A DNA stretch of 54,315 nt. Source: Eubacteriales bacterium (GTDB taxonomy: Bacteria > Bacillota > Clostridia > Oscillospirales > CAG-272). Every line of letters starts with the position of its first letter. Position 1 is the first letter of the stretch. The notes under the pieces were generated by a model. That model had not been told where the DNA came from, made no database searches, and worked only from the letters and a program-made list of their open reading frames with translations. Shown one piece after another: positions 1-54,315 of this stretch. The DNA is taken from positions 1-54,315 of the forward strand of contig JAZODX010000152.1 of the NCBI GenBank assembly GCA_045597265.1. Reading direction: 5' to 3'. A program made the position numbers and the translations under genes.

Positions 1-95
1 GTACGTTACGATAGTTGCATATGCACAGAGGAACGGCGAATTCGAAATGCCGTCGAAAAACTGCTATTGTGAAGTAATGATTCAAAGATAAAACC

Positions 96-131
96 ACCGC
101 CGAGAGTGACCGTTTGGTCACTCTCGGCGGT
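96..131. terminator. Intrinsic-terminator-like hairpin with a 16-bp perfect stem
   Basis: ACCGCCGAGAGTGACC-GTTT-GGTCACTCTCGGCGGT. On the minus strand it is followed by GGTTTTATCTTT, so it probably ends the tRNA-Glu transcript. A frame-1 ORF open from the window edge also stops at 70-72 just upstream. Confidence 0.6.
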
Positions 132-218
132 GTTCTATTAGTATTAATTCGAATAATTATAGTAAAAAACAAAACCGAACCAATTTTGATTTACGAAATA
201 GTTCGGATTTGTTACGTT

Positions 219-293
219 TGGTGACCCCTGGGAGAATCGAACTCCCGTTTTCGCCGTGAGAGGGCGATGTCTTAGCCGCTTGACCAAGGGGCC
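219..293 (-). tRNA. tRNA-Glu, anticodon CTC, with encoded CCA
   Basis: The reverse complement reads GGCCCCTTGGTCAAGCGGCTAAGACATCGCCCTCTCACGGCGAAAACGGGAGTTCGATTCTCCCAGGGGTCACCA. It folds as a cloverleaf with a 7-bp acceptor stem (one G-U pair), anticodon loop CT-CTC-AC and a GTTCGAT T-loop. Confidence 0.9.
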
Positions 294-310
294 GACTTGA
301 CAGCTTTTAT

Positions 311-339
311 AGTATAGCACATACGCGGCAATTTTGCAA
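311..339 (-). promoter_or_regulatory. Sigma-A-type promoter for tRNA-Glu
   Basis: The minus strand reads TTGCAA, a 17-nt spacer, then TATACT, ending about 17 nt upstream of the tRNA 5' end. Confidence 0.6.
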
Positions 340-434
340 GTATTTTTTTTGTTTTTTTGCGCATTTTGTTTGAATGACGAAAAACAGCCTGGAGATCATC
401 GTTAAAATCGTTATAGTTGGCCAATAAACTTTAC

Positions 435-493
435 TTGACTATCACGCTAAAGTATGATATCATATTGACTATTGAAAGAGAATGTGGTATAAT
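435..493 (+). promoter_or_regulatory. Tandem promoters for the his operon
   Basis: P1 is TTGACT(435-440)-17-TATCAT(458-463). P2 is TTGACT(465-470)-17-TATAAT(488-493) with an extended TGG element. The leader to the ATG at 532 is only about 35 nt. Confidence 0.6.
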
Positions 494-531
494 AACAAAA
501 TATCGGACTTTTATATAAGGAAGGATAGGAT

Positions 532-1647
532 ATGATCAACCGTTTGAGCGTGGAGCAGGCTGTTCCGGGCTTTCGTGCGCTGTACCGCGGATACGGATAC
601 AGGCAATATAAAATGAGCAATTTCGAGGAATACGATCTCTATGTGGCAAACAAGAGCTTCCTTGCCTCGGACAATATCGTCACCTTCCCCGGTGCGGGCG
701 GGCGTTTGATGGCGCTCCGTCCCGACGTGACGCTGTCAATCGTGAAAAACGCGCCGACGGGTGCGGGGGAGATGGAGAAGGTTTACTATAACGAAACGGT
801 ATATCGGCCCGAGGAGGGCGAGCTGAAGGAAATCACGCAGGTTGGGCTTGAGTGCATCGGACGGATCGACGCCTATGCGATGGGTGAGGTCGTTCTTCTC
901 GCCGCGCAGAGCCTGGCGCTGGTGGACGAGCAGTATCTCCTGACCCTGTCGCATATGGGTATCGTTTCAGCACTGCTTGAAGAGGCCGCTTCGGGGGCGG
1001 ATGGGGATAATCCCGCGCTGCGCGAGAAGCTGCTTGCCTGTATCGGGCAGAAAAACGCGCACGGTTTGCGTGAGGTCTGCCGTGCGGCGGGGATCGACGA
1101 TGCCGCCGACCGCCTGACGGCACTGATGCAGCTGGGCGGTGCGTTCGGCGATGCCGCCGGGGATTTGCGCGCACTTTGCGCAGGCAACGGGCCGGCGATG
1201 GCCGGGCTTGCCGAGCTTGAGCAGATTGCGGCCATGCTTGACCGCTACGGCTGTGCGGGACGCCTGCGTCTTGATTTTTCGCTGGTTAACGACCTGCAGT
1301 ATTATAACGGTGTGATTTTCAAGGGGTATCTGCGCGGTCTGCCCTGTGAACTGCTCTCGGGCGGTCGGTATGACCGTCTGGCGCGACGCTTCGGGCGCGA
1401 GGGGGCAATCGGCTTCGGCATCAACACCGATCTGCTTGAACGCCTCACGCCGGCGGTGGACGATTACGACGTTGACGTGCTTCTGACCTATACGGCCGAG
1501 GTGCCCTGTGACGCGATCTGCCGTGCGGCGAAGACGGTTGCCGATAGCGGGCGGAGCGTACGCGTACAGCCGGCGGATGCACCGGCGAAGCTGAAATTCC
1601 GTGAACGGATGACCGTGACCGGGGAAGGGGGGGACTTTGATGCGTGA
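532..1647 (+). CDS. hisZ: ATP phosphoribosyltransferase regulatory subunit HisZ
   Basis: 371-aa HisRS-like paralog directly upstream of a short-form hisG. There is a AAGGAAGG ribosome-binding site before the ATG. Confidence 0.9.
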   Translation: MINRLSVEQAVPGFRALYRGYGYRQYKMSNFEEYDLYVANKSFLASDNIVTFPGAGGRLMALRPDVTLSIVKNAPTGAGEMEKVYYNETVYRPEEGELKEITQVGLECIGRIDAYAMGEVVLLAAQSLALVDEQYLLTLSHMGIVSALLEEAASGADGDNPALREKLLACIGQKNAHGLREVCRAAGIDDAADRLTALMQLGGAFGDAAGDLRALCAGNGPAMAGLAELEQIAAMLDRYGCAGRLRLDFSLVNDLQYYNGVIFKGYLRGLPCELLSGGRYDRLARRFGREGAIGFGINTDLLERLTPAVDDYDVDVLLTYTAEVPCDAICRAAKTVADSGRSVRVQPADAPAKLKFRERMTVTGEGGDFDA

Positions 1648-2263
1648 GATGCTGAATATTGCCCTGCCCAAGGGACGGCTGGGTGAGAAGGTATACGCCC
1701 GCTTTGCGGCGGCAGGATATGCGTGTCCGTCGATCCTCGAAAACAACCGCAAGCTGATTTTTGAAAATCCCGAATGCGGTGTGCGGTACTTTTGGGTCAA
1801 GCCCTCCGACGTGGCGATCTACGTCGAGCGGGGGGCGGCCGATATCGGCGTGGCGGGTAAGGACATCCTGCTTGAGTATGCTCCGGCGGTTTACGAGCTG
1901 GCCGATCTTGACGTGGGCAAGTGCCGCATGGCAGTTGCGGCGCGCTGCGGCTTCCGTGACAACACCGAGCGCACCCTCAGAGTGGCAACGAAATTTCCGA
2001 ATATTGCCCGTGCTTACTATGCCTCCAAGAGCAGAGAGATCGAGCTGATCCGCCTCAACGGGTCGATCGAGCTTGCTCCCATCCTCGGGATGTCCGATGT
2101 GATCGTGGACATCGTGGAAACGGGGACGACGCTTAAGGAAAACGATCTTGAGCCGATTGAGGACATCGTGGCGATCAGTGCACGTCTGATTGCCAATCGG
2201 GTCAGCTACCAGTTCGCTCGTGAGCAGCTTGATGCGCTCCGCGACGCGCTCATCGGCGGATAA
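1640..2263 (+). CDS. hisG: ATP phosphoribosyltransferase, short form
   Basis: Contains the typical HisG N-terminus LNIALPKGRL. It overlaps the hisZ stop. The start could be the ATG at 1640 or at 1649 (the track lists a TTG at 1637). Confidence 0.9.
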   Translation: MREMLNIALPKGRLGEKVYARFAAAGYACPSILENNRKLIFENPECGVRYFWVKPSDVAIYVERGAADIGVAGKDILLEYAPAVYELADLDVGKCRMAVAARCGFRDNTERTLRVATKFPNIARAYYASKSREIELIRLNGSIELAPILGMSDVIVDIVETGTTLKENDLEPIEDIVAISARLIANRVSYQFAREQLDALRDALIGG

Positions 2264-2320
2264 GCGTCTTCCCCTCGGGAAGACGGAGTGAATGCAGTAT
2301 AAAATGATTGAGGTATTATC

Positions 2321-3592
2321 ATGATTTCGATTTATTCGATGAAGGAGACCGACCGCGCGACCATTTTTGCGCGCGGAGAGGGCGGCGTTAACGTGGAGGA
2401 AACGGTGTCTGCAATCATTGCCGACGTCCGTGCACGCGGCGACGCGGCGCTGAAGGAATATACCGCCCGCTTCGACCGCGCAGAGCTTGACGCGCTGGCG
2501 GTGAGTGAGGAAGAGATGGCGGAGGCAATGGCGTCGGTTGAGCCCCGCTTCCTCGCCGTTCTGCGCGAGGCGGCGGACCGCATCCGCGCCTTTCACAGCC
2601 GTCAGGTACGGCACGATTTCGTCATCACCGATCAGCCCGGCGTGGTGATGGGACAGCGCGTGATTCCGCTGGCCCGCGTTGGACTTTACGTGCCGGGCGG
2701 CACGGCGAGCTATCCCTCGTCGGTGCTGATGAATGCTATCCCTGCCGCGCTTGCAGGCGTGGACGAGGTGATCATGGTGACCCCGCCCGGTCCCGACGGC
2801 AGGGTCAATCCGGTCATTCTGGCTGCGGCGTCGGTTGCCGGCGTCGGCCGCATCTTCAAGATCGGCGGCGCACAGGCGGTTGCTGCGCTGGCTTACGGCA
2901 CCGAGAGCGTGCCGCAGGTGGACAAGATCGTCGGCCCCGGCAACGCCTACGTGGCTGAGGCCAAGCGTCAGGTATACGGTCGGGTGGACATCGATATGAT
3001 TGCAGGACCGAGCGAAATTCTCGTCATCGCCGACGGCGCGAGTGATCCCCGCGCGGTGGCGGCCGACCTGCTCTCGCAGGCCGAGCACGACCGACTGGCG
3101 TCGGCGGTTCTCGTGACCGAGAGTACGGCGCTGGCCGAAGCGGTGCAGGCTGAGCTTGAGCGGCAGATTCCTCTGCTTCCCCGTGCAGAGATTGCCCGGG
3201 TGTCGATTGACAACCGCGGCAAGATCATCGTAGCAGAGTCAATTGAGGAGGCGATTGCCGTCTCGAACGAGATCGCGCCCGAGCATCTGGAAATCTGCGT
3301 GGACAACCCCTTCGATTATCTGCCCCTCGTGCGGAACGCCGGCTCGGTTTTCCTCGGCCGCCATTGCCCCGAGGCACTGGGCGATTATTACGCGGGTCCC
3401 AACCACACCCTGCCGACCAGCGGCACGGCACGCTTCTCCAGCCCCCTTTCGGTCGACGATTTCGTCAAAAAATCGGCCTTTACCTACTATACCCCCGACG
3501 CACTTGCCGCCGTGGCAGACGACGTGGCCTATTTTGCCCGCAAGGAAGGGCTTGAGGCACACGCGCGGAGCGCCGAGGCGAGAAAGCTTTAA
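2321..3592 (+). CDS. hisD: Histidinol dehydrogenase
   Basis: 423 aa and in the expected position within the his operon. Confidence 0.95.
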
Positions 3593-3624
3593 TTTCAATT
3601 ATTTCTACGTTTTTGTGAGGACAT

Positions 3625-4692
3625 ATGTCGGAATTTCTTCATGCCCGCCATGCTTCGCTTGAGGCATACGTACCGGGCGAACAGCCGAAGGATCAGAAAT
3701 ATATCAAGCTGAATACCAACGAATCACCCTATCCTCCCCTGCCCGAGGTCGCGGAAGCGGCGGCCCGGGAGGCGGCTCTGGCGCACCTCTATTCCGATCC
3801 CGAGGGGATCGGCGTGCGTACGCTGCTTGCCGAGCGGTACGGCGTTGGCCCCGAGCAGATTATCCTCGGCAACGGCTCGGACGAGATTCTTTCCTTTGCA
3901 TTCCAGGCCTACGGCGGTGCTGATGCTCCCGTGGCCTTTCCCGATATTAGCTACGGGTTTTATCCGGTCTACGCCAAGCTCTACGGTATCGAGGCAAGGG
4001 TAATTCCGCTTCGCGGAGACTTCACCCTCTGTGCCGACGATTATATCGGCCTCGGCTGTACGGTGGTGATTGCCAATCCAAACGCGCCGACGGGGCTTGC
4101 GCTTTCGCCGACCGAGATTGCGCACATCTGCGCAGGAAATCCCGGGAATATCGTGCTTGTCGACGAGGCCTACGTGGACTTCGGTGCGCAGTCGGCGGTA
4201 TCTTTGCTCGGTGAATATCCGAACCTGCTGGTCGTGCAGACCTTCTCCAAATCGCGTTCGCTTGCGGGCGGTCGGCTGGGCTATGCCATCGCGTCGCCCG
4301 AGATTATTGCCGATCTTAACCGCATCAAATATTCGACCAATCCCTATAACATCAACCGCATGACGCTGGCGGCGGGCGAGGCAACCCTTCGCCGTGACGA
4401 CGTCTGCGCGCGCCGCTGTGCCGAGATTGCCGAAACGCGCGCCTATACGGCCGACGCGCTCCGCGCCCTCGGCTTTACCCTGACCGATTCGGTCACCAAC
4501 TTCCTCTTCGCCCGACCCGCCGACGGTGACGCGGCGGGAATGTACGCCGCCCTGCGCGCACGGGGCGTGCTCGTCCGCTACTTTGGCGGTGCACGGACGC
4601 GGGAATATCTGCGCATCACGATCGGCACGCGCGGGCAGATGGACGCTTTTCTTGACGCCGTGCGTAAAATCCTCGACGAAAAAGGAGCTTGA
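3625..4692 (+). CDS. hisC: Histidinol-phosphate aminotransferase
   Basis: 355-aa class-II aminotransferase with the PLP-lysine context TFSKSRSLAG. It sits within the operon. Confidence 0.9.
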   Translation: MSEFLHARHASLEAYVPGEQPKDQKYIKLNTNESPYPPLPEVAEAAAREAALAHLYSDPEGIGVRTLLAERYGVGPEQIILGNGSDEILSFAFQAYGGADAPVAFPDISYGFYPVYAKLYGIEARVIPLRGDFTLCADDYIGLGCTVVIANPNAPTGLALSPTEIAHICAGNPGNIVLVDEAYVDFGAQSAVSLLGEYPNLLVVQTFSKSRSLAGGRLGYAIASPEIIADLNRIKYSTNPYNINRMTLAAGEATLRRDDVCARRCAEIAETRAYTADALRALGFTLTDSVTNFLFARPADGDAAGMYAALRARGVLVRYFGGARTREYLRITIGTRGQMDAFLDAVRKILDEKGA

Positions 4693-4694
4693 AT

Positions 4695-5273
4695 ATGACG
4701 CTCAATTCAACCGTAAACCGCAAAACGGCCGAAACCGATATCTCGCTTGCGCTGGATCTGCGCGGCGGCGAGGTGAAGATCGATTCGGGCGTGGGCTTTC
4801 TTGATCATATGCTCACCCTCTTTGCCCGTCACGGCGGCTTTGGGCTGACCCTTATCTGCCGCGGCGACGTGGAGGTGGACGATCATCACTCTGCCGAGGA
4901 TATCGGTATCTGCCTCGGGCAGGCCTTTGACGAGGCGCTCGGTGATCGGCGCGGTATTGCCCGCTACGGCTCGATGATGCTGCCGATGGACGAGGCGCTG
5001 ATCCTCTGCGCGCTCGATATCTCGGGCCGCTCGATGCTCTGCTATGATCTCGGTGATCTGCCCCGCAAGGTGGGCAGCTTCGATACCGAGCTGATCGAGG
5101 AATTTCTCCTCGCCTTTACCCGTCATTTTCCCATCACTCTGCATATCCGCCGAATGGCGGGCAAGAATGCGCATCACGTCATCGAGGGCGCATTCAAGGC
5201 ACTTGGGCGCGCATTGCGCCAGGCGACTGCCGTGATCGGAGATGAGATTCCGTCCACGAAAGGGGTACTCTGA
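4695..5273 (+). CDS. hisB: Imidazoleglycerol-phosphate dehydratase (monofunctional)
   Basis: Contains IGPD motifs (DDHHSAEDIGI, HHVIEGAFKALG). The ATG at 4695 lies 7 nt after an AAAGGAG site. The track's TTG at 4689 is less likely. Confidence 0.9.
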   Translation: MTLNSTVNRKTAETDISLALDLRGGEVKIDSGVGFLDHMLTLFARHGGFGLTLICRGDVEVDDHHSAEDIGICLGQAFDEALGDRRGIARYGSMMLPMDEALILCALDISGRSMLCYDLGDLPRKVGSFDTELIEEFLLAFTRHFPITLHIRRMAGKNAHHVIEGAFKALGRALRQATAVIGDEIPSTKGVL

Positions 5274-5893
5274 TGTCGATTGCCATTATCGATTACGGCG
5301 TGGGGAATCTCTTTTCGCTTGCCGCTTCCTTCAAGATGCTCGGCGCGGATACGGTAGTGACCGGAGACGCCGATGTGATCCGCGCGGCTGATCGTATCAT
5401 CCTGCCCGGCGTCGGCGCGTTTGCCGATGCGGCCGCCAAGCTGCACGCGACCGGACTTGACGATGTGGTCAAGGCCGAGGCCGCCGCAGGCAAGCCTCTG
5501 CTTGGCATTTGCCTTGGTATGCAAATGCTCTTTTCCCGCAGCTTTGAATACGGCGAGCACGATGGCCTCGGTCTTATCGAGGGCGAGGTCAGACCGATCG
5601 CACCTGTCATCGGCGAAGGACTCAAGGTCCCGCACATCGGTTGGAACTCGCTCGACTTCCCCGCAGGACGCAAAAAATCCCCTCTCTTCCGTTACATCGA
5701 CGAAGGCGACTACGTCTACTTTGTCCATTCCTATGCCGCCATGCACTGTGATGACGCTGTCATTGCCACCTCGACCTACGGCGTGCCCCTGACCGCCGCC
5801 GTGGCAAATCAAAACGTCTACGGCACCCAGTTTCACCCCGAAAAAAGCGGCGACGTCGGACTCCGCATCCTCCGCGCCTTCTGCGAAGCATAA
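5273..5893 (+). CDS. hisH: Imidazole glycerol phosphate synthase, glutaminase subunit
   Basis: Class-I glutamine amidotransferase with the GICLGMQ motif. The ATG overlaps the hisB TGA. Confidence 0.95.
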   Translation: MSIAIIDYGVGNLFSLAASFKMLGADTVVTGDADVIRAADRIILPGVGAFADAAAKLHATGLDDVVKAEAAAGKPLLGICLGMQMLFSRSFEYGEHDGLGLIEGEVRPIAPVIGEGLKVPHIGWNSLDFPAGRKKSPLFRYIDEGDYVYFVHSYAAMHCDDAVIATSTYGVPLTAAVANQNVYGTQFHPEKSGDVGLRILRAFCEA

Positions 5894-5909
5894 CCCCGAC
5901 TTCTTTATT

Positions 5910-5980
5910 TGAAGTTTTTTGGAATTGTCAAACCTTTTTTACAAAAAAAGGTTTGACCGGGGTTTGGGGCAGCGCCCCAA
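5910..5980 (-). repeat. Intergenic repeat family A (T-run/A-run hairpin element), copy inside the his operon
   Basis: AAGTTTTTT (5912-5920), hairpin GTCAAACC-TTTTTTACAAAAAAA-GGTTTGAC (5927-5957), then GGGGTTTGGGGC and hairpin GGGGC-AGC-GCCCC. It shares its architecture with the copies at 7484, 8446 and 39917. Confidence 0.7.
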
Positions 5981-5999
5981 TTCAATTCAAGGAGTAACT

Positions 6000-6725
6000 A
6001 TGAACATTTTACCTGCAATCGACCTCCTCGGCGGCTGTGCGGTCCGTCTTCTGCGCGGCGACTACGCGCAGAAGACCACCTACTCGGACAGCCCGCTGTC
6101 GGTCGCACGCGATTTTGCCGCACGGGGTGCCGAGTGGCTGCATCTTGTCGATCTTGACGGTGCAAAATCGGGCGGAACGCCCAATGCCGACACGGTAGCT
6201 GCCATCGCCGCAGAGGGACGGCTCAAAATCGAGATCGGCGGCGGTGTCCGCTCGCTTGACGTCATCGAGCGATACCTCTCTCTCGGTGTTACCCGGGTGA
6301 TCCTCGGCACGGCTGCCATTACCGATCCTGTCCTGCTTGAGACGGCTGCTGCAAAATACGGCGACCGATTGGCGGTCGGTGTTGACCTGCGGGACGGCAA
6401 GGTGGCCATCAAGGGCTGGACCGAGACGGCGGATATCAACGGCGACGATTTCATCGCGCGCCTTGAAGCGCTCGGCGTCGGCACGGTGATTGTCACCGAT
6501 ATTTCGCGTGACGGCGCGATGCGGGGTACCAACCTCGAGCTTTACCGTCATTTACATGAAAAATTCCGCCTTAATGTCATCGCATCGGGGGGCGTCAGCT
6601 CGCTCTCGGATATCCGTGCACTCGGTGAGATCGGCGTCAGCGGTGCAATTCTCGGCCGTGCACTCTACACGGGGGATCTCGTGCTGGAAGAGGCGCTTGC
6701 CGCGGCAAAAGGAGAGAGCGCATGA
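6000..6725 (+). CDS. hisA: 1-(5-phosphoribosyl)-5-[(5-phosphoribosylamino)methylideneamino]imidazole-4-carboxamide isomerase
   Basis: The N-terminus MNILPAIDLLGG follows an AAGGAG site at 5989-5994. The track's start at 5919 would read through the repeat element. Confidence 0.9.
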   Translation: MNILPAIDLLGGCAVRLLRGDYAQKTTYSDSPLSVARDFAARGAEWLHLVDLDGAKSGGTPNADTVAAIAAEGRLKIEIGGGVRSLDVIERYLSLGVTRVILGTAAITDPVLLETAAAKYGDRLAVGVDLRDGKVAIKGWTETADINGDDFIARLEALGVGTVIVTDISRDGAMRGTNLELYRHLHEKFRLNVIASGGVSSLSDIRALGEIGVSGAILGRALYTGDLVLEEALAAAKGESA

Positions 6726-7480
6726 TTACCAAACGCATTATCCCCTGTCTTGACGTGCGGGACGGCCGTGTAGTCAAGGGGGTCAACTTTATGGGACTGC
6801 GGGACGTTTCCTCTCCCGTTGCCCTTGCCCGCTACTACAGCGAAAACGGCGCGGACGAACTGGTTTTTTACGATATCACCGCCTCCGCCGAGGGACGCGC
6901 CCTCTTTACCGATATTCTGCGCGAGGTCGCCTCGAATATCTTCATTCCGCTGACGGTCGGCGGCGGTATCAATACCCTTGACGATTTCGACCGCGTCCTC
7001 AAATGCGGTGCAGATAAGGTCAGCGTCAATTCGGGTGCGATCCGCAATCCCGCCCTCGTGGGCGAGGCTGCCCGCCGCTACGGCGATCAGTGCGTTGTCC
7101 TCTCGGTCGATATCAAGCGCGCCGAGGGGAAATTCCGCGTCTTTGCAAAGGGCGGACGCGAGGACACCGGCATGGAGGCCATCGATTGGATTCGCCGCTG
7201 CGTGGACGCAGGTGCGGGTGAGGTGGTCGTCAACAGCATGGATACTGACGGGGTCAAGGGCGGCTTTGATCTTGAGCTGCTTGCCGCCGTTTGTGACGCG
7301 GTCAGCGTACCCGTGATCGCCTCGGGCGGCGCGGGATGCGCTGAGGATTTTCTCACCCTCTTCCGGGCGCTTCCCGGCGTCGATGCGGGACTTGCCGCTT
7401 CCATTTTCCATTTTGGTGAGGTGAAAATCCCCGATCTCAAGCAAATGCTGCGCGCAAACGGCATTGAGATGCGCGTGTGA
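6722..7480 (+). CDS. hisF: Imidazole glycerol phosphate synthase, cyclase subunit
   Basis: 252 aa with the N-terminus KRIIPCLDV. The ATG overlaps the hisA stop. Confidence 0.95.
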   Translation: MITKRIIPCLDVRDGRVVKGVNFMGLRDVSSPVALARYYSENGADELVFYDITASAEGRALFTDILREVASNIFIPLTVGGGINTLDDFDRVLKCGADKVSVNSGAIRNPALVGEAARRYGDQCVVLSVDIKRAEGKFRVFAKGGREDTGMEAIDWIRRCVDAGAGEVVVNSMDTDGVKGGFDLELLAAVCDAVSVPVIASGGAGCAEDFLTLFRALPGVDAGLAASIFHFGEVKIPDLKQMLRANGIEMRV

Positions 7481-7483
7481 AGG

Positions 7484-7568
7484 GCGCGGGGGACGCTGTC
7501 CCCCGAACCCCCTGCCGGGGGCGCTTTTTAAAAAAAGCGTCCCCGGGCCCCCGTAAAAACTTTCAATT
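7484..7568 (+). repeat. Intergenic repeat family A, second copy inside the his operon
   Basis: Hairpin GGGGAC-GCT-GTCCCC, then CGAACCCCC, hairpin GGGGGCGCTTTTT/AAAAAGCGTCCCC (7517-7544), GGGCCCCC and AAAAACTTT. Confidence 0.7.
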
Positions 7569-7580
7569 AGGAGATAGATT

Positions 7581-8240
7581 ATGTTAGAGATTGAAAATTT
7601 GAAGTTTGATGAGAAGGGTTTGATTCCTGCGATTGTGACCGATGCGGACAGCGGGAAGGTGCTGACTCTGGCTTATATGAACCGCGAGAGCCTGGAGATT
7701 ACAATTCGTGAGGGACGCACCTGCTTCTGGTCGCGCTCCCGTCAGGAGCTTTGGCGCAAGGGAGAAACCTCGGGCAATATCCAGCGCGTCGTTTCGATTA
7801 CCGCCGACTGCGACCGCGACGCCCTCGTCGTCCGCGTCCGCAAGAGCGGTCCTGCCTGCCACCTTGGCAACGACTCCTGCTTCGTCGACCTCGTCGCCGA
7901 AGGAGACGAGCCCCCCGCATTCTCGCTTGACGCCCTTATGTGTCTTATCGAGGGCCGAAAGACCGAGAAAAAGGAAGGGTCCTATACCACCTATCTGTTC
8001 GAGAAGGGCATCGATAAGATTCTCAAAAAAGTCGGTGAGGAAACCACCGAGGTCATCGTCGCCGGAAAGGGCGGCGACCGCGGCGAGACAATCTACGAAA
8101 TTGCCGACCTCACCTACCACGTTATGGTTCTCATGGTTGAGATGGGCATCTCGCTCGACGAGATCAAAGCCGAGCTTGCCTCCCGCCACGTCATCGACCA
8201 CAAGGTCAAGCAGGAAACCGCAACCGCGGCAAAGAAATAA
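7581..8240 (+). CDS. hisI: Bifunctional phosphoribosyl-AMP cyclohydrolase / phosphoribosyl-ATP pyrophosphatase
   Basis: 219 aa. The N-terminal half is HisI-like ([15 protein letters not shown]) and the C-terminal half is HisE-like ([16 protein letters not shown]). Confidence 0.9.
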
Positions 8241-8274
8241 CTTTCGTGCGGTGTGACTGCCGCATATGCAATAT

Positions 8275-8345
8275 GAGGATGCTCTGTTCATCCGCCCCTT
8301 CGCGGCACCTTCCCCGCTGGGGAAGGCTAACGGTGCAGATCACAT
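8275..8345 (+). repeat. Intergenic repeat family C copy
   Basis: GAGGATGCTCTGTTCATCCGCCCCTTCGCGGCACCTTCCCCGCTGGGGAAGGCTAACGGTGCAGATCAC. A near-identical inverted copy lies at 43808-43875 and a partial copy at about 44038-44071. Confidence 0.7.
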
Positions 8346-8385
8346 CTGCAGATGAATAAGAAAACAACCAAATCATAAGAGAATC

Positions 8386-8454
8386 ATTCGGGGCAAAGCC
8401 CCGAATCGAAAAACTTCCCACCGCCCCATATCTGTGGCGCGGTGGGAAGTTTTT
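8386..8454. terminator. Two consecutive terminator hairpins between convergent genes
   Basis: ATTCGGGGC-AAA-GCCCCGAAT (8386-8406), followed by a 16-bp stem AAAAACTTCCCACCGC/GCGGTGGGAAGTTTTT (8409-8454) that carries A and T runs on both sides. Confidence 0.75.
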
Positions 8455-8510
8455 GGTTGATGGGGGTGTGGGGGAAGCCACCTTTTTTCAAAAAGGGGGC
8501 TTCCCCCACC
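8446..8510 (-). repeat. Intergenic repeat family A copy
   Basis: AAGTTTTT, GGGGGTGTGGGGG and hairpin GGGGGAAGCC..TTTTTTCAAAAA..GGCTTCCCCC (8470-8507). It has the same module order as the 39917 copy when read on the opposite strand. Confidence 0.65.
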
Positions 8511-8518
8511 ATCTCCAC

Positions 8519-8998
8519 TCAATCCATTCTCTTCTTCGGCATCAGAGCAATAATGAGAAGAATGACGGCGATGGCGATGATGATGGCGACGATCACACCG
8601 ACGAAGGCACCGTTTCCGTCCTTTTCACCGGGGGCATTCTCCATTGAATCGGTGGCCGTCTCGCTCACCGTTTCCTTGGTCGTTTCCTTCGGACGGGTGG
8701 TTTCGGGGGCACGGGTCGTGTCGGGCTCGGTGATGATTCCGCCCGAATCCTCGGGAATATTGGTGCCGTCCTGCATCATACCGCCCTCGTCGGTCAGCGC
8801 GCCGGCCGCATCACCGATTGCATCGGTGACGTCGCCGATGGCACCCGTCACGTCGCCGATCACGCCGCCGTCTCCGAAATCAGTGCCGGTGCGGGGCATC
8901 ACGCCGCCCCGGCCAACGGCACTGACGCTGAGTGCCGCCGTGTAGAGGAAAAGCAGGCAGAGGAAAAATGCTGCATATACTTTGGTTCGTGTTTTCAT
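8519..8998 (-). CDS. Small secreted, C-terminally membrane-anchored protein of unknown function
   Basis: I take the start as the ATG at 8998 (MKTRTKVYAAFFLCLLFLY). It has a signal peptide, IGDVTGA-like heptad repeats, a Thr/Glu/Pro-rich linker and a C-terminal hydrophobic helix followed by KKRMD. Confidence 0.65.
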   Translation of the reverse strand: MKTRTKVYAAFFLCLLFLYTAALSVSAVGRGGVMPRTGTDFGDGGVIGDVTGAIGDVTDAIGDAAGALTDEGGMMQDGTNIPEDSGGIITEPDTTRAPETTRPKETTKETVSETATDSMENAPGEKDGNGAFVGVIVAIIIAIAVILLIIALMPKKRMD

Positions 8999-9112
8999 AG
9001 AATATACCGATGCCCGGCCAAGGCAGGGCTTCCTTTCTTCGGTTTGATTGGAACACAGCCATAGCATACCCGAAATCGGCCGCGATATGTGCGTCGGCAA
9101 GCAATTTTTCTA

Positions 9113-9141
9113 TTGAAAACGGGGCAGAATCATGATATAAT
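9113..9141 (+). promoter_or_regulatory. Sigma-A-type promoter
   Basis: TTGAAA(9113-9118), a 17-nt spacer, then TATAAT(9136-9141). Confidence 0.55.
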
Positions 9142-9201
9142 AAAAATAATATAGGCAATCCGTACAGAATGATCGGATTCACCGCAAAAGGAGGTGCCGC
9201 C

Positions 9202-10437
9202 GTGAAACGGCTGTTCGTTTTTTTCTTTGCTCTCTTGCTTTGTGCCTGCACGGCAGACCTGCCTGAGCCGGAGCCGTTCGGCAAAATCGAGACCATGACG
9301 GCCGAGACTCCCGCTGAGCCCGTCACTCCGGTCGAGGCGCTTCCAGATGAGATTGTTCGCGTTTCCTTTGCGGCGGTGGGGGATAATCTGGTCCATCCCT
9401 GTATCTATATCGATGCGAGGAATCGCGCCGTGCAGGGGGGCAGAGCGTATAACTTCAAGCCCCCCTATGACGATATCCTTCCGCTCGTTCAGGCGGCCGA
9501 CTTTGCCTTCATTAACCAGGAAACCCCTATGGCAGGCGAGCAGTTCGGCTACTCCGGCTATCCGAACTTCAATTCTCCCCAGGATCTCGGCTACGATCTG
9601 GTGGAGCTTGGCTTTGATATCATCAATTTTGCCACCAATCATATGCTCGACAAGGGGGCGGCCGGCTATGCGGGCACGACTGCCTTTGTGAAGACACTCG
9701 ATGCCACCGTCCTCGGTGCGTATGAGAGTGCGGACGACTACAATAATATTCGCATCATCGAGAAGGACGGCTTCCGCATTGCTCTGCTCTCCTATACCCA
9801 GCATACCAATTATATCTCGCTTCCCACATCCTCCTCTCTGTACGTGCCCTATCTCAGCGATGGGCCCGTGTACGATGCCAGGGATGATCTCAGTGATGAG
9901 GAACTCACGCGGCAGGTTGAGGCGGCGAAGGAGATGGCGGATGCGATTATCGTCTCGGTGCATTGGGGAACCGATAACGGCGATTATCCCGATGCCGTTC
10001 AGAAGCATTATGCTCAGGTGATGGCCGATCTCGGGGTCAACGTGATCCTCGGCCACCATTCGCACACTCTCCAGCCTATCGTTGAGCTGACGGGCAAGGA
10101 CGGGAACCGTACCCTTTGCATCTATTCGCTCGGCAATCTCATTTCGGGTATGGCCGAGCCGAAGAATATGCTCGGCGGCGTGTTCGGCTTTGAGCTTGTT
10201 TCGACCAACGGAGAGATTACCTTTGAGAACGTCACCTTCCGCCCCACGGTGTACTGGTTCGGCCCCAGCTATTATAACGGACACCTTTATTTGCTCGAGG
10301 ACTATACCGCCGCTCTGCACGACGGGCACGGGACCTATCGGCAGTACGGCAATTATTCTACCCTTGACGATATGTATCGGATTCTCTGGCGCTCCATCGA
10401 TGACAGCTATCTGCCCGAGGTGCTGCGCCGCAGATAA
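9202..10437 (+). CDS. CapA/PGA_cap family metallophosphatase-like lipoprotein
   Basis: A GTG at 9202 lies 7 nt after AAGGAGG. The product has a lipobox LLLCAC and CapA-type motifs (AVGDNL, FINQETP, NFATNHMLDKG, VSVHWG, GHHSH). The track's ATG at 9169 has no ribosome-binding site. Confidence 0.8.
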   Translation: MKRLFVFFFALLLCACTADLPEPEPFGKIETMTAETPAEPVTPVEALPDEIVRVSFAAVGDNLVHPCIYIDARNRAVQGGRAYNFKPPYDDILPLVQAADFAFINQETPMAGEQFGYSGYPNFNSPQDLGYDLVELGFDIINFATNHMLDKGAAGYAGTTAFVKTLDATVLGAYESADDYNNIRIIEKDGFRIALLSYTQHTNYISLPTSSSLYVPYLSDGPVYDARDDLSDEELTRQVEAAKEMADAIIVSVHWGTDNGDYPDAVQKHYAQVMADLGVNVILGHHSHTLQPIVELTGKDGNRTLCIYSLGNLISGMAEPKNMLGGVFGFELVSTNGEITFENVTFRPTVYWFGPSYYNGHLYLLEDYTAALHDGHGTYRQYGNYSTLDDMYRILWRSIDDSYLPEVLRRR

Positions 10438-10554
10438 AGGCGCAATTTTTGTCCGAATTCCGACCATATTTGTCTTGCGCGGAATGGAATTTTATCCTAT
10501 ACTACAAGTGAAATCAAAATCCGTTCGCGGAGAATATAAAGTGAGGTACAGAAT

Positions 10555-11619
10555 ATGAAAAAGAACGGCGCAGTGATCGGATACGGTGGTATGGGCGGGT
10601 GGCATACCCGACATTTTGCCCAGAGTGACGTCGTGAATTTGCTTGGCATATACGATATTAACCCCGCACGTGCGGCGGCGGCCGAGGAAGCCGGCATCCA
10701 TGCCTACCCTTCGCTTGAGGCGGTGCTTGCCGATCCCGCGGTTGATTTCGTGACGATTGCCACGCCGAACGAATGGCATAAGCCGATTGCCATCGCGGCG
10801 ATGGAGGCGGGCAAGCATGTAATCTCCGAGAAGCCGGTCACCCTTTCCTCGGCCGACCTTGCCGAGATGATTGACGCATCGGTCCGCACGGGCAGACTTT
10901 TCACCACGCATCAGAACCGCCGCTGGGACGTGGACTATCGGATGATGAAGGCACTCTATGCAAGCGGAGAACTTGGTGAGGTGTTCAACATCGAGTCCCG
11001 TTATCACGGCTCACGCGGTATCCCCGGTGACTGGCGGGGCAAAAAGGAGCACGGCGGCGGAATGATCTACGACTGGGGCGTGCATCTGATTGACCAGATG
11101 CTGGGTATCGTCTATGACCGAAAGATAGAGCGTATTTACTGCCGCTGCGATCACCTGACCAACGACGAGGTGGATGACGGCTTCAAGCTTGATCTTTTCT
11201 TCGAGGGCGGCTGTGTCGGTCACATCGAGGTGGCAACCCGAAACTTTATCTCTCTCCCGCGTTTCCTCATGGCGGGCATGAACGGCACCGCTCTGATCAA
11301 CGGTTGGCGTGATAAGACCCACGTGGTGCTCTGCGAGACCTGGGAGGAGCATGACGTCAAGCCGGTGGTAACCGCGGCCGGGCTGACCAAGACGATGGCA
11401 CCGCGCGATGAGAAAACAACGGTTAGCTACGAGATCGAGCGTCCCGCATCCGACGTACACGATTTCTACCGCAACTTCGTCCGCGCCATTGACGGCACCG
11501 AGCCGCAGATCGTGACCCACGCACAGCTGATGCGGGTGATGAAGGTCATGGAGGCTGCCTTCGCATCTGACGCCGCAGGCCGTCCGATCGACTTCTGCGA
11601 TCCCGGCTGCTGCTTTTGA
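10555..11619 (+). CDS. Gfo/Idh/MocA family oxidoreductase
   Basis: N-terminal Rossmann fold (GAVIGYGGMGGWH), an EKP motif (HVISEKPV), and 354 aa overall. Confidence 0.85.
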   Translation: MKKNGAVIGYGGMGGWHTRHFAQSDVVNLLGIYDINPARAAAAEEAGIHAYPSLEAVLADPAVDFVTIATPNEWHKPIAIAAMEAGKHVISEKPVTLSSADLAEMIDASVRTGRLFTTHQNRRWDVDYRMMKALYASGELGEVFNIESRYHGSRGIPGDWRGKKEHGGGMIYDWGVHLIDQMLGIVYDRKIERIYCRCDHLTNDEVDDGFKLDLFFEGGCVGHIEVATRNFISLPRFLMAGMNGTALINGWRDKTHVVLCETWEEHDVKPVVTAAGLTKTMAPRDEKTTVSYEIERPASDVHDFYRNFVRAIDGTEPQIVTHAQLMRVMKVMEAAFASDAAGRPIDFCDPGCCF

Positions 11620-11663
11620 TGCAACTCCTCAAGTCAAGAATTTTCGAAAAGGAAAAATGAAAT

Positions 11664-13439
11664 ATGTATCAGAGAAATGAAATTCCCGCCAATCTGAAAT
11701 GGGACTTTACCCATCTCTTTGCTACGCAGGCCGACTGGGAAGCGGCGTACGCCGAATGTGAAGCGGCCGTTCCCTCCCTTGCCGCGCTTAAGGGAACGCT
11801 CGGTCAGTCTCCCGAGGCGCTTTTCGGCGCTCTTGAGGCAATCGACGCCTTTGAGGAAAAGTTCTCCCGCGTTGCCGAATACGCCTTCCTGCAGAAGGTA
11901 ATCGACGGCGGTGACACCAATGCACAGGCCATGGTTGCCCGCATTTCGATGCTCGGCGTGAAGCTGGGTACCGCGCTTTCCTTTACCGGCCCCGAGCTGA
12001 TGGCCATTCCCGAGGATACCCTTGCTTCCTTCATGGAATATCCGCCGCTCAAGAAGTACGCACACATCATCGAGGATGAAACCCGTCTGCGTGCACACGT
12101 GCTCGACGAGAAGAGCGAGACGCTGTTGGCTCAGGTCGGCAACTTCACCCGCACGCCGTCAGATACCTACAATATGTTCACCAACGTCGAAATGGAGCTG
12201 CCGAAGATCATCGGTGAGGACGGCCGTGAAGCAGAGCTTACCTCGGGCAACTTCGGCGTTTTCCGCGAATCGAAGCAGAAGGCGGTCCGCGATGCGGCCT
12301 TTGAAGCCATGTTCGGTACCTACGGCAAATTCATCAATACCTTTGCCTGTCTCTATAGCGGCAACGTCAAGAAGAACAATACCTTCGCCGCCATCCGCGG
12401 CTATTCCTCGGCCCGTGCCGCGTCGCTTGCCGGTTCGAACGTGCCTGAAGAGGTATATGATTCTCTCGTCTCTGCCGTACACGACGCCATCCCCTCGATG
12501 CGGAAATATCTGCAACTCCGCGCAAAGGTGCTCGGCTGTGAGAAGATCGACGTCTACGATCTCTACACCCCCATGGTGGCTGAGGTTGATTACCCCATGC
12601 CCTACGAGGACGGTTATGCGCTGGTGCTGAAGGCGGTTGAGCCGCTGGGCGAGGCCTACGTTGAGGTGCTCAAGCGTGCGTATAACGAAAACTGGATTGA
12701 CGTCTACGAGACGCCCGGCAAGGAATCGGGTGCTTTTTCCTCGGGCTGTTACGGGCTGCATCCCTTCGTCAAGCTCAATTACACCGACGCACTCGACGAC
12801 GCCTTCACGCTCGCGCACGAGCTGGGCCATGCCATGCACTCCTATCTCTCCTCCGAAAAGCAGGATCATGCAAACCACGGCTATCATCTCCTGGTTGCCG
12901 AGGTTGCCTCTACCTGCAACGAGGTTCTTCTGACCAAATATCTGCTCTCGGTCGAAACCGATCCGAAGCGCAGAGCCTATATCCTCAATCACTTCCTTGA
13001 GGGCTTCCGCACCACCGTTTTCCGCCAGACCCTCTTTGCCGAGTTTGAGCACCGTGCACACGAAATGGATGCCGCAGGTCAGCCCATCACGGCCGAGGCG
13101 ATGAACGCGCTTTATGCCGAGCTTGTCAAGACCTACTATCCCGATGCGGAGTTCAAGGACACGCTCAAGTACGAGTGGGCCTATATCCCGCACTTCTATC
13201 GCGCGTATTACGTCTATCAGTACGCCACCGGCTTCTCGTCGGCGGTTGCCATTGCCTCGCACATCCTTGAGACGGGGGATGCGTCGAGCTATCTGGAATT
13301 CCTCTCGGCCGGCGGCAGCGATTATCCGATCAACGAGCTGAAAATTGCCGGTGTTGATCTGACCTCGCCCGACGTCGTCAAGAACGCCATGCAGCTCTTT
13401 GATGCAAGTATTGACGAGCTGGCTGCGCTGATCGGCTGA
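11664..13439 (+). CDS. pepF: Oligoendopeptidase F (M3B family)
   Basis: 591 aa with the zinc motif HELGHAMH and a typical PepF N-terminus. Confidence 0.9.
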   Translation: MYQRNEIPANLKWDFTHLFATQADWEAAYAECEAAVPSLAALKGTLGQSPEALFGALEAIDAFEEKFSRVAEYAFLQKVIDGGDTNAQAMVARISMLGVKLGTALSFTGPELMAIPEDTLASFMEYPPLKKYAHIIEDETRLRAHVLDEKSETLLAQVGNFTRTPSDTYNMFTNVEMELPKIIGEDGREAELTSGNFGVFRESKQKAVRDAAFEAMFGTYGKFINTFACLYSGNVKKNNTFAAIRGYSSARAASLAGSNVPEEVYDSLVSAVHDAIPSMRKYLQLRAKVLGCEKIDVYDLYTPMVAEVDYPMPYEDGYALVLKAVEPLGEAYVEVLKRAYNENWIDVYETPGKESGAFSSGCYGLHPFVKLNYTDALDDAFTLAHELGHAMHSYLSSEKQDHANHGYHLLVAEVASTCNEVLLTKYLLSVETDPKRRAYILNHFLEGFRTTVFRQTLFAEFEHRAHEMDAAGQPITAEAMNALYAELVKTYYPDAEFKDTLKYEWAYIPHFYRAYYVYQYATGFSSAVAIASHILETGDASSYLEFLSAGGSDYPINELKIAGVDLTSPDVVKNAMQLFDASIDELAALIG

Positions 13440-14674
13440 TGCGGCAGATGAGGAAAACGATGCCCGAGCTGTTATCCCCCGCGGGAAATTTCGAAAAGCT
13501 GCGCGCGGCAGTGCTATACGGCGCTGATGCCGTTTACTGTGCGGGTCAGTGCTTCGGTATGCGCGCGGCGGCGGGGAACTTCACCCTCGACGAGCTGGGC
13601 GAGGCGGCCGAATATCTCCACGCGCGGGGCAAGCGAATGCATATCACGGTCAACGTGATGGCACGGGACGCCGATTATCCGCGCTTGCGGGAATACCTGA
13701 CGGCGTTGCGCGAGGTAAAGCCCGACGCGCTGATCGTGGCCGATCTCGGCGTGATGGCCGAGGTGAGACGCATCCTGCCCGACGTCGAGCTGCATGTCTC
13801 CACCCAGGCGTCGGTCGTCTCGGCGGCGGCCTGCGCGGCCTACGCGTCGCTCGGCGCGTCCCGCATTGTGCTGGCGCGGGAGCTGACGCTGGAGGAAATC
13901 CGTCGGATCCGCGCGGAGCTGGATCCCGCGATTTCGCTTGAGACCTTTATCCACGGCTCGATGTGCATCTCCTACAGCGGAAGATGCGGCCTGTCCTATG
14001 CGCTGACCGGTCGGGACGCCAACCGTGGCGCGTGCACCCAGCCTTGCCGCTGGAATTACGCCATCGTGGAGGAAAAGCGCCCCGAGGAGCCCATGCCGAT
14101 CGAGTCGGGGGAGGAGGGAACCTTTATCTTCTCCTCCAAGGATATGTGCCTTATCGAGCACGTTCCCGCACTTCTCGAGGCGGGAATTGACTCGTTCAAG
14201 ATCGAGGGACGAATGAAGAGTGCCTACTATACGGCAGTGGTGACCAACGCCTACCGTATGGCCATTGACGCTTATCTCGTCGATCCTGCGGGCTATCGCT
14301 ACGATTCCGCGTGGCTGAGGGAGCTGGAGAGCGTCTCGCACCGTGAGTACTGCACCGGCTATTTCTTCGACGATCCCGCGCAGGTTGACCACCGCTGTAC
14401 CCAGCCGGGCTATCTGCGGGAGAAGGCCTACCTTGCAACGGTGCGAGAGTATGATCCGGAGAGCGGCATTGCCACCTTCGTGCAGCACAATAAGGCATCG
14501 TGCGGCGACGCAGTTGAGCTGCTCACGCCGGGACGGGTCGGGCAGGGCTTTACTCTGACCGAGCTCTGGGATGAGGAGGGCGCGCCGATCGAGTCCGTCC
14601 CCCACCCGCTGATGGTTTTCCGCGCACGCGTGCCCTTCCCGGTGAAGCCCGGTGATATCCTGCGTGCGGGATAA
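13439..14674 (+). CDS. Peptidase U32 family protein
   Basis: U32 signatures are present (PELLSPAGN, EGRMKS). The start is either the ATG at 13439, which overlaps the pepF TGA, or the ATG at 13460 after a GAGGA site. Confidence 0.85.
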   Translation: MRQMRKTMPELLSPAGNFEKLRAAVLYGADAVYCAGQCFGMRAAAGNFTLDELGEAAEYLHARGKRMHITVNVMARDADYPRLREYLTALREVKPDALIVADLGVMAEVRRILPDVELHVSTQASVVSAAACAAYASLGASRIVLARELTLEEIRRIRAELDPAISLETFIHGSMCISYSGRCGLSYALTGRDANRGACTQPCRWNYAIVEEKRPEEPMPIESGEEGTFIFSSKDMCLIEHVPALLEAGIDSFKIEGRMKSAYYTAVVTNAYRMAIDAYLVDPAGYRYDSAWLRELESVSHREYCTGYFFDDPAQVDHRCTQPGYLREKAYLATVREYDPESGIATFVQHNKASCGDAVELLTPGRVGQGFTLTELWDEEGAPIESVPHPLMVFRARVPFPVKPGDILRAG

Positions 14675-14684
14675 GCGTAAGGAT

Positions 14685-14718
14685 AAAAAAGATACCGCAG
14701 AGCTGCGGTATCTTTTTT
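14685..14718. terminator. Bidirectional intrinsic terminator
   Basis: AAAAAA-GATACCGCAG-AGC-TGCGGTATC-TTTTTT, located between the convergent U32 and tyrA genes. Confidence 0.85.
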
Positions 14719-14909
14719 ATCTTGAAATGTGTGAATATTGCCGACCGATATTCCGGGTGAATACAAAGACAAGGCGTTGCAGACACCGAATCCGTCGCAC
14801 CGCAGGATATTTTTGCGCAAGTCCGAAGCGATTCTCCCATGGGAGGGATACACCCGATACGTTGTGCTGTCGGTCAACGGGAGAGGCGTTTTATGGAGTG
14901 AATGTACAC

Positions 14910-15776
14910 TTAATCCGCACTTTCCTTGCAGCGCTTACCCTCTTCCAGCAGGCGGCAGAGGGCTTCGGCGTCGCTCTCTGCCATGGCAGTGCGGTATTCG
15001 CCGAGCGCGGCGATGATGGTGTCAAGCTCACGCAGGAGATTATCCCGATTGGCAAGAAACAGCTCGGTCCACATGGGCGCGTTGAGATAAGCAACGCGGG
15101 TGAGGTCCTTGTAGCTGCCCGCGGAATAGCCCTTATGTACCTGTGCGGTCGGACTCTTGACGTATGCGTTCGAGACGACGTGCGCCAGCTGTGAGGTGTA
15201 GGCAATCATGGCGTCGTGACGTGCGGCCGTGCAGACGGTGATCTGACCGAAATTAAGGGGCTCGAGCAGAAGCCGTGCGCGCTCGATTGCGGCCTTAGCC
15301 TCTCTCTCGGGCATACAGTCGGGGGGAACGATAATCATGGATGCATCACGGAAAAGGCTTGCCCGTCCGGCCGCGAAGCCGGAGAAATGGCTGCCCGCCA
15401 TCGGGTGGCCGCCGAGGAAGGTGAAGCCGTGCTCTGCCGCAATGGCGTAACAGGCGTCACAGACCTCCCGCTTGACGCCGCAGGTATCGATGACCAGCGT
15501 TTCGGGGGAAAGCCGCGGTGCAATTTCCCGCAGAACTTCAATTGCGGCCGCCGGGTAGAGGGCAAGATAGAGACAGTCGAGGCGGCCGGACGTGCGAAGA
15601 TGGGCGTCAAGCAGACCGTCGGCCGCGCCGCAGTCAACGGCTTCTCTGCATACCTCGGGGGAAAGATCGCGGATGAAGACCCGATGCCCCGCCTCGCGGT
15701 ATGCCCGTGCCATTGAACCGCCGATCAGGCCGAGCCCGATGATGCCGATGGAAAAGGAATGCTTCTGTGAATGCAT
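14910..15776 (-). CDS. tyrA: Prephenate dehydrogenase
   Basis: Contains the NAD-binding motif IGIIGLGLIGGS. The ATG at 15776 follows a GAGG site. The track's GTG at 15785 is less likely. Confidence 0.85.
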   Translation of the reverse strand: MHSQKHSFSIGIIGLGLIGGSMARAYREAGHRVFIRDLSPEVCREAVDCGAADGLLDAHLRTSGRLDCLYLALYPAAAIEVLREIAPRLSPETLVIDTCGVKREVCDACYAIAAEHGFTFLGGHPMAGSHFSGFAAGRASLFRDASMIIVPPDCMPEREAKAAIERARLLLEPLNFGQITVCTAARHDAMIAYTSQLAHVVSNAYVKSPTAQVHKGYSAGSYKDLTRVAYLNAPMWTELFLANRDNLLRELDTIIAALGEYRTAMAESDAEALCRLLEEGKRCKESAD

Positions 15777-15966
15777 ATTCAACACCTCGATGGAAAAATA
15801 TCATGATAAAATACATAAAACGCAAAAACAATGTTATTTGTGCATGGATAAGTATAGCATAAAAATTCCCGTCTGTCAAGGCAAAGAAGGGAAGCGTGAG
15901 GGAGATTACGATTTTCCGTGCAGAGAAAAAACAGAAAATAATTTTCTGTTTTTTTCTGCAATCCCC

Positions 15967-15995
15967 TTGATTTTACGGAAAAATCAAGATATAAT
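15967..15995 (+). promoter_or_regulatory. Promoter of fba, with a 9-bp inverted repeat across the -35 element and spacer
   Basis: TTGATT(15967-15972)-17-TATAAT(15990-15995). The inverted repeat CTTGATTTT-ACGGA-AAAATCAAG overlaps it. Confidence 0.6.
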
Positions 15996-16042
15996 ATATA
16001 CTGTATGAATTTTGGCATAAATGAAAAGGAGTGTACAGAACA

Positions 16043-17008
16043 ATGGCATTGGTAACCACTACCGAAATGTTCAAAAAAGCATATGCCGGCGGCTACGCCA
16101 TCGGCGCATTCAACATCAACAATATGGAGATTATCCAGGCAATCACCGAGGCGGCTGCCGAGGAAAAGTCCCCGGTTATCCTGCAGGTTTCGGCCGGCGC
16201 ACGCAAGTATGCCAAGCACGCATACCTGCTCGCACTTGCACGTGCCGCAATCGAGGATTCGGGCATTGATCTCGCTCTGCACCTTGACCACGGCGCAGAT
16301 TTTGAAATCTGCAAGGCCTGCATCGACGGCGGTTTTTCTTCGGTTATGATCGATGGCTCGCATCATTCCTTTGAGGATAATATCGCACTGACCCGCCGCG
16401 TGGTGGAGTACGCACACGCGCACGGTGCCGTTGTTGAGGGTGAACTCGGCCGTTTGGCAGGCGTCGAGGACGATGTCAACGTCAGCGCTGAGGATTCTTC
16501 CTACACCCGTCCCGAGGAGGTTGAGGAATTCGTTGCCCGTACCGGCGTTGACTCGCTGGCCATTGCCATCGGTACTTCGCACGGCGCGTATAAGTTCACG
16601 CCCGATCAGTGCACGCTCAACGAAGAGGGCGTTCTCGTTCCCCCTCCGCTCCGTTTTGATATCCTTGAGGAAATCGAGAAGCGCCTGCCCGGCTTCCCGA
16701 TCGTTCTGCACGGTGCGTCCTCCGTACCTCAGGACTATGTCCGCGAGATCAATTCGATCGGCGGCAAGCTGCCGAACGCCATCGGTATTCCCGAAAGCCA
16801 GCTCCGCAAGGCGGCAAGTATGGCCGTCTGCAAGATCAATATCGACTCGGATATTCGCCTTGCCCTGACTGCAGGTATCCGCCGCGTTATGCACGACGAT
16901 CCCTCCGTATTTGACCCCCGTGGCTATCTGACCGTAGCACGTGCAGAGGTCAAGAAGACGGTCCAGCATAAGATCAGAAACGTGCTCGGCTCGTCGAATA
17001 CCCTTTAA
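16043..17008 (+). CDS. fba: Class II fructose-1,6-bisphosphate aldolase
   Basis: The N-terminus MALVTTTEMFKKAYAGGYAIGAFNINN and an HLDHG motif are present. The ATG lies 11 nt after AAAGGAG. Confidence 0.9.
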   Translation: MALVTTTEMFKKAYAGGYAIGAFNINNMEIIQAITEAAAEEKSPVILQVSAGARKYAKHAYLLALARAAIEDSGIDLALHLDHGADFEICKACIDGGFSSVMIDGSHHSFEDNIALTRRVVEYAHAHGAVVEGELGRLAGVEDDVNVSAEDSSYTRPEEVEEFVARTGVDSLAIAIGTSHGAYKFTPDQCTLNEEGVLVPPPLRFDILEEIEKRLPGFPIVLHGASSVPQDYVREINSIGGKLPNAIGIPESQLRKAASMAVCKINIDSDIRLALTAGIRRVMHDDPSVFDPRGYLTVARAEVKKTVQHKIRNVLGSSNTL

Positions 17009-17020
17009 TCACATTAGATA

Positions 17021-17053
17021 TGGGGGAGTTCCTTTGCCAAAGGAACTCCCCCA
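17021..17053 (+). terminator. Hairpin downstream of fba
   Basis: TGGGGGAGTTCCTT-TGCC-AAAGGAACTCCCCCA. The trailing T-run is weak. Confidence 0.55.
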
Positions 17054-17096
17054 TCCCAATCCGTGAAGCGCTTCACACCGGGATCAGGAGAAACAT

Positions 17097-17828
17097 ATGA
17101 TTTTTACCACACCATTTACCGTTAATTTTCACGATACCGATCTCTACGCACGGCTTCGTCCGTCGGCCGTGCTGATGTATATGCAGGAGGCGGCCAATCT
17201 GCATCTCAACACCTACGGACCGACCATGGATGAAATCCGTGACGGCGGCCACGCCTTTTTGCTCAGTCGCGTGCGGGTTTCGATCTATCGCGCGATTTCC
17301 GCCTATACGCCCATTGAGGCGCAAACCTGGGTCAGCAATGCAGATCAGGGATATTCCTTCAATCGGTTTTACCGTATTTTGGCCGACGGCGAAACGGTAG
17401 CCGAAGCAACCTCGGTCTGGGCGCTGATTTCGATGAACGACCGCAGACCTATCCGCGTGAGTGAATTTTCCTATCATTTCCCGGGTGACACTCCGTCCGC
17501 GCTTACCCTCCCTCGCCGCATCCGCTTTGCAGGCGAGCCCGAGGCGGTCGGTGAGCGGCGGATCGTTTACAGCGACTGCGACTACAACGGGCATCTCAAC
17601 AACACCCATTATCCCGACCTGCTCTGCGACTTCCTGCCCGAGGGGGAGAAGCGCCGCGTGAGCGATTTCGTTATCAATTTCCTCGGTGAGGCATCGCTCG
17701 GCGAGAACCTTACCGTTTACCGTGCCCCCGATCCCGAACGGAACGGCCGCTATCTTTTCCGCACCCGCCGAGCCGACGGCTCGACGAACATCGAGGCGGT
17801 TCTGACGCTTAGCGAAGAGAAGGCATGA
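17097..17828 (+). CDS. Acyl-ACP thioesterase
   Basis: 243 aa, two-hotdog architecture, N-terminus FTVNFHDTDLYARLRPSA. Confidence 0.8.
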   Translation: MIFTTPFTVNFHDTDLYARLRPSAVLMYMQEAANLHLNTYGPTMDEIRDGGHAFLLSRVRVSIYRAISAYTPIEAQTWVSNADQGYSFNRFYRILADGETVAEATSVWALISMNDRRPIRVSEFSYHFPGDTPSALTLPRRIRFAGEPEAVGERRIVYSDCDYNGHLNNTHYPDLLCDFLPEGEKRRVSDFVINFLGEASLGENLTVYRAPDPERNGRYLFRTRRADGSTNIEAVLTLSEEKA

Positions 17829-18403
17829 GTAAGAGGACCGTTTTGCTCGTTGGGGAGGACGTCTGCTACCTGCGGATGCTTGCTTATGCTCTGAGATGCG
17901 AGGGCTTTTGCGCAGAGGAGCGTGAGGGGGGGTCGGCCGACTGTGCCGTCGTTGATCTGGACAGCGCCGCCGTACCGGTGGGGATGCCGACCGTCGGATA
18001 TAGCCGTACGGGACGGACGTCACCCGATTGCACCGTTACGCTCGCGCGTCCCTTTGCGATTCCCGAGCTCGTTGAGGCACTGCACGATCTTGATCGGCCC
18101 TCACCCCGTACCGAGCAGCCGACGAGGGGGCTTTTGCTTGACGATAATACCCGCACTGCCGCGCTCGGTACGGTCTGCCTTTCGCTGATGCCGGCCGAAT
18201 ACGCGCTGCTTCGCCGCCTGATGCGGGCGGAGGGGGAGGCGGTCAGCCGGGCTGAGCTGATTGAAGCGCTGCCCTCGGGCAGTCAGCCCTCCTCCAATCT
18301 GGCCGAGGTTACGGTTTGCACGCTTCGCCGAAAGCTGGAGAATGCCTTCGGCATTCGCCCCATCCGCACCGTGCGCGGTGTTGGATATCGCTATGATTGC
18401 TGA
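17825..18403 (+). CDS. Atypical OmpR/PhoB-type response-regulator-like protein (short receiver domain plus winged helix)
   Basis: The C-terminal Trans_reg_C signature is present (LMPAEYALLRRLM ... IRTVRGVGYRY). The N-terminal receiver-like part is only about 90 aa. The ATG overlaps the thioesterase TGA. Confidence 0.7.
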   Translation: MSKRTVLLVGEDVCYLRMLAYALRCEGFCAEEREGGSADCAVVDLDSAAVPVGMPTVGYSRTGRTSPDCTVTLARPFAIPELVEALHDLDRPSPRTEQPTRGLLLDDNTRTAALGTVCLSLMPAEYALLRRLMRAEGEAVSRAELIEALPSGSQPSSNLAEVTVCTLRRKLENAFGIRPIRTVRGVGYRYDC

Positions 18404-18409
18404 GGGAGG

Positions 18410-19015
18410 ATGGGTATGGAAATTCTTTATGCGGATAACGCCATCGCCGTCTGTATCAAGCCGATCGGACTCGATGCAGAGATCGGCGTGCCTGCGGCAC
18501 TTGCCGAGACGCTCGGCGGCGGCTTCTATCCCATCCACCGACTCGATCTGAACGTGGGCGGCGTCATGGTGTACGCCCGCACCAAAGCCGCCGCCGCTGA
18601 CCTCTCACGTGCCGTACAGGATGGGAGCGTGATTAAGGAATACGTGGCCGAGGTGCACGGTGCACCGCCCGAGACGGGGGACTGGGAAGATCTTTTGTGG
18701 AAGGATCCGAAGAAAAATAAGGTCTATACCGTCAAGCGGATGCGGGGAGGTGTCAAGCAGGCTCGGCTGGAGTTTAGCCGTCTGCGCGAGGGGGAAACCT
18801 CGCTTGTGCGCGTCCGCCTGCATACGGGGCGTACCCACCAGATTCGTGTGTAGTTTGCATTTCGTGGCTTTCCGCTGGTGGGGGATCACAAATACGGCGC
18901 ACGCGACAAGGCCGCCGCGCCGATGCTGTTCTCCTGTGCCATCACCTTCCCGTATCGGGGAGAAACGAAAACCTACGAGGCACTCCCCGCATGGGCCGAG
19001 TGCGGCGAGAAATAA
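18410..19015 (+). pseudogene. RluA-family pseudouridine synthase interrupted by an in-frame TAG at 18851-18853
   Basis: The sequence carries HRLD, then HTGRTHQIRV-TAG-FAFRGFPLVGDHKYG, all in one frame. The conserved C-terminal part continues to a TAA at 19013-19015. Confidence 0.8.
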
Positions 19016-19019
19016 AGTA

Positions 19020-19047
19020 AAAAAGCTGCTTCGGCAGCTTTTTTTCG
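19020..19047 (+). terminator. Intrinsic terminator
   Basis: AAAAAGCTGC-TTCG-GCAGCTTTTTTT. Confidence 0.85.
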
Positions 19048-19207
19048 TAAACAAAGCACGCGGATACCGTATAATTGCCCCGCCCGCCACAAAGGCTCCC
19101 TCTCGGAGAGAGCCTTGATTTAATGCGTTTCGCCGCCCTCCGCCGGGTGCATCTGCCGAAGGCTTTTTTTCGCCTGATCAAAAAATCAAAAAACTTTTTG
19201 AATTTCA

Positions 19208-19255
19208 TTGACAAATGTCGTTGAATGTGCTATACTAAATTCACAGACAAATGTC
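19208..19255 (+). promoter_or_regulatory. Promoter with two identical palindromic operator candidates
   Basis: TTGACA(19208-19213)-17-TATACT(19231-19236). The palindrome GACAAATGTC occurs at 19210-19219 (over the -35 element) and at 19246-19255 (just downstream of the -10 element). Confidence 0.7.
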
Positions 19256-19279
19256 GACGAAAGAAAAGGAGGAGAAAAG

Positions 19280-19663
19280 ATGAGTCAAACCTTCGTTCGT
19301 TTGCCCGACGCGGAGCTTGACGTGATGCAGGTGCTGTGGCAGGCGGGAGAGCCCCGTCGGCCGTCTCAGCTGTTGGATGCACTCCGCGGCAAGCGGGATT
19401 GGAGCCTTTCCACCATTCAGGTTATCCTCGGCCGTCTTGAGGAAAAGGGCTTCGTTACGCTGATTTGTGAAAAGCGCTTTCATTATTACCTTCCTGCCGT
19501 TGAGGAGGAGGCTTATCGGGTCGGTGAGACCCGCAGCTTTCTGGATCGGATGCACGGCGGATCGGTCAGATCGCTGATGGCGGCGCTGGTGGAGTGCCGC
19601 GGCGTGAGCGCCGACGACCTTGATGAAATCGCACGGATTCTCAACGAGAAGAAAGGAGAATGA
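19280..19663 (+). CDS. BlaI/MecI/CopY family transcriptional repressor
   Basis: The N-terminus is LPDAELDVMQVLW followed by a winged helix. The ATG at 19280 lies 6 nt after AAGGAGG. Confidence 0.85.
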   Translation: MSQTFVRLPDAELDVMQVLWQAGEPRRPSQLLDALRGKRDWSLSTIQVILGRLEEKGFVTLICEKRFHYYLPAVEEEAYRVGETRSFLDRMHGGSVRSLMAALVECRGVSADDLDEIARILNEKKGE

Positions 19664-19666
19664 CCG

Positions 19667-22165
19667 ATGCGTGAGCTTTTTCTGACGATTGCCGAAATCA
19701 CCCTTGCCATGTCGCCGGTTCTTCTGCTCGCCCTGCTCCTCTCCCGCTTTGGGCGGCGTTTCTCGGCGGGCTGTCGGTATGCCGTCTGGTGCCTTCTGCT
19801 TCTGCGGCTGGCGATTCCGGTGAATATTTCCTTTCCCGCTCCCGTGGTGTCGCTGACACCGCCCGCCGATATGCCGTCGGTCGAGCAGGTCTTCGATCAC
19901 CTGCAGATTCCCGCCGTCCCGATGGACGTGGTATCGGTCGATGCCAATTTACCGACCGTGACTGACGGAATCCCCGACGACGCTTACGTGGTGGGTGGCG
20001 GAATCGGAACCTCTCCCTTTGCGGCACTTGATCTTGTTCGCCCCGCCACCCTTGTGTGGGCGGTCGGCGCGCTTGCGGTTCTTCTCTGGCAGGCGGTGGT
20101 TTGCCTTGCCGCCGAGATGCGGGTGCACCGATGGAAGCTGCCCGCCACCGACGCGCGGCTGACGGCGGCGCTTGCCCGTGCCAAGGATGCGCTCGGCATC
20201 AAGCGCACGGTTTCCATCTGGCTCTGCCCCGGGATTCATTCCCCCATGCTGCACGGCCTCATCCGCCCCGAGATTCTTCTGCCCCACGGGGAGTATGACG
20301 ACGAAGCACTGGACGCCATTCTGCGGCACGAGCTGACGCACGCACGGCGGGGAGATCTGTGGTGGAAGCTGATCGGTATACCGGCCGTAAGTCTGCATTT
20401 TTTCAATCCGCTTGTGTGGATTGCCCGCAAGCAGCAGGAAATTGAGATGGAGCAGTCGTGCGACGAGGCGGTTTTCCGCACGGGTGACGTATCGCGCAAG
20501 GTCTACGGCGAGACTATGCTCGCCGTGGCGCGTGAGGGACTCGAGATGCGCGCAGTTGGGCTGAATACCCATTTCCATGCCTCTGCCAAGACCCTCAAGG
20601 CGCGATTCCGCAATATTCTCGATTCCTCGGCCCGCCGCACGGGACTTTGGCTGATTGCCGCGGCACTCGCCGTTACGCTTCTCGTTTGCGGCTTCGTCTC
20701 CTGCCGCGCGGAAATGCCGCCCGATCCGATCACGGGTGAGGAGAGCGGGACAGTCGGACATGAGACGACGGACGGGGGGGCGCTTACCGATCCTGCGGTA
20801 ACGATTGGCACTGAGACGACGGCGGGGCAGCCCCATACGCCGTATCTGAATCTGGTTGCTCCCATGCTGAATCTGAAGGAGCCGGTCGTTGAGAGGAAAT
20901 TCGGCTATTACACCGACGAAAACGGAGTGCAGGCGTTCTGCAACGGCACGCTGTACGCGGTCAGCAGCCCGAGGGCGGTATACGCCGCAGCGCCCGGGAC
21001 GGTAACGTCCGTCGAGCGGAACGATTCGCTTGGCCTCTTCGTCATCCTTGATCACGGCGGTGAGCGCAAAACGGTATACGGCCGTTTGGGCAATACATCG
21101 CTGGAGGCGGGAATGCAGATTGCGCAGAGCGGCTATATCGGACAGACCGGTGAGGAAAATACCCTGTATTTTGCCGTCTCGATTGACGGCGCGTACGTCG
21201 ATCCCGAGCAATATCTGCGATGGGAGCTCAAGCCGGTTTTCAGCTATACGCTCGACAACAGCCTGCCCCGTCTGCGCACCTGGAATCCGCTTGAGAACCC
21301 GGAGTTTCCACCCGAGACGGTCTCCCGTATGGGCAGTGAATACACGGCAATTGCGTATATGCTGACCCAGCTTTACGGTGAAGATCACAGCTTCGGGCGG
21401 TTTACGCTCCTGCCCGAGCAGATCGTGATTGACGGGCAGACGATGGACAGCGTTTGGGAGATCCACCAGAGCAGCTATTCCTCAATTTGGTTTGCCATGA
21501 CGAAATACGGCGGCGCAATCTACCAAAGTGAGAATAAAACGGCATGGAGAGCGGTCAGAAACGGCAATTTCACCTCGACGCTTGACAGCAGGACGGTAAC
21601 GGGTGAGTGGCTGGATTCTCCCTCCCCCCTCTTCCGTGAGCGGGTGTGGATGGTGCATAACGAGCAGTATGACGTCGTGCTGACCGGAGTTGCCACCGTG
21701 GAGGTGTATTCCTCGCAGAACGGAACTCTGCCCTCCGTCTTTACGTACACGATCGATGAAGATATGCCGGAGATGATCTCGGCCGAGCGGATTGCCGATC
21801 CTTACCTGAGCGATGCGGTGAAGGCGCGTGTACACGCCGAATATCTGCGCGTGCGCACCTATATCGAGCAAAAGTACGGCGAGGCGCACGACTATATTTC
21901 GGCGCATTTGATGAGCACGGCCTATGAGGGATTCGAGAGTGTATGGAATATCCGCAAGAAGGACGGGAGCGGGTTTGCACTCTATATGAAGCCGGCGGGC
22001 GAGGCGATTTTGGTCGGCAGCCTCTGGTCGGCCGAGGATAACCGCGATACTGTTTGGGCATCGGCGCCACGCTACAGCGACAGTGATCCGTACGGTGATG
22101 CCGTCCTCAAGCGAAGCACGAAGGAGCCCCTCTTCCCCTGTGACGTGATCTTCAATTTGCCGTAA
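19667..22165 (+). CDS. BlaR1/M56-family membrane metalloprotease-sensor fused to a degenerate M23/LytM-like domain and a long domain of unknown function
   Basis: The N-terminal transmembrane region carries HELTHARRGDLWWK (HExxH). The mid region LGLFVILDHGGERKTVYGRL...GYIGQTGEENTLYFAVSIDGAYVDP resembles M23 but lacks the His/Asp metal ligands. About 300 further residues have no motif I recognise. Confidence 0.75.
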   Translation: MRELFLTIAEITLAMSPVLLLALLLSRFGRRFSAGCRYAVWCLLLLRLAIPVNISFPAPVVSLTPPADMPSVEQVFDHLQIPAVPMDVVSVDANLPTVTDGIPDDAYVVGGGIGTSPFAALDLVRPATLVWAVGALAVLLWQAVVCLAAEMRVHRWKLPATDARLTAALARAKDALGIKRTVSIWLCPGIHSPMLHGLIRPEILLPHGEYDDEALDAILRHELTHARRGDLWWKLIGIPAVSLHFFNPLVWIARKQQEIEMEQSCDEAVFRTGDVSRKVYGETMLAVAREGLEMRAVGLNTHFHASAKTLKARFRNILDSSARRTGLWLIAAALAVTLLVCGFVSCRAEMPPDPITGEESGTVGHETTDGGALTDPAVTIGTETTAGQPHTPYLNLVAPMLNLKEPVVERKFGYYTDENGVQAFCNGTLYAVSSPRAVYAAAPGTVTSVERNDSLGLFVILDHGGERKTVYGRLGNTSLEAGMQIAQSGYIGQTGEENTLYFAVSIDGAYVDPEQYLRWELKPVFSYTLDNSLPRLRTWNPLENPEFPPETVSRMGSEYTAIAYMLTQLYGEDHSFGRFTLLPEQIVIDGQTMDSVWEIHQSSYSSIWFAMTKYGGAIYQSENKTAWRAVRNGNFTSTLDSRTVTGEWLDSPSPLFRERVWMVHNEQYDVVLTGVATVEVYSSQNGTLPSVFTYTIDEDMPEMISAERIADPYLSDAVKARVHAEYLRVRTYIEQKYGEAHDYISAHLMSTAYEGFESVWNIRKKDGSGFALYMKPAGEAILVGSLWSAEDNRDTVWASAPRYSDSDPYGDAVLKRSTKEPLFPCDVIFNLP

Positions 22166-22218
22166 CAAAACTGTGGATGTAATGCGTGGCATTCCAAGTG
22201 AAGACAATGTGTAATGAA

Positions 22219-22258
22219 AAAGTTCCCACAGACGAAAATAACAGTCTGTGGGAACTTT
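22219..22258 (+). terminator. Terminator hairpin
   Basis: A 15-bp stem AAAGTTCCCACAGAC/GTCTGTGGGAACTTT followed by GTCTTATTTTG. Confidence 0.7.
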
Positions 22259-22351
22259 GTCTTATTTTGATTCAATTTTCATTCCTGTATGGTGCGGTTT
22301 GCTATTATATGCGCTGAAAAATATTTCTGACGAGCCGCAAAAATGCAAGGT

Positions 22352-22619
22352 TCCCTTGTGTAAAGGGAGCTGTCACCGAAGGTGACTGAGGGATTGTAAA
22401 CGAAACGGTTAGCAGAGCACAAAATTTTTGCATTACAGCGATATGTCAGGCCGGTAACAATCCCTCCGTCACGGCTTGCGCCGTGCCACCTCCCTTTACA
22501 CAAGGGAGGCTTACGAAAGTGGTGCATCAAGGGACCCCTTGTGTAAAGAGAGGCTTGCGAAAGAGCCGTATCAAAGGCTCCCTTGTGTAAAGGGAGCTGT
22601 CACCGAAGGTGACTGAGGG
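22352..22619. repeat. Repeat family B cluster: a 41-bp perfect direct repeat pair plus inverted partial copies
   Basis: TCCCTTGTGTAAAGGGAGCTGTCACCGAAGGTGACTGAGGG occurs at 22352-22392 and again at 22579-22619. Between them lie an inverted CCTCCCTTTACACAAGGGAGG and the module CCGTCACGGCTTGCGCCGTGCCACCTCC (22466-22493). Confidence 0.85.
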
Positions 22620-22968
22620 TGCATTCTACGAGATGGTCTATATATTCGCAAACACCTTGAAAATTATTATGTATTTGTGTGTTTGATATTCTGATTACTG
22701 TCAAGCCGTATTCTTCAAGAAATGCGGTACGTTCTTTGTCGTAAGCCTTTCCTTCTTCGGTGTAGTGCCCCGATCCGTCAAGCTCAATGACGAGCTTGGC
22801 TTTGGCACAGTAGAAATCGGCAATATATTTGCCGAGCACCTTTTGGCGAGAAAAACGGACGGGATATTTGTGCAAAAAGTCATACCAAAGGTGCTGTTCT
22901 TCTTTGGTCATACTATTACGCAATATTTTGGCAGTCGGAACAATATTTTTATTGTGCTTTCTCTGCAT
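22600..22968 (-). CDS. DUF559 (Vsr/restriction-endonuclease-like fold) domain protein
   Basis: 122 aa with DUF559-type motifs (RFSRQKVLGKYIADFYC, IELDGSGH). The last roughly 7 codons and the stop lie inside the family B repeat. Confidence 0.75.
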   Translation of the reverse strand: MQRKHNKNIVPTAKILRNSMTKEEQHLWYDFLHKYPVRFSRQKVLGKYIADFYCAKAKLVIELDGSGHYTEEGKAYDKERTAFLEEYGLTVIRISNTQIHNNFQGVCEYIDHLVECTLSHLR

Positions 22969-23006
22969 TACAGTTACTCCGTCTTGCTTTGTGTGCTGTC
23001 TTCCCT

Positions 23007-23540
23007 TTAAGATAGTCGGGGATATCCATTTATCTCTGTGATTATTGTTTGGACATTTTCGGTGATGTGTTTTGTTCCGTCAAGACAAATAACTTTACAT
23101 CGCATCGTGTCAAGCCATTCCTCAACCTTGTCGGCGCTTCTTTTTTCTGCATATGAAAAAAACGCCTCTTCCTGCTCGTACATATCGCCGCCCGGAAGGA
23201 CTCTTGCGCCGAATTGATCGACTGCACGCTTCCGTATTCGCTTTACACGGATATTCGCGGGGACAGAGAGATACACAATAAGATCATAATGCGCATTGAT
23301 TTCCGCCGTCATGTTTCCATTGACAGCGGAGAAAACAAAGCGAGGATTTGATTTTATATCTTCCCAAAGCATTTGTTCAACCTCTGTGCGCGATCGGGAT
23401 GATTGATACGGATTATCGGTACTTGTAAAATAGTATTTTTCAACATCCATGTGCTTGAAATTTAATTCATTTGCAAGCGCTTCCGCAAGCGTTGTCTTTC
23501 CACTGCCGTTAAGTCCGCAAATACATATTCCGTATTTCAT
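23007..23540 (-). CDS. P-loop NTPase / nucleotide-kinase-like protein
   Basis: A Walker A motif GLNGSGKTT lies at the N-terminus. At 177 aa it is the size of a small-molecule or nucleotide kinase. Confidence 0.7.
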   Translation of the reverse strand: MKYGICICGLNGSGKTTLAEALANELNFKHMDVEKYYFTSTDNPYQSSRSRTEVEQMLWEDIKSNPRFVFSAVNGNMTAEINAHYDLIVYLSVPANIRVKRIRKRAVDQFGARVLPGGDMYEQEEAFFSYAEKRSADKVEEWLDTMRCKVICLDGTKHITENVQTIITEINGYPRLS

Positions 23541-23619
23541 GGATTTCCTTCCAATTCATGTCGAGTTTCGTATTTTCATGACAAATGCTTTCGACCATAC
23601 TATTCCTTTATTGCAGAAG

Positions 23620-23653
23620 AAGAACCGCAGAAGGTTAATCTGCGGTTCTTTTT
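23620..23653 (-). terminator. Hairpin downstream of the CNNM gene pair
   Basis: AAGAACCGCAG-AAGGTTAAT-CTGCGGTTCTT. The T-run is stronger on the plus strand, so the orientation is uncertain. Confidence 0.5.
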
Positions 23654-23696
23654 GGATGAGCGTATCACGCTCAGATCTCGGGATTGTTGTTTTGAC

Positions 23697-25004
23697 TTAT
23701 TCCTCTTCGTCTTCCTCGGGCGGGTTTACCACAACCGAGAGGCGCGTGACGCGCATATCCACCATGGCGTCAACGATGATATAGAGATTTTTGTAGGTAA
23801 AGCTGTCACCCTCGTGCGGTGCGGCGTCCAGCATTTCGATCGCCCAGCCGCCGACGGTGGTATAATCGGTCTCAAAATCACGGTCGCTGACGTCAACGAG
23901 GTCGAAAAAGTCCCAGATACCCATATCGCCGTAGACGGTATAGGTGGAATCTCCGGTTTTGACGTATTCCTCCACGATTTCGTCGCTTTCGTCCCAGATA
24001 TCGCCGACGATCTGCTCAAGGATATCCTCCATGGTAACGATACCCATCGTGCCGCCGTATTCGTCGACGACGATGGCAAGATGTGCCTGGCGCTGACGCA
24101 TTTCGTTCAGCGCGGCAGGAAGCTTCATCGATTTATGGATAAAGAGCGGCTCCATCAGAAGCGGGCGGATATCAACCGGATCGCCGTCTGCTTCCACGAG
24201 TGCGCGGAAGAAATAATTGAGGTACATGATACCGATGATGTTGTCGATGCGGTCCTCATACACGGGAATCCGCGAGAAGCTGGATTGATCGGCCGTCTCG
24301 AGAATTTCCTCAAAATCGTCCTCAATATCAATGGCGAGCATCGAGGTACGGGGAATGAGGATCTCCTCAACGGTGGTTTCATTCAATTCCAGGGTCGACT
24401 GCAGAAGATCACTCTGATCCTCGTCGATGACACCCTCCTCCTCGACCGTTTCGATGATGGAGGACAGCTCCTGCTCGGTGACGGTCGGTTCATCCTCGCT
24501 GCGGTCGCTGCCCCAGAGGCGGCGCAGACCACGCAGAACGAACTGAACGATGCCGACGAGCGGCGAGAGAATGATCATCAGGATGCGGGTCGGATACGCA
24601 ACCCAGCGTACCACGACGTCTGCATTCTGCTTGGAGAGAATCTTCGGCACGATTTCGCCGAAAATGAGAATCATCACCGTCATGATGACGGTGGCAATGG
24701 CAGAGCCGAGCGCCTCGCCCGATCCGCCCGTAATGCCGAGCAGATTAAGAATATCGAGGATAATCACCGTCGTTGCCGAGGAAGCGGCAACGTTTGCCAG
24801 GTTATTGCCGATCAGGATGGCTGAGAGCGCGACGGTGAATTTTTCGCTGATGCGGTAGGCAAGGTCCGCCGTTTTGCTTCCGGCCTCCGCGCTCTTTTTC
24901 AAGCGCATTTTGTTTGAGGCGTTGAATGCGATCTCGGAGCCCGAGAAGTATGCCGAGAGCATCAGCATCAGAAGAATCAATATGTAAGGCCAGATTCCAC
25001 TCAT
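23697..25004 (-). CDS. Hemolysin/CNNM family protein (DUF21, CBS pair, CorC_HlyC domains)
   Basis: 435 aa. It has an N-terminal DUF21 transmembrane region, a CBS pair and a C-terminal CorC-type domain. Confidence 0.85.
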   Translation of the reverse strand: MSGIWPYILILLMLMLSAYFSGSEIAFNASNKMRLKKSAEAGSKTADLAYRISEKFTVALSAILIGNNLANVAASSATTVIILDILNLLGITGGSGEALGSAIATVIMTVMILIFGEIVPKILSKQNADVVVRWVAYPTRILMIILSPLVGIVQFVLRGLRRLWGSDRSEDEPTVTEQELSSIIETVEEEGVIDEDQSDLLQSTLELNETTVEEILIPRTSMLAIDIEDDFEEILETADQSSFSRIPVYEDRIDNIIGIMYLNYFFRALVEADGDPVDIRPLLMEPLFIHKSMKLPAALNEMRQRQAHLAIVVDEYGGTMGIVTMEDILEQIVGDIWDESDEIVEEYVKTGDSTYTVYGDMGIWDFFDLVDVSDRDFETDYTTVGGWAIEMLDAAPHEGDSFTYKNLYIIVDAMVDMRVTRLSVVVNPPEEDEEE

Positions 25005-26320
25005 CAGTCCTCATCCTCCTCTCGTTCGGTTTCCTCGAGGGGGAGCGTCGGATCCTCATCGTCCAGCTTGATGATCACGCGGACGATGCGTCCGTCTGCA
25101 ATCTCGTCTGCGGTGACGGTGAGATAGTTGCTGCCGATTGTTTCCACGAAGCTTTCCTCTTCCTCGGGAACGCGGCCGAATCGCTCAAGCACCCACGCAC
25201 CGACCGAACGGCTGTCCGCAGGAAGTGAGCCCTCGAGGCCGATTCTGTCAAACAGCTCGTCAAGCCGACATTTGGGGCTGACCGAGAAACGGTTGCCGCC
25301 GAGCTTGAAGAAGGTTTCATCTACCACTTCCTCCTCGTCCCAGATCTCACCGACGATTTCCTCAAGGAAGTCCTCGATAGTCACGAGCCCGAGCAGAATC
25401 CCCTCCGCATCGCGGACGAGACCCATATAGTTTTTGGAGTGGCTCATGCGGTCAAGCTGATCGTCGATGAGCGCGTCGGGGGAAACGAAGTAGGGGGAAG
25501 CAAGAAGGGGGCGGAGGGCAAGATTTTTGTCGTGGTAATAGCCCTTGAGGAATTTTCTTACCTGCAGGATCCCGATTACGTGATCGAGGTCTCCTTCATA
25601 TACCGGGATGCGGGAGCGGCGGTGATCACGGATGAAGGCCAGCACCTCCTCGTTGGTCATGGAGACGTCGAGGGCACAGATGTCCTCGCGCATCGTCATG
25701 ACGTCCTCCACGCGAGTTTCGGCAAACTCGATGGCCGAGCGCATCATTTCGCTCGTGTCAGCGTCAACGACGCCCTCCTCCTCGGCGGTATCGATGATAT
25801 CGATCAGCTCATCCTCGGTGATGGAGGGCTGCTGCTTGCCGGAGAAGAGACGGGTGAAAAATTTCGAGATCCAGGTGAAGAATGCGGCCAGGGGACCGAG
25901 CACCTTCATCAGCACGCGAAGCGAGCCGGCCAGCATCAGTGCTGTCGAGTCACTTCTGTCGTTGGCGAAGGCCTTCGGAATCATCTCGCTAAAGAAAAAG
26001 AAGAGCAGGGTGGTTACCACGGTGGCCCAAAGAGCAGAATTGGAGTTTTTGGGTAATTCGTTTGCGGCAATGATGGTTGCCACCGAAGCGGCGGCGGTAC
26101 GTGCAACGTTGTTGCCGATCAGAAGGGTAGACAGTGCACGCTCAAAGTTATTGGTGATGTACATCGTGTGCTTTGCGCGGCGATTGCCCTCTTCTGCTTT
26201 GCTCTTGATTTTTATCTTGTTCAGTGCGGTAAATGCACTTTCTGCGCCCGAAAAATAACTTCCGCACAGAAGGAACAGGATAAAGACAATCAATAAAGGA
26301 ATACTACTGTCACTACTCAT
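25004..26320 (-). CDS. Hemolysin/CNNM family protein, a paralog of the downstream gene
   Basis: 438 aa with the same architecture. Its stop overlaps the start of the next gene by 1 nt. Confidence 0.85.
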   Translation of the reverse strand: MSSDSSIPLLIVFILFLLCGSYFSGAESAFTALNKIKIKSKAEEGNRRAKHTMYITNNFERALSTLLIGNNVARTAAASVATIIAANELPKNSNSALWATVVTTLLFFFFSEMIPKAFANDRSDSTALMLAGSLRVLMKVLGPLAAFFTWISKFFTRLFSGKQQPSITEDELIDIIDTAEEEGVVDADTSEMMRSAIEFAETRVEDVMTMREDICALDVSMTNEEVLAFIRDHRRSRIPVYEGDLDHVIGILQVRKFLKGYYHDKNLALRPLLASPYFVSPDALIDDQLDRMSHSKNYMGLVRDAEGILLGLVTIEDFLEEIVGEIWDEEEVVDETFFKLGGNRFSVSPKCRLDELFDRIGLEGSLPADSRSVGAWVLERFGRVPEEEESFVETIGSNYLTVTADEIADGRIVRVIIKLDDEDPTLPLEETEREEDED

Positions 26321-26361
26321 GACGGAGAAAAACCAACTCCTTTTTTATATAGTTAATTAAC

Positions 26362-26390
26362 AGTATAACGCATTTGTGCGGTTTTGTCAA
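26362..26390 (-). promoter_or_regulatory. Promoter of the CNNM pair
   Basis: The minus strand reads TTGACA-17-TATACT. Confidence 0.65.
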
Positions 26391-26455
26391 GAGATCGGAT
26401 GGATTCTGTGATTTTTTGTCATACCGCTGCTCCTTGGCACGGGATATTTCTTCTC

Positions 26456-26484
26456 TTGTTATTTTCGCAGAGTTGTGCTATAAT
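26456..26484 (+). promoter_or_regulatory. Promoter upstream of dxs
   Basis: TTGTTA(26456-26461)-17-TATAAT(26479-26484), with a TGC extended -10 element. Confidence 0.6.
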
Positions 26485-26490
26485 GAGATA

Positions 26491-26758
26491 AAGGCGACAA
26501 AGGAAGGTCTTTGTCGCCATACGATACGGTGCGACCGCATCTTTCCCCCACAGGGATACCGAGCAATTTCGCCGGGGACGGCGGTCCCTGCGATACGGCT
26601 CGTGTATCCTCCGCAGGGGCGATGCTGCGCCGCCCGCTCCAAACGCATTTCGCCGCACGGAAGCGGATGCGCGTATACCAAAACCCTTCAGTCGCCTTCC
26701 GCGGCCCGTCGCCGCAGCAAGGTATGATCAGAATCTTTTTTTCACAAAGGGGATCTCT
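26491..26758 (+). promoter_or_regulatory. Long GC-rich structured 5' leader of dxs (class unknown)
   Basis: There are about 268 nt between the predicted transcription start and the dxs ATG. Structures include a 10-bp hairpin GGCGACAAAG/CTTTGTCGCC (26492-26518) and a nested stem GGATAC-CGAGC...GGGGAC-GGCG-GTCCC...GCTCG-T-GTATCC. A T7 run lies at about 26738-26744. Confidence 0.4.
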
Positions 26759-28630
26759 ATGTCCTATCCGATTCTCGATACCATTTTCTCCCCCGACGAT
26801 CTCAAGGCACTTCCGGCTGAGCAGCTGGATGCGCTGGCAGAGGAGATCCGGGCGTATCTGATTCGCGAGGTCACCGCGCACGGCGGGCACCTTGCCTCCA
26901 ATCTCGGCGTGGTTGAGCTGACGCTTGCTCTGCACCGCGTTTTCTCCACCCCACACGATCATATTATCTTTGACGTCGGCCATCAATGCTACGTACATAA
27001 GCTGCTGACCGGACGCCGCGACCGTTTTCCCACTCTGCGCCAGGGGGGGGGCCTTTCGGGCTTTACCTGCCGTGCGGAGAGCGAGCACGACTGCTTCGGC
27101 GCGGGTCACGCCTCCACCTCGGTTTCGGCTGCACTCGGCTTTGCCCGTGCCGACCGCCTGCGCGGCTCGGACGCTTATTCTATCGCGGTCGTCGGGGACG
27201 GCGCATTTACCGGCGGCATGATTCACGAAGCGCTTAACAACTGTGCAAAGGATTTGCGGCTGATCATTATCCTCAACGAAAACGAGATGTCCATCTCGAA
27301 AAACACCGGCCGCTTTGCGAAAAATCTCGCCCGCCTGCGCACCTCGTCAGGCTATATCCGCACGAAGCAGGCCACGCGAACCTTCGTCTCGCGGATTCCG
27401 CTCGTGGGTAAGCCATTATTCCGCGCTATCCGCGACGCCAAGCAGACGGTCAAGAATATGGTCTACGGCAGTAATTATTTTGAGGATCTCGGGCTCTATT
27501 ACCTCGGTCCCGTGGACGGTCACGACTGCGAAGCAATGGAGACTCTGCTTCGCGAAGCGGTGGCGGCAGGGCAGAGCACCATCATTCACGTCAAAACGCA
27601 GAAGGGGCGGGGTTACGCCCCTGCCGAAGCGGCGCCCGGCACCTATCACGCCGTTCCGCCCGCCGAGAAAAAGCCTGCCGATACCAACTTTTCGGCAGAA
27701 TTCGGCCGCGCGCTGACCGCGCTTGCTGCCGCAGATGACCGCATCTGTGCCATCACTGCCGCCATGAGCGACGGAACGGGGCTTGAGCCCTTCCGCGCGG
27801 CACATCCGGACCGCTTCTTCGACGTTGGCATTGCCGAGGAGCACGCGGTCACCTTTGCCGCAGGGCTGGCCGCCGAGGGAATGCGTCCGGTCTGCGCCAT
27901 CTACTCTACCTTTCTTCAGCGTGCCTACGACTGCGTGATTCACGACGTTGCGCTCCAGCAGCTGCCGGTCGTTTTCTGTGTTGACCGTGCGGGGCTGAAC
28001 GCGGGGGACGGCGCGACCCATCACGGAATTTACGACGTGGCCTTCCTCGGACAGATTCCGGGAATGACAATCTATACCCCCGCCACCTTCGGTGGTCTGC
28101 GTGCTTCACTCAAGGCTGCGCTTGCCGCAGACGGCCCTTCTGCCGTTCGCTATCCGAATGCAGGTGAGTCGCAGGCCGTGTTGGACGCCTTCTACGGCGG
28201 CGTATCGGCCGAGCTCCCTCCCTCCGTGCGGACGAATTACACCGATCCGGAAGATCCGGACGTCGTGATCGTCACCCACGGACGCATGGCGGACGAGGCA
28301 CTTGCCGCGGCCGATCAGCTGGCCGCACGCAGTATCCGATGCGGTGTGATCCTGCTTGAGATCATCAAGCCCTTTGCCGATGCGGCAAATCGGATTGCAC
28401 GGCATCTGCCCGCGAAGCCAGCAGCGGTTATCTTCCTTGAGGAAGAAATCCGCGCAGGCGGCATGGGCATGATGCTCTCCGACGCGCTGTGCAGGCATCC
28501 GATCATGGCAAACAAGCGTGTTCGTATTCTTGGCGCCCCCGATCATTTCGTGCACGGCGCGTCGGGAGCCTCCATCCGCGCGGCGGCTGGGGTGGACTGC
28601 GCCGCCGTCATTCGTGCGGCAACCGAATAA
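26759..28630 (+). CDS. dxs: 1-deoxy-D-xylulose-5-phosphate synthase
   Basis: 623 aa with a canonical Dxs N-terminus (LDTIFSPDDLKALP, GGHLASNLGVVELT). Confidence 0.95.
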   Translation: MSYPILDTIFSPDDLKALPAEQLDALAEEIRAYLIREVTAHGGHLASNLGVVELTLALHRVFSTPHDHIIFDVGHQCYVHKLLTGRRDRFPTLRQGGGLSGFTCRAESEHDCFGAGHASTSVSAALGFARADRLRGSDAYSIAVVGDGAFTGGMIHEALNNCAKDLRLIIILNENEMSISKNTGRFAKNLARLRTSSGYIRTKQATRTFVSRIPLVGKPLFRAIRDAKQTVKNMVYGSNYFEDLGLYYLGPVDGHDCEAMETLLREAVAAGQSTIIHVKTQKGRGYAPAEAAPGTYHAVPPAEKKPADTNFSAEFGRALTALAAADDRICAITAAMSDGTGLEPFRAAHPDRFFDVGIAEEHAVTFAAGLAAEGMRPVCAIYSTFLQRAYDCVIHDVALQQLPVVFCVDRAGLNAGDGATHHGIYDVAFLGQIPGMTIYTPATFGGLRASLKAALAADGPSAVRYPNAGESQAVLDAFYGGVSAELPPSVRTNYTDPEDPDVVIVTHGRMADEALAAADQLAARSIRCGVILLEIIKPFADAANRIARHLPAKPAAVIFLEEEIRAGGMGMMLSDALCRHPIMANKRVRILGAPDHFVHGASGASIRAAAGVDCAAVIRAATE

Positions 28631-28635
28631 ATCCG

Positions 28636-28678
28636 ACTCCCCGATCCTTCTCCGCATATGGCTCGGGGAGTGCTTTTT
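28636..28678 (+). terminator. Terminator of dxs
   Basis: ACTCCCCGA...TCGGGGAGT followed by GCTTTTT. Confidence 0.65.
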
Positions 28679-28800
28679 CCCAATTTTGTGGGCAAAATCA
28701 GCCTCCGCAACCGTCGGTTGCGCAATTTCAAGCCGGACTTGGTGGTGTTTTCCCGCCCCGGCCGTTATACTGTGGGTATCAACCACAGGAGGGATAATCA

Positions 28801-29511
28801 ATGAAACTTAACGAAAAAATTCAACTTTGCCGCCGTCGCGGCGGCTTGTCGCAGGAGGAGCTGGCTGAGCGCGTCGGCGTGTCGAGACAGGCCGTTTCCA
28901 AATGGGAATGCGGGGACGCTGTTCCGGAGCCTGCCAAGCTTCTTCTCCTCTCGCGCACCTTCGGTGTAACGGCCGATTGGCTGCTTGACGACGCCCTGGG
29001 GGAGGAGAGGCAGACAAGCGAGCCGACCGTGCAGGCACCGCCGCGCAGGACGTGGTTGGACGAGCTTCCGGGAGCAATCGGGCGCTTCGTTCGCCGCTGG
29101 GGGTGGCTGGCGGGTATCTATCTGCTCGTCATTGGATTGCTCTTCTGCGGGCTCGGCGGAATCGGCCGTCTGCTGTTCGGCGGGATGAGTGCGGCAGTGG
29201 AATCGGTGACGAGCGAGCTTGACCCCTTTGGCGGGCTCGGCTTTTCGGAGGAAATCATCATTCTGGACGAGAATGGGAACGTAGTGGACGATCTGCCTGA
29301 CGAGGTGATCGGGCAGATTGCAGGGAGCATCGGCGAAAACAATTCTCCCTTCCCCGAAATGCCCGATCTCGGCGCGCCGATGCGCGGGATTTCTTCGGTT
29401 GCCATGATCGTTCCGAACGCGATTCTCGTGCTCGGCATATTCATGGTCATCGGCGGGGGGGCGCTTGCCCTGATTCTCTTCCGTATGAGGCAGGGACGGC
29501 GGGGCGACTGA
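28801..29511 (+). CDS. XRE-family HTH protein with C-terminal transmembrane segments
   Basis: The N-terminus is LSQEELAERVGVSRQAVSKWE. Two or three hydrophobic helices lie in the C-terminal half. Confidence 0.8.
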   Translation: MKLNEKIQLCRRRGGLSQEELAERVGVSRQAVSKWECGDAVPEPAKLLLLSRTFGVTADWLLDDALGEERQTSEPTVQAPPRRTWLDELPGAIGRFVRRWGWLAGIYLLVIGLLFCGLGGIGRLLFGGMSAAVESVTSELDPFGGLGFSEEIIILDENGNVVDDLPDEVIGQIAGSIGENNSPFPEMPDLGAPMRGISSVAMIVPNAILVLGIFMVIGGGALALILFRMRQGRRGD

Positions 29512-29553
29512 TTCGGCGCGGCTGCGTGTGCACACCTACCGCCTTTTCCGCTC

Positions 29554-29582
29554 TTGCAAATTGGAGAAAAGCGTGATATAAT
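29554..29582 (+). promoter_or_regulatory. Promoter of trkA-trkH
   Basis: TTGCAA-17-TATAAT. Confidence 0.6.
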
Positions 29583-29618
29583 AGTGATATATTTCAATCG
29601 GACGAAAAGGAGCATGGC

Positions 29619-30983
29619 ATGAAGATCATTATTGTCGGCTGCGGCAAAATCGGAACGACGATCGTCGCAAGCCTCGTATGTGAAGGACTCGACGTCGTTG
29701 CCGTTGATAACAACGCTGCGACGGTTGAGGAGCTGACCAATCTCTACGACGTCATGGCCGTCTGCGGGAACGGGGCGGATAACGACACCCTCGCCGAAGC
29801 CGGCGTGGGAGATTGCGATCTTTTCGTCGCGGTCAGCGGCTCGGACGAGACGAATATGCTCTCCTGCTTCCTTGCCCGCCGTATGGGGGCAAAGCAGACC
29901 ATCGCCCGTATCCGCAATCCCGAATATAACGACAGAAGCCTTGGCTATCTTTGCCAGCAGCTGGAGCTTTCGCTGGCCGTCAATCCCGATCTGCTTGCCG
30001 CGCACGAGCTGCACAATATTCTCAAGCTTCCTTCTGCCGTTCGGATCGAGGCTTTCTCCGGACGGAGCTTTGAGCTGGTCGAGCTGATTCTCAAGCCAGA
30101 CTCTCCCCTTGACGGCATGTCCCTGATGGATATCCGCCGCCGCTATGCGGGAGCCAAGTTCCTCGTCTGCGCCGTTCGGCGCGGGGACGAGGTGGTGATT
30201 CCGTCGGGCGGATTCGTTCTGCGCGCCGGTGACAGAATTGCCATGACCGCCGCACCGAACGAGATCGTTAAGCTGCTTCGTCAGCTTGGCCTGATGCAGA
30301 AATCGGCAAAGAGCGTCATGATTCTCGGCGGCTCGCGCATGGCTTATTATCTGGCTCGCGCCCTGCTTGCGGGCGGAAGCGCGGTCACGCTGATCGAGAA
30401 AAACCGCGAGCGCTGTGAGGAGCTTTGCGCGGCCCTGCCGGGGGCGGTCGTCATTCACGGTGACGGTGCGCGTCAGGAGGTCCTGCTTGAGGAGGGACTC
30501 GGCTCGGTGGACGCCTTCGTCGCGTTGACCGGCTCGGATGAAGAAAATATCCTGGTTTCGATTTACGCCGGTCAGCGGAAGGTTCCAAAGGTTATCGCAA
30601 AGGTTAACCGAAGCGAGCACGCGGCAATGGCCGATAAGCTCGGCCTTGACTGCATTATTTCGCCCCGCACGACGATTTCGAACGTACTGACCAGTTACGC
30701 CCGTGCACTCTCCAACTCTGCGGGCAGTAAGGTGGAAACGCTGTATAAAATTATGGATGACCGCGCAGAGGCGCTGGAGTTCAAGGTTACCGCCGACTTC
30801 CCCTATTCGGGGAAGCCGCTCAAGGAGCTGCGTCCGGCGTCGGGCATTCTGATTGCCGGAATCATTCGCGGCAGAAAGACCATTATTCCCTCGGGTGATG
30901 ACGTGATTCAGCCCGGCGACCGTGTAATCGTTCTCTCTGCTGAGCACAGGCTGCAGGATCTGTCGGATATTGTGAAGGCGTGA
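29619..30983 (+). CDS. trkA: Trk potassium uptake system protein TrkA (tandem RCK)
   Basis: 454 aa, with the N-terminus MKIIIVGCGKIG and a second Rossmann motif at ILGGSRMAYY. Confidence 0.9.
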   Translation: MKIIIVGCGKIGTTIVASLVCEGLDVVAVDNNAATVEELTNLYDVMAVCGNGADNDTLAEAGVGDCDLFVAVSGSDETNMLSCFLARRMGAKQTIARIRNPEYNDRSLGYLCQQLELSLAVNPDLLAAHELHNILKLPSAVRIEAFSGRSFELVELILKPDSPLDGMSLMDIRRRYAGAKFLVCAVRRGDEVVIPSGGFVLRAGDRIAMTAAPNEIVKLLRQLGLMQKSAKSVMILGGSRMAYYLARALLAGGSAVTLIEKNRERCEELCAALPGAVVIHGDGARQEVLLEEGLGSVDAFVALTGSDEENILVSIYAGQRKVPKVIAKVNRSEHAAMADKLGLDCIISPRTTISNVLTSYARALSNSAGSKVETLYKIMDDRAEALEFKVTADFPYSGKPLKELRPASGILIAGIIRGRKTIIPSGDDVIQPGDRVIVLSAEHRLQDLSDIVKA

Positions 30984-31026
30984 GAAACGCGTTTGATCAC
31001 ATCCTTTCGAAAGGAAAAAACACACC

Positions 31027-32469
31027 ATGAATCGACGAATGGTTATCCAAACGGTCGGGCGCATTGCGCAGGCCGAAGCGGCGCTGATGCTGCTGCCCGC
31101 CGTTGTTTCTCTCTGCTATCTTGAACGATGCGGCTGGAGCTTTCTTGCCTCGATTGCAATTTGTCTTGCGATCGGTTTCCTGATGACGAAATTTGCCCGA
31201 CCGCACACCGATCTGATCTATGCGCGCGAGGGCTTTGCCATCGTTGCACTGGGGTGGTTGCTCACCTCGGCGCTCGGTGCACTCCCCTTTTTTCTCTCCC
31301 GTGAGATTCCCGCGTATGCGGACGCCTTTTTTGAGACGGTCAGCGGCTTTACCACGACGGGTGCTTCAATTCTGACCGATGTGGAAGCGATGAGCCACGG
31401 ACTGCTGTTCTGGCGCAGCTTCACCCATTGGGTGGGCGGTATGGGCGTGCTTGTGTTCGTGATGGCTCTCCTGCCCAGCATCTCCGACCGCTCGATTCAT
31501 ATCGTGCGTGCCGAAATGCCCGGGCCCATCGTGGGCAAGCTGGTTCCGCGCGTCCGGGACACAGCAAAGATTCTCTACGTCATTTATATCGCGATGACGC
31601 TTCTGCAAATTGCCTTCCTGCTTGCGGGAGGAATGCCCTTTTTTGACAGTGTTCTGCACGCGTTCGGTACGGCAGGCACGGGCGGATTTGGCGTCAAGGC
31701 AGACAGTATCGCCGGCTACAGTCCCTATCTGCAATGGGTCATTGCCGTTTTTATGCTGATTTTCGGCGTGAATTTCAATCTTTATTATCTTCTCCTCATG
31801 CGCCGCTTCCGCCTGGCCCTCCGCTCGGGTGAGCTCTGGTGCTATCTGGCCGTCGTCGCGGTCTCCTCGACCCTGATTTTCGTGAATATTCTCCCGTCCT
31901 GCGCGGGCGTTGCCGAGGCACTTCGTCTCGCCGTCTTCCAGGTCTCCTCCATCATCACCACCACCGGCTTCACCACCGCCGACTTCAATCTCTGGCCGGG
32001 CTTCTCCCGAGCCATTCTGCTTCTGCTCATGTTCGTGGGCGGGTGTGCGGGTTCAACGGCGGGTGGACTCAAAATGTCCCGTGCCGTCATGCTCTTCAAG
32101 ATGATCGGCCGTGAATTCCGCCGTCTTCTGCATCCCCGTTCGGTAACCGCCGTTCGGTTTGAGGGCAAGCAGGTTGACGAGCAGACGCTCGGCAGTGTCA
32201 GCACCTATTTCTCGATCTATATCGTCTGTATCCTCGCCGTTTTCCTCCTGCTCACCCTTGAGCCCTTCGACTTTGAAACGAATTTCTCGGCGGCCGTGAC
32301 CTGCTTCAATAACGTTGGCCCGGGCTTTGCCGCCGTCGGCCCTACCGGCAGCTTTGCTGCCTATTCCGCACTCTCCAAATATATTCTTTCCTTCGCCATG
32401 CTTCTCGGCCGACTGGAGATCTTCCCCCTCATCCTGATCTTCTCGCCGGGAATCTGGACGAAGAGATGA
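31027..32469 (+). CDS. trkH: TrkH family potassium transporter
   Basis: 480 aa, polytopic, with TrkH motifs (SGFTTTGAS, TGGFG, CAGSTAGGLK). Confidence 0.9.
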   Translation: MNRRMVIQTVGRIAQAEAALMLLPAVVSLCYLERCGWSFLASIAICLAIGFLMTKFARPHTDLIYAREGFAIVALGWLLTSALGALPFFLSREIPAYADAFFETVSGFTTTGASILTDVEAMSHGLLFWRSFTHWVGGMGVLVFVMALLPSISDRSIHIVRAEMPGPIVGKLVPRVRDTAKILYVIYIAMTLLQIAFLLAGGMPFFDSVLHAFGTAGTGGFGVKADSIAGYSPYLQWVIAVFMLIFGVNFNLYYLLLMRRFRLALRSGELWCYLAVVAVSSTLIFVNILPSCAGVAEALRLAVFQVSSIITTTGFTTADFNLWPGFSRAILLLLMFVGGCAGSTAGGLKMSRAVMLFKMIGREFRRLLHPRSVTAVRFEGKQVDEQTLGSVSTYFSIYIVCILAVFLLLTLEPFDFETNFSAAVTCFNNVGPGFAAVGPTGSFAAYSALSKYILSFAMLLGRLEIFPLILIFSPGIWTKR

Positions 32470-32492
32470 CGATTTTATTTCTTCTATGCAAT

Positions 32493-32536
32493 GGAAAAGG
32501 CACTTACGGAAAGCAATTTCCGTAAGTGCCTTTTCC
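32493..32536. terminator. Bidirectional terminator with a 20-bp perfect stem
   Basis: GGAAAAGGCACTTACGGAAA-GCAA-TTTCCGTAAGTGCCTTTTCC, located between convergent genes. Confidence 0.85.
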
Positions 32537-32576
32537 GTTTTCCTGCCGTCCTCGGACGGAGCGGTGCTTTACTCTT

Positions 32577-34505
32577 TTATCTCGGTCTTCCGCCGCCCAT
32601 ACCACCCATACCACCCATACCACCCATACCGGTTGTCTTACCGTAGAGGAGGGAAGAGAGGGTGATTTCGGTGCTGCTTTGACCGACGGTCAGGGTATAC
32701 GTGCCGCCTTCGGTCAGCGCGGGGCAGGAAAGGAGAACCGAGGAGAGGGCCTTGGGCGAGGTCCAGGCAAAGAGGGTGCTGCCCGACGCATCGGTGAGGG
32801 TGATTGCCGTGCCGGCCGATTGATTGGGGGTGGTCAGATAAATTGCCCCCTGTCCCTCGGCGGCGCTGAAGCTTTGCGCCATTTGGGAAGAGCCGACAGC
32901 GATGAAGATGCCGCCCGTGATTTTGGCCGAGCTCGTATAGTCGAGCGGACCGTTGCCGCCGTTGGTGGGCCCGGCAACGTACGTCTCACCGCCCGTCACC
33001 TCGAGCGCGCCGTTCGAATCAATGCCGTCGCCGCCGGCGTCAACGACCAGCTTGCCGCCGCTGATGCGGATAAACATTTGTCCCTCCGTCGAGGCGGCAA
33101 AGCCGTCACCGCCGGGTGCTCCGTCGGGAATTTCTCCCTCACTCGGCATACCGCCCATGCCGTCGGGTGGTATATCCCCGGGCCTGCCGCCGCCCATGCC
33201 GCCGCGTCCGCCGCCACCGCCGAAGAAGCCGCCGAAGCCGCTTCCGTCGGCACCGCCGGCGGCGTTGAGACCGTCATCCGATGCCTTGAGGGTGGTTGCG
33301 CCGCCCGCCACGGTGATCGAGCGTCCCTCGATGCCTTCGTAGCTTGCGGTGATCTCAACCGTTCCGTCCGCAATCAGGGTATCGGCGTCGGCGTGGATGC
33401 CGTCGTCTCCGGCGGCAAGGGTGAAGGTACCACCCCGCAGGGTCAGGTTTGCATTGCTATGGAGGGCGTCGTCTGCCGAATCGATAACGAACGTTCCGCC
33501 CGTAATCAGAAGATCTCCTGCGGCCTTAATGCCCTTGGCGCTGGTTTCGTCGGTGCCCGAGGTCGAGGATGAGGGCATACCGCCCATGCCGCTGCGGCCG
33601 CCGAAATTCCATCCCCAACCGCCCATCTCATTCTGCGTGACGGCGGTATGGCCGCCGCCCGCAGTCAGATTGAAGCTGCCGCCCGCAATCTCCAGTGCGC
33701 CGCCTGCGCTGATGCCGTCCCCGTCTGCCACGACGGTGACAGCGCCGCTGTCAGCATAGAAGAAGCCGAGGGTGCTGTCCTCGTCGTTCTCGGCCTTGAT
33801 CCCGTCCTTGCCGGCGGTGACGGTCAGCGCCGCTTTGGTCAGACGAACGCTGTCGTTGGCGGAAAAGCCGTGTGCGGCAGCGTTTACCACGTAGCTGCCC
33901 CCTGCGATCACGAGATCGTCCTTGGCCGCCACGCCGTGTCCGGCGGGGGAGATCAGGGTCAGCCGTCCCGTTCCGTTGAGGGTGAGATCATCCTTGGAGA
34001 AGAGGGCGGCGTCGACGTTGTTTTCGTCAATGGTGCTGAAGGAGCCGCCGTTCTCAAGGCGGTTCTCGCTCCCCTCGGTCAGGGTTACGAACACCTTGTC
34101 GGCCTGCCGTACGTAGAGGGCGGCAAAGGTGGGGGCGGTGATTGATGCACCGTCGAGTACGAGCTGTATCTTGTCGGTTTTCTCAGCGTCCACGATCACC
34201 GTGCCCGTGAGACTGCCGCGAAGCAGATAGGTGCCCTCGTCGGTGATTGTGAGCGTGCCGCCCTCGATTCTGACCGACTCGGCCGTGCAGGCGGCCGTCT
34301 CCCCCGAGAGGGTGACCGTAACGGCGTCGGCCGTGCTGTAGTCTCCTCGCAGATCGCGGTCGGTGAAGAGCTCGGAGGTGTCAATCGCTGCGGCCGTCCC
34401 GGGGGAGAGGGCCGCCGTATCGTCCCGCACGGGGTCGGAGGGCGTGCCGCCGCATCCGACGAGGAGCAGGGCGGCAGAGAAAAGTGCGATCAATTTTGTT
34501 TTCAC
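32577..34505 (-). CDS. Cthe_2159-family carbohydrate-binding beta-helix lipoprotein with Gly/Met-rich linker and tail
   Basis: A GTG start lies 6 nt after GGAGGA. The lipobox is LLLVGCGG. Repeated DGI-type beta-helix rungs are present (DGIKAEND, DGISAGG, DGIHADAD, YEGIEG, DDGLNAAGG), and the C-terminus is GMGGMGGMGGMGGGRPR. Confidence 0.75.
   Translation of the reverse strand: MKTKLIALFSAALLLVGCGGTPSDPVRDDTAALSPGTAAAIDTSELFTDRDLRGDYSTADAVTVTLSGETAACTAESVRIEGGTLTITDEGTYLLRGSLTGTVIVDAEKTDKIQLVLDGASITAPTFAALYVRQADKVFVTLTEGSENRLENGGSFSTIDENNVDAALFSKDDLTLNGTGRLTLISPAGHGVAAKDDLVIAGGSYVVNAAAHGFSANDSVRLTKAALTVTAGKDGIKAENDEDSTLGFFYADSGAVTVVADGDGISAGGALEIAGGSFNLTAGGGHTAVTQNEMGGWGWNFGGRSGMGGMPSSSTSGTDETSAKGIKAAGDLLITGGTFVIDSADDALHSNANLTLRGGTFTLAAGDDGIHADADTLIADGTVEITASYEGIEGRSITVAGGATTLKASDDGLNAAGGADGSGFGGFFGGGGGRGGMGGGRPGDIPPDGMGGMPSEGEIPDGAPGGDGFAASTEGQMFIRISGGKLVVDAGGDGIDSNGALEVTGGETYVAGPTNGGNGPLDYTSSAKITGGIFIAVGSSQMAQSFSAAEGQGAIYLTTPNQSAGTAITLTDASGSTLFAWTSPKALSSVLLSCPALTEGGTYTLTVGQSSTEITLSSLLYGKTTGMGGMGGMGGMGGGRPR
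32596..32630 (-). repeat. 9-nt tandem repeat, about 3.9 copies of CCCATACCA on the plus strand
   Basis: It encodes the (GMG)n C-terminal tail of the lipoprotein. Changes in unit number would stay in frame. Confidence 0.9.
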
Positions 34506-34523
34506 GGTGATTCCTCCGGGAAT

Positions 34524-35216
34524 TTAGAGTTCGGCGCGCGTCTCCTGACGGGAGATGCTGATTTCCAGATTGCCGTTGCGGCAGCGAAGCTTGTCGATGA
34601 GCTCCTTCTCACTGACCGTATCGCGAAGCGTCACGTCGTAGGTCAGGCGGAAGAGACTGCCCAGATTGGTCGTTTTGACCGAGACGAGCTCGTACGAGAG
34701 GGTGTAGGCGGCGAAGAGATCGTCAAATACACCCGTATAGTCGAGATCCTCGGGGATGGTGATGCGCATGGTTTTATGGAGCGCGGCCCGTCTGCCCGCG
34801 CCAAAATCAATTCGCACGTAAAGCATGGAAATGCCGCCGAGCAGGATGGCGAAGAGCATGGCGTAGCCGATGTAGCCCATGCCGGTGATCAGTCCAGTGC
34901 CCATCGCGAGGAAGATCGCGCCGATCTCCCGCGCCGAGCCGGGTGCGGATCGGAAACGGACCAGACTGAACGCGCCCGCCACCGCCACGCCGGCGCCCAC
35001 GTTGCCGTTGACCATCATGATGACCACGCAGACGACGGCGGGGAGCAGGGCGAGGGTGGCGGAAAAGCTTTTTGAGGTTCTCGTCCGATAGGTATACATG
35101 AGGGCGAGAATCACGCCCGCAAGGAGCGCACTGCCCACGCAGAGAAGAAAATCGGGGAGTGAGATCACGGTTGTGAATTCGGTGTCAAAGATACCGCGGA
35201 AAAGGCGGTCAAGCAT
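34524..35216 (-). CDS. DUF4956 domain membrane protein
   Basis: Family-typical motifs are present (MMVNGNVGAGVAVAGAFSLVRFRSAPGSAREI). Its start overlaps the stop of the VTC gene by 8 nt. Confidence 0.8.
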   Translation of the reverse strand: MLDRLFRGIFDTEFTTVISLPDFLLCVGSALLAGVILALMYTYRTRTSKSFSATLALLPAVVCVVIMMVNGNVGAGVAVAGAFSLVRFRSAPGSAREIGAIFLAMGTGLITGMGYIGYAMLFAILLGGISMLYVRIDFGAGRRAALHKTMRITIPEDLDYTGVFDDLFAAYTLSYELVSVKTTNLGSLFRLTYDVTLRDTVSEKELIDKLRCRNGNLEISISRQETRAEL

Positions 35217-35976
35217 AGTATTGTCCTCCGGTCAAAATTTCATTCGTCGCGAGCGAGGGGGCTTGCCTTTGTTCCTCGCGCGGCAGGGTGGCAAAATAGG
35301 TGCCGTATTTGGAAAAAGAAGCTTTGTACAGCTCGGCGCGGGTGAGTGCATCAACCATCCAGAGCGGAATTGCCCCGGGCGCCTTGATTTCCATCAGCGT
35401 CTGCCCCGGCGCAAGCAAGGCGCGGCCGCCTACGTCGGCAGAGAGCGAGAGACGGTCGGCGCGTGCGAGAATATTTTCGTCAAAGGTCACGCGGAAGCCG
35501 TCGGCACAGTCGGTGTCGGGGAGTGGGGCAAAGGCCTCCCGCTCGTAGGAGAGAAAGACCACCGGGCGAAGCGTCGCGTAGAATTGGCGGAAGTATTCGA
35601 TTTCCTCCTCAATCTGCGTGCGGCACATCGGCGCTTTACCCGTACAAAGCCACTCGATCGCCTCCTGCTCGGGCATCGTCAGTCGGCGCTTGTATACCAC
35701 CTTTTTGTATTTTTTCTTCAGCTCGACGAAAACCTGCTCGCCGGGCGCAATCTGCCGATAACTGCGTATACGAAGCTTTTCCTTGTACACCGGCTTCTCG
35801 AGCGAGCGACGGATCAGGCGGTAATTTTCGGTGTCGAAATAGAGATTGCGGATCGTCGTTCGGCCGTAGCCGTCGAGGCGCATTCTCCCCGCCATTGCCG
35901 CAAGGACGCTTTCCTTCTGCGCGGCAGACAGAATATATTTCAGCTCGTAGCGCTTGAATACGGTTTGAACAGCCAT
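35209..35976 (-). CDS. VTC-domain (polyphosphate-polymerase-like, triphosphate-tunnel) protein
   Basis: FKRYELKYIL, NLYFDT, EKPVYKEKLRIRSY and VELKKKYKKVVYKRR are typical of bacterial VTC-domain proteins. Confidence 0.8.
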   Translation of the reverse strand: MAVQTVFKRYELKYILSAAQKESVLAAMAGRMRLDGYGRTTIRNLYFDTENYRLIRRSLEKPVYKEKLRIRSYRQIAPGEQVFVELKKKYKKVVYKRRLTMPEQEAIEWLCTGKAPMCRTQIEEEIEYFRQFYATLRPVVFLSYEREAFAPLPDTDCADGFRVTFDENILARADRLSLSADVGGRALLAPGQTLMEIKAPGAIPLWMVDALTRAELYKASFSKYGTYFATLPREEQRQAPSLATNEILTGGQYYA

Positions 35977-36198
35977 TCTTCCCCTCCTTTCCTTGTGCCA
36001 TCAGTATAGCCGAGCAACCTTAATTGAACCTAAACCGGCGTGTGAATTTGTGTGACGGTTGGCTGAAGATTTCGTGCGCAACCGACATTTTTCGTCACGC
36101 GGAGAGGAAATCGGACATAAACTGGGGATGCAGGCATACGCCTGCGCAGACAAAAATGAAGAAGGGAAGACTCGCCATGCGAGTCAAGGTGAAAACCA

Positions 36199-37053
36199 AT
36201 GGCACAGTTTACTAACCAGGCCCAGCTGACCTATCGCGGCGGTGCGGTCAACTCAAACGTCGCCGTCGGTGAGGTGCTGGAGGTACTTGATGCGACGAAG
36301 ACGGTACTCAGCGGAAGCTATGCACGGGGGGATGATCTGACCTACGTGATCTCGCTGGTCAATTCGGGGCAGACGCCACTCAGCGGCGTAACGGTGAGCG
36401 ATGACCTCGGTGCGTATACCTTCTCGACGCAAGCGGTCTATCCGCTTGCGTACGTGGACGGCTCTCTGCGCGTTTTTGCCAACGGCGTGCTCGCCGCGGC
36501 CCCCGCTGTTAACCCCGGGCCGCCCCTCGTCGTCTCGGGGCTGACCGTTCCCGCCGAGGGAAATCTGCTCCTCGTTTACGAGGCTCGCGTAACCGCCTTT
36601 GCGTCGCTTGCGGAAACGGGATCGATCACCAATACCGCCACCGTCACGGGCGGCGGTATCCTGACCCCCATCGAGGTCAGCGCATCGGTATCCGCCGCGG
36701 CAGCGCCCGAGCTGACCGTTACCAAGACCGTCACGCCGGTGCCCGTTGCCGAGAACGGACGGCTGACCTACACCTTTATCATCCAGAATACGGGTAACCG
36801 CGCGGCGGTCACAACCGACGATATCAGCCTTACCGATGATTTCGATCCGATTCTGAGCGATCTCGCCGTCACCCTCGACGGTGTCGCGCTGAGTGAACCC
36901 GCCGATTACACGTATGATGAGACGATTGGGCGTTTCGCCACCGTGCCGGGACGGATCACCGTTCCCGCTGCCACCTACACGCAGGACCCCGCCGGCGGCG
37001 CGTGGATCATCACGCCCGGTACTGCCCGCCTCGTCATCACCGGAACGGTTTGA
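36199..37053 (+). CDS. DUF11 (conserved repeat domain) protein without a signal peptide
   Basis: There are two DUF11-like Ig-fold repeats (TKTV..GDDLTYVISLVNSGQTPLSGVTVSDDLG, and TVTKTVTPVPVAENGRLTYTFIIQNTGN). The N-terminus MAQFTNQAQLTY is not hydrophobic. Confidence 0.7.
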   Translation: MAQFTNQAQLTYRGGAVNSNVAVGEVLEVLDATKTVLSGSYARGDDLTYVISLVNSGQTPLSGVTVSDDLGAYTFSTQAVYPLAYVDGSLRVFANGVLAAAPAVNPGPPLVVSGLTVPAEGNLLLVYEARVTAFASLAETGSITNTATVTGGGILTPIEVSASVSAAAAPELTVTKTVTPVPVAENGRLTYTFIIQNTGNRAAVTTDDISLTDDFDPILSDLAVTLDGVALSEPADYTYDETIGRFATVPGRITVPAATYTQDPAGGAWIITPGTARLVITGTV

Positions 37054-37062
37054 GCAAAATGT

Positions 37063-37465
37063 GAAAAAGGGACTGCCGCCATAGGGTGATGTCCTTAGCG
37101 GAGAATTTTACACTTTTTGAAAAGTGCGAGCATCGCATTTGACTAGTCAAACGCAAATGGGCTAAGCCCAAACCCATATTACAAGCAGAAAGAGAGAACA
37201 GACGGTTCATAGCCGAAAGTTCTCTCTTTTCTGTTGGTATAAAGTGATATTCTTTGCTGACGCAAAGAGTGATATTGTCGCACAACGACAGTGATATTGA
37301 AGCCTTACGGCTTCAGTGATATTCTATTCGCCTATAAACTTGCGAAGCAAATATCACTCGGCGTAAGCCGAATATCACTGCGTAGCAATAGAACTCGCCG
37401 AAGGCGAATAGAGTTAGCGTGATACTCCGTTAAGAGTATCACGCTATGGCGGCAGTCCCTTTTTC
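37063..37465. repeat. Non-coding element bounded by inverted repeats, containing a 9-mer/mini-hairpin array (MITE-like or a structured RNA)
   Basis: The 22-bp perfect inverted repeat is GAAAAAGGGACTGCCGCCATAG (37063-37084) against CTATGGCGGCAGTCCCTTTTTC (37444-37465). AGTGATATT occurs four times in direct orientation and AATATCACT twice, each pair separated by a short perfect hairpin. I see no credible ORF. Confidence 0.8.
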
Positions 37466-37499
37466 GCATATGCAAGCCCGAGCCGTGCGCACGGGGCGC

Positions 37500-38033
37500 T
37501 TACCACAGGCGGATGCGCGGACGAAGCTTAAAGAGATAGAACAAAATCAAGCGGGAGAGCGCGATATCGTAGATCACGAAAACCGCGTTGGCAATCAGGA
37601 ATACCGCCGCCGTAAAGCCGAGGTCGGTGTCGGGCAGACCGAGGACGACGGTGCTGAGCAGGATGAGAAGCATCAGCGCGGTGTTAAAAAAGGAAAACTT
37701 CAATATCCAGGCGAGAATGTAATGCCGCCGTTCGAAAATTGCCTTCATCATCGGGTAGATGCCCGCAAAAAGCAGATAGACCAGAGCAGCAAATTTGGTC
37801 GGCAGAATCAGAAGCGAGAGGGCTGACGTTACCCCCCAGAGCATCCAGGGGAAAGCGCCGCCGACCTCGAGGACGGCGAACACCACGAGAAGGGACGCCA
37901 TCGCCGCGGTTGTCAGGTCGAGGACCTCGATGACCGCACCGAGCCAGAGAATCACGACGCTGAGCGCCGCGAGCACGGCGCCGAGCGACAGCCGACGCGT
38001 CCGTGCGGAAATTCGATTTTTTTCGTTGCGCAT
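37500..38033 (-). CDS. Multi-pass membrane protein of unknown function
   Basis: I take the ATG at 38033 as the start (MRNEKNRISARTRR...). There are about 5 hydrophobic helices, and it is the last gene of the DUF5685/J-domain operon. Confidence 0.7.
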   Translation of the reverse strand: MRNEKNRISARTRRLSLGAVLAALSVVILWLGAVIEVLDLTTAAMASLLVVFAVLEVGGAFPWMLWGVTSALSLLILPTKFAALVYLLFAGIYPMMKAIFERRHYILAWILKFSFFNTALMLLILLSTVVLGLPDTDLGFTAAVFLIANAVFVIYDIALSRLILFYLFKLRPRIRLW

Positions 38034-38056
38034 ATCCGTTACCTCGCAAATACCGC

Positions 38057-38683
38057 TCAGCAGGGGAGCAGATTGCCGCCCATGCATTCACAGCAGCAGT
38101 CGGCGCAAAGAAGACCGGTGCAGAGGTCGCAGCCCGAGCAGGTCTGGCCGTTCATCCCGGTGGAATAGGGGCGGCCGAAGGACTGCGTGCGCTGGCGAAG
38201 CTGATCCCGTGCCTGCGCGTATTCGTAATTGGAGGGATCAAGGGTGCAGGCGGTATCAAAGGATTGCTGTGCGTCAAAGGTCCAGCCGCGGCGGAGCTGA
38301 ATACAGCCCTGCAGGAAGTGCCACTCGGCAGAGCGGTCTGCTACGGGGACGGCCTGCAGAATGCGCGCCGCCTCAAGAATACTGCCCTGATTGATCAGCA
38401 CGCGAACCCGCGCGTAGGTGGGTGCGCCCGAGCCCGAGTAGCTTCCCCCTGCGGTTGAGCCGCCGTAAGTGCTGCCCGCGTTGCCCGTCCCCGCCTCGCG
38501 CTGACGCTGAATCTCGTCGTACGCGGCGTTGATCTCTTTCATTTTTTCCTCCGCAACGTCGGCCAGATCGCTGTCCCGATATTTATCGGGATGATACTTG
38601 CGCGCCAGATTGCGGTAGGCCTTTTTGATTTCTTCGTCGGATGCGTCTCGGCTTACGCCAAGCGTCTTATAAGGATCGGTCAT
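38057..38683 (-). CDS. J-domain protein with a C-terminal cysteine string
   Basis: The N-terminal J domain reads [30 protein letters not shown]. The last 28 residues contain 9 cysteines ([27 protein letters not shown]). Confidence 0.85.
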
Positions 38684-38708
38684 GTTTTTCTCCGTTTAAT
38701 CGATATCG

Positions 38709-39578
38709 TCATTTCTGCCGGGCGGGCTCCTCGGGGAAGAGCACGGCGCGTGCGGCGCGGGGCATGCCCAGATACAGCACGTTGCGCAAAACACCTGCGT
38801 TGTCGGGACTTTGGTCAAGCTCAAGCAAATCCATCGCGGCCTCGACCCCCATCAACTCTGCGGTCAGCGCGTCGGCGTAGCTTTGCCGCGTCTCCCCGTC
38901 GATCGGCTCGCCGCCGTGTCGGGCGGCGGAGAAGGGATTATAGCGGCCGAGACGGCAGTCTTCGGCGTAGTCGTCCAGCGCGTCAAGCACGTAGAGCCAG
39001 CGGCCGAGATGATGGCCGAGTTCTCCCGCCACCCGCGCCTCATCGCCCGAGAGGCCGGAGGACGCCAGCGCGCGCATCAGTCTGCCGAACGTGTCTGCCG
39101 GCTGATCGACCGACGGGACGCGCGCCGCCTCCAGTGCGTGCAGAGCGTCCAGTGCGTCGCCGATTTCGCCGTCGAGCGCCGATTCCCCCGCGCGCCGCCG
39201 CATGGCGGCAAGAAAGGGAAGGGCAAGTCTTGCTCGCGTCCTGCGCCAGCCGCGCTCGTCGTCGATGTCGTCCCGCAGCTTGTGGTAGCCGAGCAGAGCG
39301 GCCGCCCGCGCGCAGTAGTCAAGCGCCTCGTTGGGGTCGGCAACCGAGCGTTTCTTCGTCGGATGCGCAAGACAGCGGCGCGCCGTGAAGGTGGGAGTCT
39401 CCCCCGTCGCGGCTATGCGGATCAGCGCGAGATAGGCAAAATCGTAGCTGAGGGTCAGGCGGGACAAGCAGCCGGTGCATCGCCCCATGGCACGGCAAAG
39501 TCCGCAGTAAACGCCGCGATAGTAAGCGTCCTCACGCACCTTCAGCTCGGGTGCGTGGGGCTTGATATAGCCGAACAA
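38709..39578 (-). CDS. DUF5685 family protein
   Basis: A TTG start lies 6 nt after GAGGGGGG. The N-terminus MFGYIKPHAPELKVREDAYYRGVYCGLCRAMG is typical of DUF5685. Confidence 0.75.
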   Translation of the reverse strand: MFGYIKPHAPELKVREDAYYRGVYCGLCRAMGRCTGCLSRLTLSYDFAYLALIRIAATGETPTFTARRCLAHPTKKRSVADPNEALDYCARAAALLGYHKLRDDIDDERGWRRTRARLALPFLAAMRRRAGESALDGEIGDALDALHALEAARVPSVDQPADTFGRLMRALASSGLSGDEARVAGELGHHLGRWLYVLDALDDYAEDCRLGRYNPFSAARHGGEPIDGETRQSYADALTAELMGVEAAMDLLELDQSPDNAGVLRNVLYLGMPRAARAVLFPEEPARQK

Positions 39579-39738
39579 AGCCGTCCCCCCTCAAATGTAT
39601 TCATCATCATGATACCCGATATCGGCGGCGAATACAACCTATGAATTGTAAATATTTGTGTTCTTTTCGGTAAAAATCCGTTTTTTTCGGCCGTTTTTTG
39701 TGCGTGGCGAAAAAAAGCAAAAAAATTTCAAAAAGTGC

Positions 39739-39767
39739 TTGACAAAGTATGACGGTTATGTTATAAT
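39739..39767 (+). promoter_or_regulatory. Promoter of tRNA-Thr
   Basis: TTGACA(39739-39744)-17-TATAAT(39762-39767), ending 13 nt before the tRNA 5' end. Confidence 0.75.
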
Positions 39768-39780
39768 AACTGACGTTGAC

Positions 39781-39856
39781 GCTGCTATGGCTCAGTTGGT
39801 AGAGCACATCCTTGGTAAGGATGAGGTCATCAGTTCGACTCTGATTAGCAGCTCCA
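39781..39856 (+). tRNA. tRNA-Thr, anticodon GGT, with encoded CCA
   Basis: GCTGCTATGGCTCAGTTGGTAGAGCACATCCTTGGTAAGGATGAGGTCATCAGTTCGACTCTGATTAGCAGCTCCA. The cloverleaf is complete and the anticodon loop is TT-GGT-AA. Confidence 0.9.
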
Positions 39857-39860
39857 GGAA

Positions 39861-39887
39861 AGCATCGGGAATACCCGGTGCTTTTTC
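39861..39887 (+). terminator. Terminator after tRNA-Thr
   Basis: AGCATCGGG-AATA-CCCGGTGCT followed by TTTTCT. Confidence 0.8.
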
Positions 39888-39916
39888 TGTTTTATTTGCA
39901 AAAGTGAGATTTCCTC

Positions 39917-39974
39917 GGGGAGGCCCTTTTTTCAAAAAGGGCCTCCCCGAACCCCTCTCCAAAAACTTTTGGGG
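39917..39974 (+). repeat. Intergenic repeat family A copy
   Basis: A 14-bp stem GGGGAGGCCCTTTT-TTCA-AAAAGGGCCTCCCC, then GAACCCC, TCTCC and AAAAACTTTTGGGG. Confidence 0.7.
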
Positions 39975-40118
39975 AAAGGGAGTTCGCCTGATTATTCCTT
40001 AAAATTTGCAAAATGGGAATAATAAATTGACGTTTTTTTGAAAAATATATTGGCATTGTTCCTAAAATTTGATATAATGTATCCGGTGAGATTGTATTTG
40101 GCCCGGGAGGATTCGGTT

Positions 40119-41024
40119 ATGGAATATATTAAGGTATCAAAAGCTGCTGAAAAATGGGGGATTTCCGCGCGGCGCGTTCGCGCTTTGTGTGCGGCGGGCA
40201 AGATTGACGGTGTAATCCGCCAAGGAAGTCTGTATATGATTCCTGCTTCTGTTGCAAAGCCTGCGGATGGGAGAAAGGGCAGAGCGGGGTACCTGCATGA
40301 CCTGGAAAAGAAGCGTGATCTTCTTTCGGCAAGGCCTCTCCTGACGCCCGGAGAGGTCGAAAGACTTGCCCATGAGTTTATGGTTGATTTTACCTACAAC
40401 TCCAATGCGATCGAGGGGAATACGCTCACTTTGAAAGAAACTGCATTGGCTCTTGAAGGAATGACAATCGACCAAAAGCCTTTGAAGGATCACCTTGAAG
40501 CCGTAGGGCATCGGGATGCCTTCCTCTATGTTCAAGAGATGGCAAAAAACGAAGTGGAGCTTTCGGAATATGTGATCAAGAATATCCACGCGCTTGTGTT
40601 GATGAACCGTCCCGAAGATAAGGGGCAGTATCGTCGTATTCCCGTTCGCATTATGGGGGCATATACCGAGCCCGTTCAGCCGTATCTGATTGCACCTAAG
40701 ATGAACGAATTACTTGTTGCCAACGAGGAGCGCAAACGCAGAATGACGACGGTTGAGCGCGTTGCCCGTTTTCATCTTGAATTTGAGGGGATACACCCCT
40801 TCGTTGATGGAAACGGCAGAACGGGGCGCCTGATTCTCAATCTCGAATTGATTCGCAACGGATTCCCGCCAATCAACGTAAAATTTACCGATCGCAAGCG
40901 TTACTACGATGCTTTTGATGCCTTCTATCGTGACGGTGACGCAGGAAAAATGATAGACTTGATTGCAGAATACATGGACAAAAGACTTGACGAATATTTG
41001 AATGTGTTGGATGATAACCAATAA
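40119..41024 (+). CDS. Fic family protein (AMPylase-type) with an N-terminal HTH
   Basis: The Fic motif HPFVDGNGRTGR is present, together with an inhibitory-helix-like SNAIEG upstream and an N-terminal excisionase/MerR-like HTH (ISARRVRALCAAGKI). The ATG at 40119 follows a GGGAGG site. Confidence 0.85.
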   Translation: MEYIKVSKAAEKWGISARRVRALCAAGKIDGVIRQGSLYMIPASVAKPADGRKGRAGYLHDLEKKRDLLSARPLLTPGEVERLAHEFMVDFTYNSNAIEGNTLTLKETALALEGMTIDQKPLKDHLEAVGHRDAFLYVQEMAKNEVELSEYVIKNIHALVLMNRPEDKGQYRRIPVRIMGAYTEPVQPYLIAPKMNELLVANEERKRRMTTVERVARFHLEFEGIHPFVDGNGRTGRLILNLELIRNGFPPINVKFTDRKRYYDAFDAFYRDGDAGKMIDLIAEYMDKRLDEYLNVLDDNQ

Positions 41025-41183
41025 AAGCAAAACAAAGGGAACAACCAATCCTTTGTGAAATGTAAACATTTTGTTAACACTTTCGCGCGCGTGTATCGTA
41101 AAGGCAATGTTGTCGCATGTTATATTTTCCAATTTCATCTTTGCCTGTACAATATAAATATTATGGTACACGGAGGCAAGATC

Positions 41184-41549
41184 ATGGTGGATTATACGGC
41201 GATAGGGAAACGGATACGCAAATACCGCGAGAATATGCACATGACGCAGTACGATCTTGCGATGACGATCGGGATGTCCAATACGACGATAAGCCACATT
41301 GAGTGCGGGCAGGGCAAGCACGAATTTGCGACGTACGTCAAAATTGCGAATGCGCTGAACGTCTCGATGGATATGCTGCTGTGTGACAACCTTCGGGTTT
41401 CCGCGCCGACCTATCACGCGGAGCTGAGCGAAATTTTGCTTGCCTGCACGGGCGAGGAGCTGCGATTTATCCGCGAGGCGATTCCGGCTCTGCTTAGCGC
41501 CTACCGCTGTGCACGCGGGGATCAGATTAAAACAGTTGGAGAAAAATGA
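41184..41549 (+). CDS. XRE-family HTH transcriptional regulator
   Basis: Contains IGKRIRKYRENMHMTQYDLAMTIGMSNTTISHIECG. The ATG at 41184 follows a GGAGG site. Confidence 0.8.
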   Translation: MVDYTAIGKRIRKYRENMHMTQYDLAMTIGMSNTTISHIECGQGKHEFATYVKIANALNVSMDMLLCDNLRVSAPTYHAELSEILLACTGEELRFIREAIPALLSAYRCARGDQIKTVGEK

Positions 41550-41550
41550 G

Positions 41551-42117
41551 ATGCTGGATTTGACGTTTTATTTATCCACTCTGGACGACGATGCGGAACG
41601 GGACAAGCTTTCCCTGATCTACGAGCGCTATTATGATTCCATGCGCTACGCGGCGCGGCGTTACGTCGGGCAATACGGTGCGGACGAGGACGCGGTGCAC
41701 GAAGCGATTTTGAAGATCATTGATCATCTCGATAAAATTGACCTTGGCGACGATCTCGGCGCACGCTGTTTCGTTTGTACCGTTGCGGCGAACAAGGCGA
41801 AGGATTGGTTGAAGAAGGAGAAGAAATTCCAGATATCGGACATTGACAACGCGGTGCTCTACGACGAGGACGTCGACAGTCTGCCGATGGAAGCGCTGCT
41901 GAGCAAGGAGGGCTATCAGCAGCTGATCGACTGTATTGGTTCGCTGGGCGAAATTTACCGCGACGTGTGTATGCTGAAATACGTCAGCCATCTCAAGGAA
42001 AGGGAGATTGCCGAGGTACTGGAGATCAGCCCGAAAACCGTCAGCGTCCGCATCGTGCGTGCACATCGGATGTTGCGGGCCAAAATCATGGAGAAAATCC
42101 CGGAGGGCGTGAAATGA
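41551..42117 (+). CDS. Sigma-70 family (ECF-like) RNA polymerase sigma factor
   Basis: Region 2 (DEDAVHEAILKIIDHL) and region 4 (REIAEVLEISPKTVSVRIVRAHRML) are both recognisable. The start lies 1 nt after the XRE gene's stop codon. Confidence 0.8.
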   Translation: MLDLTFYLSTLDDDAERDKLSLIYERYYDSMRYAARRYVGQYGADEDAVHEAILKIIDHLDKIDLGDDLGARCFVCTVAANKAKDWLKKEKKFQISDIDNAVLYDEDVDSLPMEALLSKEGYQQLIDCIGSLGEIYRDVCMLKYVSHLKEREIAEVLEISPKTVSVRIVRAHRMLRAKIMEKIPEGVK

Positions 42118-42791
42118 TTAATCGGAAGGTTGATGAAGCCGTATTTGAGCTGCTGCTGACGCACGCGTTCCGCGATGCGTATGCAAGGGAGACCGAGCGG
42201 GCAGAGGCCGAAGGGGAAGCCTGCCCCGCGCCGTCTGCGGCGCACCGCAGGCAGGAGAAGCGGTATTACCGAAGAAAACGGCGAGGGACTCTGCGCGTGT
42301 CCACGGTGCTGGCACGGACGGCGGCCTGCCTTTTGGCCTTTATGGGCATCGGCTTTGGCGCCATGCTCTTCTCCCAGCCCGTCCGCGCGGCGGTTTGGGA
42401 CACGGTGATCACGGTGTTTGAGAAATATTTCGTCTTTGACGCACCCACAGAAGAACCTGCACTCGTCCTCGACGGGCATACCTTCGGGTATATCCCGGAG
42501 GGGTTTGAGTTGGTGGATTCTCAGGTGCTTGAGCGAGTGAGTCGATACCAATTCAGCAATGGCAGTGAAGAATTTGTCATCGGCTTCTCGTCGTCAGACG
42601 CGATGGCATTACAATGGAATAGCGAAGATGGCGCTTTGTCCAAAATTGAGCTTAACGGAATAGAAGCGTACTGGAAGGAATCCGAAAATGGATACGGTGT
42701 GCTGTTCTGGACGGCAAATGGCCAAACAATTTATGTTCAGGGAAATATTGGTCAATTCACTATAAAAAATATTGCAAAAAATATTTCATAA
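42114..42791 (+). CDS. Single-pass membrane protein with a DUF4367-like C-terminal domain (candidate anti-sigma factor)
   Basis: An ATGA overlap joins it to the sigma gene. A transmembrane helix (TAACLLAFMGIGFGAMLF) follows an Arg-rich cytoplasmic part, and the extracytoplasmic domain reads FGYIPEGFELVD... Confidence 0.65.
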   Translation: MINRKVDEAVFELLLTHAFRDAYARETERAEAEGEACPAPSAAHRRQEKRYYRRKRRGTLRVSTVLARTAACLLAFMGIGFGAMLFSQPVRAAVWDTVITVFEKYFVFDAPTEEPALVLDGHTFGYIPEGFELVDSQVLERVSRYQFSNGSEEFVIGFSSSDAMALQWNSEDGALSKIELNGIEAYWKESENGYGVLFWTANGQTIYVQGNIGQFTIKNIAKNIS

Positions 42792-42800
42792 TTTGTAGTA

Positions 42801-42851
42801 AAACCCTCCTTTGAATCGTTATATGAGTGAAAACGATTCAAAGGAGGGTTT
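42801..42851 (+). promoter_or_regulatory. 20-bp perfect hairpin whose 3' arm contains the ribosome-binding site of the next ORF
   Basis: AAACCCTCCTTTGAATCGTT-(11-nt loop)-AACGATTCAAAGGAGGGTTT. The AAGGAGGG sequence lies within the 3' arm and the ATG is at 42856. Confidence 0.75.
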
Positions 42852-42855
42852 CGTT

Positions 42856-43287
42856 ATGAAACAAAGAAAAAAAGTTTTCCATTTAATGAGTATTTGGCTG
42901 ATGATTGTATGTGTCACGTTTTCTGCAAGCGCCGCTGTCATTGACAATAGTGTAGCACCGCTTTGGGACAACACCGAGATGCTTTTCACATCGCACGATT
43001 ATATTGAGGATGGTGAAGCGGAATGTGTAGTTGAAATCGTCGCAAAGTATGGTGCTACCCGGATTGACAACATCGACATTGTATATTATGCAGAAGGATT
43101 TTCTTCCGGTTGGGAAGAACTTGCCAGATGGGAAGATCTATACGTTAATGATGATTACTTTTTCTGGTATGACTATGTCCCAGGTGTCCAAACAGGGCGA
43201 GAGTATCGCCTGACCGTTTCTTTCGATGTGCACTATAACGGAACGGTTGAGCACATTGAAAGCACGCACGACAGATTATACGAATAA
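42856..43287 (+). CDS. Small secreted protein of unknown function
   Basis: MKQRKKVFHLMSIWLMIVCVTFSASA forms a signal peptide. The mature part is about 115 aa. Confidence 0.65.
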   Translation: MKQRKKVFHLMSIWLMIVCVTFSASAAVIDNSVAPLWDNTEMLFTSHDYIEDGEAECVVEIVAKYGATRIDNIDIVYYAEGFSSGWEELARWEDLYVNDDYFFWYDYVPGVQTGREYRLTVSFDVHYNGTVEHIESTHDRLYE

Positions 43288-43409
43288 TAACCAATCAGAA
43301 AGTGAAAGCGGTATGGGAACAGCGCTTTGGTTTTGCGCCGGGCGCAGTTCCTTTTATCAAGGATTTTGTAGAAATATGTTTAATTTTGTAGAATTGAGAG
43401 GATAAAGCA

Positions 43410-43658
43410 ATGCGCGAATATCAATATATCATCGTTGAACAAAGAATTGGAGAAGGAGACACCATGCGCATCAGCTACGGGATTGCCGCTGCAATCGTTT
43501 ACGATGAATGTATTCAGGTGCTGCATTGCTTTTATGATCTGTCAACCGAAAGAGCCCCCGTTCAAGAGCTCGTTCAAACCTGCAATGCCCTTGAGCTCGA
43601 CGTCCTCCACCTCTCTGACGTAGTGGATGATTTCATGGCAACAGCATACGGTGAATAA
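43410..43658 (+). CDS. Small hypothetical protein (DUF6514-like)
   Basis: 82 aa, with a GAGAGGA ribosome-binding site upstream. The pattern YGI...D.S......V..LV..CN.L.L...HL.DVV.DF matches, from memory, a small clostridial family. Confidence 0.55.
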   Translation: MREYQYIIVEQRIGEGDTMRISYGIAAAIVYDECIQVLHCFYDLSTERAPVQELVQTCNALELDVLHLSDVVDDFMATAYGE

Positions 43659-43668
43659 TCGCCGACGC

Positions 43669-43710
43669 AAAAACAGCGCGCACGATAGCCCTATCGTGCG
43701 CGCTGTTTTT
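43669..43710 (+). terminator. Strong intrinsic terminator
   Basis: AAAAACAGCGCGCACGATAG/CTATCGTGCGCGCTGTTTTT, a near-perfect palindrome ending in T5. Confidence 0.85.
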
Positions 43711-43807
43711 GTCCATCAACAGAAGCGCGTCGCACCGTTAGCCCGCCTTTGCGCATCGTTGCGCTTGGATACAAATGCATACTTTTATTTCCACTTTAGA
43801 TAGTAGC

Positions 43808-44071
43808 GTGACATTTCAGTAAGCCTTCTCCAGCGGAGAAGATGCCCCGAAGGGGCGGATGAGGAGAGCATCCTCAGTACTGCACATATGGTCAGCGTAC
43901 TGCACAAAAGCAACAAACGAAAGAGTCTATGCAAAACAAAATCATAGAGATCATATGTATACCACGTTGATCTCCTCATCCGTCACGGCTTCGCCGTGCC
44001 ACCTCCGAGATTGCTAGCAATCTCGTGGCGCTTGCGCCCATCTTCGCTGGGGAAGGCTAATTGTGCGTCAC
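43808..44071. repeat. Cluster of family C and family B repeat modules
   Basis: 43808-43875 is an inverted copy of 8275-8345. 43980-44006 (CCGTCACGGCTTCGCCGTGCCACCTCC) matches 22466-22493 with one indel. About 44038-44071 repeats the CTGGGGAAGGCTAA module. Confidence 0.75.
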
Positions 44072-44236
44072 GTTCCCGCCGGAAATAAAAGTATACCTTT
44101 GTTGACAGCACGAACGTAGCGCACAGGTACGCATCGCACCGAAAAAGAAATTTTCCTTTCCCCTTGCACAGTAGGGAAAAAACTGTTATAATGAGCACAG
44201 AAAAATAATTTATCTCATAAAAGGACGGTACTTACG

Positions 44237-46111
44237 ATGAAACATGCCACGATCTGTTTCCCCGATTTGTCCGAACAGTTTTCTGCCGCACTTGATCTGC
44301 TTGCCCCCGAGCTCTCTCTTCCACTTGGAAATGACGGGCTTCCCGTCCGCGTAACGCTCTCGGACGGCGGCATTTCCCTCCGCCGTACCGCCGAGGGCAT
44401 CACTATCACCTGTCGGCGCGTGAACGAATTCTGCCGCGCACTCTCCCATCTTGCCGCGTATCTCCGTGACGGCGGCGAGGTCGAGGAAAAGGGGCGCTTT
44501 TCCATGCTCTGCTACATGGTAGATGCCTCCCGCAATGCGGTATTCAACCTGCCCTCCGCGAAAAAGATGCTTCGCTTGCTTGCCCTCTGCGGATATGACT
44601 CGATGATGCTCTATACCGAGGACACCTTCGAGGTTCCCGAATATCCCTATTTCGGGCATCTGCGCGGCCGATATACGCACGCAGAGCTGCGCGAGCTTGA
44701 CGACTATGCCGATGCGCTCGGCATTGAGCTGATCCCCTGCATTCAGACGCTGGCACATCTGGAAACCGCCATTCGCTGGAAGGAGATCGCGGCCTTTTCG
44801 GATACCAAAGACATTCTGCTCGTCGGTGACGAACGCACCTACGCCTTCATCGATGCCATGCTCGAGACCTGCCGCAGCTGCTTCCGTTCCCGCCGCATCA
44901 ACATCGGCATGGACGAGGCACACGCACTCGGGCTCGGCAAATATCTGCAGAAGAACGGCTATACGCCTGCGCACGAGATCATGCTTGCCCATCTTGACCG
45001 CGTAATCGCACAGTGTCATGACAAGGGCTTCCATCCGATGATGTGGTCGGATATGTTCTTCCGCATGGCGTTTGGCGGGAATTACTATGTCAAGGAAGGC
45101 GAGATTGCAGAGAACGTGATCAACCGCGTTCCGGAAGGCGTGACCCTGGTTTACTGGGACTATTATTCCTACGATCGCGCGCTCGTCGAGCACATGGTCG
45201 ACTGCCATCTCAAATTCAAGAATCCCGTTGCCTTTGCGGGCGGCGCTTGGAAATGGATCGGCTATGCGCCCCACAACTATCACTCGATCGTCTCAAGCAA
45301 GCTTCAGCTTGACGTTTGCCTTGAGAAGGGGCTTGACAATATCATCGTTACCGGCTGGGGAGACAACGGCGGTGAGGCATCTCAATTCTCCACGCTTCCC
45401 TCCCTGCTTTATTTCGCCGAACGCGCATACACCGACCGCATTGACGAGGCGTATCTTGAATCCCGCGCCCGTGCCTGCTTCGGCATCGGCTTTGCCGAGC
45501 TGATGGCGCTTGATGCCCCCGACGATCTTCCCGCCATTTATCACGTTCCCGGGAATCGCAACCCCCACCGCTATCTGCTCTATAACGATCCGATGCTCGG
45601 CATGATGGATAAGATGTTCGATCCCGAACGCGATCCTGCCGTTTTTGCGGCCAATACCGACCGTCTGCTTGCCCTCGCCGGTCATCCGACCTTCGGCTAT
45701 CTTTTCCGCACGCTGGGACTGCTTTGCCGTGTGCTTACCCGCAAGTCGGACCTGACCGTTCGGATGCGCGCCGCTTATCTTGCAAACGAGCGCAGCGCGC
45801 TCCGCACCATTGCCGAGGAGGAAATCCCGCAGATCGTCGACGATCTTGACGAATTTATCGCTGCTTTCCGTACGCAATGGGAGAAGGAAAACAAACCCTT
45901 CGGCTTTGAGACGCACGAGCTTCGTCTCGGCGGACTGAGACTCCGCCTCGAGAGCACCGCACGCCGTCTCCTCCGTTATCTCGACGGCGAGGATTCCGCC
46001 ATCCCGGAATTTGATCAGCCCGTCCTTGATTATGCCGGCCGAACCGATCCTGCCGTTCCGCATATCAGCAAAAACGTCTGGTCGCAGATCGCATCCCCCG
46101 GAATTCTGTAA
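44237..46111 (+). CDS. GH20-like beta-N-acetylhexosaminidase family protein
   Basis: 624 aa, with a TIM-barrel core (MVDASRNAV, DSMMLYTEDTF, IELIPCIQTLAHL, INIGMDEAH). Confidence 0.7.
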   Translation: MKHATICFPDLSEQFSAALDLLAPELSLPLGNDGLPVRVTLSDGGISLRRTAEGITITCRRVNEFCRALSHLAAYLRDGGEVEEKGRFSMLCYMVDASRNAVFNLPSAKKMLRLLALCGYDSMMLYTEDTFEVPEYPYFGHLRGRYTHAELRELDDYADALGIELIPCIQTLAHLETAIRWKEIAAFSDTKDILLVGDERTYAFIDAMLETCRSCFRSRRINIGMDEAHALGLGKYLQKNGYTPAHEIMLAHLDRVIAQCHDKGFHPMMWSDMFFRMAFGGNYYVKEGEIAENVINRVPEGVTLVYWDYYSYDRALVEHMVDCHLKFKNPVAFAGGAWKWIGYAPHNYHSIVSSKLQLDVCLEKGLDNIIVTGWGDNGGEASQFSTLPSLLYFAERAYTDRIDEAYLESRARACFGIGFAELMALDAPDDLPAIYHVPGNRNPHRYLLYNDPMLGMMDKMFDPERDPAVFAANTDRLLALAGHPTFGYLFRTLGLLCRVLTRKSDLTVRMRAAYLANERSALRTIAEEEIPQIVDDLDEFIAAFRTQWEKENKPFGFETHELRLGGLRLRLESTARRLLRYLDGEDSAIPEFDQPVLDYAGRTDPAVPHISKNVWSQIASPGIL

Positions 46112-46163
46112 AGCAGGCGTTTCCGACGACGCGTCCCGTCTCACAAAAAGGAATATAGGTGAT

Positions 46164-47249
46164 ATGAAAAAAATGTTCTTGTCGCACAGCGACGCCGCAC
46201 TCAGAAACAGAAATATCGTTTTACGGTATATCCGGGAAAACGCCCCCGTTTCCAGAACCGGAATCTGGGAAAATCTTGATATGAGCCGTGCATCGGTCAC
46301 GCAGATTATTAAGCAATTCCAGGAAAACGGTATGATCGTTGACTGTTTTCACGGCAGATCCACCGGAGGAAGAAAGCCGCTGTACATTGAGTTCGAGGGG
46401 AAAAATATGATTTTCTTCGCCTTCGACTGGATAACCAAAAATCTCTATCTGATGAATCTCAACGGCGATATTCTCTATGAGGCATACCAAAAACTGTCGG
46501 AGGGCATCTCCCCTGCCGCCTTTGCCAAAACGTTGAAAAAGCATATACGCGAGATGATCGACAAGGATATCTGCGAGAGAGAAAAAATCGTCGGGCTGGT
46601 TTTGGCTCTGCCGGGAATCATTCACGCGAACGAATGCAAACTGCTCCTCTCGGTTGAGCTTGGCTGGAAGGACGTCGATATCGCCGCGCTTTTTGCGGAT
46701 TTGTTCGGCGAGCGTGTTTTTCTGGAGAGAACCATCAATCTTCTGGCACTGGCCGAAACAACGGTTCGCAAAAAGAACAATGGGGCATCCCACGTTCAGC
46801 TCTTTATCTTCGATCATACCGGAATCGGTGTGGCCACCGTCATTCATGGGAATATCCAGCATGGGCTCCGCTGTATGCACGGTGAGCTCGGCCATATCAA
46901 GCTCCGCTCGGATGAGCCGTGCTCCTGCGGTCAGCGAGGCTGTCTTGAAGCAATCATCAAAAAGCTGATCGCGGAGAGCGGCGGCGTCATCACCGACGAA
47001 ATTCTCGATTATTTTGCCATCGGCATTTCCACGGCGGTCAACGTCTGCGATACAGACGTCGTTCTGACCGGCTCCTATGTGGAAAAGCTGAATGAAACGC
47101 AGAAGAAAAAGCTCAGAAATTCCGTTTTCTCCAAAGTAACCAGTCCGGATTCCCGAAATTTTGAGATTGATTTTCTCTATAACAGCCGCCAAATGGCGCA
47201 GCTTGGTCTCTGTACCTATATGTTTGACTGCTGTTTCCCCACCAAATAA
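46164..47249 (+). CDS. ROK family transcriptional regulator
   Basis: An N-terminal winged HTH (NRNIVLRYIRENAPVSRTGIWENLDMSRASV) and the ROK zinc motif CSCGQRGCLE are present. I take the ATG at 46164 as the start. Confidence 0.85.
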   Translation: MKKMFLSHSDAALRNRNIVLRYIRENAPVSRTGIWENLDMSRASVTQIIKQFQENGMIVDCFHGRSTGGRKPLYIEFEGKNMIFFAFDWITKNLYLMNLNGDILYEAYQKLSEGISPAAFAKTLKKHIREMIDKDICEREKIVGLVLALPGIIHANECKLLLSVELGWKDVDIAALFADLFGERVFLERTINLLALAETTVRKKNNGASHVQLFIFDHTGIGVATVIHGNIQHGLRCMHGELGHIKLRSDEPCSCGQRGCLEAIIKKLIAESGGVITDEILDYFAIGISTAVNVCDTDVVLTGSYVEKLNETQKKKLRNSVFSKVTSPDSRNFEIDFLYNSRQMAQLGLCTYMFDCCFPTK

Positions 47250-47318
47250 ATCCTTCAATATGCAAAAAGGGTGTCGCGCCGAATTTGGCGCGACACCCTT
47301 TTGACATTGCCAAGGCCT

Positions 47319-48299
47319 TTATTTCACGATACCGCTGAGCAAATAGCGCATTTTCTCCTCTGCACCCTTTGCATTGATCATAATGGCATCCTCAAGATTA
47401 CCTGCAAACGGCATAGCGGAGCGAAGCGCACCGTATACCAGCGGCTCTGCATCCAGATAGTCAAAGCCCTCCTCGACAATCCGTCTGACGATCTCGGAGC
47501 CGACTGAAAAGCCTGCCGTGGCTTCGTGCACAACGAGAAGTCTTCCGGTCTTCTGCACCGAGCGCAGAACCGTCTCGAAGTCCATCGGAACCAGACAGCG
47601 CAGATCAATCAGTTCAATTGAAGCGTTGGGAATTGCCGCCATTGCACGGCGGCAGGTCTGCACACCGAGCCCGTAGGTAACAACCGTCAAATCGCTTCCC
47701 TCGGTGACAACATTCGCCTTGCCCAGCTCAATGGTATATTCCTCCTCGGGCATTTCCATTTTATCATAGTACAGGCTTCTGTTTTCCATGAAAATGCAGG
47801 GCGTATCGTCTCTGATTGCACTCTTGAGCAGCCCCTTGGCATCGTATGCGTTCGAGGGAACGATTACCTTAAAGCCGGGAATCTGACAGAACCATCCCTC
47901 AAGAGACTGCGAGTGCTGTGCCGCTTCACGCGAACCCATACCGTACTGCGTGCGGACGACCATAGGCACCTTGAACTGCCATCCGGACATCAGATCCGAT
48001 TTTGCCGCCTGATTGACCAGCTGATCCATACACGCCGTGATAAAATCCATATACATGATCTCGGTAACCGGACGCAGTCCCGCCATCGCTGCACCGATGC
48101 AGAGACCGGTGAAGCCTGCCTCCGAGATCGGCGTGTCCATGGCGCGTATCTGCCCAAACTTTTCGTAAAGTCCCTTCGTGGCGTACCATACGCCTCCGTA
48201 TTCGCCGACGTCCTCCGCAATGACGAAAACGCGGCTGTCTCTTTCCATTTCTTCATGCAATGCCTCATTGATTGCATCGAGCATATGTATCTTTCTCAT
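47319..48299 (-). CDS. 2-oxoacid (acetoin/pyruvate) dehydrogenase E1 component, beta subunit
   Basis: 326 aa, transketolase-like pyrimidine-binding and C-terminal domains. The start overlaps the E1-alpha stop. Confidence 0.9.
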   Translation of the reverse strand: MRKIHMLDAINEALHEEMERDSRVFVIAEDVGEYGGVWYATKGLYEKFGQIRAMDTPISEAGFTGLCIGAAMAGLRPVTEIMYMDFITACMDQLVNQAAKSDLMSGWQFKVPMVVRTQYGMGSREAAQHSQSLEGWFCQIPGFKVIVPSNAYDAKGLLKSAIRDDTPCIFMENRSLYYDKMEMPEEEYTIELGKANVVTEGSDLTVVTYGLGVQTCRRAMAAIPNASIELIDLRCLVPMDFETVLRSVQKTGRLLVVHEATAGFSVGSEIVRRIVEEGFDYLDAEPLVYGALRSAMPFAGNLEDAIMINAKGAEEKMRYLLSGIVK

Positions 48300-49270
48300 A
48301 ATGCGTATCTCTCCTTGATTCGACTTAAAAAGGCCTCCGCATCGGGACGCGGTGCGGCTTTGCCGAACGCAATCGCCTCTTCAATCTCCGCATCAACCTC
48401 AGCGCGAATTTGGGTAATCTCTTTCTCAGACAAAATCCCCTTTTCCACGAGCCGTTCGCTGTATACCTTGATCGGATCGTGGTTGGCCCATTTTTCGACG
48501 ACATCCTTCGGACGGAAGACGGGAAGGTCAAAAATGACACGGCAATGACCTTCAACGCGATAGGTCTTGAACTCGATCAGTGTCGGACCTTCGCCTCTGC
48601 GTGCCCGTTCAATTGCTTCCCTGCTCTTTTCGATACAGTCATCCAGATCATTTCCGTCTGCCATAACACCGGGCATATCATATGCCGCCGCACGCTCGAA
48701 AATATCGGGATTGGACAGCGTTTTGTAAGAGGGCGTCGTTGCGGCAAAAAGATTGTTCTCGCAGGCAAAAATAACGGGAAGCTTCCAAAGAGACGCCATA
48801 TTCATTGCTTCATGGAACCAGCCTTCGTTTGAAGCCCCCTCGCTGAAGAAGCAAACGGTTACCTTGCCGTCACCGAGATACTTGGAGGCGTAAGCCGTAC
48901 CGATGGACAGCGTCAGGCCGCCGCCGACAATACCGTTTCCGCCCATAAAGCCTCTCTCCGCATCGAACATATGCATCGAACCGCCCATACCGTGCGATAC
49001 ACCGGCTTCCTTACCCATGACCTCGGCGAACAGCTTTTTCAAATCAAGTCCCTTCGCAATGGCATGGCCGTGCCCGCGATGCGTAGAAAACACATAATCA
49101 TCCTGATTCAGATTTACACAAACGCCAAGGGCAACCGCTTCCTCACCCGTATAGCAATGAACCGCACCCTCCACTAAACCTTCATTGGCCAAATCCTTGA
49201 TCACACGCTCAAATTCCCGCATGACAATCAAGGTTTTCAGATTCTGTCTGCACGTTTCGTACTGAGACAT
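48296..49270 (-). CDS. 2-oxoacid (acetoin/pyruvate) dehydrogenase E1 component, alpha subunit (TPP-dependent)
   Basis: 324 aa with a TPP-binding motif region (GEGASNEG, ENNLFA). Confidence 0.9.
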   Translation of the reverse strand: MSQYETCRQNLKTLIVMREFERVIKDLANEGLVEGAVHCYTGEEAVALGVCVNLNQDDYVFSTHRGHGHAIAKGLDLKKLFAEVMGKEAGVSHGMGGSMHMFDAERGFMGGNGIVGGGLTLSIGTAYASKYLGDGKVTVCFFSEGASNEGWFHEAMNMASLWKLPVIFACENNLFAATTPSYKTLSNPDIFERAAAYDMPGVMADGNDLDDCIEKSREAIERARRGEGPTLIEFKTYRVEGHCRVIFDLPVFRPKDVVEKWANHDPIKVYSERLVEKGILSEKEITQIRAEVDAEIEEAIAFGKAAPRPDAEAFLSRIKERYAL

Positions 49271-49338
49271 ACCCTCTCTCCTTTCCAGCGCCGCATCGCG
49301 GCGGAATCTTTGTTGATTCAGTAAATAAAGTCAATTTT

Positions 49339-49367
49339 ATTATAATCCAGACACCACAGCTTGTCAA
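49339..49367 (-). promoter_or_regulatory. Promoter of the E1 alpha/beta genes
   Basis: The minus strand reads TTGACA-17-TATAAT. Confidence 0.65.
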
Positions 49368-49402
49368 GTACTTTTTCGTTTTTTGTTTGGAAGATTCCCT
49401 TT

Positions 49403-50368
49403 TCAAAAAAGCAGACGAAGAATATCCCCGGCAATCCGACTGTCTCCGAGGCCCCGCAAACGCTCTTCTACCGCTTCTCCGGTAAACGCAGCACCGACGA
49501 GGCAGGCGCGGATCTGCTCTGCCCTTTCCCAATTCATTGAATCGGTGAAAACAGCGGCCTCTTTGATCTCTCCATGCACAATCTCAAGCCGAAGTGCGAT
49601 TTGCCCCTCGGCAAATTGTCCTTCATTCTGATAGGTACAGGGAAAGGCATTGGCATCGATGTAGTTATCCGAGGCGTATTCCGCGGCGAGCGGAGCGATT
49701 TCTGCGATATCTGCCGGCGGCAGGAATTCCGCCCGTATGCCCCAAACCCGGGAAAAGGCCGCGATCATTCCCTCGCGCAGTCGCGCGCAGCTAAGCGTCG
49801 GGCAGAGCTCGCACAAATTAATCACCCTGGCGCTGACCGATTTAACCCCCTTGCTCTCCAGCTTTGCGCTCGGCGGCGTCAGGATTTTCTGCATCCGCCC
49901 GATATCGGCGGAAACCAGAAGAGTTCCGTGATGATAGGCCTTTTCCGCCGAGGAGAAGAATGCATTCCCCGAAAATTTTCTCCCCGCGGCGTAAATATCA
50001 TTCCGCCCTCCGAGCGCCGTTTCAATTCCAACGGCCGCACACGCACTTTGGATCACTTCAATATTTTTATCAAGGCTGTAATTTTCGCGGGACGCGATAA
50101 ACGTAAAGTTCAAATTACCCAGATCGTGAAAAACCGCACCGCCGCCCGAGGATCTGCGGGCAATTTTCACCCCCTCCTGTCGGGCAAGCGTGCGATCAAA
50201 CTCCATATCCGGGTTCTGATTTCGCCCAATTACAACCGTACTTTCGTTTTGCCATAAATAAAGTATATATTCATCCGCCGAAACCCGGTCAAAGAGATAT
50301 TTCTCAATTGCAAGATTTTCGTACACATCAAAGGAATCGGAAAGATAAACGCTCGCTTTTGTTACCAT
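49403..50368 (-). CDS. Lipoate-protein ligase
   Basis: 321 aa, LplA-type (RRSSGGGAVFHDLGN, KFSGNAF). Confidence 0.85.
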   Translation of the reverse strand: MVTKASVYLSDSFDVYENLAIEKYLFDRVSADEYILYLWQNESTVVIGRNQNPDMEFDRTLARQEGVKIARRSSGGGAVFHDLGNLNFTFIASRENYSLDKNIEVIQSACAAVGIETALGGRNDIYAAGRKFSGNAFFSSAEKAYHHGTLLVSADIGRMQKILTPPSAKLESKGVKSVSARVINLCELCPTLSCARLREGMIAAFSRVWGIRAEFLPPADIAEIAPLAAEYASDNYIDANAFPCTYQNEGQFAEGQIALRLEIVHGEIKEAAVFTDSMNWERAEQIRACLVGAAFTGEAVEERLRGLGDSRIAGDILRLLF

Positions 50369-50408
50369 AAAACGCCCATTTCCTCCTGCTTTTCTTGTTT
50401 ATGCACCC

Positions 50409-50487
50409 ATTATACCATACCCGGAACAAATGTCAAGACAAAAAAAACCGCTTTCATCTTGACAAGGAAAGCAATCTGTGATACCAT
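50409..50487. promoter_or_regulatory. Divergent back-to-back promoters for the lipoate ligase (minus) and E2-E3 (plus) genes
   Basis: Plus strand: TTGACA(50459-50464)-17-TACCAT(50482-50487), preceded by TG. Minus strand: TTGACA (revcomp at 50431-50436)-16-TATAAT (revcomp at 50409-50414). Confidence 0.55.
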
Positions 50488-50556
50488 TATCTTAATTCAT
50501 TCAGAAAATAAAGTCTTGTTTTTTCTTTTATTCCATTTTATTTGGAGGAATTTCAT

Positions 50557-53136
50557 ATGGCAACTGCAGTGTTAATGCCCAAAAGCGGCCCCACGGTGGA
50601 AAGCTGTGTGCTCGGAAATTGGGAGAAAAAAATCGGTGATCAGGTCAAAAAGGGAGACATCCTCTTCACCTATGAAACCGATAAAACCGCATATGAATGC
50701 GTCGCACATGAGAATGGCGTTTTACTCGCTGTTTTTTATAACGTCGGTGACGAGGTTCCCGTCCTGACCCCCGTCTGTGCAATCGGAGAACCGGGAGAGG
50801 ACGTCTCTGCCCTGCGTCCCGGCGAAGAAGCCCCGTCCGCCGTGCCGGACGAGGCACCGCAGGCAGAGGTTATTTCTGCCGATGTTCGGGACAACAATTT
50901 TACCCGTATTTCGCCGAGAGCAAGAAAATTCGCGCGGGAAAACAGAATTGATATTACCCTGGCAACCCCGACCGGGCCGATGGGCAGAATCATTGAACGC
51001 GACCTGCAGAAATGTCTTTCCGCGCCTGCCCCCTCTGCCGGGTCGCTTGAATATGAGGATGTAAAGCTAAGCGGTATCCGCAGAACCATCAGCCGGACGA
51101 TGCATACTTCCCTTTCCTCCATGGCACAGTTGACCCATAATATGTCCTTTGATGCTGCTGCACTGCTTGCCTGCAGAAAGCAGTTCAAGGGAAGACAGGA
51201 TGCACACGCCGCAATCACCCTCGGGGACATGATTCTCTATGCGGTTTCTCGGCTTCTGCCGAAGTATCCTGAGCTGAATGCCCATCTGCTTGAGCAGGAT
51301 ACGATTCGCTGTTTTAAGCATGTTAACCTCGGCGTTGCTGTGGATACACCGCGTGGACTGATGGTCCCGACCATCTTCTGTGCGGAGCAAAAAAGTCTGC
51401 TTGAAATCTCCGAGGAGGTCAAGACACTCGCCGATGCCTGCAGAAAAGGAACCATTTCTCCCGACCTGCTCAGCGGCAGCAGCTTTACGGTCAGCAATCT
51501 CGGCAGTCTCGGCGTTGAATCCTTTACCCCCATCATCAATCCGCCCCAGACGGCAATTCTGGGTGTATGCGGAATTACAGAGCGGGTAAAGAAAAACGAA
51601 GACGGCAGTCTTGGCAGTTATTCTGCCATGACCCTCAGCCTGACTTATGACCACAGAGCAATTGACGGCTCGCCCGCTTCCCGCTTTGAGCGCGAGCTGT
51701 GTGAAATGCTCGAGCACTTCGGCGATATCACGCGCGAATCGTCGAAAAAGTGTTTCACCCCGGCCCCGGACGGTATATATGATCTCCTCATCATCGGCGG
51801 AGGGCCCGGCGGCTATCACTGCGCGGAACAGGCGGCAAAAAACGGCATGAAGGTTGCCCTGTTCGAGGAAAAGGCGCTCGGCGGAACCTGTCTCAATGAA
51901 GGCTGTATCCCGACCAAAACGTTGCTCAATTCTGCCAAAATGTACCGTCACGCCACCGAGGGTGAAGCCTTCGGTGTTACGGCAGAGGGCGTCTGTTATC
52001 ATCACGATACGGTAATCGACAGAAAAAACAATGTGGTAAAAAGCCTGGTTTCGGGTATCGCCGCCAGCATGCGTGCAAGCAAGGTGGAGGTGGTTTCCGC
52101 GACAGCAACAATAAAAGGAAAGCATAAAGACGGCTTCTCTGTTCTGGCAGGCGGAAAGACCTATACGGGTGAAAGACTGGTCATTGCAACCGGCTCGACT
52201 GCGTCCGTCCCCCCCATCAACGGCCTGGAGAAAGCACTTTCCGACGGCTTTGCCGTTACGAGCAAAGAAATCCTTGATGAAAAGGCCCTCCCCTGTCATC
52301 TTGCCATCATCGGCGGCGGTGTAATCGGCCTTGAAATGGCCTATTATTTCGCCTCGGTCGGCACACGGGTCACCGTGATAGAAAGCACCGCCAAGCTCGC
52401 CGGCGGAACCGACGATGACATCTGCCGCGTGCTCACCGATGCACTTACCGCACGGGGCGTTGTATGCAAGCTTTCCGCGCAGGTGCTCGAAATCGGCGAC
52501 GCAGGCATTGTTTATACCGAAAACGGCGAGAAGTGTACACTTCCCTGTGATAAGATTCTGCTCTGCACCGGAAGACGCCCCCGCACCGAGGGAATCGGAC
52601 TTGAAGCGCTTGGCCTTGAGATGGACAGAGCAGCGATCAAGACAAATCTGCATCTCGAAACCGGCACAGAAAACGTATACGCCATCGGTGACTGCAACGG
52701 CAAATCCATGCTTGCCCACACCGCGTACCGCGAGGCAGAGGTTGCGGTCAACCATATGCTGGGGGGCAATGACAGCATGCGCTACGATGTCATTCCCTCG
52801 GTCATTTATACCGATCCCGAAGTCGCCTGCGTCGGTCTGACTCTCGCAGAAGCCAAAGCACGCGGACGAAATGCACGGGAGATCAAGCTTCCCATGGCCT
52901 ATTCGGGCAGATACGTCGCAGAAACGGTTGACGGAAAGGGTATGATCAAGCTGGTTGTAGATACCCGGAGCAATACAATTCTGGGCTGCCACATCATCGG
53001 CGCATATGCCTCTGAAATTGTGATGACGGCAACGATGATGATTGATACCGAGCTGACCGCCGACCGCCTCAGAAAACTGGTTTTCCCGCACCCCACCGTA
53101 TCCGAAATCATCAAGGAAGCCATTTTCAAAATTTAA
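50557..53136 (+). CDS. Fusion protein: dihydrolipoamide acyltransferase (E2) plus dihydrolipoyl dehydrogenase (E3)
   Basis: This is a single ORF. It contains a lipoyl domain (ETDKTAYE), a subunit-binding domain (ISPRARKFARENRIDI), the E2 catalytic motif DHRAIDG, a linker of about 20 aa, and then E3 (YDLLIIGGGPGGY, the redox disulfide GGTCLNEGCIPTK, and a C-terminal HPTVSE). The ATG lies 8 nt after GGAGG. Confidence 0.85.
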   Translation: MATAVLMPKSGPTVESCVLGNWEKKIGDQVKKGDILFTYETDKTAYECVAHENGVLLAVFYNVGDEVPVLTPVCAIGEPGEDVSALRPGEEAPSAVPDEAPQAEVISADVRDNNFTRISPRARKFARENRIDITLATPTGPMGRIIERDLQKCLSAPAPSAGSLEYEDVKLSGIRRTISRTMHTSLSSMAQLTHNMSFDAAALLACRKQFKGRQDAHAAITLGDMILYAVSRLLPKYPELNAHLLEQDTIRCFKHVNLGVAVDTPRGLMVPTIFCAEQKSLLEISEEVKTLADACRKGTISPDLLSGSSFTVSNLGSLGVESFTPIINPPQTAILGVCGITERVKKNEDGSLGSYSAMTLSLTYDHRAIDGSPASRFERELCEMLEHFGDITRESSKKCFTPAPDGIYDLLIIGGGPGGYHCAEQAAKNGMKVALFEEKALGGTCLNEGCIPTKTLLNSAKMYRHATEGEAFGVTAEGVCYHHDTVIDRKNNVVKSLVSGIAASMRASKVEVVSATATIKGKHKDGFSVLAGGKTYTGERLVIATGSTASVPPINGLEKALSDGFAVTSKEILDEKALPCHLAIIGGGVIGLEMAYYFASVGTRVTVIESTAKLAGGTDDDICRVLTDALTARGVVCKLSAQVLEIGDAGIVYTENGEKCTLPCDKILLCTGRRPRTEGIGLEALGLEMDRAAIKTNLHLETGTENVYAIGDCNGKSMLAHTAYREAEVAVNHMLGGNDSMRYDVIPSVIYTDPEVACVGLTLAEAKARGRNAREIKLPMAYSGRYVAETVDGKGMIKLVVDTRSNTILGCHIIGAYASEIVMTATMMIDTELTADRLRKLVFPHPTVSEIIKEAIFKI

Positions 53137-53203
53137 CCCAAAGCGCGCCGCGCATCAATCGCGATATCCCGATCGGAGCAATCACACAAACAGAACCCGA
53201 AAA

Positions 53204-53242
53204 GAAAATCCATCACGGACACAATGTCTGTGATGGATTTTC
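53204..53242. terminator. Bidirectional terminator with an 18-bp stem
   Basis: GAAAATCCATCACGGACA-CAA-TGTCTGTGATGGATTTTC (one G-U pair), flanked by A-rich and T-rich sequence and located between convergent genes. Confidence 0.8.
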
Positions 53243-53256
53243 TTTCTCTATTTGAT

Positions 53257-54315
53257 TTACTCGCCGACGGGCAAAAATGAATTGCCAATGAGCCTGTAGA
53301 AATTCGAAACCGTCCGGTCGGCTTCATTTCGGGAGATTTGAAAAAGGCCGCGTTCGGCATCGTAAACGATCCACTGCCCGGGAGACATCGCTGCGGGATC
53401 GACGGTTGTCTGAACCGGCAATTCCCCCTGCAGACGGATAACCGTTACCGATCCCATCCAGCTTGCGAGAATGCTCTGTGTCCCGTTAGCACTGAGGGAT
53501 ATCTCACTCACCGACCCGTAAGCCTCACAGTAGACATCCGGGATGCCATCCGTGAGAAAATAGTAGGTGGCTTCCGGGTGAGTCCCCCCGTGAATAATTT
53601 TGACGGCATCTCTGCCGAGCACGTCCGTGACCTTCAGAATATCGATCACGCGGAAATTTTCATACTGTCCCTGCGTCAATTCGTTCATGCGGATGATATT
53701 TCCATCCTTTTCCCAAGCGGTGAAGGTTTGCATATCCGCCTTCCGATACACGAGATATCTGACACCGTCGATCACGCGCTCACCGAGAATCTGCACTGCC
53801 TCGCCGGCCTCTGCCGCTTCTCCGAGAACGGGAATCAACGCCGCTTCCGTATTGAGCGCGGGAATAGCCCACACCGCATCCGGCTTTGCGGATTGTGCGG
53901 CCTCGTATGCGTCGAACTCTGCTTTAGTCACGCTGTGATCCGCGATATAGTACGTGATTGACGCAAGAGTACCGTCACCTTCCCGCCGTGCAAGCACCGT
54001 TTTCGTGCAGGTATCCCCTTCAAAATCAAGCTTGCAAATCGACGCATTGAAGGCACTGCTTGATGAGGTATAGACTCCGTCGGCTTTCAAGCCGTTAAAC
54101 CCTCTGTACGGGAATTCGTGCGCGTACACGGCATTTCCGTAGCGATGCAAAACCAGAAAACCGACATAATCATTCGTGCCGTACCCCAGCCAAAGAACCA
54201 TTTCGGGATCTCTGTCGTCGTTCAGATCAAGGATGGTGTACTTCTTGACGGAATAATCGGTTTTCGCTTTGTATTCTGAAAGAAGCATACCTTCTTTTGA
54301 TGACGCATCATAGAA
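53257..54315 (-). CDS. Hypothetical protein, 5'-partial at the window edge
   Basis: The reading frame stays open upstream of the Met at 54288 all the way to the window end. I recognise no motif. Confidence 0.6.
   Translation of the reverse strand, partial: FYDASSKEGMLLSEYKAKTDYSVKKYTILDLNDDRDPEMVLWLGYGTNDYVGFLVLHRYGNAVYAHEFPYRGFNGLKADGVYTSSSSAFNASICKLDFEGDTCTKTVLARREGDGTLASITYYIADHSVTKAEFDAYEAAQSAKPDAVWAIPALNTEAALIPVLGEAAEAGEAVQILGERVIDGVRYLVYRKADMQTFTAWEKDGNIIRMNELTQGQYENFRVIDILKVTDVLGRDAVKIIHGGTHPEATYYFLTDGIPDVYCEAYGSVSEISLSANGTQSILASWMGSVTVIRLQGELPVQTTVDPAAMSPGQWIVYDAERGLFQISRNEADRTVSNFYRLIGNSFLPVGE

Follow-up and report, generated by a model that had tools for sequence, protein, structure and literature searches.

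The region described here lies in a stretch of 54,315 nucleotides (the window) and fills the gap between two convergent genes, whose open reading frames end at 37053 (+) and 37500 (-), in agreement with the stops given in the original prediction. The upstream gene (36199-37053, +) encodes a DUF11/DUF7507 surface-type protein, and the downstream gene (37500-38087, -) a small membrane protein that closes a conserved DUF5685-DnaJ-membrane protein operon; both are located outside the element and serve as context only. The neighbours of the element are housekeeping chromosomal genes. Exact-protein look-ups with four window proteins returned no match, and the species is represented by this contig alone. 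An 82-aa open reading frame that overlaps the left part of the gap (37037-37285, -) is unlikely to be coding, because the indels of the relatives are not multiples of three; relative L172 carries a 20-nt insertion in this region. All of the features in the original prediction were recovered at their positions and lie far beyond chance.

The element is present once in the window and is closed by an outer helix. Its 5' arm (37063-37084, +), a G followed by five A's (37064-37068) and GGGACTGCCGCCATAG, is the exact 22-nt complement of the 3' arm (37444-37465, +), which consists of CTATGGCGGCAGTCCC plus a T-run at 37460-37464. This repeat (GAAAAAGGGACTGCCGCCATAG at 37063-37084) has no other occurrence in the window, where none is expected by chance. 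The previously noted exact terminal repeat with weaker complementarity further inward is confirmed, the inverted repeat extending over 48 nt at 85% complementarity (37059-37106 and 37422-37469). A stem with five A's and five T's between convergent genes has the appearance of a bidirectional terminator, and plain bidirectional intrinsic terminators share the A-run, the GC-rich stem, the T-run and the convergent setting with the window element. However, they have a loop of a few nucleotides, whereas the loop of the window element comprises 359 nt that are conserved and fold independently. By the short-loop rule for intrinsic terminators the arms thus lie too far apart, and a terminator scan that allowed loops of 3-8 nt did not call the window stem. 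The closing stem occupies the site at which a plain bidirectional terminator would be expected between convergent genes, and such a terminator (AAAAACAGCCCTGAACC...GGTTCAGGGCTCTTTTT) is located downstream of the orthologous gene in a related genome. A closing helix with A-run, stem and T-run is found in all 11 long-form relatives tested, at the same end-to-end position but with sequences that differ from copy to copy and are unrelated, and in 10 of the 11 its energy is unmatched by any of 300 shuffles. Together with the placement of at least 20 long-form relatives exactly between convergent genes, this bears out the early proposal of a terminator stem with an expanded loop.

The core of the element (37241-37416, about 175 nt) is made up of two hairpin arrays of the Gut-1 type that are inverted relative to each other. 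The forward array (37243-37323, +) contains four AGTGATATT motifs at 37243, 37268, 37290 and 37315 (spacings 25, 22 and 25), with three hairpins at 37252-37267, 37277-37289 and 37299-37314. Two further matches on the reverse strand (37350 and 37371) bring the 9-mer to six occurrences versus 0.18 expected, a count that was reached by none of 100 shuffles; the four direct and two inverted copies are all in place, as are the hairpins between them. The inverted array (37340-37407, +) comprises four hairpins. It starts with TTGC-GAA-GCAA (37340-37350), continues with two AATATCACT motifs (37350-37358 and 37371-37379) on either side of the hairpin TCGGC-GTAA-GCCGA (37358-37371), and proceeds with TGC-GTA-GCA (37379-37387). 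New relative to the original prediction are a degenerate inverted copy, AATAGAACT (37387-37395), the fourth hairpin TCGCC-GAA-GGCGA (TCGCCGAAGGCGA; 37395-37407) and a further degenerate inverted motif, AATAGA, within the 3' strand of a helix that encloses the inverted array. This helix P, formed by TCTATTCGCCT (37323-37333, +) and AGGCGAATAGA (37402-37412, +), is conserved and was also absent from the earlier description.

The long form, to which the window element belongs, adds about 160 nt of hairpins and a 13-bp hairpin to the core. Next to the 5' arm lies the subterminal segment GGTGATGTCCTTAGCGGAG (37085-37103, +), which is conserved across the long-form copies (alignment A2); within it lie a CTTAGCGGAG box and a heptamer, GTGATGT, that resembles the motif. 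In the window, the segment has partial complementarity to 37424-37443; this pairing is impossible in the relatives L209 and L201, where the loop of the 3' hairpin is flipped. Further inward follow the hairpin CACTTT-TTGA-AAAGTG (37111-37126, +), a part of the long-form-only domain that is also present in the closest relatives (L172, L209 and L225); the palindrome GCATTTGACT/AGTCAAACGC (37135-37154, +), kept by the long forms as CGCATTTGnnnnCAAATGCG with one pair that switches from UA to AU; the hairpin TGGGC-TAA-GCCCA with subsequent AACCC (37158-37170, +), whose GGGC..GCCCAAACCC block is conserved in alignment A2; and the purine/pyrimidine hairpin CAGAAAGAGAGAAC ... GTTCTCTCTTTTCTG (37186-37233, +), which contains the stem 37189-37199 / 37219-37229 and belongs to the predicted consensus fold of 11 long forms. 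At the right end, the 13-bp hairpin TAGCGTGATACTC-CGTTAA-GAGTATCACGCTA (37415-37446, +), whose stem is a GTGATAC/GTATCAC motif pair, is conserved in long forms with two-sided changes at three pairs, and its loop occurs in both orientations among close relatives (CGTTAA versus TTAACG, CGATAA versus TTATCG). The left-half palindrome, the stem and the right-end hairpin had already been noted and are present.

The original prediction left the core unrecognised, but it is a motif catalogued in Rfam. The Gut-1 model (RF01706) matches both window halves on opposite strands in a local search, namely 37346-37416 (-) with 46.5 bits (E 6e-8) and 37242-37327 (+) with 40.2 bits (E 2.5e-6), and a permissive Rfam scan of the window yielded nothing but Gut-1 below E = 0.1. 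Models of the large structured RNAs ROOL, GOLLD, HEARO, OLE and raiA have no match in the window, and tRNA is the only hit at gathering thresholds. The gathering cut-off of RF01706 is 50 bits, which places the window copy below it, and 20 relatives provide 17 Gut-1 matches above the gathering score (50.3-74 bits). The link to the catalogued motif is also direct: MT835815, to which the window has 80% identity along 98 nt, reaches 59.1 bits against Gut-1 and corresponds to the Gut-1 seed member BAAZ01025322. The homologous copy L001 passes the cut-off at 59.1 bits. The seed alignment of 2010 contains sequences of the exact window type, a tRNA-adjacent copy and the long-form copy BAAZ01000095. 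Gut-1 has been described as a motif of short variable hairpins with conserved GUGAAAU or GUGAUAU linkers from the gut microbiome habitat (PMC2864571); Weinberg et al. considered it likely to be an RNA on covariation grounds and gave no function, context or copy-number information (PMC2864571). The element comprises at least three variable covarying hairpins with the conserved GUGAWAU linker, and we assign it with great confidence to the Gut-1 family as an interspersed structured element. It is a longer, two-array form of the catalogued motif, set in a two-way terminator stem. The Rfam model covers one array of 77 nt, whereas the unit described here consists of two inverted arrays plus helix P (about 175 nt) and reaches about 400 nt in the long form with its closing terminator stem.

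Our comparison shows that structured intergenic elements of this type form a large family in gut Clostridia, with multiple and dispersed copies, of which the segment is one. The family is present at more than 100 loci in metagenome-assembled genomes (MAGs) of gut Clostridia, so that a single-copy element without homologs, as had been considered at the outset, is clearly not the case. The family architecture comprises four GTGATAT motifs with three covarying hairpins between them, followed by three to four ATATCAC (AATATCACT-like) motifs with four hairpins that are enclosed by the helix TATTCGCC/GGCGAATA; the family helix around the second array reads TCTATTCGCC/GGCGAATAGA. In 61 arrays the motifs are spaced at about 25/22/25, and 45 cores have a length of about 175 nt. 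Within an element all 9-mers have one and the same sequence, and they differ in concert from one subfamily to the next (GTGATAT versus GTGAAAT). Three forms occur. Short forms adjoin an A-run/T-run bidirectional terminator that is shared with a convergent tRNA gene 30-38 nt away (10 loci); its T-run end lies at a fixed position after the inverted array. These copies are located between the terminator and an outward-facing promoter, and the second array of the short or classical forms ends 6-8 bp from the -35 box of this conserved promoter. Long forms sit exactly between convergent genes, and array-only copies are found just after stop codons or inside operons in sense orientation.

The interior of the window element is 91-92% identical to those of L172, L209 and L225, and the 6-kb flanks of the window show no similarity to theirs in DNA or translated comparison. 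Copies with 85-97% identity occupy unrelated gene neighbourhoods. Several copies are present per MAG; they often break assemblies, and at least 27 of 120 are located at contig ends. The outer stems of the window element and L172 are entirely different despite interiors that are 91% identical. L209 and L225 have their outer stem in common, with one compensated change, and their flanks are unrelated, so the stem is able to move together with the element. Relatives lack the element at the orthologous operon, and relatives of L172 lack it upstream of the gene gap, but the far flank differs in both cases, and no empty site with both flanks the same was recovered by either route. Direct target-site duplications were found neither at the window nor at L172, L209 or L225, where the flanks are inverted rather than direct repeats. 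Conserved outermost terminal repeats were not found, the outermost inverted repeat differing among copies; a conserved inner segment is missing from the short forms and has a flipped right half in some copies. No locus has a gene between its two arrays. A search of the immediate gene neighbours for the transposase suggested earlier came up empty: no transposase or integrase, including HUH and Y1 types, is among the families shared by at least two of 125 neighbouring proteins, and no RAYT or Y1 transposase was seen among the immediate neighbours. The initial idea of a mobile element consequently stands with respect to multiple copies, non-homologous sites and assembly breaks, but it gains nothing from target-site duplications, conserved terminal repeats or a nearby transposase; many dispersed copies exist, and the sites that lack the element differ in the far flank. 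A conserved partner gene was rejected, since the 125 neighbours are spread over 121 Pfam families, with a 23S rRNA-IVS four-helix protein (four times) as the only recurring oddity.

The pairing of the element is well documented by its sequence evolution. The window element folds with -186.1 kcal/mol (z -14.9) and -184.9 kcal/mol (z -13.5) on its two strands relative to shuffled sequences. Paired cells account for 91.2% versus 75.0% in shuffles, two-sided changes are present at 28 of 43 pairs, and the covariation score of 0.369 exceeds the shuffles (0.102; reached by 0 of 500) and the slid controls (0.03-0.09). Across 42 sequences, the three hairpins of the forward array exhibit two-sided changes at 18 of 19 pairs, which answers the earlier question about covariation of the mini-hairpins; four of the five pairs of the middle hairpin of the inverted array covary, and one position of helix P alternates between AU (19), CG (16) and UA (6) with a single exception. 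The alternative pairing of forward with inverted 9-mers is 92.5% complementary, without covariation and with uncompensated mismatches. On the + strand, the forward array has loops of UUCG/UUC type and the inverted array has loops of GNRA/GAA type. Counts over 247 unique hairpins (1299 stem pairs) gave 1276 Watson-Crick pairs, 8 G-T and 9 A-C, and neither G-U versus A-C counts nor folding energies revealed an asymmetry that would betray the strand of action. The stems are nearly purely Watson-Crick and both strands fold equally, so that RNA and single-stranded DNA are indistinguishable by these measures. The structured RNA of the original prediction is accordingly strengthened by the hairpin covariation and by the core being Rfam Gut-1, but not in the choice between RNA and single-stranded DNA.

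Our preferred reading, which we put forward tentatively, combines the Gut-1 identity with a function in cis as RNA. The element would be transcribed from both sides as the 3' end of two convergent units and would act as a very stable two-way end module, in which the closing stem and a U-run may stop RNA polymerase from either direction and the packed hairpins may block 3' exonucleases. The need to work in both transcripts would keep the stems Watson-Crick on both strands. The 9-mers, identical within an element and changing together, would most simply be recognition sites for one trans-acting factor, for which a protein or the complementary 9-mers of other copies are candidates; new copies would appear at other unit boundaries. 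The covarying hairpins, the closing stem in 11 of 11 long forms and the placement between convergent genes argue for the two-way end module, as do the near-absence of non-Watson-Crick pairs, the equal folding of the strands and the array-only copies in sense orientation after stop codons or within operons. Against it, the arms are 359 nt apart, far outside the range of normal intrinsic terminators, and the stem might form too late. Transcription of the short forms, which lie between a terminator and an outward promoter, would come from read-through alone, and this makes any RNA reading less convincing. Moreover, a DNA-level palindrome would account equally well or better for the near-absence of G-U pairs and for the 3' hairpin loop being flipped among close relatives, and the window copy scores below the Rfam gathering cut-off.

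The foremost alternative, which we regard as possible though somewhat unlikely, is a selfish DNA-level repeat of the REP/REPIN kind, with any RNA effects as by-products. REP, BIME and REPIN elements of Proteobacteria are multi-copy extragenic palindromes that occur after genes or between convergent genes, lack target-site duplications, retain stem complementarity and alternate in orientation. In this scenario the hairpins would fold in DNA that is single-stranded, such as the lagging-strand template, and the 9-mers would be putative recognition or nicking sites for a single-strand-specific enzyme acting in trans (an HUH or Y1-type transposase encoded once per genome), which would copy the element to new intergenic sites, preferentially at or inside terminator palindromes. 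Like REP/REPIN, the family consists of multi-copy palindromic units restricted to extragenic gene-end positions, and its copies are found only at transcription-unit ends. The multiple copies of 85-97% identity at non-homologous sites and the associated assembly breaks are consistent with this explanation, and so are the mirrored arrays on opposite strands, the concerted change of the motif copies between subfamilies and the lack of strand asymmetry (8 G-T versus 9 A-C in 1299 pairs, equal energies). The loop flip between close relatives is a DNA-level event, and different outer stems in the window and L172 are expected if the stem derives from the target site. GCGAAGC is a known, very stable DNA mini-hairpin, and GTGATATT is similar to CTTG/ATATT, the site at which Rep proteins of the phiX174 and pC194 type nick DNA, a likeness that we treat as a lead only. 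The evidence on the other side includes the absence of HUH, Y1 or other transposases from the families common to at least two of the 125 neighbours, the failure to recover an empty site with the same flanks, and the outer stem that L209 and L225 share despite unrelated flanks. Furthermore, the hairpins differ by position within the element, unlike REP units, and the co-orientation of operon-internal array-only copies with their genes suggests an RNA role. In REP a conserved palindrome stands in a variable context, whereas in the present family the conserved parts are the 9-nt linkers and the palindromes are variable; the hosts are Clostridia instead of Proteobacteria, the composite is much larger, and no RAYT-type gene has been linked to the Gut-1 family. 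A more specific version, which we consider rather improbable, is that Gut-1, instead of being a small RNA of 77 nt, represents one arm of a two-armed, strand-symmetric repeat at transcription-unit ends that spreads as single-stranded DNA, a Firmicute counterpart of REP/RAYT. A putative enzyme in uncultured gut Clostridia would recognise the GTG/ATATT 9-mers beside hairpins, the sites would be tRNA and rRNA operon terminators and convergent-gene junctions, and the long form, including the window element, would have settled within the stem of a bidirectional terminator.

An independent trans-acting small RNA gene, the label of Gut-1 in Rfam, appears unlikely. Transcription would start upstream of the first array or at a promoter-like site spanning motif 3, hairpin 3 and motif 4 and would end at the terminator, and the single-stranded 9-mers might titrate a protein that binds RNA, or might base-pair with mRNA 3' UTRs that contain complementary AGTGATATT arrays; complementary array-only copies do exist in mRNAs. 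The judgement of Weinberg et al. that the motif is likely RNA (PMC2864571) favours such a gene, as do the UUCG/UUC and GNRA/GAA loops of the forward and inverted arrays on the + strand and the T-run terminator of the short forms at a fixed place after the inverted array. The promoter-like site is partly conserved: among 42 copies, a -35 box TTGnnn is present in 30, a spacer of 16-18 nt in 40 and a TG-extended TATTnT in all, and the site of L162 (TTGAAA-17-TATTAT with TG) scores 10/12. The putative site in the window (37296-37324, +; TTGAAG, 17 nt, TG-A-TATTCT inside the array), however, is weak (8/12) and serves as a lead only. Neither the extra domain of the long forms nor the sequence upstream of the first array yielded a sigma-70 promoter; in the Rfam orientation the array follows a terminator and has no space for a promoter, and an RNA with an internal start would lack the covarying position of helix P. 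There are essentially no G-U pairs, the closing stem in the window would require a transcription start inside the upstream gene, and multi-copy, dispersed elements without strand asymmetry are unusual for a small RNA gene.

A protein-binding array on double-stranded DNA, iteron- or enhancer-like, that regulates an adjacent promoter or serves replication or partition is very unlikely. Identical 9-bp sites in direct and inverted orientation with roughly two-turn spacing, their concerted change between subfamilies and the second array of short or classical forms 6-8 bp from the -35 box of an outward promoter would suit it. However, the spacers are covarying palindromes that duplex binding does not need, only 9 bp are conserved per unit, where iterons at a plasmid or phage origin are tandem repeats of 17-22 bp next to a rep gene and an AT-rich unwinding region, the spacings of 25, 22, 25, 35, 21 and 16 bp lose helical phase, and the window copy lies between two gene ends without an adjacent promoter. 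Neither rep or par genes nor a plasmid or phage context were found: the plasmid collection gave no match and the phage collection one matching record, and a strict scan of 2.9 million viral contigs for three GTGATATT copies recovered just one true member (L012). The iteron-like array of the original prediction is thus abandoned, and a phage association is rejected on the same single member. A viral scan with three GTGATAT copies returned mostly unrelated sequences, namely coding repeats from giant viruses and arrays of GTGATATCA operators that separate divergent genes of phages. Least probable of all is a classical MITE, a DDE-transposon derivative with several transposase-binding sites inserted in the loop of a bidirectional terminator: long forms share a conserved subterminal segment in inverted orientation (GTGATGTYCTTA.CGGAG / CTCCG.TAAGAGTATCAC), the 9-mers are repeated in both orientations, copies are dispersed, and the outer stems of the window and L172 differ around interiors that are 91% identical, but no copy examined has a direct target-site duplication, the segment is not the true unit end (L209 and L225 also share the outer stem), its right half is flipped in some copies, it is missing in short forms, and there is neither a gene between the arrays in any copy nor a transposase nearby. 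CRISPR-like, retron, type III toxin-antitoxin and integrase arm-site readings were rejected, given that no cognate gene is present and the 'spacers' are conserved palindromes.

BOX, ERIC, Correia and bcr-type repeats are likewise modular, structured, multi-copy and intergenic; they are co-transcribed with neighbouring genes and can supply terminators or promoters. The element has no sequence relationship to any of them, and terminal inverted repeats together with target duplications, as known from Correia and some of the bcr elements, were not found here. ROOL, GOLLD, HEARO, OLE and raiA resemble it in their size of about 400 nt, their many helices and a frequent tRNA neighbourhood. In contrast to these RNAs, the element is built from repeated simple modules, is strand-symmetric and is almost absent from viral contigs.

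Gut-1 has been known since 2010 as a gut-only candidate small RNA in Rfam. The current analysis adds that the 77 nt catalogued there represent just one arm of a conserved unit with two arrays, which occurs in short, long and array-only forms and is multi-copy, dispersed and tied to terminators at the ends of tRNA operons, of at least one rRNA operon and of convergent genes. Copies such as that in the window score slightly below the Rfam cut-off; they may be taken for invertible segments or MITEs, and they break metagenome assemblies. The pairing of the family is without strand bias, which reopens the question of whether Gut-1 is an RNA at all.

The 403-bp intergenic element at 37063-37465 lies between two convergent genes whose ORFs stop at 37053 (+) and 37500 (-), in agreement with the original prediction. 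Its 22-nt ends are exact reverse complements, as had been claimed, and the inverted repeat including its weaker inward continuation comprises 48 nt at 85%; a window search located the 22-mer at those two ends alone. The predicted array of AGTGATATT is equally well founded, with six copies in the window (four on the + and two on the - strand; 0.18 expected by chance over the whole window), every one of them inside the element. The single-strand folding energy is -186.1 kcal/mol (z -14.9) and that of the opposite strand -184.9 kcal/mol (z -13.5), each some 80 kcal/mol below the value for shuffled sequence. The window harbors one copy of the family element.

This element very probably belongs to the Gut-1 family (Rfam RF01706) as one of its long forms, a structured element interspersed at transcription-unit ends. 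The Rfam scan of the window at gathering thresholds returned two tRNAs and nothing else, and a permissive scan of the element revealed two Gut-1 matches below the cut-off of 50 bits, namely 46.5 bits at 37346-37416 (-) and 40.2 bits at 37242-37327 (+). Their position on opposite strands shows the two halves of the core to be Gut-1-type arrays facing each other. MT835815, a phage-collection record from human faeces with 98 nt alike at 80% to the window element, carries a Gut-1 match of 59.1 bits adjoining a tRNA gene, and among 20 related loci Gut-1 was found above the cut-off 17 times (50.3-74 bits), in either array. The published seed alignment includes an MT835815-type sequence in the order tRNA-terminator-array as well as a long-form copy bounded by GGGGCUGCCG...CGGCAGCCCC directly 3' of a stop codon. 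The Gut-1 motif itself is already catalogued; it was described from human gut sequences and rated as likely RNA, with no function given (Weinberg et al. 2010, PMC2864571). That description appears to mention neither the two-array unit nor the terminator stem that closes the long form, and to say nothing of the link of the family to terminators and the ends of tRNA operons, of its dispersal in multiple copies or of its lack of strand bias. A second repeat family in the window is unrelated to the element: GGTTCCCTTGTGTAAAGGGAGCTGTCACCGAAGGTGACTGAGGG occurs twice, ~230 bp apart (22349-22396 and 22580-22620), and related CCGTCACGGCTTGCGCCGTGCCACCTCCCTTTACACAAGGGAGG units lie at two distant places (22466-22510 and 43976-44006); similar units adjoin Gut-1 copies in two other loci (L138 and L159).

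Scanning one genome per species for three copies of GTGATATT recovered at least 120 loci. Among the matches listed, nearly all carriers are gut or rumen Clostridia MAGs (groups: Oscillospiraceae, Acutalibacteraceae, Christensenellaceae, Ruminococcus and Lachnospiraceae), 61 arrays have four motifs with spacings of ~25/22/25, typically followed after ~36 nt by inverted motifs with spacings of ~21 and 16, and a core of ~175 nt is common to 45 copies. An alignment of 42 sequences documents that the mini-hairpin stems covary, pairing being kept while the sequence changes: 91.2% of the cells are paired versus 75.0% in shuffles, both sides have changed in 28 of 43 pairs, and the covariation score is 0.369 versus 0.102 in shuffles (0.369 reached by 0 of 500) and 0.03-0.09 in slid controls. 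The inverted array is enclosed by helix P (TnTATTCGCC/GGCGAATAnA), whose one covarying position (AU 19, CG 16, UA 6) largely follows three clades and thus represents few independent events. Between forward and inverted 9-mers the alignment contains no compensatory change, though pairing is possible. In one classical copy of the GTGAAAT type (L162) the two arrays are laid out alike and lead on to a promoter and a gene, showing that all motif copies change together between subfamilies. Two unrelated copies (L189 and L224) carry an extra hairpin of ~35 nt (GGGGTCCCCACAAAACCGTGGCTTTTGTGGGG...) in the loop of the CGCC/GGCG hairpin, the last of the inverted array.

The family occurs in three forms. 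In short forms the core directly abuts an A-run/T-run terminator shared with a convergent tRNA gene, which is 30-38 nt distant (10 loci among the matches listed); at the opposite end, the first array adjoins a promoter that faces outward. One of these short-form copies (L149:2046-2853) lies at the extreme end of an rRNA operon (23S, tRNA-Lys, tRNA-Glu, 5S, tRNA-Asn) and has its terminator in common with it. Array-only forms follow stop codons or lie within operons in sense orientation; one of them (L183:1958-2189) is tandemly duplicated with a unit of 154 bp, and since its leftmost copy starts at ATATT without the motif's GTG and the array ends in a complete GTGATATT, the junctions fall within the 9-mer. 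In Acutalibacteraceae (L133, L149, and two copies each in L162 and L233) the conserved unit extends beyond the array to an outward promoter (TTGCAC-17-TATACT), the RBS AGGCGGTGA and the start codon ATG of small genes for membrane proteins or lipoproteins that are otherwise unrelated; these genes seem to take their expression signals from the element. A small PF05635 gene for a 23S rRNA-intervening-sequence (four-helix-bundle) protein adjoins the copy in MT835815 (L001:4603-4968(-)) and those in L128, L181 and L231, 4 of ~60 loci in all; its start is 30-60 nt away from the first array, which its own promoter abuts.

Long forms, the window element among them, carry ~160 nt of added hairpins, a closing helix, and a 13-bp hairpin with a motif pair as its stem. 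They sit exactly between convergent genes, and an end-to-end helix between A- and T-runs is present in each of the 11 full-length ones (391-412 nt), which substantiates the earlier picture of a bidirectional terminator stem. The helix sequences are unrelated to one another, and in 10 of the 11 none of 300 shuffles had as good an energy (4 of 300 in the eleventh). The two sets of observations on stem origin pull in different directions. Identity of the window element with L172, L209 and L225 (91-92%) is limited to positions 19-22 through 382-385, so that its 22-bp stem is not common to these copies; this agrees with a stem derived from the target site. The copies L209 and L225 have their stem in common (AAAAGCACACC versus AAAAGGACACC, compensated on the other arm) with unrelated flanks, which fits a stem belonging to the unit.

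The copies are dispersed. Even at 85-97% identity their 8-kb surroundings are without similarity in DNA or translated comparison; several MAGs have two loci each, and some loci two copies 0.4-2.7 kb apart. In at least 27 of the 120 listed copies a true contig end is no more than ~250 nt away, and the cut often falls within the element itself; a rough estimate of chance gives ~3. One true family member was found on viral contigs; the plasmid collection yielded no match. The neighboring genes are an ordinary, varied set, their 125 proteins representing 121 Pfam families. Beside the window element ends an operon for DUF5685, a DnaJ-domain protein and a membrane protein; relatives in which this operon is conserved (proteins 66-69% identical) lack the element at its end, and one has a plain bidirectional terminator in its place. 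The element upstream of gap in L172 is likewise absent from L172 relatives (GAPDH 92-94% identical). Neither case is a strict empty site, as the far flank is different. In the window, a tRNA-Thr(GGT) gene (39781-39856) is followed by a fall in G+C from ~60% to ~46% and a Fic/HTH gene (40038-41024), which may mark the edge of an integrated island.

An RNA is supported by the covarying hairpins, UUCG/UUC-type loops in the forward array and GNRA/GAA-type loops in the inverted one, terminators at fixed positions, and the co-orientation of array-only copies with surrounding mRNAs. Against an RNA from one strand, however, stand the merely 8 G-T and 9 A-C beside 1276 Watson-Crick pairs in 247 unique hairpins, the equal folding of both strands, and the inverted array, which read on the - strand mirrors the + strand forward array. 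Short forms, moreover, are placed between terminator and outward promoter, and the first array lacks a conserved promoter upstream. A further argument is the loop of the 13-bp hairpin (37415-37446), which is reverse-complemented between copies otherwise ~90% identical (window versus L209:3139-3172, L201, L175 and L241; CGTTAA versus TTAACG, CGATAA versus TTATCG; at least two events), a flip at the DNA level. The weaker inner complementarity noticed originally holds for the window element but is abolished in the flipped-loop copies. The main rival, doubtful in our judgment, is a DNA repeat of the REP/REPIN kind, which a putative enzyme would copy in the form of single-stranded DNA. Rep proteins of phiX174 and of the pC194 type nick at CTTG/ATATT, a site that the 9-mer appears to resemble; GCGAAGC is known as a stable DNA mini-hairpin.

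A free-standing sRNA, with which the covariation is consistent, is improbable, given the lack of a conserved promoter ahead of the first array. A promoter-like site at 37296-37324 (TTGAAG-17-TG.TATTCT; third motif, third hairpin, fourth motif) reads as an extended -10 and is a lead only; short-form relatives match better (TTGAAA-17-TG.TATTAT), and this sequence in L162 scores 10/12. A duplex protein-binding array would make use of the repeated 9-mers and is very unlikely beside the covarying hairpins. Least probable is a classical MITE, akin to the transposable element first considered: although the copies are dispersed, transposases or integrases are not enriched among the 125 neighbor proteins.

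We tentatively favor a cis-acting RNA role of the element. It would be transcribed from both convergent genes, its closing stem with U-runs would end both transcripts, and the packed hairpins would shield their 3' ends. The purely Watson-Crick stems would then reflect the need to function in both transcripts, and the 9-mers changing in concert would point to one putative trans-acting factor.

Follow-up and report, generated by a model that had tools for sequence, protein, structure and literature searches.

Dihydrolipoyl acyltransferase and dihydrolipoyl dehydrogenase in one chain: a probable E2-E3 gene fusion in a small clade of gut Clostridia

Introduction

[quoted passage not shown] The number and position of E3 dimers in 2-oxoacid dehydrogenase complexes are still debated. 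A natural fusion of dihydrolipoyl acyltransferase (E2) with E3, of the PDH type, was reportedly described from Thiobacillus (Acidithiobacillus) ferrooxidans by Powles & Rawlings in Microbiology in 1997. Our literature search found, in the library it covered, no paper on an E2-E3 fusion of a 2-oxoacid dehydrogenase; its matches to “E2-E3 fusion” concerned ubiquitin enzymes or unrelated fields. According to one preprint (bioRxiv 10.1101/2020.07.24.212647), the E2 C-terminal helix normally makes trimer-trimer contacts (the “knob”), the free E2 C-terminus of canonical PDH forms this inter-trimer knob in a 24- or 60-mer core, and in the trimeric E2p of actinobacteria small changes of the C-terminal helix abolish the 24-/60-mer core.

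Here we examined a stretch of 54,315 nucleotides from an Eubacteriales bacterium, an uncultured gut member of the Clostridia (contig JAZODX010000152.1; “the window”), in which an earlier note had read E2 and E3 as one polypeptide. We consider it probable that this gene encodes a genuine one-chain E2-E3 subunit of a lipoate-dependent complex of the pyruvate/acetoin-dehydrogenase type, derived by gene fusion and with its E1 module exchanged.

Results

One reading frame encodes a complete E2 and a complete E3

The longest reading of the ORF starts at a TTG (50542..53136, plus strand, 864 aa). Homologues begin at the Met encoded by the ATG at 50557, which gives a single uninterrupted frame of 859 aa comprising lipoyl, PSBD and E2 catalytic domains, a junction of ~19 residues and a whole E3. 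The features of the gene are:

50459..50487, plus strand: promoter-like site of the fusion gene, TTGACA-17-TACCAT with TG (consensus match only)
50544..50549, plus strand: ribosome-binding site GGAGGA, 7 nt 5′ of the ATG (read from the sequence)
50557..53136, plus strand: fused E2-E3 gene (dihydrolipoyl acyltransferase and dihydrolipoyl dehydrogenase), 859 codons and stop
50569..50781, plus strand: lipoyl domain, residues 5-75, lipoyl-lysine K43 in ETDK (Biotin_lipoyl PF00364, 42.1 bits, cut-off 22.1)
50905..51009, plus strand: PSBD, residues 117-151 (E3_binding PF02817, 40.8 bits, cut-off 23.7)
51049..51720, plus strand: E2 acyltransferase domain, residues 165-388, DHRAIDG with H366 (2-oxoacid_dh PF00198, 229.5 bits)
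51721..51777, plus strand: E2-E3 junction, residues 389-407, GDITRESSKKCFTPAPDGI, a remodelled E2 C-terminal helix (388-395 in the model) followed by a coil of ~12 residues, without a stop
51778..53133, plus strand: complete E3, residues 408-859 (TIGR01350, 446.1 bits)
Within the E3, by residue: FAD GxGxxG 414-419; disulfide C445/C450; NAD GxGxxG 586-591; H845/E850 dyad in HPTVSE
53201..53245, plus strand: terminator-like hairpin with a 20-bp stem, ~65 nt past the stop

All five Pfam domain matches exceed the curated cut-offs, those in the E3 half being Pyr_redox_2 (residues 408-727, 236.7 bits) and Pyr_redox_dim (PF02852, 746-855, 100.2 bits). The E3 half (residues 408-857) also exceeds the cut-off of 408.8 bits of the NCBIfam lipoamide_DH model TIGR01350. 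The translation contains every motif cited earlier (DHRAIDG, ...ELCEMLEHFGDITRESSKKCFTPAPDG, YDLLIIGGGPGGY, CLNEGC and HPTVSE), and the catalytic motifs of both halves are all intact. On these grounds the claim that a single ORF holds a complete E2 and a complete E3 stands. The presence of the PSBD and of the whole E2 core rules out a lipoyl-only E3 of the P64k type, and the earlier statement that this is a full fusion, more than an E3 with an extra lipoyl domain, was correct. Among the four proteins of the fused clade described below, E40-T41-D42-K43 shows no variation. In an alignment of 17 fused proteins, D365, H366 and G371 of E2 and C445, C450, G414/G416/G419, G586, H845, P846 and E850 of E3 are invariant. 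The promoter-like site, the GGAGGA and the 20-bp hairpin around the gene point to expression signals of its own.

Close relatives are split and the fused form defines a small clade

Three proteins (P0002, P0003 and P0004; 861-865 aa) are 64-66% identical to the window protein over 100% of its length; members of their clusters are carried on five, two and two contigs, respectively. Together with the window protein they make up the fused clade, which comprises four clusters at 90% identity, and share with it a junction of the same length and the pattern LE(N/H)F....F..A..G.(Y/F)D. In a tree of 47 rows the four fused proteins group together (SH-aLRT 100) in a clade that is sister to 29 split rows, with 14 further split rows as outgroup. 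The fused and sister clades are jointly supported at 100, and one change of state suffices.

The sister rows include the split proteins most closely related to the E2 and E3 of the window (58-68% identical). In these closest relatives E2 ends in ...LLAK-stop, followed by a spacer of ~12 nt and the ATG of E3. Whether related genomes carry the two genes fused or split was a question raised by the earlier note, and they are overwhelmingly split: the stop lies directly behind the E2 tail in 36/36 readable junctions (38 species-representative loci), no fused form occurs among 60 relatives, and in 401 family genomes the only one of 79 junction-spanning matches without a stop is the window itself (G000). 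Metagenome and genome scans yielded no further close fused relatives, the close relatives there all being split. Two candidates with the E3 N-terminus inside open frames of 930-941 aa (G116 and G240) proved to be split. Loci L067-L069 were rejected as nearest split relatives, being high-GC loci with an E2-E3 gap of ~100 nt. Because the nearest split relatives have a stop, ~12 nt and an ATG at this place, the tree and the junctions indicate that the fusion is derived from the split state by one event, within a small group of gut Clostridia, with loss of stop, spacer and start.

The same comparison bears on whether a sequencing or assembly error, in the form of a dropped base or a misread stop, has joined two ordinary genes. 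E2 and E3 lie in the same frame in 25/36 readable junctions and in 78/104 match rows from the 401 family genomes, and since most relatives thus have only one stop and ~4 codons between them, a single error could mimic a fusion. A protein that resembles such a product exists: P0005 (856 aa, 45% identical) was considered as a fifth fused relative, but unrelated sequence stands ahead of its E3 where the E2 C-terminus with DHRxxDG should be, and as it lacks the E2 C-terminal motifs we set it aside as a probable frameshift product. In the window protein, however, DHRAIDG is intact, the E2 tail reads FGDITRE in place of the FTALLAK of split relatives and runs on into E3, the junction exceeds the in-frame split arrangement by 5 codons, and no start codon is left for E3; together these require more than a one-base change. 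A junction of the same length occurs in the three other clusters, which come from other assemblies. Moreover, a contig of 677 nt that comes from a different run (X3 record 19, at a low depth of 4.2) spans 51654-52330 across the junction with 7 mismatches and no gaps (~1% divergence), and no indel relative to the window is listed in any of four runs. Contigs from an RNA library (run X1), in which DNA can be present, match each half at 100% identity, and none of them bridges the junction. An error of this kind is therefore highly improbable, and the earlier view that the fusion is not a missing-base artefact is upheld by the gap-free contig, the four runs and the three further clusters.

The junction and its predicted structure

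The junction contains no in-frame ATG, GTG or TTG, nor does any such codon occur in codons 385-415. This argues against internal re-initiation giving a free E3; the nearby M384 lacks a conserved counterpart in the three remaining fused proteins. The AF2 model of the fusion (mean pLDDT 92.9, pTM 0.66) leads from a helix (388-395) through a coil (396-407) into the first E3 strand (408-413), so that E3 is attached ~12 residues past the helix that corresponds to the inter-trimer contact element of E2. No PDB chain covers both halves among the best 60 of 167 matches.

The chain might be translated whole and later cut within the junction, which would yield an ordinary separate E2 and E3 and a canonical assembly. 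The junction is the sole low-confidence stretch between two well-folded halves (block 391-400 averages pLDDT 65) and may hold a protease site. However, Pfam searches of the neighbours found no protease gene, and no known processing motif is present at the locus. The junction length and F400, A403 and G406 are conserved in 4/4 fused proteins, a pattern not specific to cleavage, and the junctions of distant fused families look quite unlike it. We regard cleavage as unlikely and favor a chain that stays intact.

The gene cluster carries a different E1

The neighboring features are:

46164..47249, plus strand: ROK-family regulator/kinase, convergent with the E1 genes (start set at the Met that opens the alignment)
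47319..48299, minus strand: E1 beta (NF006667, 348 bits, cut-off 321)
48296..49270, minus strand: E1 alpha, ThDP-binding subunit (PF00676, 272 bits)
49403..50368, minus strand: LplA, lipoate-protein ligase, divergent from the fusion gene (Pfam; TIGR00545, 292.5 bits, cut-off 280)
50409..50436, minus strand: promoter-like site for lplA-E1alpha-E1beta, TTGACA-16-TATAAT (12/12; consensus match)

The Pfam matches and the minus-strand position of all three genes agree with the earlier description of E1 alpha/beta and a lipoate ligase transcribed divergently beside the fusion. LplA occupies the same divergent position in the sister loci (44% identity). The window's E1alpha and E1beta are only 26% and 34% identical, respectively, to the single 821-aa alpha-beta E1 of the sister operons. 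DeoR, single-chain E1, sugar dehydrogenases and MBL-fold protein were not found beside the window's gene, and the genome (74.85% complete) yielded no fused E1; E1alpha is its only strong E1_dh match. The E1alpha-E1beta/ROK module also occurs in genome G444, whose ROK protein is 66% identical to that of the window and in which an SDR adjoins the E1 module. The cluster has thus been remodelled, with a heterologous E1alpha/E1beta-ROK module in place of the sister-type DeoR and fused E1. This swap was seen at the window locus, that is, in one member of the fused clade.

A docking prediction places the PSBD on the window's own E1beta dimer. It scored 0.70 against 0.40 for the best control, with at least 88% of contacts agreeing between runs and partner pLDDT of at least 82. 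The docking mark is reached by 116/157 solved complexes and 2/215 mismatched pairs, and as a similar complex has already been solved, the pass shows likeness to a solved complex. Distant E1beta homologues (59-60% identical) are named “acetoin:DCPIP oxidoreductase subunit beta” or “pyruvate/2-oxoglutarate/acetoin dehydrogenase E1”. The complex is probably a lipoate-dependent one of the pyruvate/acetoin-dehydrogenase type, with pyruvate, acetoin or a related ketone as candidate substrates.

In the same 74.85%-complete genome, the fusion is the only PF02852 match and the only PF00198 match above cut-off, and GcvH was not found; a separate E2 or E3 could sit in the missing part. These data also bear on whether the fusion is real but neutral or decaying, a currently tolerated read-through that impairs one half or core assembly. 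The fused clade is rare and its branches are long (0.64 for the window against a median of 0.12 in the 47-row tree). Of its folded domains the PSBD is conserved least (0.60 among the fused proteins versus 0.93 within the sister clade), and the E2 tail is likewise less conserved than in the sister clade. The low PSBD conservation and the long branches could reflect relaxed, rather than altered, constraint. On the other hand, the fused state has been kept over ~35% amino-acid divergence with the catalytic motifs of both halves invariant, no E2 or E3 besides the fusion was found in the genome, the gene adjoins intact LplA and E1 genes, and other lineages maintain the same design. We give decay little credence and prefer a functional fused subunit.

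E2-E3 fusions arose more than once

The uniqueness implied by the earlier note did not hold. In a library of 1.84 billion proteins, 13 of the best 150 representatives have both halves in one chain, as do 17/80 metagenome loci, and two ESM Atlas clusters, with 82 and 83 members mostly from Pseudomonadota, are fused as well. For example, locus L138 encodes a 1019-aa fusion in an E1alpha-E1beta-E2E3 operon. Fused families of separate origin are present in sediment bacteria, Pseudomonadota and Asgard archaea. Each has the full set of parts, including a PSBD and adjoining E1alpha/E1beta, and thus the fused design is viable. The E3 tree nests the window's clade (100*) among stand-alone E3s, apart from the Pseudomonadota-type fusions, and needs at least two changes; this placement implies at least two separate fusion events. 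Common descent with the proteobacterial/sediment family is ruled out by this tree, by the 26-30% identity and by the unrelated junctions. In combination, the sequence comparisons indicate that the window's fusion is real and arose independently in gut Clostridia, in a design that already exists in other microbes.

Discussion

The comparisons show that adjacent E2 and E3 genes of an “LplA / DeoR-E2-E3-fused-E1” operon lost, in one small group of gut Clostridia, the stop of E2, the start codon of E3 and, between them, the ~12-nt spacer that held a ribosome-binding site. At the window locus DeoR and fused E1 are absent beside the gene, and the heterologous E1alpha/E1beta-ROK module is carried instead. 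By analogy with the enzyme families, E1alpha2beta2 held on the retained PSBD would reductively acylate lipoyl-K43, the E2 domain (H366) would pass the acyl group to CoA, and the tethered E3 (C445/C450, FAD, H845/E850) would reoxidise the dihydrolipoyl arm with NAD+.

Such a chain would fix E2:E3 at 1:1, free E3 from competition with E1 for the PSBD, and prevent E3 from being produced on its own. With E3 ~12 residues behind the knob helix and itself dimeric, the core is likely unlike the canonical 24- or 60-mer, or cross-braced. The earlier inference of fixed 1:1 stoichiometry and altered assembly is reasonable, given the position of E3 just behind what the preprint describes as the trimer-contact helix. 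More tentatively, and as a doubtful possibility, the E3 dimer may replace or over-ride the knob-and-socket contact, giving a C3-C2 lattice or cage in which E2 trimers are bridged at twofold edges and all PSBDs are left for E1, a design then reached independently at least twice. If so, the core architecture would be unlike that of any solved 2-oxoacid dehydrogenase complex, and its repeated origin would suggest a selective advantage for a tethered E3.

A natural chain fixing E3 to the E2 C-terminus is a test case for E3 number and position, because the E2 C-terminus is the element that builds the core. As the split sisters are one stop and ~12 nt away, fused and unfused forms can be compared directly. 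Source annotations name such fusions “E2” alone or “dihydrolipoamide dehydrogenase” alone, and a metabolic reconstruction of these MAGs that relied on such single-activity names would overlook the other activity.

Comparison with known systems

The PDH of Geobacillus stearothermophilus (E1alpha2beta2, E2, E3) has the same domains and chemistry as the window's system, and docking of E1beta on the PSBD is predicted at the same place; the E3 chain 1ebd_A matches window residues 410-855 (E 5.4e-72). In Neisseria P64k (1OJT/1BHY), E3 is joined covalently to an E2-type piece, as in the window, but that piece is a lipoyl domain only, without PSBD or acyltransferase core; 1ojt_A and 1bhy_A match window residues 404-853. 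Actinobacterial OdhA/Kgd likewise fuses two complex components, but these are E1o and the E2o catalytic domain rather than E2 and E3, and OdhA has no lipoyl domain.

Operons of the split “LplA / DeoR-E2-E3-fused E1alpha-beta” type, from gut and rumen Clostridia, share the divergent LplA with the window. Unlike the window, they encode E2 and E3 as separate genes and E1 as one 821-aa alpha-beta chain, and they carry DeoR, an MBL-fold protein and sugar dehydrogenases.

The E2-E3 fusions of Pseudomonadota resemble the window's protein in combining lipoyl domain, retained PSBD, E2 core and complete E3 in one chain, with E1alpha/E1beta adjoining. They are 26-30% identical to it, their junction reads ...WMGP..IPEGDWDYDVVVIGGG, their E3 has CLWRGC where the window has CLNEGC, and some have two lipoyl domains. 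Their E1 genes lie upstream in the same operon, whereas those of the window are divergent.

Fusion gene and its domains

The dihydrolipoyl acyltransferase (E2) and dihydrolipoyl dehydrogenase (E3) share one open reading frame, with these features (domains are Pfam matches above cut-off; residues are those of the fusion protein):

50542..53136, +: open frame of the fusion gene
Residues 5-75: Biotin_lipoyl
Residues 117-151: E3_binding, or peripheral-subunit-binding domain (PSBD)
Residues 165-388: 2-oxoacid_dh, 229.5 bits
Residues 408-727: Pyr_redox_2, 236.7 bits
Residues 746-855: Pyr_redox_dim

Translation from the ATG at 50557, the start of all full-length homologues in the alignment, gives 859 residues. 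The C-terminal half scores 446.1 bits against the NCBIfam equivalog TIGR01350 (dihydrolipoyl dehydrogenase; cut-off 408.8). LplA, E1alpha and E1beta lie directly upstream on the opposite strand. Every feature cited by the earlier note, from the ORF and its E2 and E3 parts to the divergent lipoate ligase and E1 genes, was found in the window.

The fusion gene carries a promoter-like site and a ribosome-binding site (GGAGGA) of its own, together with a terminator hairpin whose stem is 20 bp long. The arms of an inverted repeat at 50431-50464 are the -35 boxes of both divergent promoter-like sites (TGTCAAGA...TCTTGACA), and this repeat may be an operator common to lplA-E1 and the fusion gene. Immediately downstream is a 343-aa ORF (53257-54288, -) without a Pfam family. 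Elsewhere in the window, the low-GC interval 40038-43284 (0.48 vs about 0.57-0.60) probably represents an accessory or mobile island; its genes include those for a Fic/DOC protein, a regulator of the HTH_3 type and a protein with DUF4367.

The fusion is real and probably obligate

The best 120 matches listed by a word-indexed search across 5.8 billion proteins comprise the query, four protein clusters at 100% coverage (P0002-P0005) and 115 E2-only proteins. P0002, P0003 and P0004 are 861-865 aa long and 64-66% identical to the window fusion. Their junctions, LENF(T/N)(D/S)F..(E/G)......FKKA..GA(Y/F)D(L/V)L, equal that of the window (LEHFGDITRESSKKCFTPAPDGIYDLL) in length, and positions are conserved. 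The P0003 cluster has members on 5 and 2 contigs, and the P0004 cluster on 2. P0005 (JGI, 856 aa, 45% identical) was rejected as a further fusion, as unrelated sequence takes the place of its E2 C-terminus with the DHRxxDG motif. A frameshift or an assembly error probably produced it, and it illustrates the appearance of an artefactual E2-E3 fusion.

Contigs from four public runs were aligned to 50400-53300 of the window, and no insertions or deletions were listed in this interval. One 677-nt contig, from run X3 and with a depth of only 4.2, spans 51654-52330 including the junction, with seven substitutions (three synonymous, four nonsynonymous) and no gaps; its 1% divergence from the window argues that it derives from another strain. 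Contigs from a gut metatranscriptome (X1) match both halves without mismatch (51209-51439, 52422-52582 and 52804-53057), a weak hint that the fusion gene is expressed; no RNA-library contig among the aligned runs bridges the junction. Given the same-length junctions in P0002-P0004 and the gap-free bridging contig, the fused ORF described in the earlier note is a real, intact E2-E3 fusion gene.

No ATG, GTG or TTG occurs in codons 385-415. M384, within the final long helix of E2, corresponds to N or T in the remaining fused proteins. In the window's genome assembly (228 contigs, 74.85% complete), the fusion is the only Pyr_redox_dim match and the only 2-oxoacid_dh match above cut-off, E1_dh has one strong match (E1alpha of the window), and GcvH was not found. 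The fusion is probably obligate.

Origin from adjacent split genes

The earlier note had asked whether orthologues in related genomes are fused or split, and the great majority proved to be split. None of 60 relatives' genomes has a fused E2-E3, and in nine of them E2 and E3 share a frame, separated by 1-2 stops. When one genome per species was scanned, Clostridia MAGs of ruminant and gut origin yielded 38 loci (45-68% identical), and a stop directly follows the E2 tail (...LENFTALLAK*) in all 36 readable junctions. The E3 ATG is in the frame of E2, typically four codons on, in 25 of these and in another frame in 11. Among the 104 match rows listed from 401 genomes of the window's family, 79 cross the junction, and the only stop-free one is the window's own. 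The in-frame share (25/36 junctions of L016-L053, e.g., L017:7168-7290, and 78 of the 104 match rows) exceeds the one-third expected by chance, though the genomes are kin and the counts are thus not independent.

A tree was built from 47 rows (871 columns kept), with split loci entered as concatenated E2 and E3; L045, L014, L027, L038, L048 and L052 (incomplete or mis-parsed) and nine distant fused proteins were left out. The four fused proteins form one clade (SH-aLRT 100), sister to 29 split loci (87) within a joint clade (100), with 14 split outgroup rows. A history with one change of state is enough, and fusion is therefore the derived state. With E2 and E3 very often in frame, one stop and about four codons apart, a fusion could arise by just a few mutations. 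The fused junction is five codons longer than the tail, stop, spacer and start of in-frame split relatives; mutation of one stop codon to sense in the split arrangement seen today would therefore not have produced it. The fusion thus formed from neighbouring, separate E2 and E3 genes within a small clade of gut Clostridia, independently of other such fusions.

A remodelled cluster with a heterologous E1 module

The split sister loci encode LplA (-), then DeoR, E2, E3, an 821-aa single-chain E1alpha-beta and an MBL-fold protein; dehydrogenases of the MDR and mannitol types are encoded close by. Single-chain E1 proteins of 821-830 aa (E1_dh, Transket_pyr and Transketolase_C) are found at L017:8680-11142(+), L064:1-2193(-) and L065:4920-7001(+), and several kinds of component fusion recur within this group of complexes. 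Upstream of LplA in one sister locus is a reverse-transcriptase (RVT_1) ORF (L017:2831-3748, +), which may belong to a group II intron or retron.

The window retains the divergent LplA (44% identical to that of the sister loci), and DeoR, the fused E1 and the sugar dehydrogenases are absent beside its fusion gene. Its E1 module consists of:

47319-49270: E1alpha/E1beta
46164-47249: ROK

E1alpha and E1beta share only 26% and 34% identity with the fused E1 of the sister loci. E1beta has many close homologues, about 80 of the 120 listed being 69-90% identical. Relatives at 77-86% identity occur in nine of 400 other genomes of the order. All nine genomes belong to two families other than that of the window, and the 25 genomes sampled from the latter have no such relative. 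In the five of these nine genomes that were examined, E2/E3 are 49-58% identical and on other contigs; E2 and E3 are separate genes in the four where both can be seen (G444, G537, G557 and G676), and an E3 fragment alone is visible in G755. G444 has E1alpha-E1beta-SDR with a convergent ROK gene 66% identical to that of the window. Outside the window (L165:6133-10096), the module lies apart from any E2/E3, beside glycoside hydrolases (GH95, GH43) and an SDR. The presence of close relatives in two other families suggests that the E1alpha-E1beta/ROK module was transferred horizontally. In the lineage of the window, LplA and the fused E2-E3 have thus been combined with a heterologous E1alpha/beta-ROK module.

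Predicted structure and assembly

An AlphaFold2 model of the fusion from a 70-row alignment has a mean pLDDT of 92.9 and a pTM of 0.66, with both halves confident. The classical linkers (residues 91-113 and 159-164) are disordered in the model. At the junction, a helix (388-395) and a coil (396-407) precede the first E3 strand, with a mean pLDDT of 65 for 391-400.

A preprint by Bruch et al. (bioRxiv 10.1101/2020.07.24.212647) attributes the contacts between E2 trimers ("knobs and sockets") to the C-terminal 3-10 helix, states that actinobacterial E2p is locked as trimers by a three-residue insertion ahead of this helix, and raises the question whether a trimeric crystal form was due to a leftover C-terminal tag. 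Here, a dimeric E3 of ~450 residues begins 12 residues past the C-terminal helix, and core assembly should therefore be affected. The E2 tail FTALLAK of split relatives has become F(G/T/N)(D/S)(I/F)(T/L/V/I) in the fused clade.

The PSBD can still be recognised. It is the least conserved folded domain in the fused clade (0.60 vs 0.71-0.75 for the others; a small sample of four sequences and 35 residues), and in the sister clade is among the most conserved (0.93). It is predicted to dock across the E1beta dimer (E1beta residues 252, 279-285, 319-320 and 322-324) with a score of 0.70 (best control 0.40), contact agreement of at least 88% between runs and partner pLDDT of at least 82. Of 157 solved complexes, 116 reach this docking mark, as do 2 of 215 mismatched pairs; these counts hold only roughly because our own alignments were used. 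As a like complex has already been solved, the pass shows likeness to that complex. How such an E2-E3 fusion assembles is the main interest of this gene.

Comparison with other E2-E3 fusions

A full E2-E3 fusion is not unique to the window. Among the best 150 matches listed by an exhaustive HMMER scan against 1.84 billion representatives are 13 further proteins with both halves (30-37% identical; three N-terminally short), all retaining DHRxxDG, CxxxxC and HPxxSE. Their source names are "2-oxo acid dehydrogenase subunit E2" (Promethearchaeota and Helarchaeota MAGs), "hypothetical protein" (Bathyarchaeota) and "dihydrolipoamide dehydrogenase." Their junctions are unlike that of the window in length and sequence. 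E2 and E3 are also fused in 17 of 80 metagenome loci, 26-30% identical to the window and with a common junction (...WMGP..IPEGDWDYDVVVIGGG); the locus L138 has the order E1alpha, E1beta and a 1019-aa fusion with PSBD. The same architecture is found in two ESM Atlas clusters, of 82 and 83 members that are mostly from Pseudomonadota. No PDB chain spans both halves among the best 60 of 167 matched.

A 41-row tree of E3 domains places the window's clade (100*) within a group of 27 stand-alone E3s and separates it from every one of the 10 distant fused proteins, and there were therefore at least two fusion events. Powles and Rawlings reportedly described an "unusual E2-E3 subunit fusion" in Thiobacillus ferrooxidans in 1997, and our literature search found no further report on such fusions. 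The E2-E3 fusion is thus of a known, recurring kind, and in the window it is combined with a swapped-in E1.
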